Positions 1-64,000 of a stretch of DNA of 64,000 bases are shown piece after piece (within the stretch, counting starts at the first letter, position 1; each line of letters opens with the position of its first letter). The stretch is from Gemmatimonadota bacterium (lineage in GTDB: Bacteria > Gemmatimonadota > Gemmatimonadetes > Longimicrobiales > Gaopeijiaceae). The translations under genes were made by a program, and so were the position numbers. The notes under the pieces are model-generated. The model ran no database searches, was not told where the DNA came from, and saw only the letters and a list, made by a program, of their open reading frames with translations. The DNA lies in the NCBI GenBank assembly GCA_039587465.1, contig JBDHIL010000010.1, positions 56,511 to 120,510 on the forward strand, given 5' to 3'.

Positions 1-102
1 CAGATCTTCCACGAACGAAGCCTCATGCTGGACCTTCTCGGGGTCCACGCCAAGCTCGTTGATGATGATCTCCTTGACCCGGGCCTCGATGGCCTCGCTC
101 AT
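1..102 (-). CDS. acpP: acyl carrier protein, N-terminal part only (gene runs off the window start)
   Basis: Reverse complement of 1-102 translates MSEAIEARVKEIIINELGVDPEKVQHEASFVEDL, a typical ACP N-terminus; ATG at complement 100-102; sits upstream of fabG as in the canonical fab cluster. Confidence 0.85.
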   Translation of the reverse strand, partial: MSEAIEARVKEIIINELGVDPEKVQHEASFVEDL

Positions 103-107
103 TAGGA

Positions 108-114
108 CCTCCTT
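108..114 (-). promoter_or_regulatory. Shine-Dalgarno AAGGAGG, 5 nt upstream of the acpP ATG
   Basis: Minus strand reads ccAAGGAGGtcctaATG. Confidence 0.6.
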
Positions 115-155
115 GGGGTGCATTATTGTGTTTCGTGCGTATGTGAGCGGCTCGG

Positions 156-899
156 CTACATCGCCATGCCGCCGTCGACAGACAGAATCTGGCCGGTAAT
201 GTAGCGGGCCCCGGGGCCCACGAGAAACCGTGCGACGCCAGCGACATCTTCCGCCTCTCCGAGCGCACCCAGGGGGATCGCTCCGAGGAGCGCCTCCACC
301 TGGGACTCAGTCAGTTCATCGGTCATATCGGTGCGAATGAAGCCGGGCGCAATGGCGTTGCATCGAATGCCTCTCGAAGCCAGTTCCTTCGCCACGCTCT
401 TGGTCAGTCCAATCAAGCCGGATTTCGAGGCGGAATAGTTGGCCTGCCCAGGGTTTCCGATGATCCCCACAACAGACGTGATATTGAGAATCACGCCCGC
501 GCGCCGTTTCATCATCCCACGGGTTACAGACCGTGTGAAGTTGAAGGCGCCCTTGAGGTTGATACTGATTACCTCATCAAATTCCTCATCCTTCATACGG
601 AGCAAGATGTTGTCGCGCGTGATCCCGGCGTTGTTGACCAGAATCGACAACGGACCCACCTCGGCTTCGACGCGCTTCACCGTCTCTGCGACCTGCCCCG
701 AATCGGCTACGTCGCACTGAAATCCAGCATGGCCGTCGCCGGGCAGCGCCGCCGCCGCAGCTTCGGCACGTTCTCCGTTCCGGGCCACAATGGCAACGGC
801 AGCACCCGCTTCGGCAAAAGCGTGACTGATTCCAAGCCCGATGCCCCGGGACCCCCCGGTGACGAGCGCGACCTGCCCCTCGAGTTCGCGTGCATTCAT
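156..899 (-). CDS. fabG: 3-oxoacyl-[ACP] reductase (SDR family)
   Basis: 247 aa; TGGSRGIG Rossmann motif; NAG, YSASK catalytic motifs; between fabD and acpP. Confidence 0.9.
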   Translation of the reverse strand: MNARELEGQVALVTGGSRGIGLGISHAFAEAGAAVAIVARNGERAEAAAAALPGDGHAGFQCDVADSGQVAETVKRVEAEVGPLSILVNNAGITRDNILLRMKDEEFDEVISINLKGAFNFTRSVTRGMMKRRAGVILNITSVVGIIGNPGQANYSASKSGLIGLTKSVAKELASRGIRCNAIAPGFIRTDMTDELTESQVEALLGAIPLGALGEAEDVAGVARFLVGPGARYITGQILSVDGGMAM

Positions 900-914
900 A
901 AATGCTCCCCTTCG

Positions 915-1832
915 CTATCCTGCCAAGCTCTGGATGTCTGCGGGCTCCCCGCACGACGAGCAAGGGAGCCCCTTCGCGTTTCTTCGGTTCAGACCGCTCA
1001 GGACGGTTCCAGGGCCGATCTCGAGGAATCGATCGACCCCCCGGGTGACCATGGTTCCTACCGTTTCGGTCCACCGAACTGGAGATGTAAGCTGCTCGAC
1101 CAACAGGTTTTTCGCTTGCGCACCGGAGGTAACCGCATCGGCTGTCACGTTGGAGACCACCGGAAACGCGGGATCCGAGAAATCCAGGGACTCCAGCTTC
1201 TCCCGGAGCCCATGGGCGGCGGGCTCCATCAGGGGCGAGTGGAACGCCCCGGACACATTCAGCTTCAAAACCCGTCGCGCCCCCGCTTCTCGGGCGAGAG
1301 CCATGCCCTGTTCGATCCCGGCCAGATCTCCACTGAGCACGATCTGCCCCGCTGAGTTGAAGTTCGCGGGTACGCAGATCCCCTCGTCTACCTTTTCACA
1401 CACCCCCACGATCGCCTCATCGTCGAGGCCGAGTACAGCCGCCATCGTCCCTGCCCTCTCCTGCCCGGCCTGATACATCAACACTCCACGGAGGCGAACC
1501 GCCTCGAGGGCCTCCGCATAGGACAGGGTTCCGGCGGCTACGTGGGCGGTGAATTCTCCCAGCGAATGCCCGGCCGCCATGGCCACCGGGCCAAGGCGCT
1601 CCTGCACCAGCCTCAGAACGGCAACCGAATGCACAAGAATGGCTGGTTGGGCGTTCTTGGTCAGGGTGAGTTCATGCTCCGGCCCTTCGGCCATCAGGCT
1701 ACTCAGGGCGAAACCGAGTATCTCGTCGGCCTCGGCCATGGTTGCCGCGGCCTCGGGATACGCCTCAGCGAGGGCCCGGCCCATCCCGACGAATTGGGAG
1801 CCTTGGCCGGGAAAGAGAAGTGCCAGCGTCAC
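915..1832 (-). CDS. fabD: malonyl CoA-ACP transacylase
   Basis: 305 aa; LFPGQGSQ and GHSLGE active-site motifs. Confidence 0.9.
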   Translation of the reverse strand: MTLALLFPGQGSQFVGMGRALAEAYPEAAATMAEADEILGFALSSLMAEGPEHELTLTKNAQPAILVHSVAVLRLVQERLGPVAMAAGHSLGEFTAHVAAGTLSYAEALEAVRLRGVLMYQAGQERAGTMAAVLGLDDEAIVGVCEKVDEGICVPANFNSAGQIVLSGDLAGIEQGMALAREAGARRVLKLNVSGAFHSPLMEPAAHGLREKLESLDFSDPAFPVVSNVTADAVTSGAQAKNLLVEQLTSPVRWTETVGTMVTRGVDRFLEIGPGTVLSGLNRRNAKGLPCSSCGEPADIQSLAG

Positions 1833-1867
1833 GTTGGTCTGCGTTGAGGGAGGGAGGATCGGATGTC

Positions 1868-2863
1868 CTAGAGGCGCCAGACCTGGGCACCCCAGGTAAG
1901 GCCGGCTCCGAACGCGGCGGTCAGAACGTGCGAGCCCTCGCCCACCAGTCCCTGCTCGATCGCCTCATCCAGCGCGACCGGAATCGTGGCAGAGCTCATG
2001 TTACCGTATCGGTCCAGGTTCACGTACACCTTCTCCGGCTCGATACCGGCGTACTTCGCGGTCGCGTCGATGATGCGAATGTTCGCCTGATGCGGGACCA
2101 TCAGGTCGATGTCGTCGGCCGTGAGACCCGCTTCGTGCAGTGCGATGTGACTTGCCTCGGCCATGGAGCGGACAGCGTTCTTGAAGATCTCGCGTCCCTC
2201 CATGCGCATCAGGTGCCTACCCCGATCCAGCACGTCCTGGCTGATCGGCTCCATGGCGCCACCGCCCGGACGGTACAGCAGTTCTGCCAGGTTGCCGTCA
2301 GAGCGCAGGTGACTGGACAGGATGCCCCGGTTCGTGGTTCCCGACGGCCTCACGACCGCGGCCCCCGCGCCATCGCCGAAGAGTACGCAGGTGGCACGGT
2401 CCTCCCAGTCGAGGATCGCGCTCATCTTCTCCGTTGAGATGACGAGCGCTACCTCACCGCGGCCGGCGGCCAGGTATCCCTCGGCCATCGCAAGGCCGTA
2501 GATGAATCCGCTGCACGCTGCCATGAGGTCGAAGGCCACCGCGTTGCCGCATCCCAGGAGCGCCTGCGCGTCACAGGCCGTGGACGGGAGCCAGCGGTCG
2601 GGCGTGGCCGTCGAGAGGATGATGATGTCGACCTCACCGACGTCGACGCCACCACGTTCCATGGCTATCCGAGCCGCACGCGCCCCCATCTCGGCAGCTC
2701 CGACGTCGTCCGCTTCGATGCGCCGAGCGCTGATACCCGTGCGTGTCCGAATCCACTCATCAGACGTCTCGATCCGCTTCGCCAGGTCCTCGTTCGTGAC
2801 GATATTGTCCGGCAGATATCGTCCGGTCGACACGATCCGCGCCATCGGCTTTGGATGCCTCAT
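1868..2863 (-). CDS. fabH: 3-oxoacyl-ACP synthase III
   Basis: 331 aa; KAS III-like sequence (ACSGF active-site region); start may be the downstream MARIV. Confidence 0.9.
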   Translation of the reverse strand: MRHPKPMARIVSTGRYLPDNIVTNEDLAKRIETSDEWIRTRTGISARRIEADDVGAAEMGARAARIAMERGGVDVGEVDIIILSTATPDRWLPSTACDAQALLGCGNAVAFDLMAACSGFIYGLAMAEGYLAAGRGEVALVISTEKMSAILDWEDRATCVLFGDGAGAAVVRPSGTTNRGILSSHLRSDGNLAELLYRPGGGAMEPISQDVLDRGRHLMRMEGREIFKNAVRSMAEASHIALHEAGLTADDIDLMVPHQANIRIIDATAKYAGIEPEKVYVNLDRYGNMSSATIPVALDEAIEQGLVGEGSHVLTAAFGAGLTWGAQVWRL

Positions 2864-3915
2864 GAGCCCCCCTCGGTCTTTGGAGCACCAAGCTCCGTGG
2901 TGATGTGGCCGACCATTCCCGAGCCCACAGCGCGGGCCGCCACGCCCAAGGCGTTCCGAATTGCCTTCGGGGACGACTGGCCGTGGCAGATGATCGAGAC
3001 TCCGCCGACTCCCAGCAGAGGGGCACCTCCGTACTCCGAGTAGTCCAGCACCCGGAAATCCCGCTCCAGATCGGGCCCGTCCATGCTCAGTCCTTTGTTG
3101 TTTCGCAGAAGGCCGATGATGAACTGAGCCACCGATTCATAGAACTTCAACAAGACATTTCCCACGAAGCCGTCCGCCACCACGACGTCACACACGCCCT
3201 GGATGATGTCCCGTCCCTCGACGTTTCCCACGAAGCGGATCCCGGGCGCACGGCTCAGCAGCCGGTGCGCCTCCACGGACAGCTCGTTCCCCTTCTCAGC
3301 TTCCTCGCCGATGTTGAGCAACGCTACGCGGGGCTTGTCCCGCCCCATGATGTCTTCGGCGTACACGTTCCCCAGATGTGCGAACTGAACGAGATGGTGC
3401 GGCTTGCAGTCGACATTGGCTCCGGCGTCCAGCAACAGGCACGGGAGCTTCGACGTCGGCAGCAGGGCTCCAATGGCGGGCCGATCGACTCCGGGAAGCG
3501 GCCGAAGGGTCAACAAGGAGGTCGCCATGACCGCGCCCGTGTTCCCACCGCTCACAAACGCGTCCGCGTGGCCCTGCTTCTGAAGCCTGAGGCCGACCAC
3601 GATCGATGACAGGGGCATGCGCCTGAGCACAGTGGCCGCAGCGTCGCTGGCCGCAACTCGGTCCGGGGCGTGGTGGATGCTCAGCCGGCTATCGGGCACA
3701 AGCCCGTGCTTCTCGAGCTCGGCCTCCAGGGGCTCACGATCCCCAACCAGGATGATCTCGCACTCCGGCCCTAGATCGTGCATAGCCTGGACCGCGCCCG
3801 CGACCTCGGCCACCGGTGCCGTGTCCGTGCCCATTGCATCCAGGGCGATGCGCACCTTGGATACCGGACTAGTCGCCGTCGACCTCGAGGACCGCCTCGC
3901 TCCGATAGTGCCCAC
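2860..3915 (-). CDS. plsX: phosphate acyltransferase PlsX
   Basis: PlsX-like sequence (VRIALDAMGTD... GGNTGA); overlaps fabH by 4 bp; true start probably about 60 nt inside the ORF. Confidence 0.85.
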   Translation of the reverse strand: MGTIGARRSSRSTATSPVSKVRIALDAMGTDTAPVAEVAGAVQAMHDLGPECEIILVGDREPLEAELEKHGLVPDSRLSIHHAPDRVAASDAAATVLRRMPLSSIVVGLRLQKQGHADAFVSGGNTGAVMATSLLTLRPLPGVDRPAIGALLPTSKLPCLLLDAGANVDCKPHHLVQFAHLGNVYAEDIMGRDKPRVALLNIGEEAEKGNELSVEAHRLLSRAPGIRFVGNVEGRDIIQGVCDVVVADGFVGNVLLKFYESVAQFIIGLLRNNKGLSMDGPDLERDFRVLDYSEYGGAPLLGVGGVSIICHGQSSPKAIRNALGVAARAVGSGMVGHITTELGAPKTEGGS

Positions 3916-4051
3916 AAGTCGGGCAAACTCGATGCGGGCGCTTCGGATCGCCGCACTTCGGGCAGGCGTGCGTCGTCACGGCCTCGGCCTTGTAGTGGGT
4001 GCGCCGCTTCCGCTTCCGCTGCTTGGAGGTGCGCTTCTTGGGGACAGCCAT
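3869..4051 (-). CDS. rpmF: 50S ribosomal protein L32
   Basis: MAVPKKRTSKQRKRKRRTHYK...CPKCG...CPTCGHY; start taken at the internal ATG of the 72-aa ORF. Confidence 0.9.
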   Translation of the reverse strand: MAVPKKRTSKQRKRKRRTHYKAEAVTTHACPKCGDPKRPHRVCPTCGHYRSEAVLEVDGD

Positions 4052-4058
4052 ATCCTGC

Positions 4059-4571
4059 CTACTCTTTTTGGAGCGCCCGAAGTACATCCCACCTGGGATC
4101 GGCTCGGTCCTCGGTGCACTGGCACGAATCGGTGTTCCGATTCACGCCGCACCCGGGACAAAGACCCTTGCACTCCGGCTCGCAAACAACGTACAGGTCG
4201 ATGGCGAGGACCAATTCCTCGCGCACCGGCACACTCAAATCCAACTCAAACGCCCGCGCATCGAACACGCGCGCATCTCCATCATCCTCCGCCCCCGGGG
4301 TATCGGACGGCACGAACACCAGCGTGACGTCCCGATACAGCTTCCCCGAAACCGGCTCCAAACAGCGACGACATTCCTGAACGTAGCTCGTCGCAACGCT
4401 GCCACGGACCACGATCTCGCCAGTCCCGGCCGAGGACCCACGTAGTTCGATCTCGACAGGATCCTGCAGCGCAACGCCTATATCGTCCCACAGCGGATCA
4501 TCTGCAGGAACCCGGGCCTCGACCACGACGGAGCCTTCCCGTCCCAGCCGAGCGAGATTCAACCTGAGCAT
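4059..4571 (-). CDS. YceD/DUF177 family protein
   Basis: C-terminal CxxC...CxxC motif (CKGLCPGCGVNRNTDSCQC); conserved position upstream of rpmF; start taken at MLRLNL (ATG 4569-4571 complement). Confidence 0.75.
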   Translation of the reverse strand: MLRLNLARLGREGSVVVEARVPADDPLWDDIGVALQDPVEIELRGSSAGTGEIVVRGSVATSYVQECRRCLEPVSGKLYRDVTLVFVPSDTPGAEDDGDARVFDARAFELDLSVPVREELVLAIDLYVVCEPECKGLCPGCGVNRNTDSCQCTEDRADPRWDVLRALQKE

Positions 4572-4638
4572 AGCTTGAAAAGTTAGACGAAGGCCTCGGG
4601 GGTGTCCACACCCTTCTGCCATTCTGACGGTGCGAAAG

Positions 4639-5064
4639 TCAGCCTGAGATCTCGATCCGCTCGGACGTCGAAAAGAAGAAGGCGCTCTCGATCGCAGCGT
4701 TCTCCTCCGAGTCGGACCCGTGAACGGCGTTCCGCCCCTTCGACTCCGCATAGAGCTTTCGCACGGTGCCCTCCGCAGCCTCAGCCGGGTCGGTCGCGCC
4801 GATCGTGTCGCGGTACACAGCTACGGCGTCCTCGCGCTCCAGGATCATCGGAATCACCGGTCCTGAAGTCATGAACTCCACCAACTCGGCGTAGAACGGA
4901 CGCTCTCGGTGCACCGCGTAGAACTCACGCGCCTGCGCCTCACTGAGACGGGTCAACTTCATCGCCTGCACCGTGAAACCAGCGGCCTCGAGATGGGCAA
5001 TGATCTTGCCGGCCTTCCCTGCCTCGACGGCGTCGGGCTTGATGATGGCCAAGGTCTGACTCAT
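4639..5064 (-). CDS. ndk: nucleoside diphosphate kinase
   Basis: 141 aa; LAIIKPDAV ... NAVHGSDS motifs. Confidence 0.9.
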
Positions 5065-5078
5065 GAATCGATGTCCCT

Positions 5079-5540
5079 TCAGGTTGTTGGATCTTCTTCG
5101 TCATTGTCGGAGTCCTCGACGCCACTGAGGGTCCTGAGGACCGAGTCCCGCGTGATGAAGCCGATGAATTCACCTTCTCTGACCACAGGAAGCTGTTCCA
5201 CATCGCGGTTCACCAGCATGTTGGCCGCCTCCGTGAGTGGCTGATCCTCCGACACGCAGAGTACGGAGCGGGTCATCACGTCCCTTGCGACCGGCGGCGT
5301 CCGATCGTCTGCACTGGAGTCTTGGCGTCCGGGGCCGCCCCAGCTGAGGGTGTAGGCTAGGGCGTCACCGGACGTGAGAATCCCGAGCACCTCGTACTGC
5401 TCTCCCACCACCGGCAACGCATGCAGCCTCCGCCTCACCATGAGGCCCACGATCTCCGGCAGAGGCGTGTCCGGATAGATCCGATACGTCGACAGCACGA
5501 GCGCGTCCGACACCTTCGGCTTTGGGGCGTTTTCGTCCAT
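5079..5540 (-). CDS. CBS domain pair protein
   Basis: 153 aa with two CBS-like segments (ALPVV..., EQLPVV...) and an acidic C-terminus. Confidence 0.6.
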
Positions 5541-5627
5541 GACTGCTCCTCGTCCGGCACCGTCCAGCCCTGACGGGCCGACGGCGTCGAACTGTGAGGC
5601 CCATCCCTCCCGGGACGAGCCCGTTTC

Positions 5628-6512
5628 TCACGCCAGCGCGTCTTGAATCAGGCCCACGATATCTACCGGACGCTCCGCAACCGCGATCCCGTTGTCCTCG
5701 AACGCCTGTATCTTCTCTGCCGCTGTGCCGGCTGACCCGCTGATGATGGCTCCCGCATGGCCCATCCTGCGCCCGGGAGGGGCGGTCCGACCCGCGATGA
5801 AGCCAACCACCGGTTTGGACATGTGATCGCTCACGTACGCCGCGGCCTCCTGTTCGTCGGTTCCGCCGATCTCACCGATCATGACCACCGCCGTGGTATC
5901 GGCGTCGGCCTCGAAGGCTTCCAGACAATCGATGAAGTTGGTGCCGATGAGCGGGTCGCCCCCGATCCCGACGCAGGTCGTCTGGCCGAGGCCGACGTTG
6001 GTGAGCTGGTAGACCGCCTCATAGGTCAACGTCCCGGATCGGGACACGAGGCCGATGGGCCCCTCTGCGACGATCTGAGCCGGTAGAATGCCCACCTTGG
6101 ACTTTCCCGGAGAGATCAGGCCGGGGCAGTTCGGGCCCAGGACCCGCACGCCCAGGTCACGAGCGAAGGCGTGGGCTCGGGCCATGTCCTGCACCGGAAT
6201 GCCCTCCGTGATGGCCACGACGAAGGAGACGCCCGAATCGGCGGCTTCCATGACCGCACTCCCGGCGAACGCGGGCGGCACGTAGATCACCGACGCATTC
6301 GCACCGGTCGTGGCTACAGCCTCGTCCATCGAGTTGAAGATCGGGACCTTCATGCCCCCGGGGCCCTCAAAGGTCCGGCCGCCCTTGCCCGGCGTCACGC
6401 CAGCCACCACCTGGGTGCCGTACTCCATCATCTGGCCCGTGTGGAACGAACCGTCCCGGCCGGTAATCCCCTGTACGACCAGACGGGTATCGCTATCGAT
6501 GAAAATCGCCAT
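5628..6512 (-). CDS. sucD: succinyl-CoA synthetase alpha subunit
   Basis: 294 aa; CoA-binding VQGITG and catalytic His-loop GHAGAIISG. Confidence 0.92.
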
Positions 6513-6518
6513 GGTCGG

Positions 6519-7652
6519 CTACGCCTTTGCCAGTTGAACGGCCTTCTCGACCACCTCGTCCATCGAGGTGTAGGCTGAGAAGCCGGCTTTTTCGAGGATC
6601 TTCACACCCAACTCTTCGTTCGTACCGGTAAGCCGGATCACGATCGGGGGCCCCACTTCAATGCGGCTCGTGGCCTCGACAATGCCGTTAGCCACGTCGT
6701 CGCAGCGTGTGATGCCCCCGAAGATGTTGAACAGGATGGCCTTCACATTGGGATCCGCCGTGATGATCTCCAGTGCAGTGACGACTTTGTCGGGATTGGA
6801 CGAGCCACCGATATCCAGGAAGTTAGCTGGCTCACCTCCGTAGTACTTCACCAAGTCCATCGTCGCCATCGCGAGCCCTGCGCCGTTCACGCAGCAGCCC
6901 ACGTCGCCGTCCAGCTTCACATAGCTCAGCCCTGCCTCGCGCGCCTTGATCTCCGCCTCGGGCTCGTCTGAGGAGTCCCTCATGGCCGCGACCTCCGGCC
7001 GCCGGAAGAGCTCGGAGTCGTCGACGCTCATCTTGGCGTCGATGGCCAGCACCTCACCCTCCGGCGTGGTGATGAGCGGATTGATCTCGGCCATCGAAGC
7101 TCCCGAGTCCACGAACGCACGGTAGAGTTGTGCGATGACCTTGGTCGCCTGCTTGATGATGGACGGATCGTCGTAGAGGAAGTTGGCCAGCCACTGCGCT
7201 TGGTGAGTCAGCAGACCGTAGCGAGGATCGACCCTCAGCTTCCGGATCGCGTCGGGGTTGGTGACCGCGACCTCCTCGATGTCGACGCCCCCCTCGGCCG
7301 AAACCATGAAGGTCGGCGCTTGGCTCGCACGGTCCATGAGCACCCCGACGTACGCCTCGGTCGCGATATCCACGGCCGGCGTTACGAGGACCTTTTCCAC
7401 GGTCAGACCTTTGATGTCCATGCCGAGGATGTCGGTCGCGTATTCGCGCGCCTCTTCGGGGGTCTTGGCCAACTTCACGCCGCCAGCCTTACCCCGACCA
7501 CCGGAGTGGACCTGGGCCTTCACGACGACCATCTCGCCATACCCGCGGGCGAGCGCCTCAGCCTCGTCCGGCGTCGTGGCGACCTCTCCGGGAGGCACGG
7601 GCATGCCCGCGGCCCGGAAGCGTTCTTTCGCCTGATATTCGTGGATATTCAT
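6519..7652 (-). CDS. sucC: succinyl-CoA synthetase beta subunit
   Basis: 377 aa; [10 protein letters not shown]... ATP-grasp N-terminus; adjacent to sucD. Confidence 0.92.
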
Positions 7653-7758
7653 GCGCTCGCTTGGTTTGCTCGTAGGGTCGGTGCGGACGCACCGGCGGAC
7701 CCCTGCTGAGGGCGGCTGATACAGAGCCTGATGAAGCTACCAGAGGGCTTCAGGGGGA

Positions 7759-10575
7759 TCAAGGAATGGAAGCGCCGCCGGGCTCACCGAGCTCCTGAAG
7801 CAGAGTTCGCAACTCCTCCAACGTCTCCCCGAAGCCCTGCCAGTCACCTGTCCTGAGCTTCGATTCGGCGAGGTCCAGAAGCTCGAGGGCCGCTTCCGGC
7901 CATTCCCCCGTCGTCATAGTACGGGCAGGGCCAGCGGACGCTTCTCCTTCTGTCTCCGAGAGCGGCAGCGACACCGTCATCCCCGCGAGCTCCCGGATCG
8001 CGCCTTCGAGGTCTTCGGTCATGGCGACACGACGCCCATCGCTGACCACGAAGCGGCGCAGCTCGGGGATGGCGTCGGCGGCTGCCGCCAGGAACACGGA
8101 CTCCATGTAGAGAAGCCTCCCCCCTGCCGGGATGAGGTGAAGGTGCCCGGTCCAGACGTCGCTGCCTCCCGTTCGCCAGAGCGAGAACTGCTGCGAAATC
8201 TGCGGATCCTGCTCTACCAGCGCCTCCACCTGCCTCGGGCCTGGGGCCTGGTCCTCAACCGGAACGTCGAACAGCACGAGTTCCGGTCGCCCTCGCTCGT
8301 CGACCCGAGCCACCAGGATCGCGGTGAGGTTCTGTCGGCCCAGGGGCACGAAGACCGTGGTGAGGTTGAAGCGGGGCTCCTCGCCCGGCAAAGCGTAGAT
8401 ACCGTACTCGGGCCTGTAGGGCACCGGTGTCGTGCCCTGAGCGAACTCCCGCGGATGAGCCCAGACGTCCTGCTGACCATGGAATACGGGCGCATCGTCC
8501 TGGTGGTACTGCAGGAGCACCTCCGCCTGAAGGCTCAAGAGGGCCTTCGGGTACCTGATGTGGTCGCGAATGACGCGGGGCATCTCCTCCAGGGGCTTGA
8601 GCAGCCCCGGGAACGCGGTGTCATAGGCGTCGATGAGAGGGTCATCGATCGGGACACGGTAGAAATCCACCTTCCCGGACACCCCGTCGACGACGACCTT
8701 CACGCTGTTTCGCGCGTAACTGACCCGTCTCCCGAAGTTCAGGTCGCCCGGCGTGGAAAGCGGGAACGCCCGGGTAGCGCTGAAGCCCTCCATGACCCAC
8801 ACCACCCGTCCCCCCGCCACGACCGGGTACGGCGCACTGGGAAAGCGAAGGAAGGGGGCGATGGCGGCGACCCGCTCAGCAACCCGTCTCCGGAACACGA
8901 AGCGGCTGCCCTCGCCGATCTCCGAGGAGAAGAGGAGGTTCGCGTCTCTGAACCGCCATGCCAACGCAGCCTTTCGGAACAAACCCTCGATCCGGATGCC
9001 GGACGGGAAGTCGACGCCTTCCACTCCCGCTGCACCGGTGGGATCCCTGAACTGGTCGTCGCCGGGGTTCACGACCGCGTACATCTGCGGACGGGCACCG
9101 AAGAACACCTGCGGTCGGGACAGTCGGAGGGAATCCAGTCCTACCCCCTGTGTCGAGAACTCGGGAGGAATCCCGGACACGAGCATCTCCGGGCGTCCCT
9201 CAGGAGTCCTCTGCGTAGCCAGGCTGGCGACCACACCCACGCCCCCGATGTACCGCTCGCGGATGTGGAGATTCTGCCAATTCGGATCACCGATCCCGGT
9301 CGGATCGACCTCCCTGACGGAAAGGGCCACGGGGACCGGTCCGGACGGCGTCATGTAGCGGTCGATCGTCGCGTCGGCGAAGTCGTAATACGGATACCTG
9401 GCTTCGAGCTCCCGATACGTGGTGAGCAGGGCTCCCTCGGTCCACACCGGAAGGCCCGCGAACTGCTGCGTGACGTAGTCCCAGTCCACGGCCTCGTCCG
9501 AGCGGTACGGGAAGATGCGTCGCTCCATCTCGTCGAGTCCGAAGCCCCGGCGCGTGAAGTCGATGTTGTGCTCGATATAGGGAGCCTCGCGGTCCAGCTC
9601 ATTCGGCTCCACCTGGAATCGCTGCACCAGGCTCGGGTAGAACTGACCGATGACCACGGACGCGATCGCCACGGTCACCATGGACGCCACCAACGGCCCC
9701 AGGCGGTTCTTCCACGTGCCCCACAGTACCCCGGCGGACGCCACGAAGCAGATGATCGCGAGGGTCTGGAGAGCCGGCAGCCGTGCCTGAGCATCTGCGT
9801 ACCCAAAGATGCCCTGAACGCTGGACGAGCCGTCGAGGAGCAACAGGAAGCGACCCAGCCACAGCCTCATCCCAAGCAGCACGAAGAAGCCGCTCAAAAG
9901 CGCGCCTAGATGCAAGCGTGCGCTTCTGGTCATGGAGAATGCAGTCCCCTTGCCCCACTGCAGCGCTCCGGTAGCCGCATACCCGGCACCGGCCAGGGTG
10001 AACACCAGGAACGTGGCCACGAGGGCGAACGTCACCGCACTGCCGAACACGGGCAGGGAGAACACGTAGAAGCTCAGGTCCCGGCCCAGCACAGGGTCGG
10101 CTACGCCCCACGGTACTCCTGTCACCAAGAGGAGCGCCTGGATCCCGAGGGAGCGCGGCACGGCCGCCCCGAACCACGACCCCATAAGCAGCGACAACCC
10201 GACGAGGCTCCAAACGAGGTATGCCTGCGGAAGCTGTTCGGATATCTCCAGATTGCCGAACCGACGCTTGATCTGAATGCCGCCCAAGCTGCGGATGATG
10301 AGCCGCAGGTTCAGGAAGACGAACAGGGCCGCGGCCACCCCGCTTCCCAACCGGGCGCCCCACTCCCAGATCACCCTACGCCAGAACACCGAGCCGTACC
10401 CCACGTCGGCTTGCCAGAGGATCTCGACCATGGCTGTGGTCGCGAGCCGGCCCATGGCGACCACCACGCCGATCGCGACCACCAGCGCTATGAGCAGACG
10501 TCCGCCTCGCAGCGACCTCAAGAAAGCACCCAAGCTAAACCTCCACGCCCTGACCACGGAGCCAGTCGTAGACAT
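7759..10575 (-). CDS. UPF0182/COG1615-like large membrane protein (family call tentative)
   Basis: About 940 aa; N-terminal multi-TM region followed by a very large soluble region; WQADVGYGSVFWRRV motif recalled as typical of the family; start chosen at MSTTG to avoid overlapping the downstream gene end. Confidence 0.6.
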   Translation of the reverse strand: MSTTGSVVRAWRFSLGAFLRSLRGGRLLIALVVAIGVVVAMGRLATTAMVEILWQADVGYGSVFWRRVIWEWGARLGSGVAAALFVFLNLRLIIRSLGGIQIKRRFGNLEISEQLPQAYLVWSLVGLSLLMGSWFGAAVPRSLGIQALLLVTGVPWGVADPVLGRDLSFYVFSLPVFGSAVTFALVATFLVFTLAGAGYAATGALQWGKGTAFSMTRSARLHLGALLSGFFVLLGMRLWLGRFLLLLDGSSSVQGIFGYADAQARLPALQTLAIICFVASAGVLWGTWKNRLGPLVASMVTVAIASVVIGQFYPSLVQRFQVEPNELDREAPYIEHNIDFTRRGFGLDEMERRIFPYRSDEAVDWDYVTQQFAGLPVWTEGALLTTYRELEARYPYYDFADATIDRYMTPSGPVPVALSVREVDPTGIGDPNWQNLHIRERYIGGVGVVASLATQRTPEGRPEMLVSGIPPEFSTQGVGLDSLRLSRPQVFFGARPQMYAVVNPGDDQFRDPTGAAGVEGVDFPSGIRIEGLFRKAALAWRFRDANLLFSSEIGEGSRFVFRRRVAERVAAIAPFLRFPSAPYPVVAGGRVVWVMEGFSATRAFPLSTPGDLNFGRRVSYARNSVKVVVDGVSGKVDFYRVPIDDPLIDAYDTAFPGLLKPLEEMPRVIRDHIRYPKALLSLQAEVLLQYHQDDAPVFHGQQDVWAHPREFAQGTTPVPYRPEYGIYALPGEEPRFNLTTVFVPLGRQNLTAILVARVDERGRPELVLFDVPVEDQAPGPRQVEALVEQDPQISQQFSLWRTGGSDVWTGHLHLIPAGGRLLYMESVFLAAAADAIPELRRFVVSDGRRVAMTEDLEGAIRELAGMTVSLPLSETEGEASAGPARTMTTGEWPEAALELLDLAESKLRTGDWQGFGETLEELRTLLQELGEPGGASIP

Positions 10576-11905
10576 GACCACGGATCTCGTCGAGCCGTGC
10601 CTGCGTCTTCGCCTCGAAGCGGGCCACGATGACGGGCTGAGTGTTGGAAGCACGCATGAGCGCCCATCCGTCTCCATAGAGCACGCGGGCTCCATCGACG
10701 TCGATGACCTCGTGCGTGGACTTGAAGTGCTTCACGGCATCCTTCACCACCTTCCACTTCTGCTCCTCAGTGACGTCGATGCGTATCTCGGCGGTGGACA
10801 CGTAGACCGGGAAATCCGCGACCATCTCCGAGAGAGACCGATCCGATCGGGCCACGAGGTCGATGAGACGGCAGGCATCGTAGAGCGCGTCGTCGAAGCC
10901 GAAGTAGTCGTCCGCAATCATGATGTGACCGCTGAGCTCACCCGCGAGGAGGGCTCCAGTCTCTTTCATCTTCTTCTTGATGAGTGAGTGGCCGGTCTGC
11001 CACATCACCGGGTCGCCGCCGGCGGCGCCGAACACCTCAGGCAGCACCTGGGAGCACTTGACGTCGAAGATGAGCTTCTGGCCTGGCCCCCTCTTCTTCA
11101 GCAAGTCGAGCCCATACAGAAGCAGGAGGATGTCTCCCCGGATGATGGCACCGTTTTCGTCCACGGCCCCGATGCGGTCGGCATCGCCGTCGAACGCGAC
11201 CCCCAGGTCGTGGGGACTGGCCCTCACCGCCCGGATGAGATCCTCGAGGTTCTCGTCGACCGTGGGATCCGGATGGTGGTTCGGAAAGGTCCCGTCGGAT
11301 TCGCAGAACAGAGGCGTTACCTCACAGCCCATGGCCTCGAGGAGGGGCACGGTGAGGAGCGCGCCCGTCCCGTTACCGGCGTCGGCCGCGACCTTCATGG
11401 GTCGTGCGAGTTCAAAACGCCCAGCGACGTCGGCAATGTACCGCTCGAGAACGTCTTCCCGATCGTGGACCCCCGCGCCTGAGGTGAAGTCACCGTCGAC
11501 GATCCTCCGTCTGAGGTCCTGGATCGCACTGCCATACATGGAATGGCCGCCCACCGACATCTTGATGCCGTTCCACTCGGGCGGGTTGTGTGACCCCGTG
11601 AGCTGAACGGCAGCGTCCGTACCCGAGGTGGCGTCCGCCCAGTACAGCGTAGGCGTGGGGACCGTGCCGACGTCGAGCACATCACAGCCGGCGGCTCTGA
11701 GTCCCGCAATCAGCCCCGCGACGAGCGCAGGCGAGGTCTCACGGTTGTCATGCCCCACCGCCAGCCTCGGACCGTCCTTGTCGGTAGCGCCGCGCACATG
11801 GGAACCGAAGGCGCGTCCGACGGCTTCGGTGACCTCAGGATCGAGGTCTTCGCCCACGATGCCGCGGATGTCGTATTCACGGAAGATATGAGAAGCAGGA
11901 TGCAT
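10535..11905 (-). CDS. phosphomannomutase/phosphoglucomutase (alpha-D-phosphohexomutase family)
   Basis: TGSHNPPEWNGIK active-site serine loop, DGDADR metal loop; start taken at MHPASHIF. Confidence 0.85.
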   Translation of the reverse strand: MHPASHIFREYDIRGIVGEDLDPEVTEAVGRAFGSHVRGATDKDGPRLAVGHDNRETSPALVAGLIAGLRAAGCDVLDVGTVPTPTLYWADATSGTDAAVQLTGSHNPPEWNGIKMSVGGHSMYGSAIQDLRRRIVDGDFTSGAGVHDREDVLERYIADVAGRFELARPMKVAADAGNGTGALLTVPLLEAMGCEVTPLFCESDGTFPNHHPDPTVDENLEDLIRAVRASPHDLGVAFDGDADRIGAVDENGAIIRGDILLLLYGLDLLKKRGPGQKLIFDVKCSQVLPEVFGAAGGDPVMWQTGHSLIKKKMKETGALLAGELSGHIMIADDYFGFDDALYDACRLIDLVARSDRSLSEMVADFPVYVSTAEIRIDVTEEQKWKVVKDAVKHFKSTHEVIDVDGARVLYGDGWALMRASNTQPVIVARFEAKTQARLDEIRGHVYDWLRGQGVEV

Positions 11906-12152
11906 AGTCTGGCATGAGTTCAGGAGTCGGAATCGAGACATGGAAGCTAGGCGAGAGCGCGGTGAAGGGTCAACGAGCGGAATCTTCCATCCCGACGGTT
12001 ATCCGGGATACCGCGCGGCCTTCGTACGAGCCATCGATGGTGCGCCCCCCGAAATCCAGACCCCACACTGGATCTGTATCGCACCCGAGGATCCGGGGCT
12101 GCTACGGTCCACCGAGCGCGGAAGCGCCTCACAACAGGCGCAGAACAGGCTA

Positions 12153-12180
12153 CGCCCCGGGGCACATGGGCCCCGGGGCG
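12153..12180. repeat. tandem pair of GCCCCGGGGC palindromes forming a 28-bp near-perfect inverted repeat
   Basis: cGCCCCGGGGCacatggGCCCCGGGGCg read directly; lies 3' of the secreted-protein gene and 5' of the phosphomannomutase gene. Confidence 0.7.
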
Positions 12181-12209
12181 TTCTTCCTAGCCTAGGCTGT
12201 GGACCGGGC

Positions 12210-12929
12210 CTAGTTCCAGCTGATCACGGCCCCGTTCCAGACGGTACCCAGATTGGTGACCTGGATGCGGAAGGGCCCCGTCCACTGCGGCTGGGCTTCG
12301 AGAATGCACCAGTCCGTGTAGTCGGTGTCCGAATCGATGAGGTTTCCGTTCTCATCGTAGAGCCAGCAGTCGAGGTCGGTGTCTCCATCGCCACGCACGT
12401 CGATGCGCGCATACTCGCCGCCTCGCAGGTCCTGGATCCAGAAGTTCTGCGTCGACTGGGCCCCGATCCGCCGGGATTCGGAACCGGCCCCACGCGTGGA
12501 CCCCTTGCTCTGACCAGCCGTGGACTGCATGGCCGCGATGACGCCGTGCATGTCCTCGTCACTCGACATGGCCGCGGCGTCCGCCAGAAGCCGCTCAGCG
12601 TCCAGGTGTACCGCTTCCCCACTCTTGCTGTCCTCAGCGACACCCGCTCGCTCCACGTCGCCGTCCTCCAGCTGCATCATGCCCGAGGGCGGATTGTCCA
12701 TCAGGAGCTTGGCAGCAGCCACAAGAACCGCGGGACTGCTGTTCTCGTACCCGTAGTGGGCAAGGCGAGCTACGGTCGACAGAATGTCCACGGACTCGGA
12801 GACATCAGCGTCCACGGAGAAGTTCTTGCTGTCGTTGTTGACCGCACCGGCGCCCTGCGCGCTCACTGATGGGACGGCAACTGTGGAAGCCACCATCAGG
12901 GCGCAGAGAATCTGGGTTGTTCGCTTCAT
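12210..12929 (-). CDS. secreted hypothetical protein with C-terminal PPC (pre-peptidase C-terminal)-like domain
   Basis: Signal peptide MKRTTQILCALMVASTVAVPSVSAQG; C-terminal DTDLDCWLYDENGNLIDSD...ILE pattern resembles PPC domains; no catalytic domain recognised. Confidence 0.55.
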   Translation of the reverse strand: MKRTTQILCALMVASTVAVPSVSAQGAGAVNNDSKNFSVDADVSESVDILSTVARLAHYGYENSSPAVLVAAAKLLMDNPPSGMMQLEDGDVERAGVAEDSKSGEAVHLDAERLLADAAAMSSDEDMHGVIAAMQSTAGQSKGSTRGAGSESRRIGAQSTQNFWIQDLRGGEYARIDVRGDGDTDLDCWLYDENGNLIDSDTDYTDWCILEAQPQWTGPFRIQVTNLGTVWNGAVISWN

Positions 12930-13186
12930 GCATACCTCCGGGAGAGTCAGGTGCCAGGCTGAGACATATCCTCAGGCTGGGCAGGGCCACAGTTTCGGGT
13001 GCGAGAGTCGACATGGCAAATGCAGGTCACCGACCCCTCGGCTGCTTCACGTCACACCAATGGCAGCGCTGCACACAATGCTACTGACCTCGACCCGAAA
13101 GGGTCCACGCGCCTCGGTCGTGCACTCCGTCTGACGGCCCTCACGGGCCATGTCGACCACTCTCTTTCCATCTGAACGCCAAGACG

Positions 13187-13216
13187 ATCAGAAGAAAAGG
13201 GCGCCCCCAGTCCGAG
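13187..13216 (-). terminator. rho-independent terminator downstream of nuoN
   Basis: Perfect 11-bp stem AAGGGCGCCCC/GGGGCGCCCTT with a 7-8-nt loop, followed on the minus strand by TTTTCTTCTG. Confidence 0.75.
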
Positions 13217-13255
13217 GGGCGCCCTTCCTGTCCAGCGAACCAGCCGTGCCGCAGG

Positions 13256-14794
13256 CTAGGGCGCCATCCCGAGCAGACTTCCGCCCAGCGCGCCCAGCCC
13301 CTGAACGCTGGCCTGTGCGAAGTCGAGCATGGCACCGGGGAAAAGTCCCAGGTAGATGATCACCGCCACACTGGCGAAGAGCGCCGCCCGCATCGGGAGC
13401 GGTGAGATCACCAATCCGTGCTGGTCCGCACGGACAGGGTCCTTCATCCACATGAACCACGCGACCCGCAGGTAATACCAATACGAAGCCAGGGTGGTGA
13501 GCACGAGGATCGTCATGAGGACCCAAAGCTCGGCATCGGCAGCTCCCTGGAGCAGGTAGATCTTGCCCATGAAGCCCCCGGTGCCGGGGAATCCCGCCAA
13601 CGACAGGAGGAAGATGGTCAGGAAGACGCCCAACATCGGCTGGCTCCAACCGAACCCGGCGTAGTCCTCGATCTGCAGTCGCTCTTCGCCCTGGTGCGCG
13701 ACGCTGATGACGATGGCGAACGCTCCCACGTTCATGACCGTGTAGACCAGGAGGTAGAAGAGGATACCGGCGACCGCGACGCTGTTGGCAGCGGTCAGGG
13801 CGACCAGGAGGTATCCGGCGTGCGCGATGCTCGAGTAGGCGAGCATGCGTTTCACGTTCGACTGGACCAGCGCGATGAGGTTTGCGGTCACCATCGTGAT
13901 GGCGGCCAACCACCAGAAGAGCGGGTACCACGTTTCGTAGGCCCCATCGAAGCCGACCAGGAAGACGCGGACCAGAGCAATGAACGCGGCCGCCTTGACC
14001 GCAACCGACATGAACGCCGTGACCGGTGCAGGCGCTCCCTCGTACACGTCCGGTGTCCACATGTGGAATGGCACGGCGCTCACCTTGAACGCGAAGCCCA
14101 CCACCATGAGCCCGATGCCCAAGGCGAGCATTCCCCCGGTCGCAGAGCCACCGGAAATCGCTTCACCGATCGCTCCGATGTTCGTGCTCCCGGTGGCGCC
14201 GTATACCAGGGCAATCCCGTAGAGCAGGAAGCCCGTGGCGAATGCCCCTAGCAGGAAGTACTTGAGCCCTGCCTCGGCCGAACGGCGGTCCCGCCTGTTG
14301 AAGGCGGTCAGCGCGTAGACCGAGATCGACATGACCTCGAGGCCGAGGAACATCACGACCAGATCGCGGGCACCTGCCATGAACATCATGCCCGCAGTCG
14401 ACAACAGGATGAGACCGTAGAACTCACCGGCCTGGAGCCGCTGGCGGTATACGTAGGAGAACGAGATCAGAATCGACAACGCAGCCGCGATCAGGAAGAT
14501 CCAGTTCGCGAAGAGTCGGAAATCGTCCACAGCCACGAGCGACGCGCTCCCGACCTCGGTTACACTGTAGAGCCAGCCGTTGAAGAAGCCCGCGATCAGA
14601 AGCCCTACCAGCGCCAGCCACCCAAGCTCGGAAATCGCCCCGAAACTCGGGGCCGCCGAAGGCTCACCGCTCCTGCCTGGACGGTGCCTTCCGGACACCC
14701 CCGCGACCAGGACCAACATCCCGAAGCAGCAGAGCACGATCTCCGGGAGCAGAGCCCACACGTAGTGGAGTTGGCGACTGAAATCGAGTTCCAT
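13256..14794 (-). CDS. nuoN: NADH-quinone oxidoreductase subunit N
   Basis: 512 aa polytopic antiporter-like subunit; last gene of the nuo operon. Confidence 0.9.
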   Translation of the reverse strand: MELDFSRQLHYVWALLPEIVLCCFGMLVLVAGVSGRHRPGRSGEPSAAPSFGAISELGWLALVGLLIAGFFNGWLYSVTEVGSASLVAVDDFRLFANWIFLIAAALSILISFSYVYRQRLQAGEFYGLILLSTAGMMFMAGARDLVVMFLGLEVMSISVYALTAFNRRDRRSAEAGLKYFLLGAFATGFLLYGIALVYGATGSTNIGAIGEAISGGSATGGMLALGIGLMVVGFAFKVSAVPFHMWTPDVYEGAPAPVTAFMSVAVKAAAFIALVRVFLVGFDGAYETWYPLFWWLAAITMVTANLIALVQSNVKRMLAYSSIAHAGYLLVALTAANSVAVAGILFYLLVYTVMNVGAFAIVISVAHQGEERLQIEDYAGFGWSQPMLGVFLTIFLLSLAGFPGTGGFMGKIYLLQGAADAELWVLMTILVLTTLASYWYYLRVAWFMWMKDPVRADQHGLVISPLPMRAALFASVAVIIYLGLFPGAMLDFAQASVQGLGALGGSLLGMAP

Positions 14795-14797
14795 GGC

Positions 14798-16411
14798 TCA
14801 GTCCTCCACGACGGCGGGCGAGTCCGCGTCTTCGTCGTCGGTCTTCGTGGCGATCGTCACGGTCCCGTCCAGGTCGGAGGCCTGTGCGGTGGGCGCGGCC
14901 GGTGCCGCCGCCTCCACCCGAGCGAGCACGTCCCTCACGCTCGGCTCCATTCGCTCCAGGATGGGTGTGGGGAACCAGCCGATAATGAGCATCAGAGCGC
15001 ACAGCGGCGCCATGATGGCGATCTCCCGGCCGTTCAGGTCCTGGATTTCGACGTTTTCCGGCTTGTCCAGCTTGTTGAAGAACACCTTCTGAACCATGGG
15101 CAGCATGTAGTACGCGGCGAAGATCACACCCGTGGCCGCAATGATCGTCAGGGTGGGGTGCGTCTCGAATGCACCCAGGAGAGCCAGGAACTCACCCACG
15201 AACCCGCTCGTCCCCGGGACCCCGATCGACGCGAGCGCGGTGATCATGAAGGCCGTCGCCAGAATCGGCGCTACCCGGCTGATGCCTCCGAAAGCCGCGA
15301 TCTCACGCGTGTGACGGCGTTCGTACATCATCCCGAGCAGAAGGAACAGGGCGCCCGTGCTGATGCCGTGGGAAATCATGACGACGAGGCCGCCTTGCAG
15401 CCCATTCACCGTCAGGGCGAACACTCCGAGAACGACAAACCCCATATGGGCTACCGACGTATAGGCCACCAGTTTCTTGGCGTCGGGCTGTACCGCGGCG
15501 ACCCAGGCCGTGTAGATGATTCCGATGACCGCCAGAATCATCATCGTGGCCACCACCGTAGGATGCTGTGCCGCGAGCGGGAAGAGCGGCAGGAGGAATC
15601 GAAGGAATCCGTATGTGCCCATCTTCAGGAGCACGGCCGCCAGCACGACGGAGCCGGGTGTGGGAGCCTCCACGTGTGCGTCGGGAAGCCATGTGTGGAG
15701 TGGAAAGAGCGGCACCTTGACGCTGAACGCCAAGGCAAACGCGGCGAACAGCCACAACTGCTCTTCACCCGTCAGGGGCACCTGAAGCAGATCCGAGTAC
15801 GCGAACGTCGGGAATCCCAGGAGAGTCTTCGCCTGGTAGAACAGGTACAGCACCCCCACGAGCATGAGGAGGGATCCGAATGCCGTGAACAGGAAGAACT
15901 TGATCGCAGCATAGATCCGGCGCTCTCCGCCCCAGATCCCCACTATGAAGTACATGGGCACCAGGGTGAGCTCGAAGAACACGTAGAACAGGAAGAGGTC
16001 CGTGGCGACGAAGACCCCGACGACCCCCGCCTCGAGCAGGAGCATGAGGGCATAGAAGGCCCGCTCACGCTTCTTGATGTAGTTGAACGAACCCAGGATC
16101 GCCAATGACGTCGTGAACGTGGTCAACAGCACCATGAACAGGCTGATACCGTCCACCCCCAGGGAGTAGTTCACGCCCCATGCCGGTATCCAGGGGACAC
16201 TGCTCTCCATCTGCATGCCGCCCCAGCCGAGCTCGAAAGCCCACCACAGTCCCAGGCTGAGGATGAAGATCACCATCGACGACCAAAACGCGATGTGTTT
16301 GGCCGACGCCTCGCTACCCCAAAGCACGAGGCCCACGGCCAGGATGGGGAGCCAAATCAGGGCGTGCAGAATCCAGCCCGAATATCCGATCGAGTCGAGT
16401 AGTACGCTCAC
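14798..16411 (-). CDS. nuoM: NADH-quinone oxidoreductase subunit M
   Basis: 537 aa antiporter-like subunit. Confidence 0.9.
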   Translation of the reverse strand: MSVLLDSIGYSGWILHALIWLPILAVGLVLWGSEASAKHIAFWSSMVIFILSLGLWWAFELGWGGMQMESSVPWIPAWGVNYSLGVDGISLFMVLLTTFTTSLAILGSFNYIKKRERAFYALMLLLEAGVVGVFVATDLFLFYVFFELTLVPMYFIVGIWGGERRIYAAIKFFLFTAFGSLLMLVGVLYLFYQAKTLLGFPTFAYSDLLQVPLTGEEQLWLFAAFALAFSVKVPLFPLHTWLPDAHVEAPTPGSVVLAAVLLKMGTYGFLRFLLPLFPLAAQHPTVVATMMILAVIGIIYTAWVAAVQPDAKKLVAYTSVAHMGFVVLGVFALTVNGLQGGLVVMISHGISTGALFLLLGMMYERRHTREIAAFGGISRVAPILATAFMITALASIGVPGTSGFVGEFLALLGAFETHPTLTIIAATGVIFAAYYMLPMVQKVFFNKLDKPENVEIQDLNGREIAIMAPLCALMLIIGWFPTPILERMEPSVRDVLARVEAAAPAAPTAQASDLDGTVTIATKTDDEDADSPAVVED

Positions 16412-16423
16412 GTCACCCTCTCC

Positions 16424-18589
16424 CTAGAAAATGACGGCGCCGAGAACAAACAGCACGCCGAGTGAGAGGATGAAGGCGTAGGTATTCACCGAACCGGTGT
16501 GGAACAGGCTCCCGAACCAACCGAAGCCTCGCGCCATGTATCCGACCGCGTTCACGAACCCGTCGATGATCCCCGCATCGATGACCCTCCAGCAGAATCG
16601 GGAGGTGCGGATGATCGGCTGGACCACGATCGAGTCGTAGAGCTCGTCGACGTACCACTTGTTGAACAGCACTTTCCCGAAGCCGGTGGGTTCGGCGTCC
16701 TCGGCCGCGGGCTTGATGTCCCAACGGCCTACGATCTGAATGGAAACGACGACCACCGCGAGAGCGGCCACGGTCGAAATGACGGCCCACATCACCTCAC
16801 CGCCCCCGAAAGGAGCGTAGTGAGAGGCCTCACCGATGTTGGCCAGTTGCGTGGCCGTGGCGGAAGCGGTGACCGGCTCGAGCCAATGGTGCAGCCACTC
16901 GCTCATGGGCAGCGCCCCGAACCCACCCAGGAACGATGCTCTGAGCGCCTCGGGCACGTTGATCCACCCGCCGAACGCCGACAGCACCGCGAGCACGGCC
17001 AGCGGTACCCACATCACCGCCGGAGCCTCGTGGAGATGTCTCGACTCCTCCTGCCCGGTCCGGTTCGCACCGTGGAACGTCATGACCATCAGGCGAGTCA
17101 TGTAGAAAGCCGTCATCAGAGCCGCGGCGAGCGCCATGATCCAGAAGAGCGTGTACCACGCCCCGTACTGGGCGGACTCGGCATGCCCCATGGCGCCGAT
17201 CTGCCAAATGATCTCGTCCTTCGAAAAGAACCCGGCAAACGGCCAGATCCCGGCGATGGCCAGCGTGGCCACCCACATCACCACGAATGTGATGGGCATG
17301 AACTGCTTGAGGCCGCCCATGTTCCGCATGTCCTGCGGGTCCTCGTGATTGTGCGTGTGGTGATATGCCTCGTGCATCGAGTGGATCACCGCGCCGGAAC
17401 CCAGGAAGAGGAGCGCCTTGAAGAAGGCATGCGTCATCAGGTGGAAGATCCCGGCCGCGTATGCGCCCGCACCCACGCCCGCGAACATGTAGCCGAGCTG
17501 CGAGACCGTGGAGTAGGCCAGAACCTTCTTGATGTCGTACTGCTTGAGTGCGATGGTCGCGGCGAAGAGCGCCGTGAGCACTCCGACCCCGGTCACCACT
17601 CCGCTGCCGAGCGGAGAGAGAGCGAAGAGCGCTGATGAACGGGCCACCAGGTACACACCTGCGGTGACCATCGTTGCTGCATGGATGAGGGCCGAGACCG
17701 GGGTCGGGCCCGCCATCGCGTCCGGAAGCCACACGTAGAGCGGAATCTGCGCGCTCTTTCCGGCCGCGCCGAGGAAGAAGAAGAGGGTGATCGCCGCGAC
17801 CAGCCCACCTCCGTACGCCAACTCTTGGGAGGCGAGCGGCAGCACCTCCGCGAAATCCAGCGAGCCGAACGTGACGAAGAGCAGGAACATCGCCACGAGG
17901 AAGCCGAAGTCCCCGATCCGGTTGACGATGAAGGCCTTCTTGCCCGCGTCGGCCTTCTCGCGGTCGCTGAACCAGAATCCGATCAGCAGATACGAACAGA
18001 GCCCGACGCCTTCCCACCCGACGAACATCAGTGGGTAGCTCGACCCCATGACCAGGGTCAGCATGAAGAAGATGAACAGGTTGAGGTATGCGAAATACCT
18101 CGGGTAGCCCGTGTCCTCCTTCATGTAGCCCACGCTGAACACGTGGATGAGGAAGCCCACCCCGGTGACCACCATCATCATGACCAGTGACAGCTGGTCC
18201 AACTGGAGGGCGGCATCGACCGTGAACGTCCCGGTCGCCATCCACGTCCAGTAGTGGATCACCACCGGATCGTGGAGGTCGGCTCCGAGGGCCCGCACGA
18301 AGTTCACCAGCGTCAAGGCGAACGCAACCGCCAGTACACCGGGTCCGATCCAGGTTGGGAGCGTGTGGGTAGACGGTTTGCCTGTTGGGCCGTCCAGTTC
18401 CAACTCACCGCCGGCGCGGACGGCGTCGGCTGAGCGTCGGGCGTGCGACAAAGCCAGCACGCCGTTCACCGCGAACCCGATCAGGGGCAGCAGAACGATG
18501 AGACCGGGGAAGAAGGGCTCGAAAGCCCCTCCCGCCGCCGCCTCGTGTCCCCCGCCCTGGATCAGGAGCATCGAAAGGGTCGCGTGCAT
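16424..18589 (-). CDS. nuoL: NADH-quinone oxidoreductase subunit L
   Basis: 721 aa antiporter-like subunit with long C-terminal extension; start may be a few codons inside. Confidence 0.9.
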   Translation of the reverse strand: MHATLSMLLIQGGGHEAAAGGAFEPFFPGLIVLLPLIGFAVNGVLALSHARRSADAVRAGGELELDGPTGKPSTHTLPTWIGPGVLAVAFALTLVNFVRALGADLHDPVVIHYWTWMATGTFTVDAALQLDQLSLVMMMVVTGVGFLIHVFSVGYMKEDTGYPRYFAYLNLFIFFMLTLVMGSSYPLMFVGWEGVGLCSYLLIGFWFSDREKADAGKKAFIVNRIGDFGFLVAMFLLFVTFGSLDFAEVLPLASQELAYGGGLVAAITLFFFLGAAGKSAQIPLYVWLPDAMAGPTPVSALIHAATMVTAGVYLVARSSALFALSPLGSGVVTGVGVLTALFAATIALKQYDIKKVLAYSTVSQLGYMFAGVGAGAYAAGIFHLMTHAFFKALLFLGSGAVIHSMHEAYHHTHNHEDPQDMRNMGGLKQFMPITFVVMWVATLAIAGIWPFAGFFSKDEIIWQIGAMGHAESAQYGAWYTLFWIMALAAALMTAFYMTRLMVMTFHGANRTGQEESRHLHEAPAVMWVPLAVLAVLSAFGGWINVPEALRASFLGGFGALPMSEWLHHWLEPVTASATATQLANIGEASHYAPFGGGEVMWAVISTVAALAVVVVSIQIVGRWDIKPAAEDAEPTGFGKVLFNKWYVDELYDSIVVQPIIRTSRFCWRVIDAGIIDGFVNAVGYMARGFGWFGSLFHTGSVNTYAFILSLGVLFVLGAVIF

Positions 18590-18593
18590 GCCC

Positions 18594-18886
<293 letters not shown>

Positions 18887-18887
<1 letters not shown>

Positions 18888-19408
18888 CAGACGTGCCTCT
18901 TGGCCAGGACGAGCGCTCCGACGATGGCCACCAGAAGAAGGATCCCGGTGATCTCGAAGGGCACCACGTACGTGGTGAAGAGAGGTTCGGCGATCGCTCC
19001 CACAACGCCGAATTCCGCATTGGCGGCGTCGATCGCCGCCGCACCCGGGCCGCTGAGCCCCCCTGAACCGGCCGGAGCTCCCTGACCGCGTACCAGGAGC
19101 CCCGCCATGGCTCCGACCACCGCGAAAGAGAGGACCGAAAAGAGGCCCCCTTTGATATCGCGCGCGTAATCATGCCCCAGGTTCAGGAGCATGATCACGA
19201 ACAGGAAGAGGACCATGATGGCGCCCGCGTACACAATGATCTGGACGGCGCCCAGAAAGTGGGCTTCGAGCAGGATGAACTCGGCCGCGACCGCGGCCAG
19301 CGTCACCACCATGAACAGCAAGCTGCCCACGGGGCTCTTCGCCATCACGACACCCAGGGCACCACCCACGGCGATCGAGGCGAAGACGTAGAAGAGAATA
19401 TCTGCCAT
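18887..19408 (-). CDS. nuoJ: NADH-quinone oxidoreductase subunit J
   Basis: Start taken at [16 protein letters not shown]; the longer ORF upstream is probably not translated. Confidence 0.85.
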
Positions 19409-19908
19409 TACTCGGACCTCGGGTCGGACGGGTCCCAAAGCAAGGTGGTCGGGTGATCCTGCTCCATCAGGCGATCGATATCGTAGACGAAGCGATCGCG
19501 GCTGTACTCCGCATTCTCGAAGTGTCGCCCCACGTGAATCGCCTCCACGGGGCAGACCTCCTGACACATCCCGCAGAAGATGCAGCGGAATTCGTCGATG
19601 TCGTACACGACCGGATACCGATTGCCCTGATCGTCCTCACCGCCGACAAGGCGGATGCAGTTCGCCGGGCACACGGTCGGGCACAGGCCACACGCGACGC
19701 ACTTCGGGCGGCCGTCGGCGTGTACCTCCATCCGGTGCGTTCCTCTCCACCGGGGATCGAGATCCGTTTGCTCCTCGGGATACTGGCGAGTGAGCGTCGC
19801 CGGATTCACGAGGTGCTTGAACGTGAGAGCCATGCCCTTCAACGCCGCCCTCAGATAGGATGTCGTCTCCGGATCCGGCCGATGGAGCGTCTTGACCGTA
19901 ATTGCCAT
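19408..19908 (-). CDS. nuoI: NADH-quinone oxidoreductase subunit I (2x[4Fe-4S] ferredoxin)
   Basis: Two CxxCxxCxxxCP motifs. Confidence 0.92.
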   Translation of the reverse strand: MAITVKTLHRPDPETTSYLRAALKGMALTFKHLVNPATLTRQYPEEQTDLDPRWRGTHRMEVHADGRPKCVACGLCPTVCPANCIRLVGGEDDQGNRYPVVYDIDEFRCIFCGMCQEVCPVEAIHVGRHFENAEYSRDRFVYDIDRLMEQDHPTTLLWDPSDPRSE

Positions 19909-19927
19909 ATCGTCTCGCGTCCCTTGC

Positions 19928-21208
19928 TCAGTCGCCCGTCGCGGATGCGACGTTCGTGGTGCCCCCCCGCTGGGACTGCCGCGCAGCGGCCCCGGCGATG
20001 GTCTGACCTCGATCGATGAAGAACATGAAAGCCAGCGTCGCCATGAGGCTCACGCCCGTGAGGGCGGCCCCAAAACCAAATCCGTACGCCATGCCGATCT
20101 CGTCGAGTACGAGAATGGTCGCCGCCACCAGCATCACGTATGCGAGAGCCACCGGCAGCATGACCTTCCACCCGAGCGCCATCACCTGGTCGTACCGGAA
20201 ACGCGGGAGCGTCCAGCGGACCCAGATGTAGATCACGAGGAAGACACTCGTCTTGGCGGCGAACGCGGCGAAGGTCAGAAGCGTCTTCCAGACAGCCGGG
20301 GTAGCCGCCATCGCAGCGCCCGAGGCGTCGAAGCCACGGATCAGCTGGCCATCGTGCCAAAACGCGTTGTCCCATGTTCCGGGCAGATCCCAGCCGCCGA
20401 AGAACAGCGTCGCCATCAGCGCCGACGCGGCCACCATGTGGCTGAACTCACCGATCATGAACATGGAATACTTCATGGCGGAGTATTCGGTGAGGTATCC
20501 AGCGACGAGCTCAGACTCGGCTTCGGGCATATCGAACGGGAGCCGATTGGTCTCCGCGAACGCCGAGATGATGAAGAGTATGAAGCCCAGAGAAAGTGGG
20601 AATGCGAACCACATCCCGAGCTGCTGCTGCTGCCAAACCACCTCGGTCAGCGTGACGTTGCCTGCCAGCATGAGCACGCCGATGAGCGAGAGGCCCAACG
20701 CCACCTCGTAGCTCACCATCTGGGCCGAGGCCCGCAAGCCCCCGAGGAAGGCGTACTTGTTGTTCGAGGCCCATCCGCCGAGCACCACCCCGTACACTCC
20801 GAGCGAGCTGATGGCCAGGATGTAGAGGACGCCGATCGGAACATCCGCCACGATCATGTCGACCACACCCCAGGGGGTGGGAAGCGGCGCTGCGAAAGGA
20901 ATCACTGCAATGATCACCATGGCCGGAGCCATGGTGATCATCGGGCCCAACAGGAAGAAGAACTTGTGGGACCGGGCCGGCAGCGTCTCTTCCTTGAGGA
21001 AGTTCTTGATCCCGTCGGCGATCGGCTGGAGGAGCCCGAAGGGTCCGACGCGGTTCGGCCCGACCCTGTCCTGGATGAAGGCCGAGATGCGCCTCTCCGC
21101 CAGCGTGGTGTAGGCCACCACGAGCAGGAGAATCGTGAATACCGCCGTGACCTTCACGGTCATGGAAAGTGTGCCGGCGAGCCCGGAGATGGGCTGAAGA
21201 ACATCCAT
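19928..21208 (-). CDS. nuoH: NADH-quinone oxidoreductase subunit H
   Basis: 426 aa; LAERRISAFIQDRVGPNRVGPFGLLQPIADGIK signature. Confidence 0.92.
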   Translation of the reverse strand: MDVLQPISGLAGTLSMTVKVTAVFTILLLVVAYTTLAERRISAFIQDRVGPNRVGPFGLLQPIADGIKNFLKEETLPARSHKFFFLLGPMITMAPAMVIIAVIPFAAPLPTPWGVVDMIVADVPIGVLYILAISSLGVYGVVLGGWASNNKYAFLGGLRASAQMVSYEVALGLSLIGVLMLAGNVTLTEVVWQQQQLGMWFAFPLSLGFILFIISAFAETNRLPFDMPEAESELVAGYLTEYSAMKYSMFMIGEFSHMVAASALMATLFFGGWDLPGTWDNAFWHDGQLIRGFDASGAAMAATPAVWKTLLTFAAFAAKTSVFLVIYIWVRWTLPRFRYDQVMALGWKVMLPVALAYVMLVAATILVLDEIGMAYGFGFGAALTGVSLMATLAFMFFIDRGQTIAGAAARQSQRGGTTNVASATGD

Positions 21209-21212
21209 CCGG

Positions 21213-22805
21213 TCAGTCTCCCGAGAGCGAGACGGGCTCGTTCAAGACCGCCCCGCGGGTTCCGATATCGTCGTAGCTGAGCCCCGCGAACGCTGGGTTG
21301 GCCGCCGCCAAAGCGGCGAAGGCCGCCTCGGCCTTCCGCGGAGTCTCCGCCTCCGTCCGTTCCGCCACCAGCGCGCTGAGGACAAGCCACGCCGGGCGTG
21401 CGGCACCCGGACCCTGCAGGGCGGGCCAGAAACGCTGCACCCTGCCCTCATGGTTGGTGAACGTCCCTTCATGCTCGGCGAACGTGGTCAGGGGCAGCAC
21501 GAAGTCAGCATTCTCGACCGCGCCGCCGGCGTGGGTGCCGAAGTAGACGAACAGCGATGCATTCTTGCCGAAGTCCTGAGGCTGGTCAGCCAACGCATCA
21601 CCCATGACGAGGATGATTCCGTCATGGCCGGCGACGTCCTCCAGCCCGCCGGAAGCATCGCCCCCCCCGACTCGGTTCATCCCCATCAGGTCGGCGCCCC
21701 TGCGGTTGGGCACGAGGTCTCGGCGGCGGGCGAGCGACGGAAAGCCCTTCAGCACGATCTCGTCTTCGGCGGTCGCGGATCGGTACACGATATCCCCACC
21801 GCCCAAGGAGTCGACGAGAGCCCTGAGAGAAGCAAGGTCCTCGTTCGAAGCGAAGGGCGAGGCGACGGCCTTCACGCTGGCGGCGGGCTCCATCTGCTCG
21901 AGGAGCGCGCCCAGGGCGCCCTTCCATCCCATCGCGGTCGTGCCCCCCTCGCGCCGTACCAGCGGAGCCTCCAATCGGTCCCGGCGGTTGATCCACTCGT
22001 AGTCGGCTCGGCCGTGGTCACACATCCACCAGCCGTTGACCTCCAGGTTCTCCCTCGGCTTCACCCGCTGCACGAGATTGTCCCGCACGTGCAGATCGAT
22101 ATTACAGCCCTGCGAGCAGCTGCTGCACACCGACGGCGTGTGGGTGAGATCCCACGCGCGGGCCTTGTAGAGGAAGTCCTTCGAGATCAATGCCCCGACA
22201 GGGCAGATGTCGACGATGTTACCGTGCCAATGGGTTCCTTCCAGGCCTTCGTCGAAGAACGTGTCGATGACCGATCGGCTTCCACGTTCGACGACCGTGA
22301 GGCGATGGTCACCCTCGACCTCGTCCATGAACCGAACGCAGCGCGTGCACATCACGCAGCGATCACCGTAGTAGAGGACGTCGCCGCCGAAGTCATCCCG
22401 GCCGAAGACGCGCTTCGGCTCCCGGGACCGGCCATGTTCCCTGCCCTCTGCGTGGACGTAGTCCTGGAGTTCGCATTCCCCCGACATGTCACAGATCGGA
22501 CAGTCGAGCGGGTGATTCACCAAGTAGAACTCGAGGACTCCCTCGCGGAAGTCGAGCGCGGTTTCGGACTCGGTCTGGACGACCTGCCCATCCATGGCGC
22601 CCGTGACACATGACGGCATGGGCTTCGGCGCACCCTCCACTTCCACCAGACACAACCGGCATTGGGCCGGCGACGACATGCCAGGGTGGTAGCAGTAGTG
22701 AGGGACTTCCTTACCGACCTGCTTGGCGGCCTCGAGGAGGGTCGTCCCCTTGGGAACGGTGACCTCCTGGCCGTCGATGGTCAGGGTTACGGTGTTCTCA
22801 GCCAT
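21213..22805 (-). CDS. nuoG: NADH-quinone oxidoreductase subunit G (short form, 530 aa)
   Basis: N-terminal 2Fe-2S and 4Fe-4S cysteine clusters (CYHPGMSSPAQCRLCLVEV..., CDMSGECELQ). Confidence 0.9.
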   Translation of the reverse strand: MAENTVTLTIDGQEVTVPKGTTLLEAAKQVGKEVPHYCYHPGMSSPAQCRLCLVEVEGAPKPMPSCVTGAMDGQVVQTESETALDFREGVLEFYLVNHPLDCPICDMSGECELQDYVHAEGREHGRSREPKRVFGRDDFGGDVLYYGDRCVMCTRCVRFMDEVEGDHRLTVVERGSRSVIDTFFDEGLEGTHWHGNIVDICPVGALISKDFLYKARAWDLTHTPSVCSSCSQGCNIDLHVRDNLVQRVKPRENLEVNGWWMCDHGRADYEWINRRDRLEAPLVRREGGTTAMGWKGALGALLEQMEPAASVKAVASPFASNEDLASLRALVDSLGGGDIVYRSATAEDEIVLKGFPSLARRRDLVPNRRGADLMGMNRVGGGDASGGLEDVAGHDGIILVMGDALADQPQDFGKNASLFVYFGTHAGGAVENADFVLPLTTFAEHEGTFTNHEGRVQRFWPALQGPGAARPAWLVLSALVAERTEAETPRKAEAAFAALAAANPAFAGLSYDDIGTRGAVLNEPVSLSGD

Positions 22806-22810
22806 ATTCG

Positions 22811-24103
22811 TCAGGCAGCTCCCACCCGCTCACCGCGGCGGATCAGCGCGAGATACTCGTCTTTGAACTTCTCGATCGAACTCACCACGGGCGCCGCCGT
22901 CGAATCCGACAGCACGCAGATGGTGGTCCCCGTCATCTGCTTGCTCATCTCCAGCAGGGTTTCGAGGTCCTCCTCGGTTCCCCGCCCATCCTCGATGCGC
23001 CTGAGAACCCTGGTCATCCATGAGGTGCCTTCGCGGCACGGCGTGCACTGGCCGCACGACTCGTGCGCGTAGAACGAGACCATGCGGCGGACCTGCTTCA
23101 CGATGTCCGTGTCCTCGTCCATGATGATGACCGAGGCGCACCCCAGCATGGACCCGGCCTCCTCCACGCTTTCATAGTCCAGCTTCACGCCTTCGCACTC
23201 TTCGGCCGTGAGGATCGGGACAGATGAGCCCCCGGGAATCACCGCCTTGAGTTTCTTGCCGTCCTTCATGCCCCCGCAGACGTCGTTGATGAGATCCATG
23301 AGGGGAAAGCCGAGCGGAAGCTCGTAGTTTCCGGGCTTGTTCACGTGGCCGCTCACGCAGAAGAGCTTGGTGCCCTTGCTCTTTTCGGTGCCGATCCCGG
23401 CGTACCACTCCCCGCCGTTGTTGATGATGTGCGGAACGCTCGCCAGAGTCTCGACGTTGTTGATCGTGGTGGGCATGCCGAACGCCCCCACTGCGGCCGG
23501 GAACGGAGGCTTGACGCGCGGTGTGCCCCTGCGGCCTTCGAGGGAGTTCATCAAGGCGGTCTCCTCGCCGCAGATGTAGGCCCCACCGCCGAGGTGCACG
23601 GTCATTTCGAGGTCGACGCCCGACCCGAGGATGTTCTGGCCCAGGTAGCCCCGCTCGTACGCGTCCTCGAGCGCCCTTGCAACGACTGCGGAGGTCTCGA
23701 AGAACTCACCTCGGCAGTAGATGTAGGCGTGCTTGGCCCGAATCGCATACGCGCTGATGATCATCCCCTCGATCAGCTGATGGGGATCCCACCGTATCAG
23801 TTCCCGGTCCTTGAAGGTGCCGGGCTCAGACTCGTCCGCGTTACACAGCAGATACGCCGGCTTGCTCCCGTCCTTGGGCATGAACGACCACTTCACTCCC
23901 GTCGGGAATCCGGCGCCGCCGCGCCCTCGCAGACCCGACGCCTTGACCTCGTCGATCACCGCGTCGGGGCCCATATCGAAGGCCTTCTTCACCGCCGCAT
24001 AGCCGCCCCGCTCGACGTAGGTGTCGATGCGGCGCGCCGAGGGGTCGCCGAAGTGCCTGCTCAACATCCGGACCTCGCGGTCCGAGACGTAGGGATACGC
24101 CAT
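22811..24103 (-). CDS. nuoF: NADH-quinone oxidoreductase subunit F
   Basis: GLRGRGGAGFPTGVKW FMN/NADH motifs and C-terminal 4Fe-4S cysteines. Confidence 0.92.
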   Translation of the reverse strand: MAYPYVSDREVRMLSRHFGDPSARRIDTYVERGGYAAVKKAFDMGPDAVIDEVKASGLRGRGGAGFPTGVKWSFMPKDGSKPAYLLCNADESEPGTFKDRELIRWDPHQLIEGMIISAYAIRAKHAYIYCRGEFFETSAVVARALEDAYERGYLGQNILGSGVDLEMTVHLGGGAYICGEETALMNSLEGRRGTPRVKPPFPAAVGAFGMPTTINNVETLASVPHIINNGGEWYAGIGTEKSKGTKLFCVSGHVNKPGNYELPLGFPLMDLINDVCGGMKDGKKLKAVIPGGSSVPILTAEECEGVKLDYESVEEAGSMLGCASVIIMDEDTDIVKQVRRMVSFYAHESCGQCTPCREGTSWMTRVLRRIEDGRGTEEDLETLLEMSKQMTGTTICVLSDSTAAPVVSSIEKFKDEYLALIRRGERVGAA

Positions 24104-24124
24104 GCGCTCGCTCCGTCTCGCCGG

Positions 24125-24784
24125 CTAGGAGCCGGCGGCCTCCGTCTTGAGATGCTCGATGATCTTGGGCACCTCACCGGGGGTCACGTTTTCGAAATAG
24201 CGGGAATTGATCTGGACGCAGGTGGGAAAGCCGCAACCAGCGAGACACTCAGCCTCGATGACCGTGAAGTTTCCGTCGTCCGAGGTCTCACCCTGCTCGG
24301 TGTCGGTATAGCGGAGAAAGGCCTCCATGACCTCGTCCGCTCCACAAAGATTGCACGAGATGTTCGTGCAGACCTGCACCAGGTACCGCCCCACGGGACG
24401 CTTGTTGTACATGGTGTAGAACGTCGTCACGCCGCGGACATACGCGGACGGGAGATCCAGCAATTCCCCAACTCGGTCCATGGACTCGGAACTCACGTGC
24501 CCACGGACTTCCTGCGCCAAAGCCAACGTCGGCAGCAGGGCCGCCTGCTTGTTGGGGTACCGGGTCAGGATCTTCTCGAACCGCTCCTGATACGCACCCT
24601 CGAAGAGCGGCGCCTCAGGCTCCTTGCCCGCCAACATGTACGGGTAGCTCGACGCTCCGGAGGGGTGCCCGCCCCCGACCGGACGATCGCCGACGAAGTC
24701 GTCGCCGCGAACCTGGTCTTCCGAGAGATCGAACTCCCCCGTGTTTCCGGCCCAGCCGGGGTTCTTGAAGGGAACGTCACTCAT
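24125..24784 (-). CDS. nuoE: NADH-quinone oxidoreductase subunit E
   Basis: Thioredoxin-like 2Fe-2S subunit; CTNISCNLCGA ... CLAGCG motifs. Confidence 0.9.
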   Translation of the reverse strand: MSDVPFKNPGWAGNTGEFDLSEDQVRGDDFVGDRPVGGGHPSGASSYPYMLAGKEPEAPLFEGAYQERFEKILTRYPNKQAALLPTLALAQEVRGHVSSESMDRVGELLDLPSAYVRGVTTFYTMYNKRPVGRYLVQVCTNISCNLCGADEVMEAFLRYTDTEQGETSDDGNFTVIEAECLAGCGFPTCVQINSRYFENVTPGEVPKIIEHLKTEAAGS

Positions 24785-26076
24785 CGGTCGATCTCTCCCA
24801 GCACGATATCCAAGCTCGCATTGACCATGATCAGGTCGGCCACCAGATGTCCCTCAGCCAACTTCGGGATGACCGAGAGGTTCACGAAGGAAGGCGGCCG
24901 CACCCTCCAGCGGACCGGCTTGGTCCCGCCGTCGCTCACCACGTACATCCCGAGCTCACCCTTCGAGCCCTCAACCGAGAAAAAGCACTCACCCGCCGGA
25001 GCGTGAAGGCCCTCGGTGATCAGCTTGAAGTGATGGATCATCGACTCCATGTCGTTCATCGCCTCGGTCTTCGACGGAAGCGATATCCTCGGGTCCTCGA
25101 CGTTCATGGGCCCTTCGGGGAGTCGATCCAGGGCCTGATGGAGGATGCTGATACTCTGCTGCATCTCTTCCATCCGGCAGAGGTACCGGTCATAGCAGTC
25201 GCCATGCTGACCGATCGGGACTTCGAAATCGTATGTCTCGTAGTCGTAGTAGGGCTTGTCCTTGCGGACGTCATAGGCGACGCCCGACGCCCGGAGGTTC
25301 GGCCCCGTGAAGCCGCAGTTGATCGCTTCTTCTGCCCCGATGCACCCGATCCCCTGCATGCGCCCGATCAGGATTCCGTTGCGGCTCAGCAGCTTGTCGC
25401 ACTCGTCGAGCGTGGAGGGCAGCGTATTCAGGAAGGTCCGGAGTTCATCCGTAAAGCCTTCCGGGAAGTCCGCCATGAGCCCGCCCACCCGGGTCGCGGA
25501 CGTCGTGATACGTGCGCCGGTGAGGCGCTCGTGCATGTCGTAGATGCGCTCCCGCTCGTGAAACGAATACAGGAACGGTGTGAAAGCGCCCACGTCGATG
25601 GCCGTCGTCCCGAGCCAGAGAAGGTGACCGAAGATCCGGTCGAGCTCCATGAGGATGACCCGGGCGACCTTGCAGCGCTCGGTGACCTCGATACCCATCA
25701 ACTTCTCCACCGACATGACGTAGGCGCAGTTGTAGATGAGGGGGGCCAGGTAGTCCATCCGGTCGGTGAGGGGCACGATCTGATTCCACGTCCGGTACTC
25801 ACCCAGTTTCTCGAACGATGAGTGGAGATACCCGATGTGTGGCCGAACACTCGTCACCGTTTCCCCGTCCAACTCACAGACGAGCCGAAGCACTCCATGC
25901 GTGGCAGGGTGCTGAGGCCCGATGTTGATGAGCATCCCCTCGGACCCCAATTGAGGTTCGGGGATGTCGAAGGGAGCCAACGGGCTTGTGGTCGGTTTGC
26001 CGTCAGGTCCCATTTCGGGTGCCCGGCCCACCTCAAATTCGACTGTTCTTTGCGACATCGTCTCGCTTCGGTTCAC
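24781..26076 (-). CDS. nuoD: NADH-quinone oxidoreductase subunit D
   Basis: 431 aa; INIGPQHPATHGVLRL signature; overlaps nuoE by 4 bp. Confidence 0.92.
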   Translation of the reverse strand: MNRSETMSQRTVEFEVGRAPEMGPDGKPTTSPLAPFDIPEPQLGSEGMLINIGPQHPATHGVLRLVCELDGETVTSVRPHIGYLHSSFEKLGEYRTWNQIVPLTDRMDYLAPLIYNCAYVMSVEKLMGIEVTERCKVARVILMELDRIFGHLLWLGTTAIDVGAFTPFLYSFHERERIYDMHERLTGARITTSATRVGGLMADFPEGFTDELRTFLNTLPSTLDECDKLLSRNGILIGRMQGIGCIGAEEAINCGFTGPNLRASGVAYDVRKDKPYYDYETYDFEVPIGQHGDCYDRYLCRMEEMQQSISILHQALDRLPEGPMNVEDPRISLPSKTEAMNDMESMIHHFKLITEGLHAPAGECFFSVEGSKGELGMYVVSDGGTKPVRWRVRPPSFVNLSVIPKLAEGHLVADLIMVNASLDIVLGEIDR

Positions 26077-26091
26077 GGAGCCCGCACCGCT

Positions 26092-26805
26092 TCAGCCTTC
26101 GCTGCCGGAGTCTGCGCCGACCTGTGGGGTGGCGCGGGTCTCCTTCGCAGTGAGATGCTGAGGCTCGAGTCCTGTTTGCAGCTCGGACGGGATATAGAAG
26201 TGCTCCGGCTCCTGGTTGAGCGCCCTCAGCGTCTGTTCGGCGCGTGAGAACCGGCCCCGGAGCGGGAAATCCTTCCTGAGGGGGTGACCCTCCTCGTAGT
26301 CATGGGGCATCAGAATCCTGCGAAGGTCCGGATGCCCCGTGAACGTGATCCCGAACAGGTCGTAGACCTCCCGCTCCAGCCAGTTGGCGGTCTGCCAGAG
26401 GTCGCATACGGAGGCGATCTCGAGGGAGTCCAACGGGAGTTCGCACTTGACGCGGAGCGTCAGATGGTGCGTGAGCGAGAAGAGCTGATAGACCACCTGG
26501 AGAGGAGCCCCACCGCCGTAGTCCACGCACGTGACGTCCGTGAGGAATGCGTAGTCATGGGCCGGATCCTGCTGTATCCACGCCAGGACATCGTGGCCCT
26601 TCGCGGCATCCACGAAGACGACGTGCTGGTCTCCCGCCTGGATTTCATGGCGCAGCACTGCACCCGGAAACACCTCCCGCACGGCGTCGACCGTGGCATG
26701 CGTACCGGCGCCCGCCTCAATGCCGGATGCCGGCGTTTCGGTGTCGTCGGAGACTACTGGGCCCTCGCTGACAGCGTCGAGCCCACTTTTGGTTTCGTCT
26801 GCCAT
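26092..26805 (-). CDS. nuoC: NADH-quinone oxidoreductase subunit C
   Basis: 237 aa 30-kDa subunit family; separate from nuoD. Confidence 0.88.
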   Translation of the reverse strand: MADETKSGLDAVSEGPVVSDDTETPASGIEAGAGTHATVDAVREVFPGAVLRHEIQAGDQHVVFVDAAKGHDVLAWIQQDPAHDYAFLTDVTCVDYGGGAPLQVVYQLFSLTHHLTLRVKCELPLDSLEIASVCDLWQTANWLEREVYDLFGITFTGHPDLRRILMPHDYEEGHPLRKDFPLRGRFSRAEQTLRALNQEPEHFYIPSELQTGLEPQHLTAKETRATPQVGADSGSEG

Positions 26806-26811
26806 GATATG

Positions 26812-27495
26812 CTAGAGGAGGTCCTTGAGGGGGTCGCCACTCTCCGCGGCCCTGACGCCACCACCCTGATCCTGCTGGGTGGAATTCCCGAACGCGCCCG
26901 TGAGCTCTACGATCTCGGACTCCGACGCCCTGGGCTGGCCCACCAGCGTAGGATCTTCATTGCGCAGGATCGTGTTCTTCGTCAGCGACTCCTGGCGGAT
27001 CTTCTCCTGGATCATCATGAGGCCGTAGATCAGGCCCTCAGGTCTGGGAGGACATCCCGGCACGTAGACGTCTACCGGCACGATGGTGTCGATGCCCTGC
27101 ACCATGGAATAGACGTCGAACACGCCCCCCGTACTGGCGCACGCCCCCATCGAGACGCACCACTTGGGCTGAGGCATCTGGTCCCAGATCCGTCGCAGGA
27201 CCGGCGCAAGCTTGTACGGCACGCGCCCGGCACAGATCAGGACGTCTGCCTGTCGCGGCGTGAACGCCATGTTCTCCATGCCGAACCGCGACAGATCGAA
27301 GTCACTGGCGAATGCTGCCATCATTTCAATGGCGCAGCACGCCGTACCGAAGGGCATGGGCCAGAGCGAGTTCCTCCGGCCCCAGTTGACCACGAAATCC
27401 ACCTTCGTGGTGAGGAAGGTGGGACTTCCCTCCCCAAACATGCCCAGGGGCAGCCCGGTGTGGCCGATTCCCGTTTCGCCGCTATCTAATCCCAC
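26812..27495 (-). CDS. nuoB: NADH-quinone oxidoreductase subunit B (with ~50-aa C-terminal extension)
   Basis: [11 protein letters not shown] ... GCPPRPE 4Fe-4S N2 motifs. Confidence 0.92.
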
Positions 27496-27842
27496 TCAAG
27501 GCCTCCCTTCTTCCATTCATAGAGCAGGCCGATGGCCAAGACCGCGACGAACATGGACATCGCGATGAACGCGCTCCAACCGAGCTCCCGCATTCGCACC
27601 GCCCAGGGAATCAGGAAGATCGTCTCCAGGTCGAAGACGATAAAACTGATCGCCACCATGTAGAACTTGACGGAGAACCGGGTCCGCGTGTCACCCAGAG
27701 GGATCATGCCGGACTCGTACGGCATCTCTTTCTGGGGGGTGGGGCGGCGCGGGTTGAAGATATGGGACCCCACGAGCATCCCGAGGGCGTTCAGGGCCGA
27801 GACTCCGAACAGCAGAAGAAGGGGGAGATAAGCTCCCGACAT
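27486..27842 (-). CDS. nuoA: NADH-quinone oxidoreductase subunit A
   Basis: 118 aa, 3 TM; first gene of the operon; overlaps nuoB by 10 bp. Confidence 0.9.
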
Positions 27843-28051
27843 GGGCCGCCGTCTTTGTGAAAATGTTCACGAGAGGACGCGAAAAGGTATCCGAAACCTC
27901 GGATAAGTGTCAAGCACACAAAAGCCAGTGAATTGCTTGAAATTTCTCGGTTTGCACGGCCCGGGTGGGCTCGCCTAGATTGGGCGCCTCTGCTCCACCC
28001 GGACTCAGTGGAGACAAGGCGGTTTCACACCTCGAAGACACGCGTGAGAAC
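27843..28051. promoter_or_regulatory. divergent intergenic/promoter region between nuoA and dcd
   Basis: 209-bp region that is less GC-rich than the flanks, between divergently transcribed nuoA and dcd; contains a TTGAAA hexamer; no experimental support. Confidence 0.4.
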
Positions 28052-28606
28052 ATGCCCATAAAGTGCGACAAGTGGATCCGGCGGATGTCCCAGGAACACG
28101 GAATGATCGAGCCCTTCGAAGACGGGCAGGTGCGGGCAGGCGTGATATCCTACGGGCTCTCTTCCTATGGCTACGACATCCGGGTGGCACCGGAGTTCAA
28201 GGTCTTCACCAACGTCCACAACGCCTTGGTCGATCCGAAGAAGTTCGATGACCGGTCCTTCGTCGACATCAACGAGGACACCTGCATCATTCCGCCCAAC
28301 TCCTTTGCGTTGGCGAGGACCGTCGAGTTCTTCCGCATTCCGAGGGACGTGCTGGTGATCTGCGTCGGGAAGTCGACGTACGCGCGGTGCGGGCTGATCG
28401 TCAACGTGACGCCCCTCGAGCCGACCTGGGAGGGATATCTCACCCTCGAGATCTCGAACACGACTCCCCTCCCCGCCAAGATCTATGGGGGAGAGGGTAT
28501 CGCTCAGCTGCTGTTCTTCGAGGGCGACGAAGAGCCTGAGACGGCCTACGCCGACCGGAAGGGCAAGTACATGCAGCAGGTCGGTGTGACACTGCCCAGA
28601 ATGTGA
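28052..28606 (+). CDS. dcd: dCTP deaminase
   Basis: [23 protein letters not shown]... matches the canonical Dcd N-terminus; start taken at the internal ATG of the 213-aa ORF. Confidence 0.9.
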
Positions 28607-28630
28607 CCCGAGGGCGCCCCGCACCGGCCT

Positions 28631-28657
28631 TTCACCGGACTCCCTCTGGCCGGTGAA
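28631..28657. terminator. hairpin between convergent dcd and FKBP genes
   Basis: TTCACCGG...CCGGTGAA 8-bp stem with an 11-nt loop. Confidence 0.4.
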
Positions 28658-28675
28658 GTCGCTGGGCCGACCAGA

Positions 28676-29134
28676 CTAGCGGGTCACAGCCTCCAACTCG
28701 ACCACGAAGACCAGGGTCGAGCCCCCGGGAATCGGACCCATGTCGTTATCCCCGTACCCGAGTTGAGACGGAATCACGAGCTGACGGCGGCCCCCGGCCT
28801 TCATTCCGCTGACACCTTGGTCGAATCCGGCGACGACCTGACCCGTGCCGAGCGTAAACGAGAACGAGCCCGAGTCGAACATCTCTCCGCTCGTGAAGTA
28901 GCCCTTGTAGCCCACCTGAACGACGCGGCCAGAATCAGCGGCCTCCCCGTCTCCCAGATCCAGATCCGAGTACAGGAGACCGCTGGGCAGCTTCGTCATC
29001 GCGTCGAGGTCGATGCTCAGGGCGGGATCGATTTCCATTTCAGGTCCTTGCTCGCATCCGAGCACACAGAGAGAAAGAAGCGCGGTCGACAGAAACGTCT
29101 TTGCCCGCACGACCAACGCGACCGGAAGGCGCAC
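28676..29134 (-). CDS. FKBP-type peptidyl-prolyl cis-trans isomerase, probable lipoprotein (paralog 1)
   Basis: FKBP_C domain (VHYTGxxxDGxxFDSS-like: VGYKGYFTSGEMFDSGSF... LVFVVEL); N-terminal signal with VLGC lipobox-like cysteine. Confidence 0.85.
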   Translation of the reverse strand: MRLPVALVVRAKTFLSTALLSLCVLGCEQGPEMEIDPALSIDLDAMTKLPSGLLYSDLDLGDGEAADSGRVVQVGYKGYFTSGEMFDSGSFSFTLGTGQVVAGFDQGVSGMKAGGRRQLVIPSQLGYGDNDMGPIPGGSTLVFVVELEAVTR

Positions 29135-29136
29135 GG

Positions 29137-29610
29137 TCAGCCGACCGAGAGAACTTCGACTTCGAAAATGAGGATGGACCCGGGGGGGATGCTTCCGGCA
29201 CCTCTGCTCCCATAGCCCAACTCAGGGGGGATGACGATCTTGCGCTTCCCGCCCAGCTGCATTCCGTCAACACCGATGTCGAAGCCCTGGATGACAGCGC
29301 CGGCCCCGAGGGTGAAGGTGAACGGTTGGAGACCGGGATCGAAGACAGTCCCGTTCGTCAGCCACCCCGTATATGCGACCTCCACGGAAGCGCCCGCGGT
29401 CAAAGGGTCACCGGTGCCGATCTCGATGTCCTGGATGTAGACGCCACCCGTGAGCGTCATGGCCGAAAGGTCGATGCCGAGGCTGGCAGCGAACTCCGTC
29501 TCACCGATGACCTGCGGACCCGTCACCCCTCCATCGCCAAGACATCCCCCCATCAGGGTAAGGACCGCGGCTACTGCCGCTGATCGCCAGCTCCGGTCGA
29601 TCCACTTCAT
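29137..29610 (-). CDS. FKBP-type peptidyl-prolyl cis-trans isomerase, probable lipoprotein (paralog 2)
   Basis: FKBP_C domain; signal peptide with LMGGC lipobox. Confidence 0.85.
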   Translation of the reverse strand: MKWIDRSWRSAAVAAVLTLMGGCLGDGGVTGPQVIGETEFAASLGIDLSAMTLTGGVYIQDIEIGTGDPLTAGASVEVAYTGWLTNGTVFDPGLQPFTFTLGAGAVIQGFDIGVDGMQLGGKRKIVIPPELGYGSRGAGSIPPGSILIFEVEVLSVG

Positions 29611-29714
29611 GAATGGCTCCCTCGCTCAATGTTCACATCACCCTTCCCGCGGCCGCGGACGGTCCCTCGATGGGACGCCAGCAGAATACGCCGAGGGGGC
29701 CCGGTTGTTTCCGT

Positions 29715-30365
29715 TCAGCCTGCACTCATGAGCTGCACCTCGAACACCAGGGTCGCGTTCGGGGGGACGTCGCCCTGTCCTTGCGAGCCGTACGCGAGCC
29801 CCGGGCGCACCACGAGCCGACGGACACCGCCGACCTTCATGCCGGGGATACCCTCATTCCACGCCCGGATGACCTCGTTTCCCCCGAGGCGGAACTGGAA
29901 GGGTTCTCCGCCCATGCTCGTGTCCACCAGGGTGCCGTCAGGCAGCCACACGGCGTAATGGACCCCGACACGACTCGTGCGGCTCGCCTCGGCGCCGACG
30001 CCGTCGGACATATCCTTCACGTACAGCCCCGGCTGCACCTGCTGCATGGTCGACAGATCCACCCCGAGTTCGTCGGTGAAGGTCAGGGCTGCGGGATCGC
30101 GCAGACTTCCCTGCCAGGGAGTGCCCGCACAGGCCGCTGTCCACCCGACCATCGCGAATACAGCGAACCACTTGACCCGGCCGGTAGGAGAAGCCCCTGG
30201 TCGCCACCGCTGCTCGCCGGTGGTCTGCTCGGCCTGTGAAACACGATTCGTCGGCGCACCATCTCCGGTCCCGCTCAGAGATCCTTCGGCATCCATGGCT
30301 TCACCTCGCAGGGCTTCTGGTCCGACGGGGCCGACGAGTGCTGTCACACGTCCTTTGGCAGGCAT
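29715..30365 (-). CDS. FKBP-type peptidyl-prolyl cis-trans isomerase (paralog 3), start uncertain
   Basis: FKBP_C domain (VHYAVWLPDGTLVDTS...LVFEVQL); hydrophobic segment WFAVFAMVGWTAAC preceded by an unusually long N-region, so the true start is unclear. Confidence 0.75.
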   Translation of the reverse strand: MPAKGRVTALVGPVGPEALRGEAMDAEGSLSGTGDGAPTNRVSQAEQTTGEQRWRPGASPTGRVKWFAVFAMVGWTAACAGTPWQGSLRDPAALTFTDELGVDLSTMQQVQPGLYVKDMSDGVGAEASRTSRVGVHYAVWLPDGTLVDTSMGGEPFQFRLGGNEVIRAWNEGIPGMKVGGVRRLVVRPGLAYGSQGQGDVPPNATLVFEVQLMSAG

Positions 30366-30674
30366 GATGATATCTCTTCGCGTGCTGGGATCACGGGCTC
30401 GCTAGACTACCCTCCCGCGAACGGACGGAGCAAGTCTTCAGTCGACGAGTTCGCCATGAGGTGGCCGAGTCGGGATCACCGAGCGGGGGGCTGAGCGCCG
30501 CACGCCTGAACAAGCGCGGCCGGTGGCTCGTATTGAGGTCTGGGACCCCTGCCCAGGGTTGGCCCATAGGACCAGGGCCGCGCTATGTTGGGCGCGTCGA
30601 CCCTGGTGTTGTCCGCGCGGTCCTGACGGACCAGCGGCCGGGACGAATCGCACAGCACGACAACGGAGGCCGTC

Positions 30675-31319
30675 ATGTACGCCGCGTACGTCTTCAGCCT
30701 TGTCCTGGGGGGGGGATTCCTCCTCGTGTCGGTGCTGGGAGACATTCTGGGTGGAGATGCCAGTGACATGGCGTTCGACGCCGATGTGGACGTGGATGTC
30801 GATCTGGACATCGACGTGCATGCGGATGTGGATGTCCACGGAGACGTGGACGCCCATCACGACATGGCACTGGTCTCGAAGGTGTTCTCCTTCCGCATGG
30901 TCGTATACACCCTCTTCGGCTTCGGTGCGGTAGGGTGGCTCATGACGAAGGGAGGGTTCGCGCCCGCGGCCCCGATCACGCTGGCCTCGTCCATCGTGGG
31001 TGGGATCGCCTCGGGAGCCCTCGTACAGAGCGTCTTCAACTACCTGAAGAGAACTGACAGCGGACAGCACACCAGAGAGGATGCGTTCGTGGGACTCCCC
31101 GCCGTGGTGACGCTCCCCCTCGGAGGAAACTCGGCAGGCAACATCGCCGTGGAACTCGACGCACGCCGCCTCACCCTCCGCGCCCTGCCCTACGACGGTG
31201 ACGTGCCAGATGGAGTGATGGAGACGTGGAAGCACGTAGTGATCGTGGACATGAGAGACGGAGTCGCCCGCGTGGCCCCGGTGGACGAAGATCTTCGCGC
31301 CCTTCCGAGACCCGAGTGA
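30675..31319 (+). CDS. NfeD-like (YqiJ/YuaF-type) membrane protein with Asp/His-rich DV-repeat loop and C-terminal OB-fold
   Basis: TM helices, acidic loop DADVDVDVDLDIDVHADVDVHGDVDAHHD, C-terminal beta-rich domain; immediately upstream of the flotillin gene as in nfeD-SPFH operons. Confidence 0.7.
   Translation: MYAAYVFSLVLGGGFLLVSVLGDILGGDASDMAFDADVDVDVDLDIDVHADVDVHGDVDAHHDMALVSKVFSFRMVVYTLFGFGAVGWLMTKGGFAPAAPITLASSIVGGIASGALVQSVFNYLKRTDSGQHTREDAFVGLPAVVTLPLGGNSAGNIAVELDARRLTLRALPYDGDVPDGVMETWKHVVIVDMRDGVARVAPVDEDLRALPRPE
30773..30861 (+). repeat. imperfect hexanucleotide (GAYGTN)n repeat encoding the DV-repeat loop
   Basis: gacgccgatgtggacgtggatgtcgatctggacatcgacgtgcatgcggatgtggatgtccacggagacgtggac, 6-nt periodicity read directly. 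Confidence 0.7.
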
Positions 31320-31342
31320 CTCGATAGCCTGGAGACAGTCTG

Positions 31343-32659
31343 ATGCAACCCACACCTGAACTCTTCGAGATCCTGACGGCCCCCGCGGCGATCGCAGTCG
31401 CGCTGTTCGTGGCGGTCATGGTCGTGGTCATGACCGTGAGGGCTCTGATCGTCATCGTCCCACCCAACCGGGCCGCCGTCATCACCGGACGGGTCAGGGC
31501 CCTGGGCGACGGTCGCCAGGTCGGGTACCGCTCGGTGATCGGCGGGCGCACGCTGAGGTTGCCCATCATCGAGACCGTTCAGCACATGAACCTCGAAACG
31601 GTACCCATCGAGATTTCGGTGACGAACGCCTACACCAAGGGGAACATCCCCCTGAACGTAGAGGCGATCGCGAACGTGAAGATCGCCTCCGAACCCGAGA
31701 CGACGTTCAACAACTCGGTCGAGCGCCTTCTCGGCAAGACGGAGGACGAGATTCGGTCGCTGGCCAAGGACACGCTCATGGGCAACCTGCGCGGCGTGCT
31801 GGCCGCTCTGACGCCCGAAGAGGTCAACGAAGACCGTCTGGGCTTCGCCAAGGCACTATCAGAAGACGCGGGTGAGGATCTCACCGCTCTTGGCTTCCAC
31901 CTCGACGTCCTGAAGATCCAGAACGTCAGCGACGAACGCGGTTACCTGGAAGCCATCGGCCGCAAGAAGGCCGCTGAGGCCGTGCGTGAGGCAGAGATCG
32001 CCGAGGCCCAGGCCCAGGCCGACACCCGCGAGGCCCAGGCCCAGGCGCGACAGAGAGCCGAGATCCGGGAGGCCGAAGCGAATCTGAAGATCGCCGAGGC
32101 GAACAACGAGCTCCGCGTCCGGCAGGCTCAGCTCGATCAGGAGGGCGCCACCGCCGAGAAGACCTCGCTGGTACGCTCCGAGCAGGCAAAGGTCGAAGCC
32201 GAGCGAGAGCTGGAGGCGAAGCGGGTCGATCGGGAGACCGAGCGGCTGCGGGCCGACGTCATCGTCCCGGCAAACGCCGCACGGGACGCCGCGTTCGCGG
32301 AGGCGCAGGCGCAGGCTGCACCGATCCTCGAGCGAGGCAAGGCTCAGGTCGAGGTCCTGCAGAGGCTCGCCCACGAGGTCGAAAAGGGTGGCGATCAGGC
32401 CTTTGCCGTGTTCATGGCCGAGAAGCTGCCTCAGCTCCTGCGGATTTCCGTCGATGCGGTCAAAGGGGTGGACATCGATCGACTCATCGTCATGGACGGT
32501 GGAGACGGCGACGCGGTGAACAACGCCGTCAACCAGAGGGTCAAGGGCGCATACGGCACCTTGGAGGGACTCGCTGCGAGCCTGGGACTCGATATCCAGG
32601 AGGTGCTCGAGGGCGCAACCGCGCGCCTTCACGCCGGAGGTCGCAAGACCGAGTCCTAG
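31343..32659 (+). CDS. flotillin-like SPFH/band-7 protein (YqiK/FloT-like)
   Basis: 438 aa; N-terminal TM, SPFH domain, long Ala/Glu-rich coiled-coil (AEAQAQADTREAQAQARQRAEIREAEA...). Confidence 0.85.
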   Translation: MQPTPELFEILTAPAAIAVALFVAVMVVVMTVRALIVIVPPNRAAVITGRVRALGDGRQVGYRSVIGGRTLRLPIIETVQHMNLETVPIEISVTNAYTKGNIPLNVEAIANVKIASEPETTFNNSVERLLGKTEDEIRSLAKDTLMGNLRGVLAALTPEEVNEDRLGFAKALSEDAGEDLTALGFHLDVLKIQNVSDERGYLEAIGRKKAAEAVREAEIAEAQAQADTREAQAQARQRAEIREAEANLKIAEANNELRVRQAQLDQEGATAEKTSLVRSEQAKVEAERELEAKRVDRETERLRADVIVPANAARDAAFAEAQAQAAPILERGKAQVEVLQRLAHEVEKGGDQAFAVFMAEKLPQLLRISVDAVKGVDIDRLIVMDGGDGDAVNNAVNQRVKGAYGTLEGLAASLGLDIQEVLEGATARLHAGGRKTES

Positions 32660-32675
32660 CAGGCGGCATCACCAA

Positions 32676-32717
32676 ACCGGAACGCCCGGCGACCATGAGG
32701 TCGCCGGGCGTTCCGGT
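32676..32717. terminator. bidirectional terminator between convergent flotillin and sdhB genes
   Basis: Perfect 19-bp inverted repeat ACCGGAACGCCCGGCGACC/GGTCGCCGGGCGTTCCGGT with a 4-nt loop. Confidence 0.75.
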
Positions 32718-32737
32718 CTCTGTCACCGAATCCGGCG

Positions 32738-33490
32738 TCAGTCTCCTGCGGCCTTCCAGGTCCCAACCATAAGGTCGCGATTCAGTCGCGCGATGAAGTC
32801 CACGCTGATGCCCTTCGGACAGGCCTCCTGACACGCACCGTGGTTGGTGCACGACCCGAAGCCCTCCTCGTCGTGCTGGGCCAGCATGTCGAGCACTCGG
32901 GTGTACCGCTCGGGCTGCCCCTGCGGAAGGAGGCCCAGGTGGCTCACCTTCGCAGCCGTGAACAGCATCGCGGACGCGTTCGGGCAGGCGGCCACGCAGG
33001 CTGCGCACCCGATGCAGGCTGCAGCGTCCATGGACCTCTCCGCGTCCATCTTCCCGATCGGGATCGCATTCGCGTCCGTCGCACTTCCCGTCCGTACGGA
33101 GATATAGCCGCCGGCGTCGATGATGCGATCCAGGGCGGCCCGATCGACCGCCAGGTCCCGGAGCACCGGGAACGCCTTCGCCCTCCAGGGTTCGATCCAG
33201 ACCACCTCGCCATCCTTGAAGCTCCTCATGTGGAGCTGGCAGGTCGCGATCATGGCGTCCGGTCCGTGGGGAACGCCGTTGATCATCATGCCGCAGGTAC
33301 CGCAGATGCCCTCGCGACAGTCGTGCTCGAAGGCGATCGGTTCCTTGCCCTCGCGCGTGAGGTTCTCGTTGACGAGATCGAGCATCTCCAAGAAGGACAT
33401 ATGTTCGCTGATGTCCGAAGCCTGATAGGTCTCGAACCCGCCAGCGACGCCAGGACCCGCCTGCCGCCATACGTGCAGCGTCAGGTTCAT
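32738..33490 (-). CDS. sdhB: succinate dehydrogenase/fumarate reductase iron-sulfur subunit
   Basis: [10 protein letters not shown] (2Fe-2S), [12 protein letters not shown] and C-terminal [3Fe-4S]/[4Fe-4S] cysteines. Confidence 0.92.
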
Positions 33491-35400
33491 TTGTAGCTCC
33501 TCTGCGACAGGGGCACATGATCAAAGGCGAGGGGCTCCTTGTGCAGGACCGGATCCTCACGCGCCCCCTTGTACTCCCAGACCGACGAGAACGAGAACTG
33601 CTCGTCATCCCTCTGAGCTTCACCCTCGTCGGTGGTGTGCTCAACCCTGTAGTGAGCTCCACACGACTCGTCCCGGGCAAGTGCGTCGTGACACATGACC
33701 TCCGCGAACTCGAGGAAGTCAGCGACCCGTCCAGCCTTCTCGAGAGACTGGTTGAGCGTCGCCGCGGAACCAGGTACGCGGACCTCTCTCCAGAATCGCT
33801 CCCGGATCTCCGGGATCTCGGCGAGCGCGGTCCGGAGGCCGTCCGCACTGCGGGACATGCCGCAGTGCTCCCACATGACCTTGCCGAGTTCGATGTGGAA
33901 TTCGTCCACGGTCTTGTTTCCGTTGACCGAGAGCATTCGATCCATGCGCTCACGGGTCTCCCGCTCCGCGTCACCGAAGGCGGCATGCTCGTTCGTAACC
34001 GGCTCCCGTGGAATCCCCGCCAGATAGTTCCCGATGGTGGCCGGAAGGATGAAGTAGCCGTCCGCGAGCCCCTGCATGAGGGCGCTGGCACCGAGGCGGT
34101 TCGCACCATGGTCGGAGAAATTCGCTTCTCCGCCGACGAACAGGCCAGGCACGGTACTCTCGAGATTGTAGTCGACCCAGAGGCCGCCCATCGTGTAGTG
34201 CGGCGCAGGGTAGATGCGCATCGGCCGCTCGTACGGACTCTCTCCGGTGATCTTCTGGTACATCTCGAAGAGGTTCCCGTAGCGCTCGGTGATGACCGAC
34301 TGACCGAGCCTGCTGATCGCGTGTTCGAAGTCCAGGTACACGCCATTGTTCATCGGGCCCACACCGTGCCCGGCGTCGACCATTTCCTTGGCCCGCCGCG
34401 ACGAGATGTCCCTGGGCGACAGGTTGCCGAAACTGGGATAGAAGCGCTCTAGATAGTAGTCCCGCTCGCCTTCCGGGATGTCCTTCGCCAGCCTGTCGTC
34501 ACCCGGCTGCTTGGGTACCCAGATCCGTCCATCATTGCGCAGGGACTCGCTCATCAGCGTGAGCTTGGACTGGTATGCACCGCTGGGCGGAATCGAGGTG
34601 GGATGAATCTGGGTAAAGCATGGGTTGGCGAACCCGGCCCCACGTTTCGCAGCCCTCCACGCGGCGGTGACGTTGCAGGCCTTCGCATTGGTGGAGAGAA
34701 AGAAGACGTTCGAGTAACCACCGGTCGCCAGCACCACGGCGTGGGCGGCATGGCTCTCGATCTTTCCGGACACCATGTCTCGTGTGACGATACCCCTCGC
34801 CACGCCGTCGACCACTACCAGGTCGAGCATCTCGTGGCGCGTGTACATCTGTACCGTGCCCTCAGCCACCTGACGCTTGAGCGCCTGGTAGCAGCCCAAG
34901 AGCAGCTGCTGCCCGGTCTGGCCGCGTGCGTAGAAGGTCCTCGACACCTGCGCACCACCGAAGGACCGGTTGGCGAGCAGGCCGCCGTACTCACGGGCAA
35001 ACGGAACGCCCTGGGCCACGCACTGGTCGATGATGTTCAGGCTCAGCTGGGCCAATCGATAGACGTTGGCCTCGCGGGAGCGGAAATCACCGCCCTTCAC
35101 GGTGTCGTAGAAGAGACGGAAGACAGAGTCACCGTCCCCTTGGTAGTTCTTCGCGGCGTTGATGCCACCCTGGGCCGCGATGGAGTGGGCACGGCGGGCC
35201 GAGTCGTGGAAGGTGAACGCCTTCACGTTGTAGCCCAACTCGCCCATGGTCGCGGCAGCGGCACCACCAGCCAAGCCGGTACCCACCACGATGACGTCGT
35301 ATTTCCGCTTGTTGGCGGGATTCACCAGCTTCATGTCGAAGCGGTGCTTGTCCCACTTCTGCTCGATGGGGCCCGCCGGGATCTTTGCGTCGAGTATCAC
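33487..35400 (-). CDS. sdhA: succinate dehydrogenase/fumarate reductase flavoprotein subunit
   Basis: 637 aa; FAD-binding [15 protein letters not shown] and HSIAAQGG covalent-FAD histidine motif. Confidence 0.92.
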
Positions 35401-35413
35401 GGTCAGGTCTCCC

Positions 35414-36095
35414 CTAGTTCACCAGAAAGCCGGCCACAACCGAGACCGGAATGGATACGAATCCCACGAAGAGCAGCAGCGCCATGATGACCGCGAACGG
35501 TCTACGAAAGCGGTGATACTTCGGGTGTGCTGCTCCCAGCGACTGGAACATGCTCCACAGCCCGTGATAGAGGTGTGCGCACACAGCGATGATAGCCAGC
35601 ACGTAGAAGGCCGCGACGAGCGGGTTGCTGAGCCCGATAATCGTATTTGCGTAGGCCTCGCCCTCGACGAAGCTCGGGTGAACCTGCCCCGTCGTCAGGT
35701 GAAGGAGATGGAACACCATGAAGACCAGGATGAACACCCCCCCCCCAACGCATGAACCTGGACATACGCGAGAATGAAAGGTTCTCCTGTCGCCTGTACT
35801 TCGTAGTGCGTGCATCCCAGCTCGACCTGGAGGTCTCCCACGCCAGGATCACGTGCACCAGGAAGGCCGCCAAAACGACTGCGCGGAAGGCCCAGAGGAA
35901 ACCACTCGGCGGAAGAATCGGGGCACCGATCTCGCGAAGATGGTGCGCATACTCGTCGAAGGTCTCAGCTCCGGCATAGAGCTTGAGGTTTCCGATCAGA
36001 TGGCCGACCAGAAACCCGAACCATATGAATCCGGTGACCGCCATGAGGACCTTCTTGCCCACGGACGACCGGTACAGCGCAGCGACCCGTCGCAT
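35414..36095 (-). CDS. sdhC: succinate dehydrogenase cytochrome b subunit (type B, B. subtilis SdhC-like), interrupted by a frameshift at a G10 homopolymer
   Basis: Two overlapping ORFs (35502-36095 and 35414-35815) each carry one half of an SdhC-like protein; they join in frame if the run at 35737-35746 has 11 or 8 nt instead of 10 (...[19 protein letters not shown]...). Confidence 0.7.
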
Positions 36096-36188
36096 CGCGA
36101 CTCCCTATGTGTCGAAGGCTGGTGAGGTGGGTGGGACGACGGAGCGCCGTCCCACCGGTTCACTAACTCAAATTGAGTGGAGCTGGCT

Positions 36189-37127
36189 TCATGCGAGAGC
36201 CCTAAGAGCCTCGACTGTGGACTTCACGTGCTGCGCGCTCGTCTCGAGCGCGGCCTGCTCGTCGGCACTGAGATCGACCTCGATGATCTTCTTCAGACCA
36301 CCCTCGCCGAGGAGACAGGGAACGCCCAGGTAGAGATCGCTCTGCCCGAACTCGCCCTGCAGCCAAGCCGCACACGGCAAGATCCGCCGCTTGTCCTTCA
36401 CGATAGCTTCGGCCATCTGGACAGCAGCCGCGGCCGGCGCGTAATACGCACTTCCCGTCTTCAGGTATCCGACGATTTCTCCGCCGCCCTTACGCGTGCG
36501 CTCCACGAGGGCATCGATGCGATCCTGGTCGAGCAGCTGACCGAGAGGGATGCCGCTTACCGACGTGTAGCTGGCGAGCGGAACCATGGTGTCGCCGTGT
36601 CCACCGAGCACCAGCGCCTGGATGTCCTCGATGCTGACGTCGAGTTCGAGCGCAATGAACGAACGGTAGCGCGCAGTGTCGAGAACTCCGGCCATGCCGA
36701 TGACGCGCTCTCTCGGGAAACCCGTGGCCTCGAGCGCCACCTGGGACATCACGTCGAGCGGATTCGATACCATGATGATGATGGAATCGGGGGCGACGCG
36801 GGCAATTTCCTTCGAAACCGATTCGACGATACCTGCGTTGGTGCGCAGGAGGTCGTCACGGCTCATTCCCGGCTTCCGGGCAATCCCCGCCGTGACGATG
36901 AAGATGTCCGTGCCCTCGCAGAGGCTGTAGTCGTTCGAGCCATAGATTCGAGAGTCGAAACCCTCGATTGGAGCACTCTCCCACTGGTCGAGGCCTTTAC
37001 CCTGCGGGATGCCTTCCGCGATGTCGACCAGAATGACCTCTCGGGCCAGTTCTTTCATGGCGGTGAGCTGGGCACAGGTCGCCCCTACGTGGCCCGCTCC
37101 GACCACAGTGATCTTCTTGACGCTCAT
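36189..37127 (-). CDS. mdh: malate dehydrogenase (LDH-like family)
   Basis: [17 protein letters not shown]... Rossmann motif and [17 protein letters not shown]; start taken at MSVKK. Confidence 0.9.
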
Positions 37128-37221
37128 GTTCTTGGAATCCCGTTGGGGCAGGATGGGTACGTGGACGATACTCGAACGTACCCGAAGGTGCATGAAGGGT
37201 CAACGCAGTCCAGAAGCCCCC

Positions 37222-38202
37222 TCAACCGCCCGTCTGGGAGAGGGCTACCAGGCCCCCTGAACCCACGTCACTGCCCTGCACCAGGTAGTGCCGATCAGGC
37301 TTGATCTCCAGCGTCTTCCGGATGAGCGGCACGAGGTCCGATCCGTCCCGCAGTGGGTCACGCAGGTTCGTCTGGATATCACCGAAAAGACACGGTCGGA
37401 GGTGTCCGTCGGCGGTGAGTCGCATGCGGTTGCACGTGTCGCAGTAGTTGTGGCTCATGGGAGTGATCACCCCAACGGTCCCCGGCGCTCCCGGGAAGCG
37501 GTAATACGCTGCAGGACCGTTGCCGGGCGGACCCTCGACGGGCTCGAGCGTGTCCACCGCGCGAAGACGCCCGAGAGCTCTCTGGCAGGAGAAGAACTGT
37601 TCGGCGCTCATCTCCAGGTTCGAGCCTGTAGGCATGATCTCGATGAACCGCACGTGCCAGGGGCGCTCTCGCGTCATCTCGGCGAAGTCCTCGATCTCGT
37701 CGTCGTTGACTCCCTTGATGAGCACGACGTTCATCTTGATGGGGCTGAAGCCCACCCGCTCCGCAGCGTCCAGCCCGTCCATGATCCGTGGAAACGACCC
37801 GGGACGGCGGGCAATCCCGTCCACACGGTCCTCACGGAGCGAGTCGAGGCTCACGTTGACCCGATGGACGCCCGCCTCCCTGAGCGTGTCTGCGAAGTCA
37901 CCGAGCAGAACCGCGTTCGTCGACAGCGACAGGTCGTCGATCCCCGGAACGGCAGCAAGGAGCTTGACGAGTTCGGGGAGATCTCGCCGGATGAGCGGCT
38001 CACCGCCCGTCAGGCGCACCCGGCGAAGTCCCATGCCGGCCATGGTGCGCACGATCCGCTCGATCTCTTCGTAGGTCAGCAGCTCGCGGCGCTTCATCCG
38101 GGGCATACCCTCAAGGGGCATGCAGTACGTACACCGGAGGTTGCAGTTGTCGGTGACTGAGATCCGCAGATACTCCACGCGGCGTCCGAACTGATCGATC
38201 AT
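37222..38202 (-). CDS. moaA: GTP 3',8-cyclase (molybdenum cofactor biosynthesis protein A)
   Basis: Radical-SAM CNLRCTYC motif and MoaA C-terminal cysteines. Confidence 0.9.
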   Translation of the reverse strand: MIDQFGRRVEYLRISVTDNCNLRCTYCMPLEGMPRMKRRELLTYEEIERIVRTMAGMGLRRVRLTGGEPLIRRDLPELVKLLAAVPGIDDLSLSTNAVLLGDFADTLREAGVHRVNVSLDSLREDRVDGIARRPGSFPRIMDGLDAAERVGFSPIKMNVVLIKGVNDDEIEDFAEMTRERPWHVRFIEIMPTGSNLEMSAEQFFSCQRALGRLRAVDTLEPVEGPPGNGPAAYYRFPGAPGTVGVITPMSHNYCDTCNRMRLTADGHLRPCLFGDIQTNLRDPLRDGSDLVPLIRKTLEIKPDRHYLVQGSDVGSGGLVALSQTGG

Positions 38203-38651
38203 CCGTCACCTCCAAGGAGTCCATCCGCGGGCGGAACGGCACCCGCGACCCACTCGTCGCTTCCGTCTTCGTAGTGCTCCTTCTTCCAAACCGGGAGTCG
38301 CTTCTTGACCTCCTCGATCACATACCGGGCAGCTTCGAAGGCTTCGCCACGGTGCGGACTCGAAACGGCGATCGCCACGCTCGCATCCCCTATTCGCAGC
38401 TCTCCGATCCGATGGACTACGGCGATCCGGTCCGTTCCCAAGTGGAGCGCAGCTTCCCCGGCGATCGCCTCGAGTACGTCCACGGCCATCTCTTCGAATG
38501 ATTCGTAGCGCATGCCTGTCACGGAGCGGCCGTCCGCATGATTCCGCACGACCCCTACGAACAGGAGGACCGCTCCATCCTGTTCGTGGCCCACCTGCTC
38601 GATCACGCTGGCTGGATCGATAGGATCCTGCTGGACGGATACCTGGATCAT
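38199..38651 (-). CDS. moaE: molybdopterin synthase catalytic subunit
   Basis: MoaE pattern (FVGVVRN... AVSSPHR... PVWKKE); start taken at MIQVSV. Confidence 0.85.
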   Translation of the reverse strand: MIQVSVQQDPIDPASVIEQVGHEQDGAVLLFVGVVRNHADGRSVTGMRYESFEEMAVDVLEAIAGEAALHLGTDRIAVVHRIGELRIGDASVAIAVSSPHRGEAFEAARYVIEEVKKRLPVWKKEHYEDGSDEWVAGAVPPADGLLGGDG

Positions 38652-38658
38652 GACCTCC

Positions 38659-38910
38659 TCAGCCCCCGGCGACCGGAGGGATGAATGCGACCTCGTCGCC
38701 GTGCTGGAGCGGTGCAGACAGAGGAGAGTATACCCGGTTGACGGCCACCGCCGGCTCTGCAGGCAGCCCGTCGAAGGGAGCGCCACGGCCTCGCAGGTCC
38801 TCCACGAGGTCTCGCACCGTCGCGCCGTCCGGAAGGTCCAACTCGAGGCGGGACGCGCCGAGGAGGTCTCTGTAGGCGGCGAAGAAGAGGGCGTGAACAG
38901 GCAGTGACAT
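38659..38910 (-). CDS. moaD: molybdopterin synthase sulfur-carrier subunit
   Basis: 83 aa ending in Gly-Gly (PPVAGG). Confidence 0.8.
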   Translation of the reverse strand: MSLPVHALFFAAYRDLLGASRLELDLPDGATVRDLVEDLRGRGAPFDGLPAEPAVAVNRVYSPLSAPLQHGDEVAFIPPVAGG

Positions 38911-39014
38911 AGGCTAGCCGTGCAGTCCGTGGCGGGGAAAGCGCAGACTAGGTAGACACGGACCGGGGGTCAACGTTCCCAGCCCCTTCCCGGACTTTCG
39001 CCTGGGCAGGTCGG

Positions 39015-39632
39015 TTATCGCCCGAATCCGGGGACCGTGGGGTCGAGCCTCCACATCGAATGCACCTGTCCCCTGCCTCCCGCGGCAGGCTCCATTCCGC
39101 CCCCACCACCTCGCGGAGGTCGCCGCGCCCCCTGCTGCTGCCCCAACGCTCGAACCCGCTCATTCAACTGTTCCCTCATGACCTGGAACTGGAGGATCTG
39201 CGACGGAGTAAGGACCCGCCTGAGGGCCTGCTGCTCTCGTGTGAAGATCAGGAGCTCTCTCTCCCGAAGCTCCACCATGCGTCCCAAGAGGTCTTCGGCC
39301 TCTTCGTCCACTACTGATCCCTCGATGAGAACCGCCTCCACCCGTCGACGTAGGCCCTGGTCCTGCCGCATCAGTTGGAGCCGCTCCTCCTGGAAGGGCT
39401 CCATCACCTCACCCAGCTCAGCGGCCTGCTCGTCCGTGAGTTCGAGTTGTGTGCGGATCATCTGCGCGAACCGCTGCCGTACCCGGCGCTCGAGTTGGAC
39501 GCGGTCCTGAGGTGGGCCCACCCTGCCTCCCCCCCTCCGCTGGGGCTCCTGAGCTCCCAACGCAGTCGGCGCTCCGACGAGAGCGAACATCAGTGCCGTC
39601 CAACCCAACAATCGCATCGCCCTCCCTCTCAT
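39015..39632 (-). CDS. periplasmic LTXXQ-motif protein (Spy/CpxP/ZraP-like)
   Basis: Signal peptide MRLLGWTALMFALVGAPTALGA; LTDEQ and LTPSQ motifs in predicted helices; last gene of the ECF sigma/anti-sigma operon; start at MRGRAM or MRLLGW. Confidence 0.65.
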   Translation of the reverse strand: MRGRAMRLLGWTALMFALVGAPTALGAQEPQRRGGGRVGPPQDRVQLERRVRQRFAQMIRTQLELTDEQAAELGEVMEPFQEERLQLMRQDQGLRRRVEAVLIEGSVVDEEAEDLLGRMVELRERELLIFTREQQALRRVLTPSQILQFQVMREQLNERVRALGQQQGARRPPRGGGGGMEPAAGGRGQVHSMWRLDPTVPGFGR

Positions 39633-40093
39633 GCTGCACCTCCTGATCCCAGATCGCTGAGGAGTTGCTCCAACGCTTCGTCGGACAGCCCGTCGAGGGC
39701 GGGAGCGCCCGCGACGAGTCCATCTTCGCTCAACCACAGCCCTCCCTCTCCGGTGTCGGCCGCATACACGGGCACCGCGATCGGCGAAACATCCCGACTC
39801 GAGAGCACGCCGATGCCGAGCGCCAGGACGGCCACCGCCGCTGCGGAGAACCCCCACCACGGACGACTCCGGGCGCGGCGACCCCGCCCTACCGCGACCC
39901 TGATGCTGTCAGAAAGCCCCGCGGGCGGCTCTGATCGCGTGGCCATCAGGAGAGCGACGAGATCTGCCTCGCGACGGCAGTCGGCACAGGCCGCGACATG
40001 AGCCTCCGCCTCCTGCCGCACCGACGGATCGAGCTCCGTTGACGCCAGCAGCGGAATCCACTCCCGAGCATCTGCACACTGCATGTCCTTCAT
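39629..40093 (-). CDS. membrane-anchored zinc-binding anti-sigma factor (ZAS-type)
   Basis: N-terminal H-x3-C-x2-C motif (HVAACADC), single TM (WWGFSAAAVAVLALGIGVL); overlaps the sigma gene by 4 bp. Confidence 0.75.
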   Translation of the reverse strand: MKDMQCADAREWIPLLASTELDPSVRQEAEAHVAACADCRREADLVALLMATRSEPPAGLSDSIRVAVGRGRRARSRPWWGFSAAAVAVLALGIGVLSSRDVSPIAVPVYAADTGEGGLWLSEDGLVAGAPALDGLSDEALEQLLSDLGSGGAA

Positions 40094-40644
40094 TCCATCA
40101 ACTCCCTCAGGTGGCGAATGCCGTGGAAATAGTTGACCCTGGCCGCGCCCTCACTGGATCCGATCGCGACTCCGATCTCCTTGAAACTCATCCCCTCTTC
40201 CACACGAAGCGACACCGACAGTCGCTGCTTCTCGGGAAGAAGCTGGATCAGCCGCCGGACCCTCTCCGCCTCAGTCCGCTCGAGGGCCTGCTCCTCCGGA
40301 TCCCGACCGCCGTCCACCACCGGACCCACAACCTCCAGTGACTGCTCCCGGCGGCGAGCCCGTTTGCGCAGCGTACCCCGAGCCTCGTTGGCGGCGATGC
40401 TCAGAAGCCACGTTTTGAACGCGGCGTCACCTCGGAAGCGGCCAAGCGCGACGAACGCCTTCACGAAAGCTTCCTGGGTCACGTCAAACGCCAGGTCAGC
40501 GTCGCTCACCATCGAGAGTGCCATCCGATACACCACCGGGTGATGCCGTTCAACGAGGACACCGAAAGCCGCTTCATCTCCGGCACGGCTCCGTTGGACC
40601 AACTCCTCGTCGGGCAGGTGCCCCCACCGATCGTCGTCCCTCAC
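40090..40644 (-). CDS. ECF (sigma-70 family) RNA polymerase sigma factor
   Basis: 184 aa with sigma region 2 (FVKAFVALGRFRG) and region 4 HTH (MSFKEIGVAIG). Confidence 0.85.
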   Translation of the reverse strand: MRDDDRWGHLPDEELVQRSRAGDEAAFGVLVERHHPVVYRMALSMVSDADLAFDVTQEAFVKAFVALGRFRGDAAFKTWLLSIAANEARGTLRKRARRREQSLEVVGPVVDGGRDPEEQALERTEAERVRRLIQLLPEKQRLSVSLRVEEGMSFKEIGVAIGSSEGAARVNYFHGIRHLRELME

Positions 40645-40720
40645 AGAATCTCAGACGCCCGGACGGGGCGGATCGTTAAATGGCGAGGAAGGCTCTTCCC
40701 CTATTTCGGGGCGCCGTGGG

Positions 40721-41020
40721 TCAGCGCTCGCCCTCATCCAGTCGGGCGACCCTGGCTCGCAAGTGCTTGGATGGCTTGAACACCGGCACCAGCCTCGGAG
40801 GAACCTCGACCGCATCGCCGGTCCGGGGGTTGCGCGCCATGCGCGTCTTCCGCTTGCGAACCTTGAACGTCCCGAAACCACGGATTTCGATGTTCTCACC
40901 CGTAGCCAGGGCGAGCTTCAGCGCGTTGAGAAACCCGTCTACCACGAGGGCACAGTCCTTCTTTGTGATCCCGGGGCCGATGGCCTCTGCCACCTGCTCG
41001 ACGAGGTCCGCCTTGGTCAT
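40721..41020 (-). CDS. HU/IHF family DNA-binding protein
   Basis: 99 aa; MTKADLVEQVA... GFGTFKVRKR... RNPRTGD arm motif. Confidence 0.9.
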   Translation of the reverse strand: MTKADLVEQVAEAIGPGITKKDCALVVDGFLNALKLALATGENIEIRGFGTFKVRKRKTRMARNPRTGDAVEVPPRLVPVFKPSKHLRARVARLDEGER

Positions 41021-41094
41021 TCTGCCTCCAGAACGCGTTTCTCAGGATTCCGACTCAACAGGGGTGCCACGGTAACGAGGGCCAAGTTGCGCCG

Positions 41095-41122
41095 CAAGAA
41101 CCACTTGCAGAGGTGGTTCTTG
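41095..41122 (-). terminator. hairpin immediately downstream of the carA stop
   Basis: CAAGAACCAC-ttgcagag-GTGGTTCTTG, 10-bp perfect stem. Confidence 0.55.
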
Positions 41123-41123
41123 T

Positions 41124-42257
41124 CTAGCCGGATGGCGACTGACTCTTCGCTGCCGCGCGCTGCTCCATCATCGACACAAACCGATCGAAGAGGTACCGGC
41201 TGTCGTGTGGGCCTGGTGCCGCCTCGGGGTGGTATTGCACGCAAAAGACGGGAAGCGTCCGGTGTTCAACGCCCTCCACCGTGCTGTCGTAGAGGTTCAC
41301 ATGGGTCACGTGGAGATCGGGCGCACCAGGGATCCCCGAAGACTCGCCGCCTTCGACGGCAAAGCCGTGATTCTGAGAGGTGATCTCGACCGTCTGCCGC
41401 TCCAGATTCATCACGGGATGATTGCCCCCGTGATGGCCGAAGGGGAGCTTGAAAGTGCTGGCACCGAAGGCCCGCGAGATGAGTTGGTGTCCGAGACAGA
41501 TCCCGAAAACCGGGACGCCCGCCTCCGCCAGCCCGATGATCGCTTCCTGGGCCCGCTCCACAGCAGCCGGGTCCCCTGGGCCGTTGGACACGAACAGGCC
41601 GTCGGGTGGTTCGGCGAGGATCCTGTCGGTGGGGGTATCGGCTGGAATCACGGTGACCCTGCACCCCCGTTCCGCGAGCATCCGGGGGGAGTGGGCCTTC
41701 ACGCCGAAGTCGTAGGCCAGTACGTGGAATCTCTCTTCTCCCGACGCCGGAACTTCATACGGCTCATCGGTCGAGACCCCACAGGCGAGATCCAGACCCT
41801 CCATCTTCGGGTGTGCCTGGATCCGGGCCAGGGTCTCGGACTCGGGCAACTCGGCAGGCGCGATGGCCGCACGCATTGCCCCGTGGGATCGGATGTGGCG
41901 GGTGAGCGCCCGCGTGTCGACGTCGGCGATGGCTGTGATCCCGTGGTCACCCAGGTAGGCGTCCAAGCCCCCGCTGGCCCGCCACGAACTGTGTATCCTC
42001 GAAGCTTCACGCACGATGAACCCTGACACCTGCGGAACAGGGGACTCGACGTCCACCTCGTTGACGCCGTAGTTCCCGATCAGCGGGTACGTCATGGTCA
42101 CCAGCTGGCCCGTGTACGAAGGATCCGTGAGGATCTCCTGATAGCCGGTCATACTGGTGTTGAAGACCACCTCGCCCACGGTGAGTTCGCGCCTCCCGAG
42201 GCCGAGACCTTCGAACCGGCGCCCGTCTTCCAGCAGGAGGTAGGCCTTAGATTCCAA
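41124..42257 (-). CDS. carA: carbamoyl-phosphate synthase small (glutamine amidotransferase) subunit
   Basis: 377 aa; CPSase small-chain N-domain plus GATase with GICLGHQ active site. Confidence 0.92.
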
Positions 42258-42401
42258 AGATTGCTCCAGGAGGGGTCAGAACGACGCGTCGACCCGGAAG
42301 CTAGAGCGGTGCAGTCGGGGGTCAACCCGCCGCGTGACGGACTCCCCGCCGCACGCCGCGTCGGTTACCTTCTGCCCTTCTTCACTGACCCTGCCTCGAC
42401 A

Positions 42402-42971
42402 CCTATGTCCAAGACCACCGTCTACATCCATGCCGACGAGTCTTGTCTGGGCAACCAGTTCCAGGACCGAGCCACCCCCGGGGGGGCCGGTGGTCTCGTG
42501 GAGGTCTGGAGGGACGACGTCTGTGAGCGCAGGGACTTCTGGATCTCCGAGCCCGACACGACCAACAACCGCATGGCGATACGAAGCGCCATCGAAGCGC
42601 TCCGGGCGCTGACTCGTCCGTGCCTCGTCCACTTCATCTCCGACAGCCAATACCTGGTGAAGGGAATCGGGGAATGGCTGCCCGGCTGGAAGCGCCGTGG
42701 GTGGAAGAGAAAGGGCGGGCCGATCGAGAACCTGGAGCTGTGGAAGGAGCTCGACGTCGAACTCCAGAGCCACGACGTCCGGCCCCGCTGGGTCCGGGGG
42801 CACGCCGGTCACCCCCGCAACGAGTTCGTAGACGGGCTGGCCACTTCGGCAGCACGGGACCAGTCGAACTCAGGGGGGCTGGTCCCCTCATCATTCGAGG
42901 CGTGGCTCGAGGATGAGCGCGAAGAAGGGAGGTATCTGGACTTCATGGAATTCGTCCGGCCGGACGCTTAG
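42402..42971 (+). CDS. rnhA: ribonuclease HI, with ~40-aa C-terminal extension
   Basis: [18 protein letters not shown]...; catalytic DESC...D...[12 protein letters not shown]; start taken at MSKTT. Confidence 0.88.
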
Positions 42972-43651
42972 GCGGGGTCCTGCGGGAAGCCGTCTCGCGG
43001 AGACGAGGTACCTGGACGTCGAAACGGCCCGAGACGCACAAGGCGCTCGGGCCGCTTCTTAGGAAGCCCATCCGGTCACTACGCTGTGTCCGGCGTCCTT
43101 CCAATCCGCTGGCGGGCTCCGTCCCGTCTTAGGTCCACCCCGCGTAAGGGCGGCGGGTCCAGCTCCCTCATCCCCTGTTTGCGCCGCGCGGTTGCGGCCA
43201 AGGGCGCCTCCGAGCTCTCGGAGACTTTCAAGACGAGGCCAGCGACCTCCTCGTCCCGCTCCCCAGGTGTCCTAAGCCCTGGTTCGCCTGCCACCGCTGC
43301 GCCGTCGCGCCCGGCAACTCACTCTTCGGATTCATCAGAGGGATGACCATCGCCATCGATCTCGAATCACCGCATCCGAATCGCGATACATGAATACGAG
43401 GTCCACACTGACGATGCAACCCTTTCAGCCAGGAACATATGTAGATCGAGGTCACACGGCGTAACTTCATATTGCACAACTATATGCATAGTCCGTCAAA
43501 TGTTTCTTCGAGGCCTCTTCGGGGTTGTCCGCAAACAAATGATTTCCAAACATCCTTTCCCTAAACAGATGGCTTTCCACGGATCAGATTTGTGAAAAGC
43601 AGGACCGATAAGGCCTCGATCATGACCGGATTCGATCCGCCGAATTGTTGT

Positions 43652-44323
43652 CTAGCCGACAAGAATATGGCGATCAAAGATGCTTCCGAAGGCATTCTCG
43701 AGGCAAATGGAGGCTTCCTCGAGGCTCACGGGACGTCCAAGCTCCCGCTCGAGGGAGGTCACGGCCTCGTCAGCGATACCGCACGGGACGATGGTGTCGA
43801 AATACCGCAGGTCGGTGTGGACGTTGAGAGCGACTCCGTGAGACGTGATCCAGCCCGACGATACTCTGACCCCTATCGCCGCCAACTTCCCGGAAGACGT
43901 CCAGGCTCCGGTCTTCCCCTCCCTTCGGCCCGCTTCGATTCCGAAGTCCCCTGCCACGCGAATGAGCATGTCCTCCAGATCGCGCAGGTACCTGTGCAGA
44001 TCCTGCCGATCCGGCTTGAGGTCCAGAATCGGATACGCCACGAGCTGCCCCGGCCCGTGGTAGGTGACGTCGCCGCCCCGCCCCGCCTCGAACATCTCAA
44101 TCCCGAGCAAGGCACGCTCCGCGGCGTCAGAGACGACGTGGGCCCAACTGCCTGCAGTGCCCATCGTGATCACGTGGGGATGCTCGACCAGGAGCAGAGT
44201 GTCGGGGACGTCGCCCGCCCGGCGGGCCGAGACCAACTGCTCCTGGAGCGCGAGGCTCTCACCATAGGGGACCCGGCCCAGTCTCCGCACCTCCAGAGGT
44301 GGCCGCTGCGGCGTTTGGGTCAT
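43652..44323 (-). CDS. lipB: lipoyl(octanoyl) transferase
   Basis: 223 aa; LLLVEHPHVITMG, RGG DVTYHGPGQLVAYP, K-containing AIGV motif. Confidence 0.9.
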   Translation of the reverse strand: MTQTPQRPPLEVRRLGRVPYGESLALQEQLVSARRAGDVPDTLLLVEHPHVITMGTAGSWAHVVSDAAERALLGIEMFEAGRGGDVTYHGPGQLVAYPILDLKPDRQDLHRYLRDLEDMLIRVAGDFGIEAGRREGKTGAWTSSGKLAAIGVRVSSGWITSHGVALNVHTDLRYFDTIVPCGIADEAVTSLERELGRPVSLEEASICLENAFGSIFDRHILVG

Positions 44324-44399
44324 CCGGATCTCCCCTGCTGAAACGAGGAGAGCCCCGGGGAACGCTCTCCCAGGGGCCCTCCAGTTCTTCGGCCGACGG

Positions 44400-45767
44400 C
44401 TACGCGTCTTCCGGGAACGTCTCCATCATCTCCTTGAGCCGCGCCAGGAACCGAGCAGCATCCGCACCGTCGACGATCCTATGATCGTAGCCCAACGAGA
44501 AGAGAGATCGCTTCCTGATCGCGATCGCATCGAGTCCGGTGTCCGGATCTACGACGGCAACCACGCGCTTCTCTATCGCCCCGGTCCCGAGAATGGCCGA
44601 CGTACCCTTGGGAATCACGGGCATCCCCACCAGCGTACCCAACACACCCGGGTTCGTGATCGAGAAGCTCGCTCCCTGAATCTCCTCCGGAAGCAGCTTT
44701 CGGGCCCGGGCCCTTTCAGCCAGATCGACGATCTTCTTTCCGAGACCCACCAGGCTCAGGTCGTCCGCATCATGCACGACCGGAACGATCAGGCCCGGAT
44801 TCAGATCCACGGCCATACCGAGGTTCACGTTGCCCCGGAACACCAGGTTGTTGCCGGAAACCGTGGCATTGACCATCGGGAACTCCCGCAGCACCCGCGA
44901 AGTGGCCCAGGCCACGAATGCGGTGTAGCTGACCCGTGCGCCCTGCTCGGCCCAACGCTTCTTGTTGGCGGCCCGAATCCGGTCCACGGCCCCGAAGTCG
45001 ATTTCGATGAACGAATGGACGTGCGGAGAGATCCGCTTCGCAACCACCATGTGAGCCGCCGTGAGCCGCCGGATCTTGTCCATCGGTTCGACGGTGTCGG
45101 CGGCCCGCACCGGGAACTCCGGGTGCTCGACTTCCCCGTAGAATCGCTGCCACAGGTCGGAGGGAGCCCCTCGGGTGGCCGGCGCCGCGGCGGGCGTGGA
45201 AGCTGGAGAGGCAGTACCGGCTACCGCCACCTCAGGCACAGGCAAAGGAGCCGGCTCGCCCCCGGCCTCGATGAAGTCGAGGATGTCCTGCTTGGTGACC
45301 CGACCGGCATGCCCCGTTCCAGAGACCGCCGCGATGTCCACTCCATGCTCCTCGGCAATCTTGCGGACGACCGGCGTGGACCGTGTCCGGAGGCGCTCTT
45401 CGGCCGACCCTGGGTCCACGTCGCTCGGAGGAGCGGGAGCGGCGGCAACCGGAGCAGCAACCTGGGCGACAGGCGGCGCAGCCTCGTCCGGAGCGGCGGC
45501 TGGTGGCGCCGCGACAGCGGCTCCACCCTCCGGGTCGATGAAAGCCACAATCGTCCCTACTTCGACCGTTTCGCCCTCTTGAACCGCGATCTCGACGAGG
45601 GTGCCGGCAGCAGGCGCCGGGATCTCGGCATCGACCTTGTCGGTGGAGATCTCCAGGATGGGCTCATCCCGTGCTACGACGTCGCCAAGCGCCTTGAGCC
45701 ACTTGGACACCGTGCCCTCCGCAATCGACTCGCCCATCTGGGGCATGGGTACTTCAATCCGAGCCAC
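44400..45767 (-). CDS. 2-oxoacid dehydrogenase E2 component (dihydrolipoamide acyltransferase)
   Basis: N-terminal lipoyl domain (EISTDKVDAEIPAPAAG), Ala/Pro linkers, PSBD, catalytic DHRIVDGA. Confidence 0.9.
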   Translation of the reverse strand: MARIEVPMPQMGESIAEGTVSKWLKALGDVVARDEPILEISTDKVDAEIPAPAAGTLVEIAVQEGETVEVGTIVAFIDPEGGAAVAAPPAAAPDEAAPPVAQVAAPVAAAPAPPSDVDPGSAEERLRTRSTPVVRKIAEEHGVDIAAVSGTGHAGRVTKQDILDFIEAGGEPAPLPVPEVAVAGTASPASTPAAAPATRGAPSDLWQRFYGEVEHPEFPVRAADTVEPMDKIRRLTAAHMVVAKRISPHVHSFIEIDFGAVDRIRAANKKRWAEQGARVSYTAFVAWATSRVLREFPMVNATVSGNNLVFRGNVNLGMAVDLNPGLIVPVVHDADDLSLVGLGKKIVDLAERARARKLLPEEIQGASFSITNPGVLGTLVGMPVIPKGTSAILGTGAIEKRVVAVVDPDTGLDAIAIRKRSLFSLGYDHRIVDGADAARFLARLKEMMETFPEDA

Positions 45768-45886
45768 GCTCGTCGTCTCCGGTCTGTGTCTACTGTGCCC
45801 TGATTTCGGCGGGATCGGGTACCCTTCGAAGACCCATTCGGTCCCGCGGGATGGCCCAGATCCAGAGGCTTACGATCACCTGACGC

Positions 45887-46912
45887 TCAATATCCTGCAA
45901 GGTATCGGGCGGCTGTCACCACGTCGTCTTCCTGCGGCAGGAAATAGTCTTCCAGCGATCCGGAATACGGTACGGGGGCATCGATGGCCGTCACGCGCAG
46001 GATCGGGGCGTCGAGCCACTCGAACGCATGCTCGTTGACCCGGATAGCGATCTCGCCCGCAATGCCTCCGGTCCGGGTGTCCTCATGCACCACGAGCAGC
46101 CGGCCGGTCTTCTTCACGCTCGCTACGATCGCCTCGTCGTCCATGGGGAGCAGCGTCCGCAGGTCGATCACCTCGAGCGATACCCCGTCCTCATGGTCGA
46201 GGACTTCCGCAGCAGCCAGGCACTTATGGACCATCGCGCCATATGTCACCACGGTCAGATCACCCCCCTCCCGAGCCATGCGTGCCTTGCCGAGGGGCAC
46301 GATGTAGTCCTCGTCCGGTAGGGTCTCCCTAAGCGCCGGCGCGCGGTACAGGCCCTTGTGCTCCTCGAAGAGTACGGGGTTGTCATCGCGGATCGCAGCC
46401 TTGAGGAGGCCCTTCGCATCGTACGCCGTACTCGGGTAGACGATCTTGAGACCCGGAGTGTGGAAGAACGCCATCTCGACGTTCTGCGAGTGAAACGGTC
46501 CTCCCCGATTTCCGCCGCCCACCGGTCCGCGGATGACCAGAGGCATCGGCCCCGCCCCGCGGTACAAGGAGGTGGCGATGTAGTTGGTGATGACGTCGTA
46601 CGCGGGGCTGATGAAGTCCATGAACTGCATCTCGACGACGGGCCGCATCCCCATGTGTGCGGCCCCGGCCGCCGCGCCCGTGAATCCACCCTCCGCGATG
46701 GGAGTGTCGATGATCCGCCGCGGGCCGAAGTGATCCAGGAAGCCCCTCGTGACCTTGAACGCACCGCCGTATGCCCCGATGTCCTCACCCATGAGGAAGA
46801 CCCGGTCGTCGCGCTCCATTTCCTCGAACAGGGCTTCGCTCACCGCCTCGAGGAAGGTGACCGGCTCTCCGGAGCGGGTCTTCATGAGATGCTCTGGCTT
46901 GGATGGATTCAT
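45887..46912 (-). CDS. 2-oxoacid dehydrogenase E1 component beta subunit
   Basis: 341 aa transketolase-like E1 beta sequence. Confidence 0.9.
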   Translation of the reverse strand: MNPSKPEHLMKTRSGEPVTFLEAVSEALFEEMERDDRVFLMGEDIGAYGGAFKVTRGFLDHFGPRRIIDTPIAEGGFTGAAAGAAHMGMRPVVEMQFMDFISPAYDVITNYIATSLYRGAGPMPLVIRGPVGGGNRGGPFHSQNVEMAFFHTPGLKIVYPSTAYDAKGLLKAAIRDDNPVLFEEHKGLYRAPALRETLPDEDYIVPLGKARMAREGGDLTVVTYGAMVHKCLAAAEVLDHEDGVSLEVIDLRTLLPMDDEAIVASVKKTGRLLVVHEDTRTGGIAGEIAIRVNEHAFEWLDAPILRVTAIDAPVPYSGSLEDYFLPQEDDVVTAARYLAGY

Positions 46913-47949
46913 GAGGCCGGTACGTCCATACGGGTCCAGGGTTCACGAACAGTTACGTCGGTGTACACATCCTCCCGCGCCTCCGGACCGTCCGGCTCCG
47001 GCTCCGCGAGAGCCGACTCGACGGCGAGGCGGCAAGCCTCCTCCGCCACCCGCTCGATTTCGGCCAGCTCCTCGGAGCCGACCCATCGCTGGTCGAGCAG
47101 GCGAGCGCGATATTTCGCCAGTGGGTCCTTCGCCTCCCACTCCGCGATGAGCGCAGGATCGACGTACTCCTGGGCGTCGTGCTGGGCATGGCCCCCGCGG
47201 CGGAAATAGCGGAGTTCCACCATCTGGGGACCACCGCCCTCCCGGGCTCGATCGGCGGCTGCCCGTACGCTCTCCACCACAGCCAGGACATCCGTCCCAT
47301 CGACGGACTCCGCCCCGATACCGTAGCCTGCCGCCTTCTCGGTAAAGCTCTCAACCCGGGTATGGACCGCGGTCGGGGTGGAAAACGCGAACTGGTTGTT
47401 TTCCAGAACCAGGACCAGAGGGCACGCCTGCGCGGCGGCAAGACAGAGACCCTCGTGCCATGCTCCCGTCGCGGCCGCGCCATCGCCGGTGAACACCAGG
47501 CCGACCCGGTCCTCGCCCCGGAGTCTGAAGGACAGCGTGACCCCCGCCATCACCTCGAGCATGGTCCCGAGCGGAAAGATCGGGCCCAGGAGACCACGGG
47601 CGGGATCACCCCAGTGGATGTGCGATTCACGCCCTGCCGTGGGCCCTGTAGCTCGCGACAGCTGCTGTCGGAAATAGTCCAGAACACCGTCGGTGAACAC
47701 CATCAGAGCCCCGGTCGCGCGGAGGCTGGGAGCCAACCAGTCACCTGTCGCTGCGCCGCTCCGGCGCAGGGCCCAGGCTGCCCCCACCGCCCCCGCCTCC
47801 TGGCCGAGGGACCGGTATACGCTCCCGGCCACGTGGCCGTTCTTGTGCAGCCGTTCCAGGTGCTCCTCAGCCGTCCTGGTGAGAAACATGTACCTGTACA
47901 GTTCGGCCAGGTCGTGCGGAGCGAAGCCAGGGGGGGCTGTCAGAGCCAT
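46909..47949 (-). CDS. 2-oxoacid dehydrogenase E1 component alpha subunit (TPP-binding)
   Basis: TPP motif region (GDGAAATGAWHEGLCLAA...NNQFAFSTP); start taken at MALTAPPGF. Confidence 0.88.
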   Translation of the reverse strand: MALTAPPGFAPHDLAELYRYMFLTRTAEEHLERLHKNGHVAGSVYRSLGQEAGAVGAAWALRRSGAATGDWLAPSLRATGALMVFTDGVLDYFRQQLSRATGPTAGRESHIHWGDPARGLLGPIFPLGTMLEVMAGVTLSFRLRGEDRVGLVFTGDGAAATGAWHEGLCLAAAQACPLVLVLENNQFAFSTPTAVHTRVESFTEKAAGYGIGAESVDGTDVLAVVESVRAAADRAREGGGPQMVELRYFRRGGHAQHDAQEYVDPALIAEWEAKDPLAKYRARLLDQRWVGSEELAEIERVAEEACRLAVESALAEPEPDGPEAREDVYTDVTVREPWTRMDVPAS

Positions 47950-48057
47950 CGTGAGCCATGTCCAGTTCCGGGACGCGAAGAGCGGCGAACCCCACTCAGG
48001 GGCCCGCCGCTCCAAAGCCCCGTGAAGAGGCCGGCCGAGGCGTTCCTCAAGACCGCG

Positions 48058-48438
48058 TCAGTTGCCCGGGTTGCCGGTAGTTCCCTCGTCAACCGCACCC
48101 GGGTCACCACCCGCAGGCGACGGGTCGCCCAATCCCGGGAGAATCGGGTCGGGTGCCGGGGCCGTCACCGGGGCGTCGATCTGAATCACCGACTCGGGGG
48201 CCTGGGATCGGGAGGACATGATAGACAGCACCAGGGCAAGCACCATGAAGGCCGATCCGGAGATCCACGTCGACCGCGTCAGCATGGTGGTGGCCTGGCG
48301 ACCGCCAAGGAGTCCCTCGGTCATCGCGGCACCACCACCAACAGCGGCGAGCCCTCCGCCTTTGCCGGATTGGAGGAGGATCACCACACCAAGAAAGAGG
48401 CCATCGAGTACCAGGATGGCGAGCAAGATACCGTACAT
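48058..48438 (-). CDS. secG: preprotein translocase subunit SecG
   Basis: LVLDGLFLGVVILLQSGKGGGL signature; downstream of tpiA as in the conserved gap-pgk-tpiA-secG block. Confidence 0.85.
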   Translation of the reverse strand: MYGILLAILVLDGLFLGVVILLQSGKGGGLAAVGGGAAMTEGLLGGRQATTMLTRSTWISGSAFMVLALVLSIMSSRSQAPESVIQIDAPVTAPAPDPILPGLGDPSPAGGDPGAVDEGTTGNPGN

Positions 48439-48529
48439 CGTCCGAAGCAGCCCGTCGTAGGTCGTTTATATATCAGCTATTAAACGTCGAACCCACACCT
48501 CCGGGTGTCAACGGGTCCCAAACAGTCCG

Positions 48530-49282
48530 TCAGCCCGCAGCAGCCACGATGCCGGCAAAAGACTCGGGAACCAGGCTCGCGCCACCCACCAGGACCCCAT
48601 CGACCTCAGAGGCCGCCAGCAGTTCGCCCGCGTTTCCCGGCTTGACGCTGCCCCCATACAGAAGGGGCACCAGCATCGCGCGGGAGATACCGACCCGCTC
48701 CTCGAGCCTGGCACGAAGCGTGGAGTGCGCGCCGGACGCGTCCGCGGGGGTCGCGGTTTCACCCGTTCCTATCGCCCAGACGGGCTCGTAGGCGAGGAGG
48801 AACCGCGCCTCGGATGCGGCCAGAGCATCCAAGGCAGCATCCAACTGTCCGAGGATAACCTCTTCGACCCTTCCACCCCGGCGCTCCTCGAGTGTCTCAC
48901 CCACACACACGACCGGAACCAGTCCGTGCCGACGAGCCGCGTGGACCTTGTCCGCCACCTGCGCATCGGTCTCTCCGAAGACATGGCGACGCTCCGAGTG
49001 GCCGATGAGGGCAAACGACGCACCCGCGCTGGCCGCCATGCCCCCGGACACCTCACCGGTGAACGCCCCTGAATCCTCGAAATGAATGTTCTGGACACCC
49101 AATTGGATCCGTGGATCCCGATCCGTGGAGGCGGCCGCCGGAGCGATCGACACGGACGGAGGAAAGATCAGCAACTCGTGCCGGGAAGCGTTCTGGGGAA
49201 GTCGAAGCGCGCCGAAGAAGTCGTGCGCCTCGCCCGGCCCCATGTGCATCTTCCAGTTACCCGCTATGACCGCCATGCTCAA
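48530..49282 (-). CDS. tpiA: triosephosphate isomerase
   Basis: 250 aa; AGNWKMH, IGHSERR, AYEPVWAIGTG motifs. Confidence 0.92.
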   Translation of the reverse strand: MSMAVIAGNWKMHMGPGEAHDFFGALRLPQNASRHELLIFPPSVSIAPAAASTDRDPRIQLGVQNIHFEDSGAFTGEVSGGMAASAGASFALIGHSERRHVFGETDAQVADKVHAARRHGLVPVVCVGETLEERRGGRVEEVILGQLDAALDALAASEARFLLAYEPVWAIGTGETATPADASGAHSTLRARLEERVGISRAMLVPLLYGGSVKPGNAGELLAASEVDGVLVGGASLVPESFAGIVAAAG

Positions 49283-50487
49283 CCCTTGTCGGAAAGAGAG
49301 GACACACCGGGGAGCTCGGCGCCAGCCAGGAACTCCAGGCTCGCTCCCCCACCGGTGGATACGTGACTTAGCCGGGATGTCACCCCGGCCTGCTCGGCAG
49401 CCGATGCCGAGTCTCCACCCCCGAGGACGACCGTGGCCCCGGCGTCACAGGCCGCCGCGGCCGCCTCCGCGACCGCGAGGGTCCCCGTCGCGAAGGGCTC
49501 CATTTCGAACACACCCATCGGCCCGTTCCAGACCACCGTTCTGGCACCGGCGACCTCACGAGCAAACATGGCTTGCGTGGCCGGACCCACATCGGCAATG
49601 CGATGGTGATCCTGGACGGCTTCCCTGGGGACAACCTGTGTGGACGCCGCGGTAGATATTTCATCGGCCACGACGCAGTCGATCGGAAGAACGATCTTGT
49701 CGCCTGCGCGCCGGAGGGTCTCGGCGGCCACCTCGATCCGATCGGGCTCGACCAGAGAGGCGCCCGTTTCCAGGCCGAGGGCCCGGAAGAACGTGTTGGC
49801 CATCGCGCCCCCGATCAGGAGCCTGTCGACCTTGGGCAGCAGCGCATCGATGACGTCGATCTTGCCTGAGATCTTCGCTCCCCCGAGGATGGCCACGAAC
49901 GGCTGCTCCGGGGCCTCCAAAGCCGCCCCGAGGAACCGCAGTTCTCTCGCCACCAGCAATCCGGCCACGGCCTTGCCGCCTCGGGCTATCACCGCCTGGG
50001 CGAGCCCCGCGGTGGAAGCATGCGCGCGGTGCGCAGTGCCGAACGCGTCGTTGACGAAGACGTGACCCAGGTCCGCCCATGTCCCCGCGAGTTCGGCGTC
50101 ATTGGCCGTCTCACCCGGGAGGAAGCGGGTGTTCTCCAGAACGAGCACGCCTCCATCGGCCAGGGCCGCTACCCCTTCCTGCACGGAAGGACCGGCAGAC
50201 TCCGTGCAGAAGCCGACCGCCGAGTCCAGGAGTTCACCGAGACGCGATGCCACGGGGGCGAGACTGAATTCAGGCGTTGGCTGCCCCTTGGGTCGCCCCA
50301 GGTGCGATAGGAGGACGACCCGCGCCCCGGCAGACACCAGGAGTCGGAGGGTCGGCAGAGAAGCTGCGATGCGGGTTTCGTCGGTGATGCGATCGCCGTC
50401 GAGGGGAACGTTCAGATCGGCGCGCACGAGAACGACCTGCCCCGCCAACTCCGCGGGATCGAGATCGCTGAGGGTGGTCTTGGGCAT
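49279..50487 (-). CDS. pgk: phosphoglycerate kinase
   Basis: RADLNVPLDG... SHLGRPKG motifs; start taken at MPKTTLSDL, since the longer ORF would overlap the upstream gene end. Confidence 0.9.
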   Translation of the reverse strand: MPKTTLSDLDPAELAGQVVLVRADLNVPLDGDRITDETRIAASLPTLRLLVSAGARVVLLSHLGRPKGQPTPEFSLAPVASRLGELLDSAVGFCTESAGPSVQEGVAALADGGVLVLENTRFLPGETANDAELAGTWADLGHVFVNDAFGTAHRAHASTAGLAQAVIARGGKAVAGLLVARELRFLGAALEAPEQPFVAILGGAKISGKIDVIDALLPKVDRLLIGGAMANTFFRALGLETGASLVEPDRIEVAAETLRRAGDKIVLPIDCVVADEISTAASTQVVPREAVQDHHRIADVGPATQAMFAREVAGARTVVWNGPMGVFEMEPFATGTLAVAEAAAAACDAGATVVLGGGDSASAAEQAGVTSRLSHVSTGGGASLEFLAGAELPGVSSLSDKG

Positions 50488-50635
50488 ACCGGAAGCCGGT
50501 GGTGAGGTCCTGGCAGCCCCGGCGGTGAGGCGGAGGGCTGCGGTCGGAAAAACGCTCTGGCGGCTGGAACCTACAACAACGCACCCCGGGACGATACGCC
50601 GGCAGCGCGGGCGTGGAAGGAGCTGTCCGGCCGCC

Positions 50636-53476
50636 TCAGCGGCGGTCCAGATTTCGCGTTGCGACCAGCGGCAGACTGGACTCGGGAACGTCGACAACTA
50701 CGCGCACCGTATACTCACCAGAAGGCACGTCTGACAGTGCAACCGTCACGAAGTCACGCGTCGGTCCATCGAGTTCGACGCTTCGATTCCAGGCGGTCCT
50801 GAAGCCTTCCGCACCAGCCGGGCGCGAAGGCAGTGTCCGGGTGCGGCCCGTGTCCCGATCGACCAACTCGACCCGGATCTGGTATCCGGACGTGGACTCT
50901 GCGACGTCGTAAAGCTCGAACATCACTCCGAAGGCGTCCCGCTCCAGCGGGCGGGCGAGCGTCTCGGGAGTTACCCAGGACTCCCTGCGGTCCAGATCGC
51001 CCCCGCTGGGCCAAGTCGGCTCGACCAGCAGGAGGTCGGAGATCGTTGCACCGCCCTCCCCGGGGATCAAGGCGGCGACGCCACGTCGAAACGCAGCGGC
51101 CTGCCCTACCCTGCGATTGAAGACCTCCACGACGATGCTCGACACACCAGCGGCGATCGGTGCCCTGAACGAGAGCGGCGCCGGTCGGGCCGGAATCTTC
51201 CGAATGGTGCTTCCAACCCGTTCGCCCTCGGCTGAAATCAGGAAGACGCCGACTTCGAGCGTGTCTGTCTCGATCGTGGTGAGGGCCTGGGGAACCTCAG
51301 TGTGAATCTCCAACTCGAACTGGCCTGGAACGTCACCCCGGAACCGCGACATCTGGCCCGGAAGACTGAAGACGGTCCGAGAGCGGCCTCCGTACCGATG
51401 CGGAAGCACGCGGAGCAGATCGGTCAGGTAGGCACGGGACTCCTGTGTGAGGCTCATATCCTCGGAGGACGCGATCCGCCGGAACGTGATGTCCGGACCG
51501 TTGCCGTAGTCCCAGAACTCCGTGCGCAGCCCACTGTTCTCACGAAAGACGCGGACCTCGTCTGGCCGGCCGTAACGGACCCAGACCTCACCCGGCTCGG
51601 TAAGGGCACCGCCGAAACGGAGAATTGCATATGCAGCCCTCGCAACGTGTTCTACCCGACGCTCGTTGACGGAAGTGGAGAGAATAGGGTCCAAGGGGGC
51701 CCAGAATGCGTCCACCCACCGCTTCCGCTCGTCCCCGGAGACCGCCGCATAGGCTTCGTCCTCACCCCCGAGAAGAAGACGGATGTCCTCGAGGTCGGAC
51801 GCCTCACTCGGCGCCATCACGCGAAGTGCCATCTTGAACTGACCGTCGGCCTCTTCTGAGCGGGAAAGACGCTGCAGGGCCAAGCCGCTGATGAGCAACC
51901 CGTAGGGATGCCCACGGGACGACCGGATGAATCGCTGCGCGCCGTCCAGCACGGCATTCCATTGCCCCTCGTCGGCGAGAGCGAGGAGGACCTCGACATT
52001 GGCGCCGACGTGGGACGGGTCGGCCTCAACTGCCCGGCGGAACGAGGCCAGGCTGACTGCCAGATCACTGGCGGCCCCTTCGTCCGTGCGACGGAACGCC
52101 TCGGCGAACACCACCCCGAGCTCGGCCGGGCAAAGATGGTTCCACGCGATGAGGCGCTCGACCGAAGCGTGGCCGGACACCGCCTCGCCCGAAGACCGGG
52201 CCTGGGAGCAGGTCTCGATCGGGAGGCTCGCGGCGGGCACCCGTCCCTCTCCACGCTGACTGAGCCAACTCTCCCTCACCAACGTGCCCCGCTCGTAAAG
52301 AAATTCAGCGAGGAGAGCAGGCGATACGCCTTCGCCACCTCTCATGGCTCGCTGCAATCCGCGCTCGAAGAGCAGCCGCGCTTCGGTCCTGAGTCCCTGC
52401 TTCCGCCGAATGCGGGCCAACGCCAGGAGAGGCGCCGGGTTGTCGGGATCCCGAACCATCGCATCCTCGAGCACCCCGGTGACAGTGGTGCGCCAACGCG
52501 TGGGCCCCCTGCCCGAAGGCGGATTCGCGGCGAGAATGGACTCGACCGACCCGAGCGACTCGAGCAGTTCGTCGTCATCGACTGCAGCCCTGAGAAGCTC
52601 TCCTGCCTCACGCTGCGCCGGAGCCGTCAAGACCGCTTCGTGCGTCCACTCAGGGAGCAAGCTCAGGTCGAGCACGTCCGGAGCATCGGGACCAGAGATC
52701 GGATCCGCGGGCCGAGGCACACTGGCAGGGTCCCCGGCCGCCGGAAGCGGACGGAACCGAACATCGAACTCCACCCACGCCCCCACAGCCTCCCCACGTC
52801 GGCGTGCAGGAGTGAACCGGAAGCTCGGCGCGGCCTGAAGGGCTGCCCGATCCAGCTCGGGAACGCCTGAACCCCGACGAAGGTTGACCAACTCGACCGC
52901 GCCCGTGGAGTCCACCCAGAGAAGCAGTCTGGCGGTTCCACCGACACCGGCATGCTGCAGTTCCAACGGATAGTGCTCGCGGATGACCCACTCGACCCGG
53001 CCTCGATCCTCGAACTCCGGAAAAGTCGCTTCGGGACCGCGGTACCGCTCGAGCGCGGCCGGAGCGGATGGAGGCTCGGATGGAATGACTAGTGGCGTCT
53101 CGGGTTCATCTCCTTCGAGCGCCGCCTCCGGCAGATCGACCGTGATCGCCGGAGGCGTGCCCGGATCCGGCTGCAACGGCCCGGCGACCTCGGCCGGAGG
53201 ACCCTGGATCGCGCTGACCAGCCTGACCAAGGAGGCGCGGGCACCCGGAACGCTGAGGCCCACCAAAAGGAGCGCGATCACCGCCGCAGCAGCTAGATGC
53301 CGCCGCGACGAAGTGGGGGGGTGAGTCGAGATACGGACCCACTCCCTGGCTAGTTCGGCTTCCAGTTCAGGTTGGAATGACGGGCGTTCCTCGTAGCTCA
53401 GAGACGAGAGCTCAGCGTGGATCGCCGCCAGGTCGGGGGGAACCCCGATGCCTTCAAGGTCCTGTCTATCGTTCAT
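50636..53476 (-). CDS. 946-aa multidomain anti-sigma-like protein: cytoplasmic N-term, TM, Pro-rich linker, TonB_C-like domain, TPR-like region, GWxTD-like domain, C-terminal beta-rich domain
   Basis: TM HLAAAAVIALLLVGLSVPG; TonB_C-like GVGGTARLLLWVDSTGAVELVNL...APSFRFTPARRRGEAVGAWVEFDVRF; GWxTD-like FWAPLDP...NERRVEH...PGEVWVRYGRPDEV; 4-bp overlap with the upstream ECF sigma gene. Confidence 0.65.
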   Translation of the reverse strand: MNDRQDLEGIGVPPDLAAIHAELSSLSYEERPSFQPELEAELAREWVRISTHPPTSSRRHLAAAAVIALLLVGLSVPGARASLVRLVSAIQGPPAEVAGPLQPDPGTPPAITVDLPEAALEGDEPETPLVIPSEPPSAPAALERYRGPEATFPEFEDRGRVEWVIREHYPLELQHAGVGGTARLLLWVDSTGAVELVNLRRGSGVPELDRAALQAAPSFRFTPARRRGEAVGAWVEFDVRFRPLPAAGDPASVPRPADPISGPDAPDVLDLSLLPEWTHEAVLTAPAQREAGELLRAAVDDDELLESLGSVESILAANPPSGRGPTRWRTTVTGVLEDAMVRDPDNPAPLLALARIRRKQGLRTEARLLFERGLQRAMRGGEGVSPALLAEFLYERGTLVRESWLSQRGEGRVPAASLPIETCSQARSSGEAVSGHASVERLIAWNHLCPAELGVVFAEAFRRTDEGAASDLAVSLASFRRAVEADPSHVGANVEVLLALADEGQWNAVLDGAQRFIRSSRGHPYGLLISGLALQRLSRSEEADGQFKMALRVMAPSEASDLEDIRLLLGGEDEAYAAVSGDERKRWVDAFWAPLDPILSTSVNERRVEHVARAAYAILRFGGALTEPGEVWVRYGRPDEVRVFRENSGLRTEFWDYGNGPDITFRRIASSEDMSLTQESRAYLTDLLRVLPHRYGGRSRTVFSLPGQMSRFRGDVPGQFELEIHTEVPQALTTIETDTLEVGVFLISAEGERVGSTIRKIPARPAPLSFRAPIAAGVSSIVVEVFNRRVGQAAAFRRGVAALIPGEGGATISDLLLVEPTWPSGGDLDRRESWVTPETLARPLERDAFGVMFELYDVAESTSGYQIRVELVDRDTGRTRTLPSRPAGAEGFRTAWNRSVELDGPTRDFVTVALSDVPSGEYTVRVVVDVPESSLPLVATRNLDRR

Positions 53477-54147
53477 GATTCCACGTTGATTTGGAACCCA
53501 TCTTGGTCTACAGCCTTCTTGAGCCGCTTCAGCGCCCGGTGGAGCCGGACGGCCACGGCGTTCTTGCTGACGTTCAAGTGCTCCGCGATCTCACCATTGT
53601 CGAGCCCTGCCCCGAACTTCAGGGACAGGATGTCCTGGTCTCCCTTGCCCAGCGTCTGACTTCCATTCAGCAGGTGCTGGATCCGCTCCTGCTTGACCAT
53701 CCGCTCCTCTTGCGACGGCACGTCCGCGACGAGGTCAGGAATCCGGTCGAGAGACACGTGGAGCGACCCTCTGCGCCTGAGCGCCCGGAGGTGGTCAGTC
53801 ACCGCATTCCTGGCGATGCGAAGAAGCCACGTCCGTGGCGCGGCACGATTCGCATCGTACCGCCGAAGGGACCGCAGCGCCTTCATGAATACCTGGGACG
53901 TCACATCTTCCGCGGCTTCCCGCGTTGCGACTCGGAACCGCACGTAGCGGTACACGGCGCTCTGGTGCTCACGGTACCAGGCGTCGAAGTCCGGAGGCAG
54001 CCTCTGGGACTCCGCGCCCGGGGCGCGAGCGGTGATCGACCCGGTGCGTATCGGCTGTTGTGTTTGCATCGCCCGATTATACGAGGGGGAACAAGGCTTC
54101 TTACACCTTTCAACCCCGTACGTGCGGCACCACCGTTCGAGATTCAC
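53473..54147 (-). CDS. ECF RNA polymerase sigma factor (start uncertain, possibly the internal MQTQQ)
   Basis: Sigma region 2 (YRYVRFRV...) and region 4 (GEIAEHLNVSKNAVAVRLHRALKRL). Confidence 0.85.
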   Translation of the reverse strand: MNLERWCRTYGVERCKKPCSPSYNRAMQTQQPIRTGSITARAPGAESQRLPPDFDAWYREHQSAVYRYVRFRVATREAAEDVTSQVFMKALRSLRRYDANRAAPRTWLLRIARNAVTDHLRALRRRGSLHVSLDRIPDLVADVPSQEERMVKQERIQHLLNGSQTLGKGDQDILSLKFGAGLDNGEIAEHLNVSKNAVAVRLHRALKRLKKAVDQDGFQINVES

Positions 54148-54192
54148 ATCGGACCCGGTTCCGCGGCAACTCTAGAGTCTTCGGGGTGGAAA

Positions 54193-54233
54193 TCCACAGC
54201 GGCCGCCGGGATTTCCCCGGCGGCCGCTGTGGA
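54193..54233 (-). terminator. long hairpin downstream of gap
   Basis: TCCACAGCGGCCGCCGG-gatttcc-CCGGCGGCCGCTGTGGA, 17-bp perfect stem. Confidence 0.6.
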
Positions 54234-54259
54234 CCCGCTTTCCATCAGCTGCGATGAGC

Positions 54260-56147
<1,888 letters not shown>

Positions 56148-56919
56148 CAGCGCTCGAAGGCCACCGCCCCCTGCTGCACCAGCATGTCTCCCCCGTTCGT
56201 GGCACGGACCCCGAACGTCTCGGCCGCCTTCATGAATGGGGTGGGCTCGGCACTGTACACCACGTCCATGGCGGCTCCGGCCCTCGTGAGAATCTCGAAG
56301 TCGAAGGGGGACGGATCGCCTGGTGAGAGGCCGAGGCTGGTCGCGTTCACGACGAGGTCGAAGCTCTGTCCGCGAAGCTCCTCGGCCAGCAGCGCGACCC
56401 TCGCACGCTCTCCGCCGATCCGACGTGCCACGGCCCGGGCACGCTCCGTGCTACGGTTGAGGAGGACGACCTCCTCGGCGCCCTCTTCGAGCAGTCCCAT
56501 CAGGGTAGCCCGCGCGGCTCCGCCGGCGCCCAGGAGCAGCGCCCGCATCCCCTCCGGCGAACCAACTACGAAGTTCCGGAGCGCACGCCGGAACCCGTCG
56601 ACATCGGTGTTGTCGCCATGGACCCGCCCGTCCTCCCCTCCCCAGAACGTGTTGCAGGCCCCTGTGCGCCGGACCGCATCGCTCCTCACGTCCACGAACG
56701 AGGCCGCCTTTTCCTTGTGTGGGATCGTGATGTTGCCGCCTCCGCCGGCCCTGGACACTCCGTGCATGAAGCCCTCCAGGTCCGCGGCGTCGCATCGAAC
56801 GGCCACGTAGACCCCATCCACTCCAGCCTCGGAACAGGCGGCGTTCTGGATCACGGGGGACAAAGAGTGTTTGACCGGGTCACCGAGCAGCACTAGCACC
56901 CGGGTCGATGATGTCACGT

Positions 56920-57411
56920 TCATGTATTCACTGACGGTGCGAGGCGAAGCAGGGAGCGTTCAACCAGAGTCTGCAGCAGCAGGAACGTCTCTTCGTACGT
57001 GTCGTCCGACCCGCCAAACGGGTCCGGGACCGGAGGGTAGCCCTCGGCGGCGTCTCCTCCCTGCGCGAAGGCCGCGAGAAGCGCCGCTCGGTCACCTGCC
57101 CCGAGTTCGACAACGCGCTCAAGGTGCGCAGGAGTCATGGTCAGGACCAGATCCACCCCACGCACGAGCTCGTCGGTCAGGGCCTGTGAGCGATGCTGCG
57201 AGAGATCGAGCCCGTGGCGCCCGGCGGCCCTGGCCGCCCCCTCGGAGGGCGGAGAGGGAAGGAACGAAGAAGTGCCCGCAGAAGCCACTTCGACGTGGTC
57301 CCATTCGAGCGCGCCGATGCGGTCACGCGCAATCGCTTCTGCCATGGGACTCCGGCAGGTATTGCCCGTGCACACGAAGAGGATGCGGAACGGATCAGGC
57401 ATAGCTGTCAT
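56920..57411 (-). CDS. low-molecular-weight protein tyrosine phosphatase / arsenate reductase family
   Basis: CX5R(S) P-loop VCTGNTCRSPMAEA. Confidence 0.8.
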   Translation of the reverse strand: MTAMPDPFRILFVCTGNTCRSPMAEAIARDRIGALEWDHVEVASAGTSSFLPSPPSEGAARAAGRHGLDLSQHRSQALTDELVRGVDLVLTMTPAHLERVVELGAGDRAALLAAFAQGGDAAEGYPPVPDPFGGSDDTYEETFLLLQTLVERSLLRLAPSVNT

Positions 57412-58066
57412 CACGAATTTCAGGAAGGGCACATCGCAGTCGATCGACAGGCACGGTCCCGGCGCGCAGGACGCGCGCGGAGAAGCCGGTACAATCGACG
57501 ATCGTCGACGGACCCGACGGAGGAAGAGTTCCCACGTCCATCACCAGGACCGTGCCGCGGGCTCCGAGCTCCTGCGCCACCGCGGAGGCCTCGTCGCCTG
57601 TCGTGGCTGGAGGCTGACCCGGGGCGTTCGCGCTCGTCGACGTGATGGCCATGTGGCCGGACCCCACGAGCGCCCTGACGACGGGGTGCGGGCTCACGCG
57701 CACGGCCACGGTGTCGTCCTCGCTTCGGATCCCGGGAGGGAACATCCCCACAGGATCCTTCAGGACCAACGTCAGGGCCCCCGGCCAAAACACGCTCGCG
57801 AGTTCTCTTGCCTCGTCCGTCCAGCCGAGTGCCGAAACGAAGTCCGCCGATGGCACCAAGGCCAGGAATGGCTGCCCTGGCCGGCGGACCTTGAGTCTGC
57901 CGAGGGCGGACACCCCGTCAGCCGTGCACGCCCCGCCGAAGCCGTAGACGGTTTCGGTGGGGTAGGCCAAGAGCCCCCCAGCCTGGACGTGATGCACCGC
58001 GGCCGTCACGTCGAGGTCTTCGCCTGCGACACCTCGCAGATCCATGCGCGCCGGTCGGACGGTCAT
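57395..58066 (-). CDS. tsaC: L-threonylcarbamoyladenylate synthase (YrdC/Sua5 family)
   Basis: YrdC motif LLAYPTETVYGFG. Confidence 0.8.
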   Translation of the reverse strand: MTVRPARMDLRGVAGEDLDVTAAVHHVQAGGLLAYPTETVYGFGGACTADGVSALGRLKVRRPGQPFLALVPSADFVSALGWTDEARELASVFWPGALTLVLKDPVGMFPPGIRSEDDTVAVRVSPHPVVRALVGSGHMAITSTSANAPGQPPATTGDEASAVAQELGARGTVLVMDVGTLPPSGPSTIVDCTGFSARVLRAGTVPVDRLRCALPEIRDDSYA

Positions 58067-58776
58067 GGATTTCCTGCTCCAGCGAGGCGCAGGAGGGCCT
58101 CCGCCACGGGAACGTCCTCGGGGCGGGTCACCTTGAGGTTCCAGGCACCCCCGTCCACCATGCGCACGTCGGCCCCCAGGCGCTCAACCAGCCCGGCGTC
58201 ATCGGTGACGGCAGGGTCCGCTCCGGAGTATGCCTGCCTGAGCAGTGCCGCAGGGAACGCCTGAGGAGTGTGGGCTCGCCACAGGCGTGATCGATCCAAG
58301 GTGCCCGAAATCCGGCCGCCCTCGTCTACCTCCTTGATGGTGTCCACGGCAGGACAACCAGCGACCGCACCCTGCCCCAGGGAGGCGATGCGGATGCACT
58401 CTGCGATGAGCGCTTCCGTGACAAGGGGGCGCGCCGCGTCGTGCACGGCGATCACGTCGAGCTCGACGGGAAGCGCTGCGATCGCACGACCGACCGAGTC
58501 GGCGCGAGTCCGCCCCCCGGCCACGAGGCTGATGCGAGCGTCGAGATCCGTGATCCAGGCCGGTGCCGACGGGACGTCTTCCGGGGCCAGCGCCACGACC
58601 ACGGCGACCACCGACGGGTGCGCGAGAAAGGGCCTCAGCGCATGCGCGAGGACGGGCTCACCGGCCAACTCCAGGAACGGTTTGCGCAGACCACCCAGAC
58701 GGCTCCCCGAGCCAGCCGCAGGAACGGCCACGCCGACACGAAGGGAACCTGCCGGGGCGTGCCCCGGGCTCGTCAT
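58063..58776 (-). CDS. ispD: 2-C-methyl-D-erythritol 4-phosphate cytidylyltransferase
   Basis: VPAAGSGSRLG... nucleotide-binding motif; IspD-like. Confidence 0.85.
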   Translation of the reverse strand: MTSPGHAPAGSLRVGVAVPAAGSGSRLGGLRKPFLELAGEPVLAHALRPFLAHPSVVAVVVALAPEDVPSAPAWITDLDARISLVAGGRTRADSVGRAIAALPVELDVIAVHDAARPLVTEALIAECIRIASLGQGAVAGCPAVDTIKEVDEGGRISGTLDRSRLWRAHTPQAFPAALLRQAYSGADPAVTDDAGLVERLGADVRMVDGGAWNLKVTRPEDVPVAEALLRLAGAGNP

Positions 58777-60197
58777 GGCCCGAAACCGGACGCGGCCTCG
58801 CTCCTCTGGTGTCCTCCGTCCGGCGAGCGCGATACCGAGTCGAACCGCGTGTACGCCTTCTGGAAGTAGAGGTCCACCACCCCGGTCGGTCCGTTACGCT
58901 GCTTGCTCACGATCAGCTCCGACTTGCCCTCGAGTTCCTCTCTCTGCTCAGCGGGAGCGTAGTACTCGGGGCGGTACAGGAACATGACCAGATCGGCATC
59001 CTGCTCGATGGACCCCGATTCACGCAGATCGGAGAGCATCGGACGCTTGTCGGTCCGCTGCTCCGGTCCGCGGCTGAGCTGTGACAGCGCGACGACCGGA
59101 ACGTCCAATTCACGCGCGAGCGCCTTGAGGCCACGCGAGATCGCACTGACCTCCTGAACCCGGCTCTCGGAGCGGCCGGCGCCGGACATGAGCTGCATGT
59201 AGTCGATGACGACGAGGCCGAGGTCCTTGCCGTCGGAGCGGAGCTCGGACTGGAGCCGACGGGCCTTCGCCCGGATCTCGAGAACGTTGCAGCCAGGCTG
59301 ATCGTCGATCCAGATCGGGGCCGTGTTGAGGTGCCCCGCAGACGCAGCCAACCGCTGATGCTCCTCCTGCGACAGTTTTCCGCGGCGGAGCCGCTGGGCG
59401 TCGATGCGGCCCTCGGCACAGAGGAGCCGCTGCACGAGCTGCTGCGACGACATCTCGAGTGAGAAGATGGCTACCGGGATTTGGTGCGCGATGGCCGCAG
59501 TGGCCGCCACGTTCATGACCCAGGACGTCTTTCCCATGGACGGCCGCGCCGCCACGATCACCAGGTCACCCTTCTGCATCCCTGTCGTCATACGGTCCAG
59601 GTCCGGGAAGCCAGACGGGACGCCGGTGATGCCGGAGTCGGACTCCTGGAGCTTCTCGATATGCTCGAAGGCCGACCAGAGGATTTCCTTGATCCAGACG
59701 AAACCCTCTCGCTTGTGGCTCTCCGCAACATTGAAGATCCGGGCCTCGGCCTCGTCCAGCAGCTCGTCGACGTTCCGCTCGCCCTGGTCGTAGACGTCCC
59801 GGATGATCTGGGACGCCTGCTCCACCAGACGACGGAGAAGAGCCTTGTCCCGAACGATCCGGGCGTGATAGTCGAGGTTGGCCGCCGTCGGAACGGCGTC
59901 GACGAGACCACCGAGGTAGTCGAAGCCGCCCGCCGCTTCCATCTCGCCGGTCTTCTTCAACTCCTCCGACACCGTGATGATGTCGATGACGTCGCCACGC
60001 TCGTAGAGCCGGACCATGGCCCGGTAAAGACGGCGGTTCGCCTCCCGGTAGAACATGGACTCGTTGACGTGCTCGATGGCCCGGGTCACCGCCTCCCGGT
60101 CGATGAACATGCCACCGAGCACCGCCGTCTCGGCTTCGAGCGAGAACGGGGGCGTGCGGTCGAACACGGCCTGGGCGAAGTCTGCGGATGCTTCCAT
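58773..60197 (-). CDS. dnaB: replicative DNA helicase
   Basis: 474 aa; Walker A ARPSMGKTS, DnaB N-domain, Walker B VIDYMQLM. Confidence 0.92.
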   Translation of the reverse strand: MEASADFAQAVFDRTPPFSLEAETAVLGGMFIDREAVTRAIEHVNESMFYREANRRLYRAMVRLYERGDVIDIITVSEELKKTGEMEAAGGFDYLGGLVDAVPTAANLDYHARIVRDKALLRRLVEQASQIIRDVYDQGERNVDELLDEAEARIFNVAESHKREGFVWIKEILWSAFEHIEKLQESDSGITGVPSGFPDLDRMTTGMQKGDLVIVAARPSMGKTSWVMNVAATAAIAHQIPVAIFSLEMSSQQLVQRLLCAEGRIDAQRLRRGKLSQEEHQRLAASAGHLNTAPIWIDDQPGCNVLEIRAKARRLQSELRSDGKDLGLVVIDYMQLMSGAGRSESRVQEVSAISRGLKALARELDVPVVALSQLSRGPEQRTDKRPMLSDLRESGSIEQDADLVMFLYRPEYYAPAEQREELEGKSELIVSKQRNGPTGVVDLYFQKAYTRFDSVSRSPDGGHQRSEAASGFGP

Positions 60198-60308
60198 GCG
60201 CGGTGGTTCGGGGTCACATCAGAAGGAAGCGCTCAATCTAGTCGCTTGGATGGGAGCATGCACAGGGAGGCGCAGCGCGGGGTGCGCGCCGATGCATCGA
60301 GCTGCTTC

Positions 60309-61133
60309 CTACGACCCGTCCATCACCTGGCGCAGCAGCTGGAGATCGTCCCAGAAGGCGCGGGTCCAACGGGGATTACGAAGGAGCGCCGCTGGGTGAT
60401 AGGTCACCACCAAGGGCACGCCATGATAGGCATGGACGTCGCCGCGGAGCTTGCCGAGGGCCTTGTGCTGCCCCGTCAGCAGTTGGGCCGAGAAGGTCCC
60501 GACGGCCAGGAGCGCCTTCGGTGCGACCAATTCGATCTGCTTCAGCAGAAACGGGGAGCACCGCTCGATCTCGTCGGGCTGAGGATTCCGGTTTCCGGGA
60601 GGGCGACACTTCAGGACGTTGCAGATATAGACGGACTCCGCCCGCGACAGGTCGACGGTGGCGAGAAGGAGGTCGAGAAACTGTCCTGCAGCCCCGACGA
60701 AGGGCCGACCCGTCTCATCTTCCTTCGCCCCCGGGGCTTCCCCGACCACCACCAGGTCCGCCTGCGGGTTCCCATCCGAAAACACGACCTGCCGGCGGGT
60801 CTCATGAAGACCGCACGCGGTGCATCCCAGCGCCAACCCCCGGAGCTCTTCGTACGAATCCGGCAGAATCGGAAGTGCGGCTTCGGCACGTGAGGTCGGC
60901 ATTCCCTGCCGATGCGCCCGGGTCGGGCTCCCTTCCGGACGGTCCGGCGCCTGAGAGGCCTGGGGCCCCGGCGCCGGACTCGGCCCCTCGAGGGCCCGGC
61001 GGCGAGCCTCGGCGACGAGTCGCAGGGCGTCGTCACGCGTCATGCCGTCCAGGAACAGGTCCTGCCCACCGAGGTCCTTGCGCTGGTCCAGAAGGCGAGC
61101 CACTGCCGCAGCCGAGTCCTTCTCACGCGTCAT
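60309..61133 (-). CDS. uracil-DNA glycosylase family 4 (with ~90-aa low-complexity N-terminal extension; alternative ATG at 60902)
   Basis: GCTACGLHETRRQVVFSDGNPQADLVVVGEAPG...NVLKCRPPGNRNP family-4 UDG motifs. Confidence 0.8.
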   Translation of the reverse strand: MTREKDSAAAVARLLDQRKDLGGQDLFLDGMTRDDALRLVAEARRRALEGPSPAPGPQASQAPDRPEGSPTRAHRQGMPTSRAEAALPILPDSYEELRGLALGCTACGLHETRRQVVFSDGNPQADLVVVGEAPGAKEDETGRPFVGAAGQFLDLLLATVDLSRAESVYICNVLKCRPPGNRNPQPDEIERCSPFLLKQIELVAPKALLAVGTFSAQLLTGQHKALGKLRGDVHAYHGVPLVVTYHPAALLRNPRWTRAFWDDLQLLRQVMDGS

Positions 61134-62374
61134 CGCGCCTCGCCCATGAGTTCGGCCACACGGTCGAGCAGTTCGTCGGCCACTTCATCCTTCGACATGA
61201 GCGGCAGGTCATGGGCCGCACCGCCCGATGAGAGGATCGTGACCCGGTTCGTGTCGAATTCGAAGCCCGCGCCATCCTGAGTGGCATCGTTGGCCACCAC
61301 CAGGTCGAAGCCCTTGGCTTCGAGCTTCTTGCGCGCATTCGCGGCCAGATCAACGGTCTCGAGCGCGAAACCGATCACCACGCTTCCGTCTCGTCTGAGG
61401 TGCCTGGTGGAAGCTGCGATATCGGGATTTTGGGTCAGGTCGAGCGTGATTTCAGACCCAACATCCGCACGCTTCATCTTGCCGTCTGCGACGTCGGTCG
61501 GCCTGTAGTCGGCGACGGCGGCGGCGAACACGGATACGTCTGCCGACGGCAGCAGATCCGTCACGGCATCGTGCATCTCGAGAGCCGTCTCCACCCAGAC
61601 CACATCGACACCATCGGGGGCTTCGAGGGTCGTGGGACCTGCAACCAAACTGACCTCAGCGCCCCGCCGCCATGCTGCCCGAGCCACGGCGAATCCCATC
61701 TTCCCGGAAGATCGGTTGCCGATGTACCTGACCGGGTCCACGGCTTCGCGGGTGGGACCGGCGGTGATGAGAAAGCGCTTACCAGCGAAGGCCGGATCCG
61801 AGCCCAACGCCCGTCCGACGTGCTCCACGATCTGGTGCGGCTCCAGCATGCGGCCGGGTCCCTCACCCTCGCCGACCGCCAGAGGCCCATCTGCCGGGCC
61901 CGCGACGTGGTATCCCAACCGATCGCGCACATGCGCCAGATTGGCCTGCACCTGCGGGTGGGAGAACATCCTGTCGTTCATGGCCGGGCACACTACCACG
62001 GGCGCCCGCGTCGCGAGCAGCGTCGTGCCGAGCAGGTCGTCGGACCGCCCATGCGCTGCTCTTGCGAGGAAGTCGGCAGTGCCGGGAGCCACACATACCA
62101 CGTCGGCCTCGCGACCCAGCCGGACGTGAAGTGCTCCGCCCTCCGACGAAAAGAGGTCCGTCAGAACCGGGCGCCCGGTCACGCCCTGGAACGACATCGG
62201 AGCCACGAATTTCTGAGCCGAGGCGGTCAGGATGACGTCGACCTCGGCGCCCAATCGCGCGAGATCCCTCGCGACCTGAACGGACTTGTACGCAGCGATG
62301 CCCCCGGTGACGCCGAGAACGATGCGCCGACCCATCCAGGGCCGACGAGGACCCAACGCCGCGCCTATCGCCAC
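61130..62374 (-). CDS. coaBC: bifunctional phosphopantothenoylcysteine decarboxylase/phosphopantothenate-cysteine ligase
   Basis: 414 aa; N-terminal flavoprotein GVTGGIAAYK and C-terminal CoaB domain. Confidence 0.9.
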   Translation of the reverse strand: MAIGAALGPRRPWMGRRIVLGVTGGIAAYKSVQVARDLARLGAEVDVILTASAQKFVAPMSFQGVTGRPVLTDLFSSEGGALHVRLGREADVVCVAPGTADFLARAAHGRSDDLLGTTLLATRAPVVVCPAMNDRMFSHPQVQANLAHVRDRLGYHVAGPADGPLAVGEGEGPGRMLEPHQIVEHVGRALGSDPAFAGKRFLITAGPTREAVDPVRYIGNRSSGKMGFAVARAAWRRGAEVSLVAGPTTLEAPDGVDVVWVETALEMHDAVTDLLPSADVSVFAAAVADYRPTDVADGKMKRADVGSEITLDLTQNPDIAASTRHLRRDGSVVIGFALETVDLAANARKKLEAKGFDLVVANDATQDGAGFEFDTNRVTILSSGGAAHDLPLMSKDEVADELLDRVAELMGEAR

Positions 62375-62381
62375 GGCCCGG

Positions 62382-62597
62382 CTACCCCTCGCGGCGCCGC
62401 TTCTTGACCAGACGGAACTCGATCTGGCCCGAGGTCAGTGCCTCGAGGGACCGCGTGGTGAGCTTCTTCTCTTCCCCGAGAGGCATCGCGTCACGGGGCA
62501 GTGAGTTCAGCTCACGAGCGTACTTGGCCGCGACGAGGACACCGAGGTACTTGCTCTCGCTGCCCTTGGCGACCTCGGCGGGAGTGAATACATGCAT
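62382..62597 (-). CDS. rpoZ: DNA-directed RNA polymerase subunit omega
   Basis: 71 aa; SKYLGVLVAAKYAREL matches the RpoZ core; conserved gmk-rpoZ adjacency. Confidence 0.75.
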   Translation of the reverse strand: MHVFTPAEVAKGSESKYLGVLVAAKYARELNSLPRDAMPLGEEKKLTTRSLEALTSGQIEFRLVKKRRREG

Positions 62598-62606
62598 GTG
62601 GAACTC

Positions 62607-63275
62607 CTAGTTGCTGGTGTTGGTGTACGATTGTTCGAGGATTCGGCCAATCTCGCGCCGAAACCGGTTCAACTCCACCTCGAGGCCGGGCGCCCGCTCT
62701 GCGCGGTAAGCTTCGGCCCCGACGATATCCCGGATCGCCTCCAGGCAACGGTGCAAATCGTCGTTCACGACGATGTAGTCGAATTCCGAGGCGGCTTGGA
62801 GCTCGGACAGCGCTGATCTCAGCCTCCGCCCGACATCGGCGTCCCCTTCGGTCCTGCGTCCGGTGAGGCGGGCCATGAGGTCCTCCACGGAAGGCGGCAG
62901 CAGGAAGATGAGAGCAGCGTCACCCACGTTCGCGCGAACCTGCCTGGCGCCCTGCACATCGATGTCCAGAATGACGTGCCGACCTTCGTCCGCGGCACGC
63001 TCCAATTCCGCACGCGGGGTTCCGTAGAGGCTGCCGTGAACCTCGGCCCACTCGGCGAGCTCTCCGCGCTCCACCATGGCCTCGAACCGCGCCCGATCCA
63101 CGAAGTGATAGTCCACTCCGTCCCGCTCTCGTTCGCGGGGCGGCCGGGTGGTGGCGGACACGGAGAAGGTGAAGGTCTCATAGCCCTCGACGAGCCTCCT
63201 GGCGAGGGTGGTCTTGCCGGTGCCGCTGGGCGCCGCCAGAACCACGGGGAACGGACGGTAGGACAATCCGCTCAT
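62607..63275 (-). CDS. gmk: guanylate kinase
   Basis: P-loop APSGTGKTT, SATTRPPRE motif; start taken at MSGLSY. Confidence 0.9.
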   Translation of the reverse strand: MSGLSYRPFPVVLAAPSGTGKTTLARRLVEGYETFTFSVSATTRPPRERERDGVDYHFVDRARFEAMVERGELAEWAEVHGSLYGTPRAELERAADEGRHVILDIDVQGARQVRANVGDAALIFLLPPSVEDLMARLTGRRTEGDADVGRRLRSALSELQAASEFDYIVVNDDLHRCLEAIRDIVGAEAYRAERAPGLEVELNRFRREIGRILEQSYTNTSN

Positions 63276-64000
63276 TCGACGTTCTCCACCTGCTCCCGGA
63301 CCCGCTCGATTTCCTCCTTCAAGGCGACGGCGGCGTGCGCGATGACAGCGTCGTTCGCTTTGGATGCGATCGTGTTCGCTTCCCGCAGCATCTCCTGCAT
63401 CAGAAAGCCGAGTCGCTTCCCGATCGGCTCGAAGCCGTCGGCGTCCAGAGCGGCCCTGAACTGTGCCACGTGGGAGCGGAAACGGACGACCTCTTCGTTG
63501 ATGTCCCACTTGTCCGACAGGTATGCGATCTCGCGCGCGAGGCGATCTTCATCGACGTCGACGTGGTCCGACAGTTCACTCACCGCCTCACGGAGGCGCT
63601 GGCGCTCTGATTCGATTCGCTCGGGGGCCCGCGCCTCCACCGTCGCGATCTGGACAGCCATGCCGTCGAGCCGCTCGACCAGGTCGTCGTAGAGCTTGGC
63701 ACCCTCGGCCTCCCTCAGGGCGAGGAGATCCTGGGCAGCGGCATCGGCCAACTCCTGAAACACCTCGGCCTCGATGAGGGGCGGGCCGTCTGGCTCGGGA
63801 ACGCGGAACACGTCTCCGAACCGCGCCAGCATGCTCAGATCGACCGTACCCGGGACATCCAGCGAGTCGGCCACGGCCTGGAGAGCCGCCTGGTACTGCC
63901 TGGCCTTGTCGAGATCCACACGGAGCGCCTCCAAGGCGTCGGACTTCGAGCGATCGACCGACAGGTATGCGCTCACGTGACCACGGGCGACATGACGCCG
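63272..64000 (-). CDS. yicC: YicC/YloC family protein (probably runs off the window end)
   Basis: YicC C-terminal DUF1732-like region (GKRLGFLMQEMLREANTIASKAND); the ORF's apparent start at 63976 is GTG and the family is usually longer; conserved yicC-gmk-rpoZ-coaBC order. Confidence 0.7.
   Translation of the reverse strand, partial: RRHVARGHVSAYLSVDRSKSDALEALRVDLDKARQYQAALQAVADSLDVPGTVDLSMLARFGDVFRVPEPDGPPLIEAEVFQELADAAAQDLLALREAEGAKLYDDLVERLDGMAVQIATVEARAPERIESERQRLREAVSELSDHVDVDEDRLAREIAYLSDKWDINEEVVRFRSHVAQFRAALDADGFEPIGKRLGFLMQEMLREANTIASKANDAVIAHAAVALKEEIERVREQVENVE

Follow-up and report, generated by a model that had tools for sequence, protein, structure and literature searches.

What occupies the 680 bp that separate the convergent genes rnhA and lipB in this member of the Gemmatimonadota? 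The gap (42972-43651) lies in the window, the whole stretch of 64,000 nucleotides that was analysed. It is bounded on one side by rnhA, which encodes an RNase HI of 188 aa (42405-42971, plus strand; Pfam RNase_H on the public gene call), and on the other by lipB, which encodes an octanoyltransferase of 223 aa (43652-44323, minus strand; Pfam LplA-B_cat). The original prediction described the entire interval as devoid of any explained feature and as a promoter for neither neighbor. The ORF list, the Pfam assignments, and the public gene calls, which place zero genes in the gap, bear out the first point, and the convergent arrangement supports the second. The candidate contents proposed were 1 or more noncoding RNA (ncRNA) genes (SRP RNA, 6S, or a novel small RNA), a small unannotated protein, or a remnant of foreign or mobile DNA. 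We conclude that the gap very probably holds an independent gene for a highly structured ncRNA of approximately 365 nt, encoded on the minus strand, with its own promoter and terminator, three pseudoknots, and a likely dimeric state.

Composition, conservation, and distribution of the gap

The gap is composed of two dissimilar parts: GC content is 0.672 for 42972-43379 and 0.469 for 43380-43650, against a window mean of 0.645 (sd 0.033, 270-nt windows). The latter part is the GC minimum of the 64 kb, where the next lowest stretches reach 0.533 and 0.541; the earlier observation that the last ~270 nt fall clearly below the rest of the window is thus accurate. This AT-rich island is no unrelated anomaly: the terminator of lipB, a conserved upstream block, and the promoter of the RNA itself all lie within it, and 61 of 62 non-redundant loci show the same drop in GC ahead of the RNA. 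The lipB intrinsic terminator (43593-43621, minus strand), called by a terminator scan, consists of the stem-loop GATCGAGGCCTTATCGGTC followed by CTGCTTTTCA; relatives keep a hairpin followed by UUUUC.CAAGUU at this position, and locus L032 has a similar lipB terminator. The upstream block (43494-43575, minus strand) is noncoding, lies ~110-190 nt 5' of the RNA start, and carries the sense-strand motifs GAAAUCAUUUGUUU and CGAAGAGGCCUCGAA. It forms the second blastn block common to L003, L005, L008, L012, L020, and L023, recurs in the alignments, and could function either as an operator or as an upstream promoter element. A second structured RNA in the upstream 270 nt was considered and rejected: its fold does not differ significantly from shuffles (z = -1.78), and the alignment has no consensus fold.

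Just 3' of lipB, 27 Gemmatimonadota species genomes (GTDB) and 109 metagenome contigs carry homologues of the element in the corresponding position. The contigs are the nhmmer-matched members of 120 metagenome pattern hits; the remaining 11 proved on inspection to be chance matches within coding regions. The neighborhood is stable: of 106 loci with sufficient sequence, 102 have lipB upstream on the strand of the RNA, as in the window, at a distance of 200-433 nt, and rnhA is convergent and downstream of the RNA in 84 of 95. Between the window and its relatives, the gap retains 70-79% nucleotide identity over ~385 nt, whereas LipB of the same genomes is only 57-71% identical. The size of the lipB-rnhA gap is bimodal, with less than 190 bp where the element is missing and 520-830 bp where it is present. 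Many Gemmatimonadota lack the element at this locus, and it is therefore not universally essential. The RNA subtypes track the LipB clades, a pattern that argues for vertical descent with losses. The RNA itself measures 320-400 nt among homologues, with a compact type II of ~320 nt.

The sharp GC drop and the presence or absence of the element between the same two genes could suggest that the region is a remnant of foreign or mobile DNA, with the AT-rich island marking an insertion. The evidence makes this reading exceedingly improbable. The element has no similarity to any of 50,697 phage and 72,556 plasmid records, gives no pattern match in IMG/VR, and lacks terminal repeats and a mobility gene. 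It occupies the same position across the phylum, its subtypes follow the LipB clades, and the AT-rich stretch is itself conserved and contains the promoter.

Coding capacity, strand, and boundaries of the gene

Conserved sequence between genes may encode peptides, and the region does contain ORFs of 71-86 aa on both strands, as well as a short peptide start, MRLIEIDGDGHPS, that recurs in several relatives. The pattern of variation nonetheless leaves almost no room for 1 or more small proteins. Diversity by position modulo three is flat in the RNA region (0.265 / 0.266 / 0.287), in contrast to the third-position excess of lipB codons (0.21 / 0.16 / 0.48), and 563 of 626 indels (90%) are not multiples of three. 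Six-frame ORF clustering of 28 loci produces matches among relatives in every frame and on both strands. In the window, a stop at the third codon interrupts the sole peptide start that recurs (MRLIEIDG...). Compensatory base-pair changes, described below, account for the conservation. The absence of a convincing ORF was correctly recognized at the outset; the proposed small protein is not borne out.

The conserved body maps to the minus strand. The nhmmer match extends from 43386 to 43018 (E = 1.7e-85), is present as a single copy in the window, and together with conservation, fold energy, and covariation delimits a predicted gene of ~366 nt (43019-43384). Three lines of evidence assign the strand: the minimum free energy is more extreme on the sense strand than on the antisense strand (z = -2.58 versus -0.94), many conserved pairs are G-U (alignment columns 37:44 are GU in 65 sequences), and the orientation of the promoter and terminator motifs agrees.

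The putative promoter is of the sigma-70 type and lies inside the AT-rich island. Its -35 element, TTGCAT (43414-43419, minus strand), is followed after 17 nt by the -10 element TATTCA (43391-43396, minus strand), which sits 6 nt before a conserved GCG at the RNA start; conservation of the RNA begins abruptly past the -10 element, at the predicted start. The TTG of the -35 element is invariant in 13 close relatives, and 68 of 76 non-redundant loci have TTGNNN-17-NANNNN at an unvarying position. Information content across the promoter region is highest at CTTG, and the spacer is uninformative. A simple promoter and terminator scan of the window misses the RNA's own -10 (TATTCA) and U-tail (GUUUCGA), the promoter because the window hexamers are weaker than consensus; in L032 and L036, the promoter scan calls TTGACG-17-CATACT and TTGACC-17-AATACT at the equivalent site.

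At the other end lies a predicted intrinsic terminator (43019-43058, minus strand), GGCCCGAG...CUCGGGCC followed by GUUUCGA, whose stem covaries. The U-tail is weak in the window and strong in relatives (UUUUUU in L006, L009, and L010); in divergent subtypes it reads GGGGGCUUCUUUUUUU. Since the hairpin is T-flanked on both strands, it probably terminates rnhA as well. We infer transcription and the exact ends from these motifs: RNA polymerase would start at the promoter in the island (-35 at 43419-43414, -10 at 43396-43391) and stop at the terminator (43058-43021), which would double as the rnhA terminator. Putative promoter and intrinsic terminator bracket a conserved, noncoding, structured body, the arrangement of an independent ncRNA gene.

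An alternative is that the conserved segment is the 3' UTR of the lipB mRNA, or its processed 3' end, acting in cis or as a UTR-derived RNA. The near-constant position of lipB immediately upstream on the same strand is compatible with this explanation, and the lipB terminator in the window is modest, such that read-through is conceivable. Yet lipB is followed by a hairpin and U-run both in the window and in relatives, and the conserved body is directly preceded by a promoter motif whose spacing is fixed and whose spacer is not conserved. Moreover, lipB and the RNA are set apart by additional DNA or other genes in L174, L181, and L147, where the RNA nevertheless keeps its promoter region. The genes inserted where lipB is not adjacent are unrelated (cupin, Ser/Thr kinase, beta-propeller) and give no hint on function. 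Taken with this evidence, a lipB 3' UTR is an unlikely explanation, and we favor a separate gene.

Helices, pseudoknots, and a palindromic loop

Covariation supports ~16 helices: ~13 local helices and three long-range pseudoknots. Across 87 pairs in 76 non-redundant sequences, 88.7% of cells are paired, compared with 36-49% when the partners are slid, and compensatory changes occur in 69 of the 87 pairs, compared with 32-43 when slid. None of 500 shuffles reaches the observed value. Kinship among the sequences inflates shuffle statistics; the slid controls provide a fairer yardstick. The helices were defined by hand and then verified by counting pairs. A stricter, unbiased scan for covarying helices recovers only the named helices; the first all-against-all version, with G-U allowed, was dominated by false positives. 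Applied to the alignment of 76 sequences, RNAalifold returned a confused structure, since MAFFT moves helix registers from one subtype to another, and the seed alignments A4 and A5 contain register errors in P4, P7, and P8.

All helices lie on the minus strand and are described from the 5' end. The 5' domain (43322-43383) consists of P1 enclosing P1b, P1c, and P1d. The P1d hairpin, GAUGGC-GAUG-GUCAUC (43342-43357), is nearly invariant and 100% paired, with rare compensatory changes, and P1b is disrupted in the window copy, which keeps 2 of 5 pairs. P2 (43290-43318) is a two-part hairpin with an invariant GACG loop; its 11 pairs all show compensatory changes and are 96.1% paired. The next two hairpins present pseudoknot strands in their 10-nt loops: P3 (43258-43287) bears the PK2 5' strand CUUAGG (43271-43276), and P4 (43232-43255), with the loop AGGUCGCUGG, bears the PK1 5' strand (43239-43244). 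The P4 stem covaries through GAGG/CCUC, AAGG/CCUU, GGGG/CCCC, and AGGG/CCCU. P5 (43206-43225) exposes a self-complementary GAGCUC (43212-43217) in its apical loop. P7 encloses the P6 hairpin (43172-43204), whose loop supplies the PK3 3' strand CCGCG (43187-43191), and P8 (GGG/CCC; 43114-43167) encloses the P9 hairpin (43135-43153) and the PK2 3' strand. On the MAFFT alignment, pairing falls to 75-82% for P5, P7, and P8, a consequence of register shifts between subtypes.

Toward the 3' end, a variable hairpin (43062-43102), seen in alignment A3 and the minimum free energy fold, is restricted to the window-like subtype (type I) and missing in the compact subtypes. The GCTTC-ttag-GAAGC hairpin noted in the initial reading exists but belongs to a variable 3' region and is not conserved among relatives. 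The two ends of the RNA do not pair with each other: the 5' end pairs locally in P1, and the 3' end is the terminator hairpin.

Considered alone, the three pseudoknots are paired in 96.6% of cells versus 28-41% when slid, with 101 compensatory cells versus 2-9. PK1 joins the P4 loop to CCAGCG (43107-43112) and is 97.7% paired; columns 160:382 are CG in 56 sequences and UA in 19, and columns 164:378 are CG in 44 and UA in 19. PK2 joins the P3 loop (43271-43276) to CCUAAG (43128-43133) and is 95% paired, with columns 128:350 divided between GC (39) and AU (30). Its strands change in concert: CUUAGG/CCUAAG in the window and L109, CUUGGG/CCCAAG in most others, CUGGAA/UUCCAG in L018, and UUCAGG/CCUGAA in L028. 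The imperfect inverted copies GTCTTAGGTCCACC (43126-43139) and GGTGTCCTAAGCC (43266-43278), singled out from the start, are real and contain both strands of PK2. PK3 joins UGCGG (43370-43374), in the 5' domain, to the P6 loop (43187-43191) and is 96.8% paired, with columns 17:231 distributed as CG 49, UA 16, and UG 8. A fourth tertiary contact, between GGACC in the P6 loop and GGUCC 5' of P9, was rejected, as its central pair is retained in only half of the sequences. The ~13 local helices would be bound into a compact body by PK1 (P4 loop to CCAGCG), PK2 (P3 loop to CCUAAG), and PK3 (UGCGG to P6 loop).

A palindrome of at least 6 nt is present in 82% of 57 distinct P5 loops, compared with 9% of shuffled loops. 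The hexamer is GAGCUC in most sequences and switches between palindromes that include GAAUUC, GUCGAC, CAGCUG, and AAGCUU: CGAAUUCG accounts for 8 of the 57 distinct loops, the unrelated L015 has GAAUUC, and L007 has UGUCGACA; three sequences carry CAGCUG and one carries AAGCUU. Approximately 10-18% of P5 loops are without a palindrome (AAAGCGAA, GAAA, AAAAUA). The outer positions of the palindrome could alternatively close a 4-nt loop within one molecule.

Self-complementary loops of this kind have precedents. The kissing loop of the HIV-1 dimerisation initiation site (DIS) has a 6-nt self-complementary sequence whose natural variants stay palindromic (GCGCGC, GUGCAC). P5 resembles it in the length of the self-complementary sequence and in the palindromic character of its variants; the DIS belongs to a viral genome, whereas P5 belongs to a bacterial chromosomal RNA for which a dimer is predicted from sequence. 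In the bacterial RNAs OLE (loop L9.3) and GOLLD (loop L21a), palindrome-switching loops mark symmetric intermolecular kissing loops that have been validated by cryo-EM (PMC12286853). The signature used in that study, adjacent central nucleotides that covary while self-complementarity is kept, is found in the P5 loop. P5 is thus a candidate symmetric kissing loop, and the RNA is probably homodimeric: the apical hexamer of one copy would contact that of a second copy, loop to loop.

Relation to known RNAs and significance

The Rfam covariance scan proposed alongside the original prediction was run with the 4227 models of Rfam 15, using cmscan in two modes on the window and extending it to contigs of 12 relatives. 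It yielded no relevant match to a known family. In the full 64-kb window, no family reaches its gathering score. Within 42700-43900, four chance-level matches appear at E<=10 (snoRNA, miRNA, and Scr6925 models); they are far below gathering score, and none fits the extent of the element. Among the relatives, 12 diverse contigs spanning all three subtypes, nothing matches the element at E<=1. ARAGORN, for which a tmRNA combines a tag reading frame with a tRNA-like domain, detects no tRNA and no tmRNA in the 64-kb window. Conservation, noncoding character, covariation, and the promoter and terminator motifs support the guess of an ncRNA gene; its suggested identity as SRP RNA or 6S fails on the Rfam result, and instead of small RNAs the gap contains one RNA of ~365 nt.

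A divergent copy of a curated RNA (RNase P RNA, tmRNA, 6S, SRP RNA, OLE, ROOL, GOLLD, or raiA) is worth weighing, as the size of ~365 nt, the pseudoknots, and a promoter and terminator of its own recall RNase P RNA and tmRNA. Nevertheless, this possibility is very remote. In addition to the Rfam and ARAGORN results, the ends of the RNA are unpaired, yet P1 of RNase P RNA, the closing stem of 6S, and the acceptor stem of tmRNA all need 5'-3' pairing; further, many members of the phylum lack the RNA at the locus.

Individual comparisons point in the same direction. RNase P RNA (types A and B), characterized by a helix P1 between its two ends and by a conserved P4 core, is similar in length and forms long-range pseudoknots from hairpin loops or joining regions, but the Gemmatimonadota RNA has no P1 end pairing, matches neither RF00010 nor RF00011, and is not universal at its locus within the phylum. 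6S RNA (RF00013) is an irregular rod of ~180-200 nt with a large central bubble, closed by 5'-3' pairing; by contrast, the Gemmatimonadota RNA is multi-branched, with three pseudoknots, 320-400 nt, and unpaired ends, and has no Rfam match. SRP RNA is marked by a conserved domain IV hairpin and represented in Rfam by bacterial small and large models, none of which matches. The raiA motif RNA of Firmicutes and Actinobacteria is a structured, pseudoknotted ncRNA of ~200 nt with its own promoter and terminator. The two share an independent gene and a compact pseudoknotted fold; the Gemmatimonadota RNA differs in its larger size, phylum, and helix layout, and in the absence of an Rfam match.

The closest parallels in kind are OLE, GOLLD, and ROOL, large bacterial RNAs termed "ornate" that assemble into RNA-only homo-oligomers (Kretsch et al., Nature 2025, PMC12286853). 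Like them, the Gemmatimonadota RNA is a large structured molecule that stands alone, with numerous covarying helices and contacts over long distances. It also shares with OLE and GOLLD a palindrome-switching hairpin loop, from which oligomerisation is predicted. It has no sequence or structure homology to the three, no match to their covariance models, and no evident associated protein genes; it is also shorter (320-400 nt versus ~580-800 nt) and from another phylum. Whereas ROOL and GOLLD usually reside in prophages, the Gemmatimonadota RNA is chromosomal, at a fixed housekeeping locus.

The literature search found no paper that reports such an RNA in connection with Gemmatimonadetes or Gemmatimonadota, lipB, or rnhA. 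The RNA is previously undescribed, and in our reading it represents a new class among large structured RNAs. Its three-dimensional shape would most likely be the basis of its action, whether it scaffolds or binds a protein or ligand or serves as a catalyst; pairing of linear stretches with mRNAs is less probable. A bolder proposal, to which we give slightly less than an even chance, is that it is the founding member of a Gemmatimonadota-specific class defined by three pseudoknots and a symmetric homodimer, with a biochemical task of its own, for instance catalysis, the capture of a ligand or protein, or control that is metabolic or linked to the membrane.

Few bacterial RNAs are both large and intricately folded. 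Of the well-understood ones, among them the ribosome, RNase P, tmRNA, riboswitches, and introns of groups I and II, most have proved to do fundamental chemistry; the orphans OLE, ROOL, GOLLD, and raiA are under active study, and several have lately been found to self-assemble. The RNA described here offers more than 100 natural variants and a well-supported secondary and tertiary map. Dimerisation is a directly testable prediction, and a length of 320-400 nt is small enough for chemical probing and cryo-EM. The RNA fills a recurrent unannotated gap of Gemmatimonadota genomes and is a candidate for an Rfam entry. Its architecture is unrelated to those of the orphans, and it comes from a phylum of bacteria of soil, sediment, and the sea that is abundant but has received little study. 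If the bolder proposal is true, its standing would be comparable to that of OLE, ROOL, GOLLD, and raiA.

Conservation and genomic setting of the element

The convergent genes rnhA (42405-42971, plus strand) and lipB (43652-44323, minus strand) flank a 680-bp gap in which public gene calls on the same DNA place no gene. The original prediction proposed a comparison with relatives; a blastn search of the regions around lipB in 80 species-level genomes matches the same gap in about 20 Gemmatimonadota, at 70-79% identity over ~385 nt (window 43021-43404), and a second short block (43494-43575) is common to relatives. Between these genomes and the window, LipB protein identity is only 57-71%. The window is of metagenomic origin, and its LipB relatives assign the organism to Gemmatimonadota. 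JGI metagenome contigs have gap copies that are identical (one) or 99.6% identical (a second). Of the two source metagenome contigs, L001 differs from the window at 3 of 680 gap positions versus about 9 of the other ~12,000 aligned bases.

A profile search yields 27 species loci, with the RNA directly downstream of lipB in every one. The lipB-rnhA spacing forms two groups: where the element is missing, the two genes lie less than 190 bp apart or overlap; where it is present, they are separated by 520-830 bp, and by 1549 bp in one locus. An exact-pattern scan of metagenomes returns at least 120 matching stretches; among the 120 listed, 109 prove to be genuine homologues, and the other 11 match by chance within genes. 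Where flanking sequence suffices, 102 of 106 loci have lipB upstream on the RNA's strand, and 84 of 95 have a convergent rnhA downstream. At loci with non-adjacent lipB, the genes inserted before the RNA are unrelated ones: cupin-domain protein, Ser/Thr protein kinase, and PD40 beta-propeller genes in L174 (2575-7250) and L181 (4810-6220). The link with lipB could reflect a function or simple genomic inertia.

In RNA-less Gemmatimonadota (junctions L011, L014, L016, L017, L019, L021, L025, L043-L046, L051, L052, L055-L057, and L062), lipB and rnhA are 0-190 bp apart or their 3' ends overlap by up to 58 bp; such overlap leaves no space for a terminator between both genes. On a rough LipB tree, carriers and non-carriers are interspersed within Gemmatimonadota, the element is absent from the Acidobacteriota outgroup, and RNA subtypes track LipB clades. 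This pattern fits an old element with several losses.

Judged by its pattern of variation, the conserved DNA of the gap is non-coding. The original prediction saw no convincing open reading frame (ORF), and the sole recurrent peptide start is indeed interrupted by a stop codon in the window. Its alternative guess of a small protein does not survive: gap ORFs of different genomes resemble one another on either strand and in every frame, 563 of 626 pairwise indels have lengths not divisible by three and so break the frame, and diversity along the RNA lacks a three-base rhythm (0.265, 0.266, and 0.287 by position modulo 3, versus 0.21, 0.16, and 0.48 for lipB codons of the same genomes).

Predicted transcription unit and AT-rich island

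The minus-strand alignment reveals invariant TTG and TAT..A elements placed 17 nt apart by an unconserved spacer; strong conservation starts 6-7 nt past the second hexamer. By its sequence, this signature is that of a classic promoter. Of 76 non-redundant loci, 68 have TTGNNN-17-NANNNN at the same position, the information content is highest at CTTG and at the -10 AT (spacer ~0.2 bit), and a promoter scan of divergent members finds near-consensus forms in the expected place (TTGACG-17-CATACT in L032, TTGACC-17-AATACT in L036). In the window, the alignment places the -35 TTGCAT at 43419-43414 and the -10 TATTCA at 43396-43391, both on the minus strand. It also places a covarying, GC-rich terminator hairpin with a following U-run at 43058-43021 (minus); the U-run is weak in the window and reaches UUUUUU or longer in many relatives. 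This hairpin is T-flanked on both strands, so it would be able to terminate rnhA too. Promoter and terminator positions predict an RNA of ~366 nt, from ~43384 to ~43019 on the minus strand. We assign the RNA to this strand because it carries many conserved G-U pairs, which become A-C mismatches on the opposite strand, and because its folding energy is the more extreme (MFE z of -2.58 versus -0.94 for the plus strand).

The AT-rich island described in the original prediction holds up: GC is 0.672 in 42972-43379 versus 0.469 in 43380-43650, the most AT-rich segment of the 64 kb (window mean 0.645, sd 0.033, in 270-nt windows). The next-lowest stretches, ~300-730 and ~27790-28130, have minima of 0.533 and 0.541 at the same window size. 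The island contains the lipB terminator (43621-43593, minus), the conserved non-coding block (43575-43494, minus; 110-190 nt upstream of the RNA start), and the RNA promoter. On the sense strand the block carries GAAAUCAUUUGUUU (two TGTTT repeats) and CGAAGAGGCCUCGAA, and ~60 nt downstream of it is a weaker TA-rich, -10-like motif; the block may be an operator or a second promoter. Folding of the island is not unusual (z = -1.78). Mean GC is 0.49 in the 200 nt upstream of the RNA, 0.64 in the RNA body, and 0.65 in lipB, and the upstream stretch is below the RNA body in 61 of 62 non-redundant loci: the GC drop is a family trait. This trait, together with the lack of similarity to phages, plasmids, or viral contigs, speaks against the earlier suggestion of foreign or mobile DNA. 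Within the rnhA coding region, an antisense Rfam match to the Streptomyces sRNA Scr6925 (42742-42858, minus; 21.4 bits, gathering score 50, E = 0.53) is almost certainly due to chance, caused by GC-rich sequence.

A fold with three long-range helices

We tested a hand-built model on A3, an alignment of 76 RNA sequences less than 93% identical to one another. The model comprises 87 pairs in 16 helices, local (P1-P9) and long-range (PK1-PK3). Paired cells amount to 88.7%, versus 36-49% when 3' partners are slid by 1-3 columns; pairs with compensatory changes number 69 versus 32-43, and compensatory cells 623 versus 78-177. None of 500 shuffles matches the observed value on any measure, and a stricter, unbiased covariation scan recovers the same helices and no additional convincing one. 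The 5' domain consists of P1 enclosing P1b, P1c, and the almost invariant hairpin P1d; there follow P2 (GACG loop), P3 and P4 (10-nt loops each), P5, P7 enclosing P6, P8 enclosing P9, a variable 3' hairpin found in the window-like subtype only, and lastly the terminator. The window copy fits all helices save P1b (43364-43368 with 43332-43336), which covaries well in the family and is disrupted here (2 of 5 pairs). The RNA most closely related to the window's, that of L121, has the same GGUGA(U/A)UC sequence at P1b; the helix may be replaced by an alternative register, AUUC/GAAU.

The long-range helices, all on the minus strand, lock the fold as pseudoknots. PK1 joins the P4 loop (CGCUGG, 43244-43239) to CCAGCG (43112-43107), with CG-to-UA covariation at two positions, in 19 sequences each. 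PK2 joins the P3 loop (CUUAGG, 43276-43271) to CCUAAG (43133-43128); it covaries as CUUGGG/CCCAAG in most relatives and as CUUGGA/UCCAAG, CUGGAA/UUCCAG, or UUCAGG/CCUGAA in others, and corresponds exactly to the imperfect inverted copies noticed in the original prediction. PK3 joins UGCGG (43374-43370) to the P6 loop (CCGCG, 43191-43187), one position being CG in 49 sequences, UA in 16, and UG in 8. Alone, these three helices are 96.6% paired with 101 compensatory cells, versus 28-41% and 2-9 when slid.

Of 57 distinct P5 apical loops, 82% contain a self-complementary stretch of 6 to 8 nt, versus 9% of shuffled loops. The palindrome varies: most sequences have GAGCUC, one type I clade has CGAAUUCG (GAAUUC recurs in L015, which is unrelated), L007 has UGUCGACA, three sequences have CAGCUG, and one has AAGCUU; a minority of loops lack it. 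Its two central adjacent nucleotides change from GC to AU or CG, which intramolecular pairing leaves unexplained, and we therefore propose a loop-loop homodimer, with P5 contacts between two RNA copies. The same palindrome argument was made for the symmetric kissing loops of OLE and GOLLD and confirmed by cryo-EM (PMC12286853). From loop sequences and this analogy, we have moderate confidence that the RNA dimerises via P5.

Three subtypes are distinguished: type I (window-like, ~380 nt), type II (compact, ~320 nt), and type III (~350 nt; L032, L035, L040, L041, L047, L129, L132, and others). Type III has PK1 as CGUUGGU/ACCAACG and an extra conserved hairpin inserted within P9, GUGAGCCGCAAGGC(A/G)AGC (A3 columns 315-345). 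In L121 (1623-2024), the linker joining P6 to the 3' strand of P7 is longer by a ~27-nt insertion, AUUGGAGGACCGUUCGCGGAACUUCAUGG (A3 columns ~240-266).

Relation to known RNAs

The original prediction named SRP RNA and 6S as candidates for a covariance scan; Rfam 15 gives no family match in the window or in 12 diverse relatives, and ARAGORN finds no tmRNA. The layouts of RNase P, 6S, and tmRNA are ruled out by 5' and 3' RNA ends that do not pair. In the literature searched, Breaker-lab surveys (26 and 50 genomes) included, no paper ties an RNA of this sort to Gemmatimonadota, lipB, or rnhA. Closest are the orphan "ornate" RNAs OLE, ROOL, GOLLD, and raiA, alike in size, complexity, unknown function, and kissing-loop signature; the resemblance is in kind, not homology.

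The earlier guess of a non-coding RNA thus stands as to a conserved, structured RNA gene, given its covariation, promoter, and terminator, and fails as to a known SRP or 6S family. Very probably, the gap holds a conserved gene for a highly structured RNA that is transcribed on its own and belongs to a so far undescribed family. Its compact triple-pseudoknot fold argues for an RNA that would act through shape (protein or ligand binding, or catalysis) rather than through antisense pairing. The finding is real, and its interest is greater than was originally supposed.

Follow-up and report, generated by a model that had tools for sequence, protein, structure and literature searches.

ECF sigma factors paired with anti-sigma factors are a well-known signalling design. 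Class I anti-sigma domains (zf-HC2, RskA or RseA type) are four-helix domains, often with an HxxxCxxC motif. In the FecI/FecR/FecA system, an ECF sigma gene is followed by that of a regulator that crosses the inner membrane once and extends through the periplasm to the outer membrane, and contacts of the TonB type, made with a separate TonB, belong to the signalling logic. Anti-sigma domains of two helices (class II, CnrY/NepR) and of three helices (class III, RsbN) also have precedents (PMC6101532), and the anti-sigma factors RsiV and RsiP undergo site-1 cleavage by signal peptidase (PMC6066255, PMC8844934).

We analyzed a 64-kb stretch (64,000 nucleotides, the window) of a Gemmatimonadota contig, in which an ECF sigma gene and a gene for a 946-aa protein, called the partner here, lie between gap and pgk. 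The data make it fairly probable that the pair is a two-gene module of an ECF sigma factor and a membrane anti-sigma factor, and that it forms part of the gap-pgk-tpiA-secG operon in a large lineage of Gemmatimonadota. An anti-sigma role of the partner is plausible. The features are listed below in the direction of transcription.

54260..55270 (-): gap (GAPDH), an ORF, with Gp_dh_N/Gp_dh_C in orthologous loci; upstream neighbour, given for context only
54192..54234 (-): hairpin with a perfect 19-bp stem, immediately downstream of the gap stop; RNA fold -53 kcal/mol, z = -6.3
54076..54105 (-): conserved ECF-type promoter, TGTAAG-N16-CGTATAAT, with 10 nt from CGTA to the ATG
53473..54069 (-): ECF sigma gene, 198 aa, with Sigma70_r2, r4_2 and TIGR02937 matches
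50636..53476 (-): partner gene, a continuous 946-aa ORF in the ORF list
53306..53476 (-): partner residues 1-57, predicted cytoplasmic segment (conservation; helices in the AF2 model)
53243..53305 (-): residues 58-78, predicted single TM helix, N-in (hydropathy; AF2 model)
53234..53242 (-): A79-R80-A81 after P77, a signal-peptidase-type AxA site (invariance in the alignment)
53027..53206 (-): residues 91-150, Pro-rich disordered spacer (composition, conservation, pLDDT)
52748..53005 (-): residues 158-243, TonB_C domain with YP motif
52622..52747 (-): residues 244-285, second disordered linker (conservation 0.34; pLDDT below 50)
51782..52621 (-): residues 286-565, TPR-like helical solenoid with invariant C423 and C449
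51377..51781 (-): residues 566-700, GWxTD-type domain (TIGR04514; alignment with stand-alone GWxTD proteins)
50639..51376 (-): residues 701-946, two tandem beta-sandwich (Ig/MG-like) domains
49279..50487 (-): pgk, downstream of the partner gene
48530..49282 (-): tpiA, downstream of pgk
48058..48438 (-): secG, downstream of tpiA

The locus resembles FecI/FecR/FecA in its gene order, in a single-pass inner-membrane regulator with a periplasmic part that could reach the outer membrane, and in TonB-type contacts as a likely part of its logic. However, the partner has no FecR domain (PF04773), no transporter gene was present in the inspected neighbourhoods, and TonB_C is built into the regulator itself. 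With TonB transducers (TIGR01352/PF03544) the partner shares an N-in TM helix, a Pro-rich spacer and a TonB_C domain with the YP motif, but it differs from them in the TM motif, in its long conserved cytoplasmic segment, in its coupling to a sigma gene and, in the long forms, in the 700 residues after TonB_C. A short cytoplasmic helical segment before a single TM helix is likewise found in class II and class III anti-sigma factors, although no sequence similarity was detected from the partner to any solved anti-sigma factor. The AxA site directly after the TM helix, together with a short amphipathic helix, resembles the arrangement in RsiV and RsiP, but neither DUF4179 nor the RsiV ligand domain was found in the partner.

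The sigma protein consists only of sigma-2 and sigma-4 regions and scored above the cut-offs of Sigma70_r2 (61.1 bits), r4_2 (37.5 bits) and TIGR02937 (98.1 bits; cut-off 42.9), and the nearest solved sequences are ECF sigma factors. By this domain content it is a group-4 (ECF) sigma-70 factor. Its best curated model was the BldN family (TIGR02952), yet the score of 127.2 bits was below the cut-off of 206.45. The first-pass annotation had started the gene at GTG 54147, giving 224 aa. The start was moved to ATG 54069 because the conserved promoter sits inside the extra 26 codons, and the resulting 198-aa length is also the gene call on public contigs. The tight coupling to the partner gene that had been proposed was confirmed: the two ORFs overlap by 4 bp (ATGA), and of about 75 scored loci, 37 had a sigma-partner distance of -4, -11 or -1 nt and nearly all others one below 45 nt. 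The partner gene is translationally coupled to the sigma gene.

Upstream of the sigma ATG, the motif (T/G)GTAA(C/G/T)-N16-17-CGTA was present in 72 of 73 loci, with a spacer of 16 or 17 nt and 7-12 nt between CGTA and ATG. The window held one match, at the sigma site, against 0.09 expected, and strict matching across 984 kb of loci gave 67 matches, of which 66 lay at the sigma-promoter position. ECF promoters carry an AAC/CGT signature, for example those of B. subtilis sigma-W/X, and the -35 and -10 elements found here are of the AAC and CGT types. At the level of the motif, this looks like an autoregulated ECF-type promoter, which the sigma factor itself would use, and the sigma mRNA is probably leaderless or near-leaderless. 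No second site for the motif was found in the window or in about 1 Mb of locus flanks; this was counted against the reading of the pair as an anti-sigma module. In 48 of 72 loci the gap-sigma spacer contained an unbroken stem of 9 bp or more, which was missing where the spacer was shorter than 20 nt. The 19-bp hairpin probably serves as a terminator or as an insulator that separates gap from sigma. No terminator-like site was found in the 148-nt gap between the partner gene and pgk, and pgk, tpiA and secG are probably co-transcribed with the two genes upstream. Essential glycolytic genes behind an inducible promoter would be odd, and this too was counted against the module. It suggests that the sigma factor may be largely constitutive, or that there are internal promoters.

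The partner was analyzed by HMM searches and an AF2 model. Both bore out the architecture read from the DNA in the first pass, namely a cytoplasmic N-terminus, one TM helix, a Pro-rich linker, TonB_C, TPR-like repeats, a GWxTD-like domain and a beta-rich C-terminus, and TonB_C and GWxTD (TIGR04514) were both above curated cut-offs. The 946-aa ORF is a single gene, with more than 120 full-length homologues at 40-70% identity; these homologues rule out two genes separated by a stop or frameshift. The spacer of residues 91-150 is 25% Pro, with a conservation of 0.31 and pLDDT below 50. The TonB_C domain (TIGR01352/PF03544) contains the YP motif, and superposing its predicted fold on solved TonB gave 2.0 A. 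The GWxTD assignment stands on TIGR04514 (36.4 bits against a cut-off of 28, residues 573-657); the Pfam GWxTD model PF20094 did not match the partner, and Pfam found nothing in residues 570-946. The string GEVWVRYGRP quoted for this domain, however, lies just downstream of the position of the eponymous motif, from which a 7-residue deletion takes out 'RGW' and leaves only T/S-E/D. The TPR solenoid and the two C-terminal beta-sandwiches were supported by a confident model. In this model the GWxTD-type domain consists of helices and a three-stranded sheet packed against the solenoid, and it is confident only in the context of the full-length model. The beta-rich C-terminal region was also found, as the two beta-sandwiches, but it is about 246 aa (701-946) and not 300. 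No paralogues of the partner domains were found elsewhere in the window.

The partner family falls into size classes of about 940, 700 and 270 aa. Only the 270-aa forms end with TonB_C, which lies inside the protein in the 940-aa and 700-aa forms; the beta-sandwich pair is missing from the clade of roughly 700 aa. In nine loci of that clade the partner gene and pgk share 4 nt, and translation of the partner is coupled to that of pgk there. Neighbour joining of gap+pgk+tpi placed the 270-aa and 700-aa classes as monophyletic groups nested among 940-aa lineages, with an uncertain root. The 700-aa form looks derived. An ancestral short form was considered as well; the uncertain root and the short family, which is as diverse as the long one, leave no direction for the 270-aa form.

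We also compared the C-terminal unit with stand-alone TPR-GWxTD proteins (TIGR04514; PF20094). A profile of partner residues 286-946 aligned end to end with relatives of 700-760 aa, and the whole 660-residue TPR-GWxTD-2x-beta-sandwich unit was colinear with them at 150-280 bits; these proteins pass TIGR04514 at 38-51 bits. The superfamily of the unit comprises 4452 clusters at 50% identity, and 1503 of these match at E <= 1e-10. Among the best 150 matches, about 85 were relatives from outside the partner family, and all of these lacked the N-terminal segment and TonB_C, in agreement with the earlier statement that GWxTD proteins are otherwise stand-alone and secreted. Those inspected were of two kinds: proteins of about 700-760 aa that begin with a signal peptide, and proteins of about 1000 aa whose N-domain, about 300 aa long, is a different one. 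They retain RGW(D/E)T(D/E), whereas the partner family has the deletion at that site. As far as these sequences go, the TPR-GWxTD-beta unit is fused to TonB_C only in the partner family.

Residues 1-57 are the most conserved region of the partner (mean majority frequency 0.73), and their design is identical in the 270-aa and 940-aa forms. The segment carries the motif LPPELxxLDxELSxIxxEERPSFxPELEAEL, with invariant E22, L23, E30, R31, S33, F34, P36, E37, L38 and L42, and two predicted helices (residues 14-24 and 35-49). The pLDDT of these helices, 55-68, was counted against the reading as an anti-sigma module. Pfam gave no match to residues 1-97 even at E = 10, there was no Cys or His motif of the class I kind, and neither anti-sigma domain models nor solved anti-sigma factors matched the N-terminus above noise. 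The N-terminus with the TM helix was colinear with the 'anti-sigma factor' model NF052375 but scored 13-16 bits against a cut-off of 100. Searched against PDB sequences, the N-terminal profile hit only coiled-coil designs and the cleavage region of one Tat signal peptide. 'SRRH' was not accepted as a Tat signal, since the family does not conserve the twin arginine. The hydrophobic segment 58-84 is the only one in the partner, with SSRRH just before it; it holds the sole Kyte-Doolittle 19-residue window above 1.6 and corresponds to helix 57-75 of the model. The AxA site did not vary among 37 long forms, the short forms conserve it as well, and a short amphipathic helix follows it (residues 82-92, hydrophobic moment 1.48). 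Cleavage at this candidate signal-peptidase-type site is purely hypothetical.

The sigma-partner pair could be read in other ways. The first-pass annotation had taken the 3.6-kb module for an insertion splitting gap-pgk. In many other bacteria gap, pgk and tpiA are contiguous, and the strong hairpin after gap and the module's own promoter would suit a separable, recently inserted accessory unit. However, the order gap-sigma-partner-pgk-tpiA-secG was kept in every retrieved locus with sufficient flank, in a sample of 77 distinct species-level loci and several metagenome contigs with partner identity down to 37%; extra DNA before pgk broke it in only a few. The sigma and partner genes co-occurred in all 77 distinct loci, in the short and long families. 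Complete chromosomes with the locus include OZ252109.1 and CP070829.1. The GC content of the module is unremarkable (64-69%, like the flanks), sigma identity across loci (64-81%) parallels that of GAPDH (70-84%), and the partner-pgk overlap also speaks against recent arrival. Because the pair stood between gap and pgk in every such locus, the insertion is not supported, and a recent one is very improbable. The pair is an ancient, fixed component of the glycolysis operon in a large Gemmatimonadota lineage. If it was ever inserted, this was ancient and is fixed, possibly dating to the base of the lineage.

The partner might instead be a genuine TonB paralogue, energised by ExbBD and bearing a C-terminal accessory module, with its N-terminus contacting ExbB and the sigma gene only regulating it or co-expressed. 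Its name in public annotation, TonB, was counted against an anti-sigma module. So was the conserved neighbourhood, which lacks exbBD, transporter genes and genes for site-1 or site-2 proteases. The lack of exbB and exbD in any inspected neighbourhood, where none of the ExbB or ExbD Pfam families was listed, also argues against a TonB paralogue. In 120 short and long N-termini the TM helix had no conserved His or Ser, against the SxxxH of TonB; the cytoplasmic segment of about 55 aa is longer than that of E. coli TonB and the most conserved region; TonB_C is internal in long forms; and translation of the gene is coupled to that of the sigma gene. We regard this alternative as rather unlikely. 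Decidedly unlikely is a long cleaved signal-anchor of the N-terminal 81 residues, by which a soluble periplasmic TonB_C-GWxTD protein would mature as a mere member of the sigma regulon. The invariant P-x-A-R-A after the hydrophobic segment, the profile match to a signal-peptide cleavage region and the ordinary signal peptides of the sensor's nearest secreted relatives fit it, but the 50 best-conserved residues, with 10 invariant positions, precede the hydrophobic core, and signal-peptide n-regions are short and variable. An anti-sigma factor that undergoes regulated processing at site 1, like RsiV and RsiP, would account for cleavage at AxA equally well (PMC6066255, PMC8844934).

If the partner is an anti-sigma factor, the two-helix cytoplasmic segment (about 50 residues) would bind and sequester the sigma factor; it would be a small clamp like CnrY/NepR, not a class I domain of four helices. 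TonB_C would tether the partner across the periplasm to an outer-membrane protein bearing a TonB box. It may be the minimal input, since it is the sole periplasmic domain in the 270-aa forms, and the TPR-GWxTD-beta unit would be an added second input that binds a ligand or a partner. On a signal, a protease would cut the periplasmic part, perhaps at the invariant AxA, and intramembrane cleavage would follow. Once released, the sigma factor would transcribe its own leaderless operon, on into pgk-tpiA-secG, and a further regulon.

In the literature searched, we found no anti-sigma candidate with TonB_C as its periplasmic input, no relevant paper on Gemmatimonadetes ECF groups and no mention of GWxTD. 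A bolder proposal, unlikely as a whole, is that the partner represents an undescribed anti-sigma class merging the roles of TonB and FecR, in which TonB_C reads TonB-box exposure on a protein of the outer membrane, GWxTD provides a second input, signal peptidase triggers release by cutting at AxA as in RsiV, and the freed sigma factor drives a leaderless operon including pgk-tpiA-secG. If true, a whole lineage of Gemmatimonadota would have envelope sensing linked to secretion and central carbon metabolism. With the GWxTD unit wired to a transcription factor whose promoter is recognisable, a reporter in a heterologous host would also offer a handle on what this domain senses. The near-leaderless sigma mRNA, the pgk coupling in one clade and the fixed operon position suggest that, in these bacteria, most of them uncultured, essential genes of glycolysis and secretion may be expressed in part through an ECF sigma factor.

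The ECF sigma factor gene and the 946-aa ORF of its partner, a candidate membrane anti-sigma, were located in a gene order that runs on the minus strand throughout (gap, sigma, 946-aa ORF, pgk, tpiA, secG).

54260..55270, minus strand: gap
53473..54069, minus strand: sigma gene, 198 aa, called the same on public contigs
50636..53476, minus strand: partner, 946-aa ORF
49279..50487, minus strand: pgk

The sigma gene ends and the partner gene begins within a shared ATGA, the GC content across the pair (64-69%) is the same as that of the flanks, and no terminator-like site was found downstream of the partner gene. The rest of the window is core chromosome, including the complex I operon, sdhA, a 2-oxoacid dehydrogenase E1 component gene and dnaB. 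A 978-aa UPF0182 family protein (7759..10695, minus strand; 635 bits) adjoins a phosphoglucomutase-type gene; its family, one of large membrane proteins, is uncharacterised, and it has no relation to the sigma-partner finding.

A scan of a genome collection with one representative genome per species gave 77 distinct loci, all from Gemmatimonadota MAGs; many carry the label Longimicrobiales, others Gemmatimonadales or Gemmatimonadaceae. The order aroE-comF-gap-sigma-partner-pgk-tpiA-secG was present in every locus with sufficient flank. The first-pass annotation had proposed that the module was inserted between gap and pgk, and had named such a shared arrangement beforehand as refuting; a recent insertion is therefore effectively refuted. 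Identity across loci was 64-81% for sigma (49% in one outlier), close to that of GAPDH, and 37-55% for the partner. The partner-pgk spacing was tight except in loci L065 (8301..10755) and L066 (7929..11372), with 2.4-3.4 kb of extra DNA that in L066 holds long opposite-strand ORFs, in L042 (9060..9772; 0.7 kb), and in one metagenome contig. Linkage to pgk is therefore usual, not obligatory. In that contig (protein P0366), what directly follows a short partner gene is not pgk, as is usual, but a phage-type integrase gene together with several small genes that carry no annotation; the junction between partner and pgk seems to serve as an integration site in this genome.

The observation of an ECF sigma gene overlapping a 946-aa TonB_C/TPR/GWxTD ORF was real, and the claimed architecture of the partner was correct. 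The GWxTD domain scored above the TIGR04514 cut-off (36.4 bits vs 28), while the Pfam GWxTD model gave no match; residues 701-946 form two Ig/MG-like beta-sandwiches, and TonB_C sits between two disordered, weakly conserved linkers with 25% and 19% Pro. There is one hydrophobic segment (residues 58-84), and the SSRRH just before it indicates a predicted N-in topology. Whether the ORF might be two genes was also checked: over 120 homologues of full length in public data, sharing 40-70% identity and all from Gemmatimonadota MAGs, establish a single ORF and rule out a fusion artefact. Interrupted partner ORFs were seen in three MAGs (L057, L070 and L046; 217, 31 and 658 aa), in which later parts still matched by tblastn; frameshifts, pseudogenes or assembly errors might account for this. 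Two cysteines of the periplasmic TPR-like region, C423 and C449 (52130..52210, minus strand), do not vary among the 37 aligned homologues, a pattern suggestive of a conserved disulfide.

A search of 1.84 billion cluster representatives with a profile of partner residues 286-946, the sensor half, matched 4452 proteins at E <= 1e-3 (237 at E <= 1e-30). When the best 150 of these were sorted by local HMMs, all matches of at least 283 bits belonged to the family joining this unit to TonB_C; those with an intact N-terminus had the N-terminal motif and TonB_C, and the others were C-terminal fragments of the same family. All of the roughly 85 matches at or below 280 bits had TPR, GWxTD and beta regions and nothing else. 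The outside relatives inspected lacked TonB_C, scored 38-51 bits on TIGR04514, above cut-off, and were of two types: some, of about 700-760 aa, begin with an ordinary signal peptide, and the others, of about 1000 aa, have an unrelated N-domain of roughly 300 aa in addition to a signal peptide. In five proteins of the latter type (P0187, P0192, P0209, P0223 and P0259) the TPR-GWxTD-beta unit follows the N-domain, which had no Pfam or NCBIfam match. The earlier statement that GWxTD proteins usually occur on their own and are secreted was thus borne out. The stand-alone relatives keep an RGW(D/E)T(D/E) motif, whereas proteins of the window family have lost 7 residues at that place. Judged from these matches, the sensor half is a pre-existing unit, and among the matches seen its fusion to TonB_C is confined to the fused family. 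No mention of GWxTD was found in the literature searched.

The partner is about 940 aa in most loci. In nine loci it is about 700 aa and lacks the beta-sandwiches, and its stop shares 4 nt with the pgk start; a form of about 270 aa has the N-terminus, TM helix, linker and TonB_C alone, and its family (137 clusters, 43-97% identity) shares the same genomic context. In a neighbour-joining tree of gap, pgk and tpi, the 700-aa and 270-aa classes were each monophyletic and nested among long forms, the root being uncertain as regards the 270-aa form. The 700-aa form looks derived. Comparison of the length classes thus gives an invariant core of sigma and a TonB-like membrane protein with a conserved cytoplasmic segment.

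Upstream of the sigma gene, (T/G)GTAA(C/G/T)-N16-17-CGTA was found in 72 of 73 loci, with CGTA 7-12 nt from the ATG (exactly 10 nt in 43 loci). Strict matches in 984 kb of fetched loci, on both strands, fell at this position in 66 of 67 cases, and the sole match in the 64-kb window was at 54080..54105 (0.09 expected). AAC and CGT, which characterise ECF promoters, are the conserved letters of this motif. It lies too close to the ATG for a Shine-Dalgarno sequence to fit in; the sigma mRNA is thus probably leaderless or nearly so, and sigma is taken as 198 aa. A 224-aa ORF from a GTG was rejected because it takes in the conserved promoter. A perfect, GC-rich 19-bp hairpin (54192..54234, minus strand; z = -6.3) lies 3' of the gap stop; it was missed by the terminator scan because its U-tract is weak, and comparable stems follow gap in 48 of 72 related loci. 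The gap-sigma spacer ranged from about 50 to about 500 nt, and in nine loci the -35 element was at most 18 nt from the gap stop. In one lineage (L003, 5041..5292) an 83-aa gene is called between gap and sigma, and its product had no Pfam match.

We consider an ECF sigma with its cognate membrane anti-sigma to be the best-supported reading, and a reasonably probable one. Cytoplasmic residues 10-50 are the most conserved stretch of the partner (mean majority frequency 0.73, vs 0.69 for TonB_C and 0.65 for GWxTD), with the motif LPPELxxLDxELSxIxxEERPSFxPELEAEL and ten invariant residues; AF2 placed two helices there, at moderate confidence only. Small two- and three-helix anti-sigma domains have precedent (PMC6101532). 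Curated anti-sigma models gave no match to the partner N-terminus; five of 26 N-termini gave colinear 13-16-bit matches to NF052375 'anti-sigma factor', far under its cut-off. Homologues that bear a name are annotated 'TonB family protein'. That the partner is a true ExbBD-dependent TonB paralogue we regard as unlikely: neither His nor Ser is conserved in the TM helix, so the TonB SxxxH signature is absent. Less likely again is that the partner is secreted as a member of the sigma regulon, its long anchor being cleaved off. The P-x-A-R-A downstream of the TM helix is invariant and in sequence has the form of a signal-peptidase site; a short amphipathic helix comes next. Among PDB sequences, the family profile matched a Tat signal peptide at its cleavage region.

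The functional reading in the first-pass annotation, envelope signalling through a TonB-like anti-sigma, is plausible. Under the sigma/anti-sigma reading, the cytoplasmic two-helix segment would hold sigma, TonB_C would contact an outer-membrane protein bearing a TonB box, and the TPR-GWxTD-beta unit would contribute an input. The partner might be cleaved at the AxA of this P-x-A-R-A, in the manner of RsiV and RsiP (PMC6066255, PMC8844934). Proteolysis would release sigma to fire its own promoter, and transcription from there would run on into pgk-tpiA-secG.
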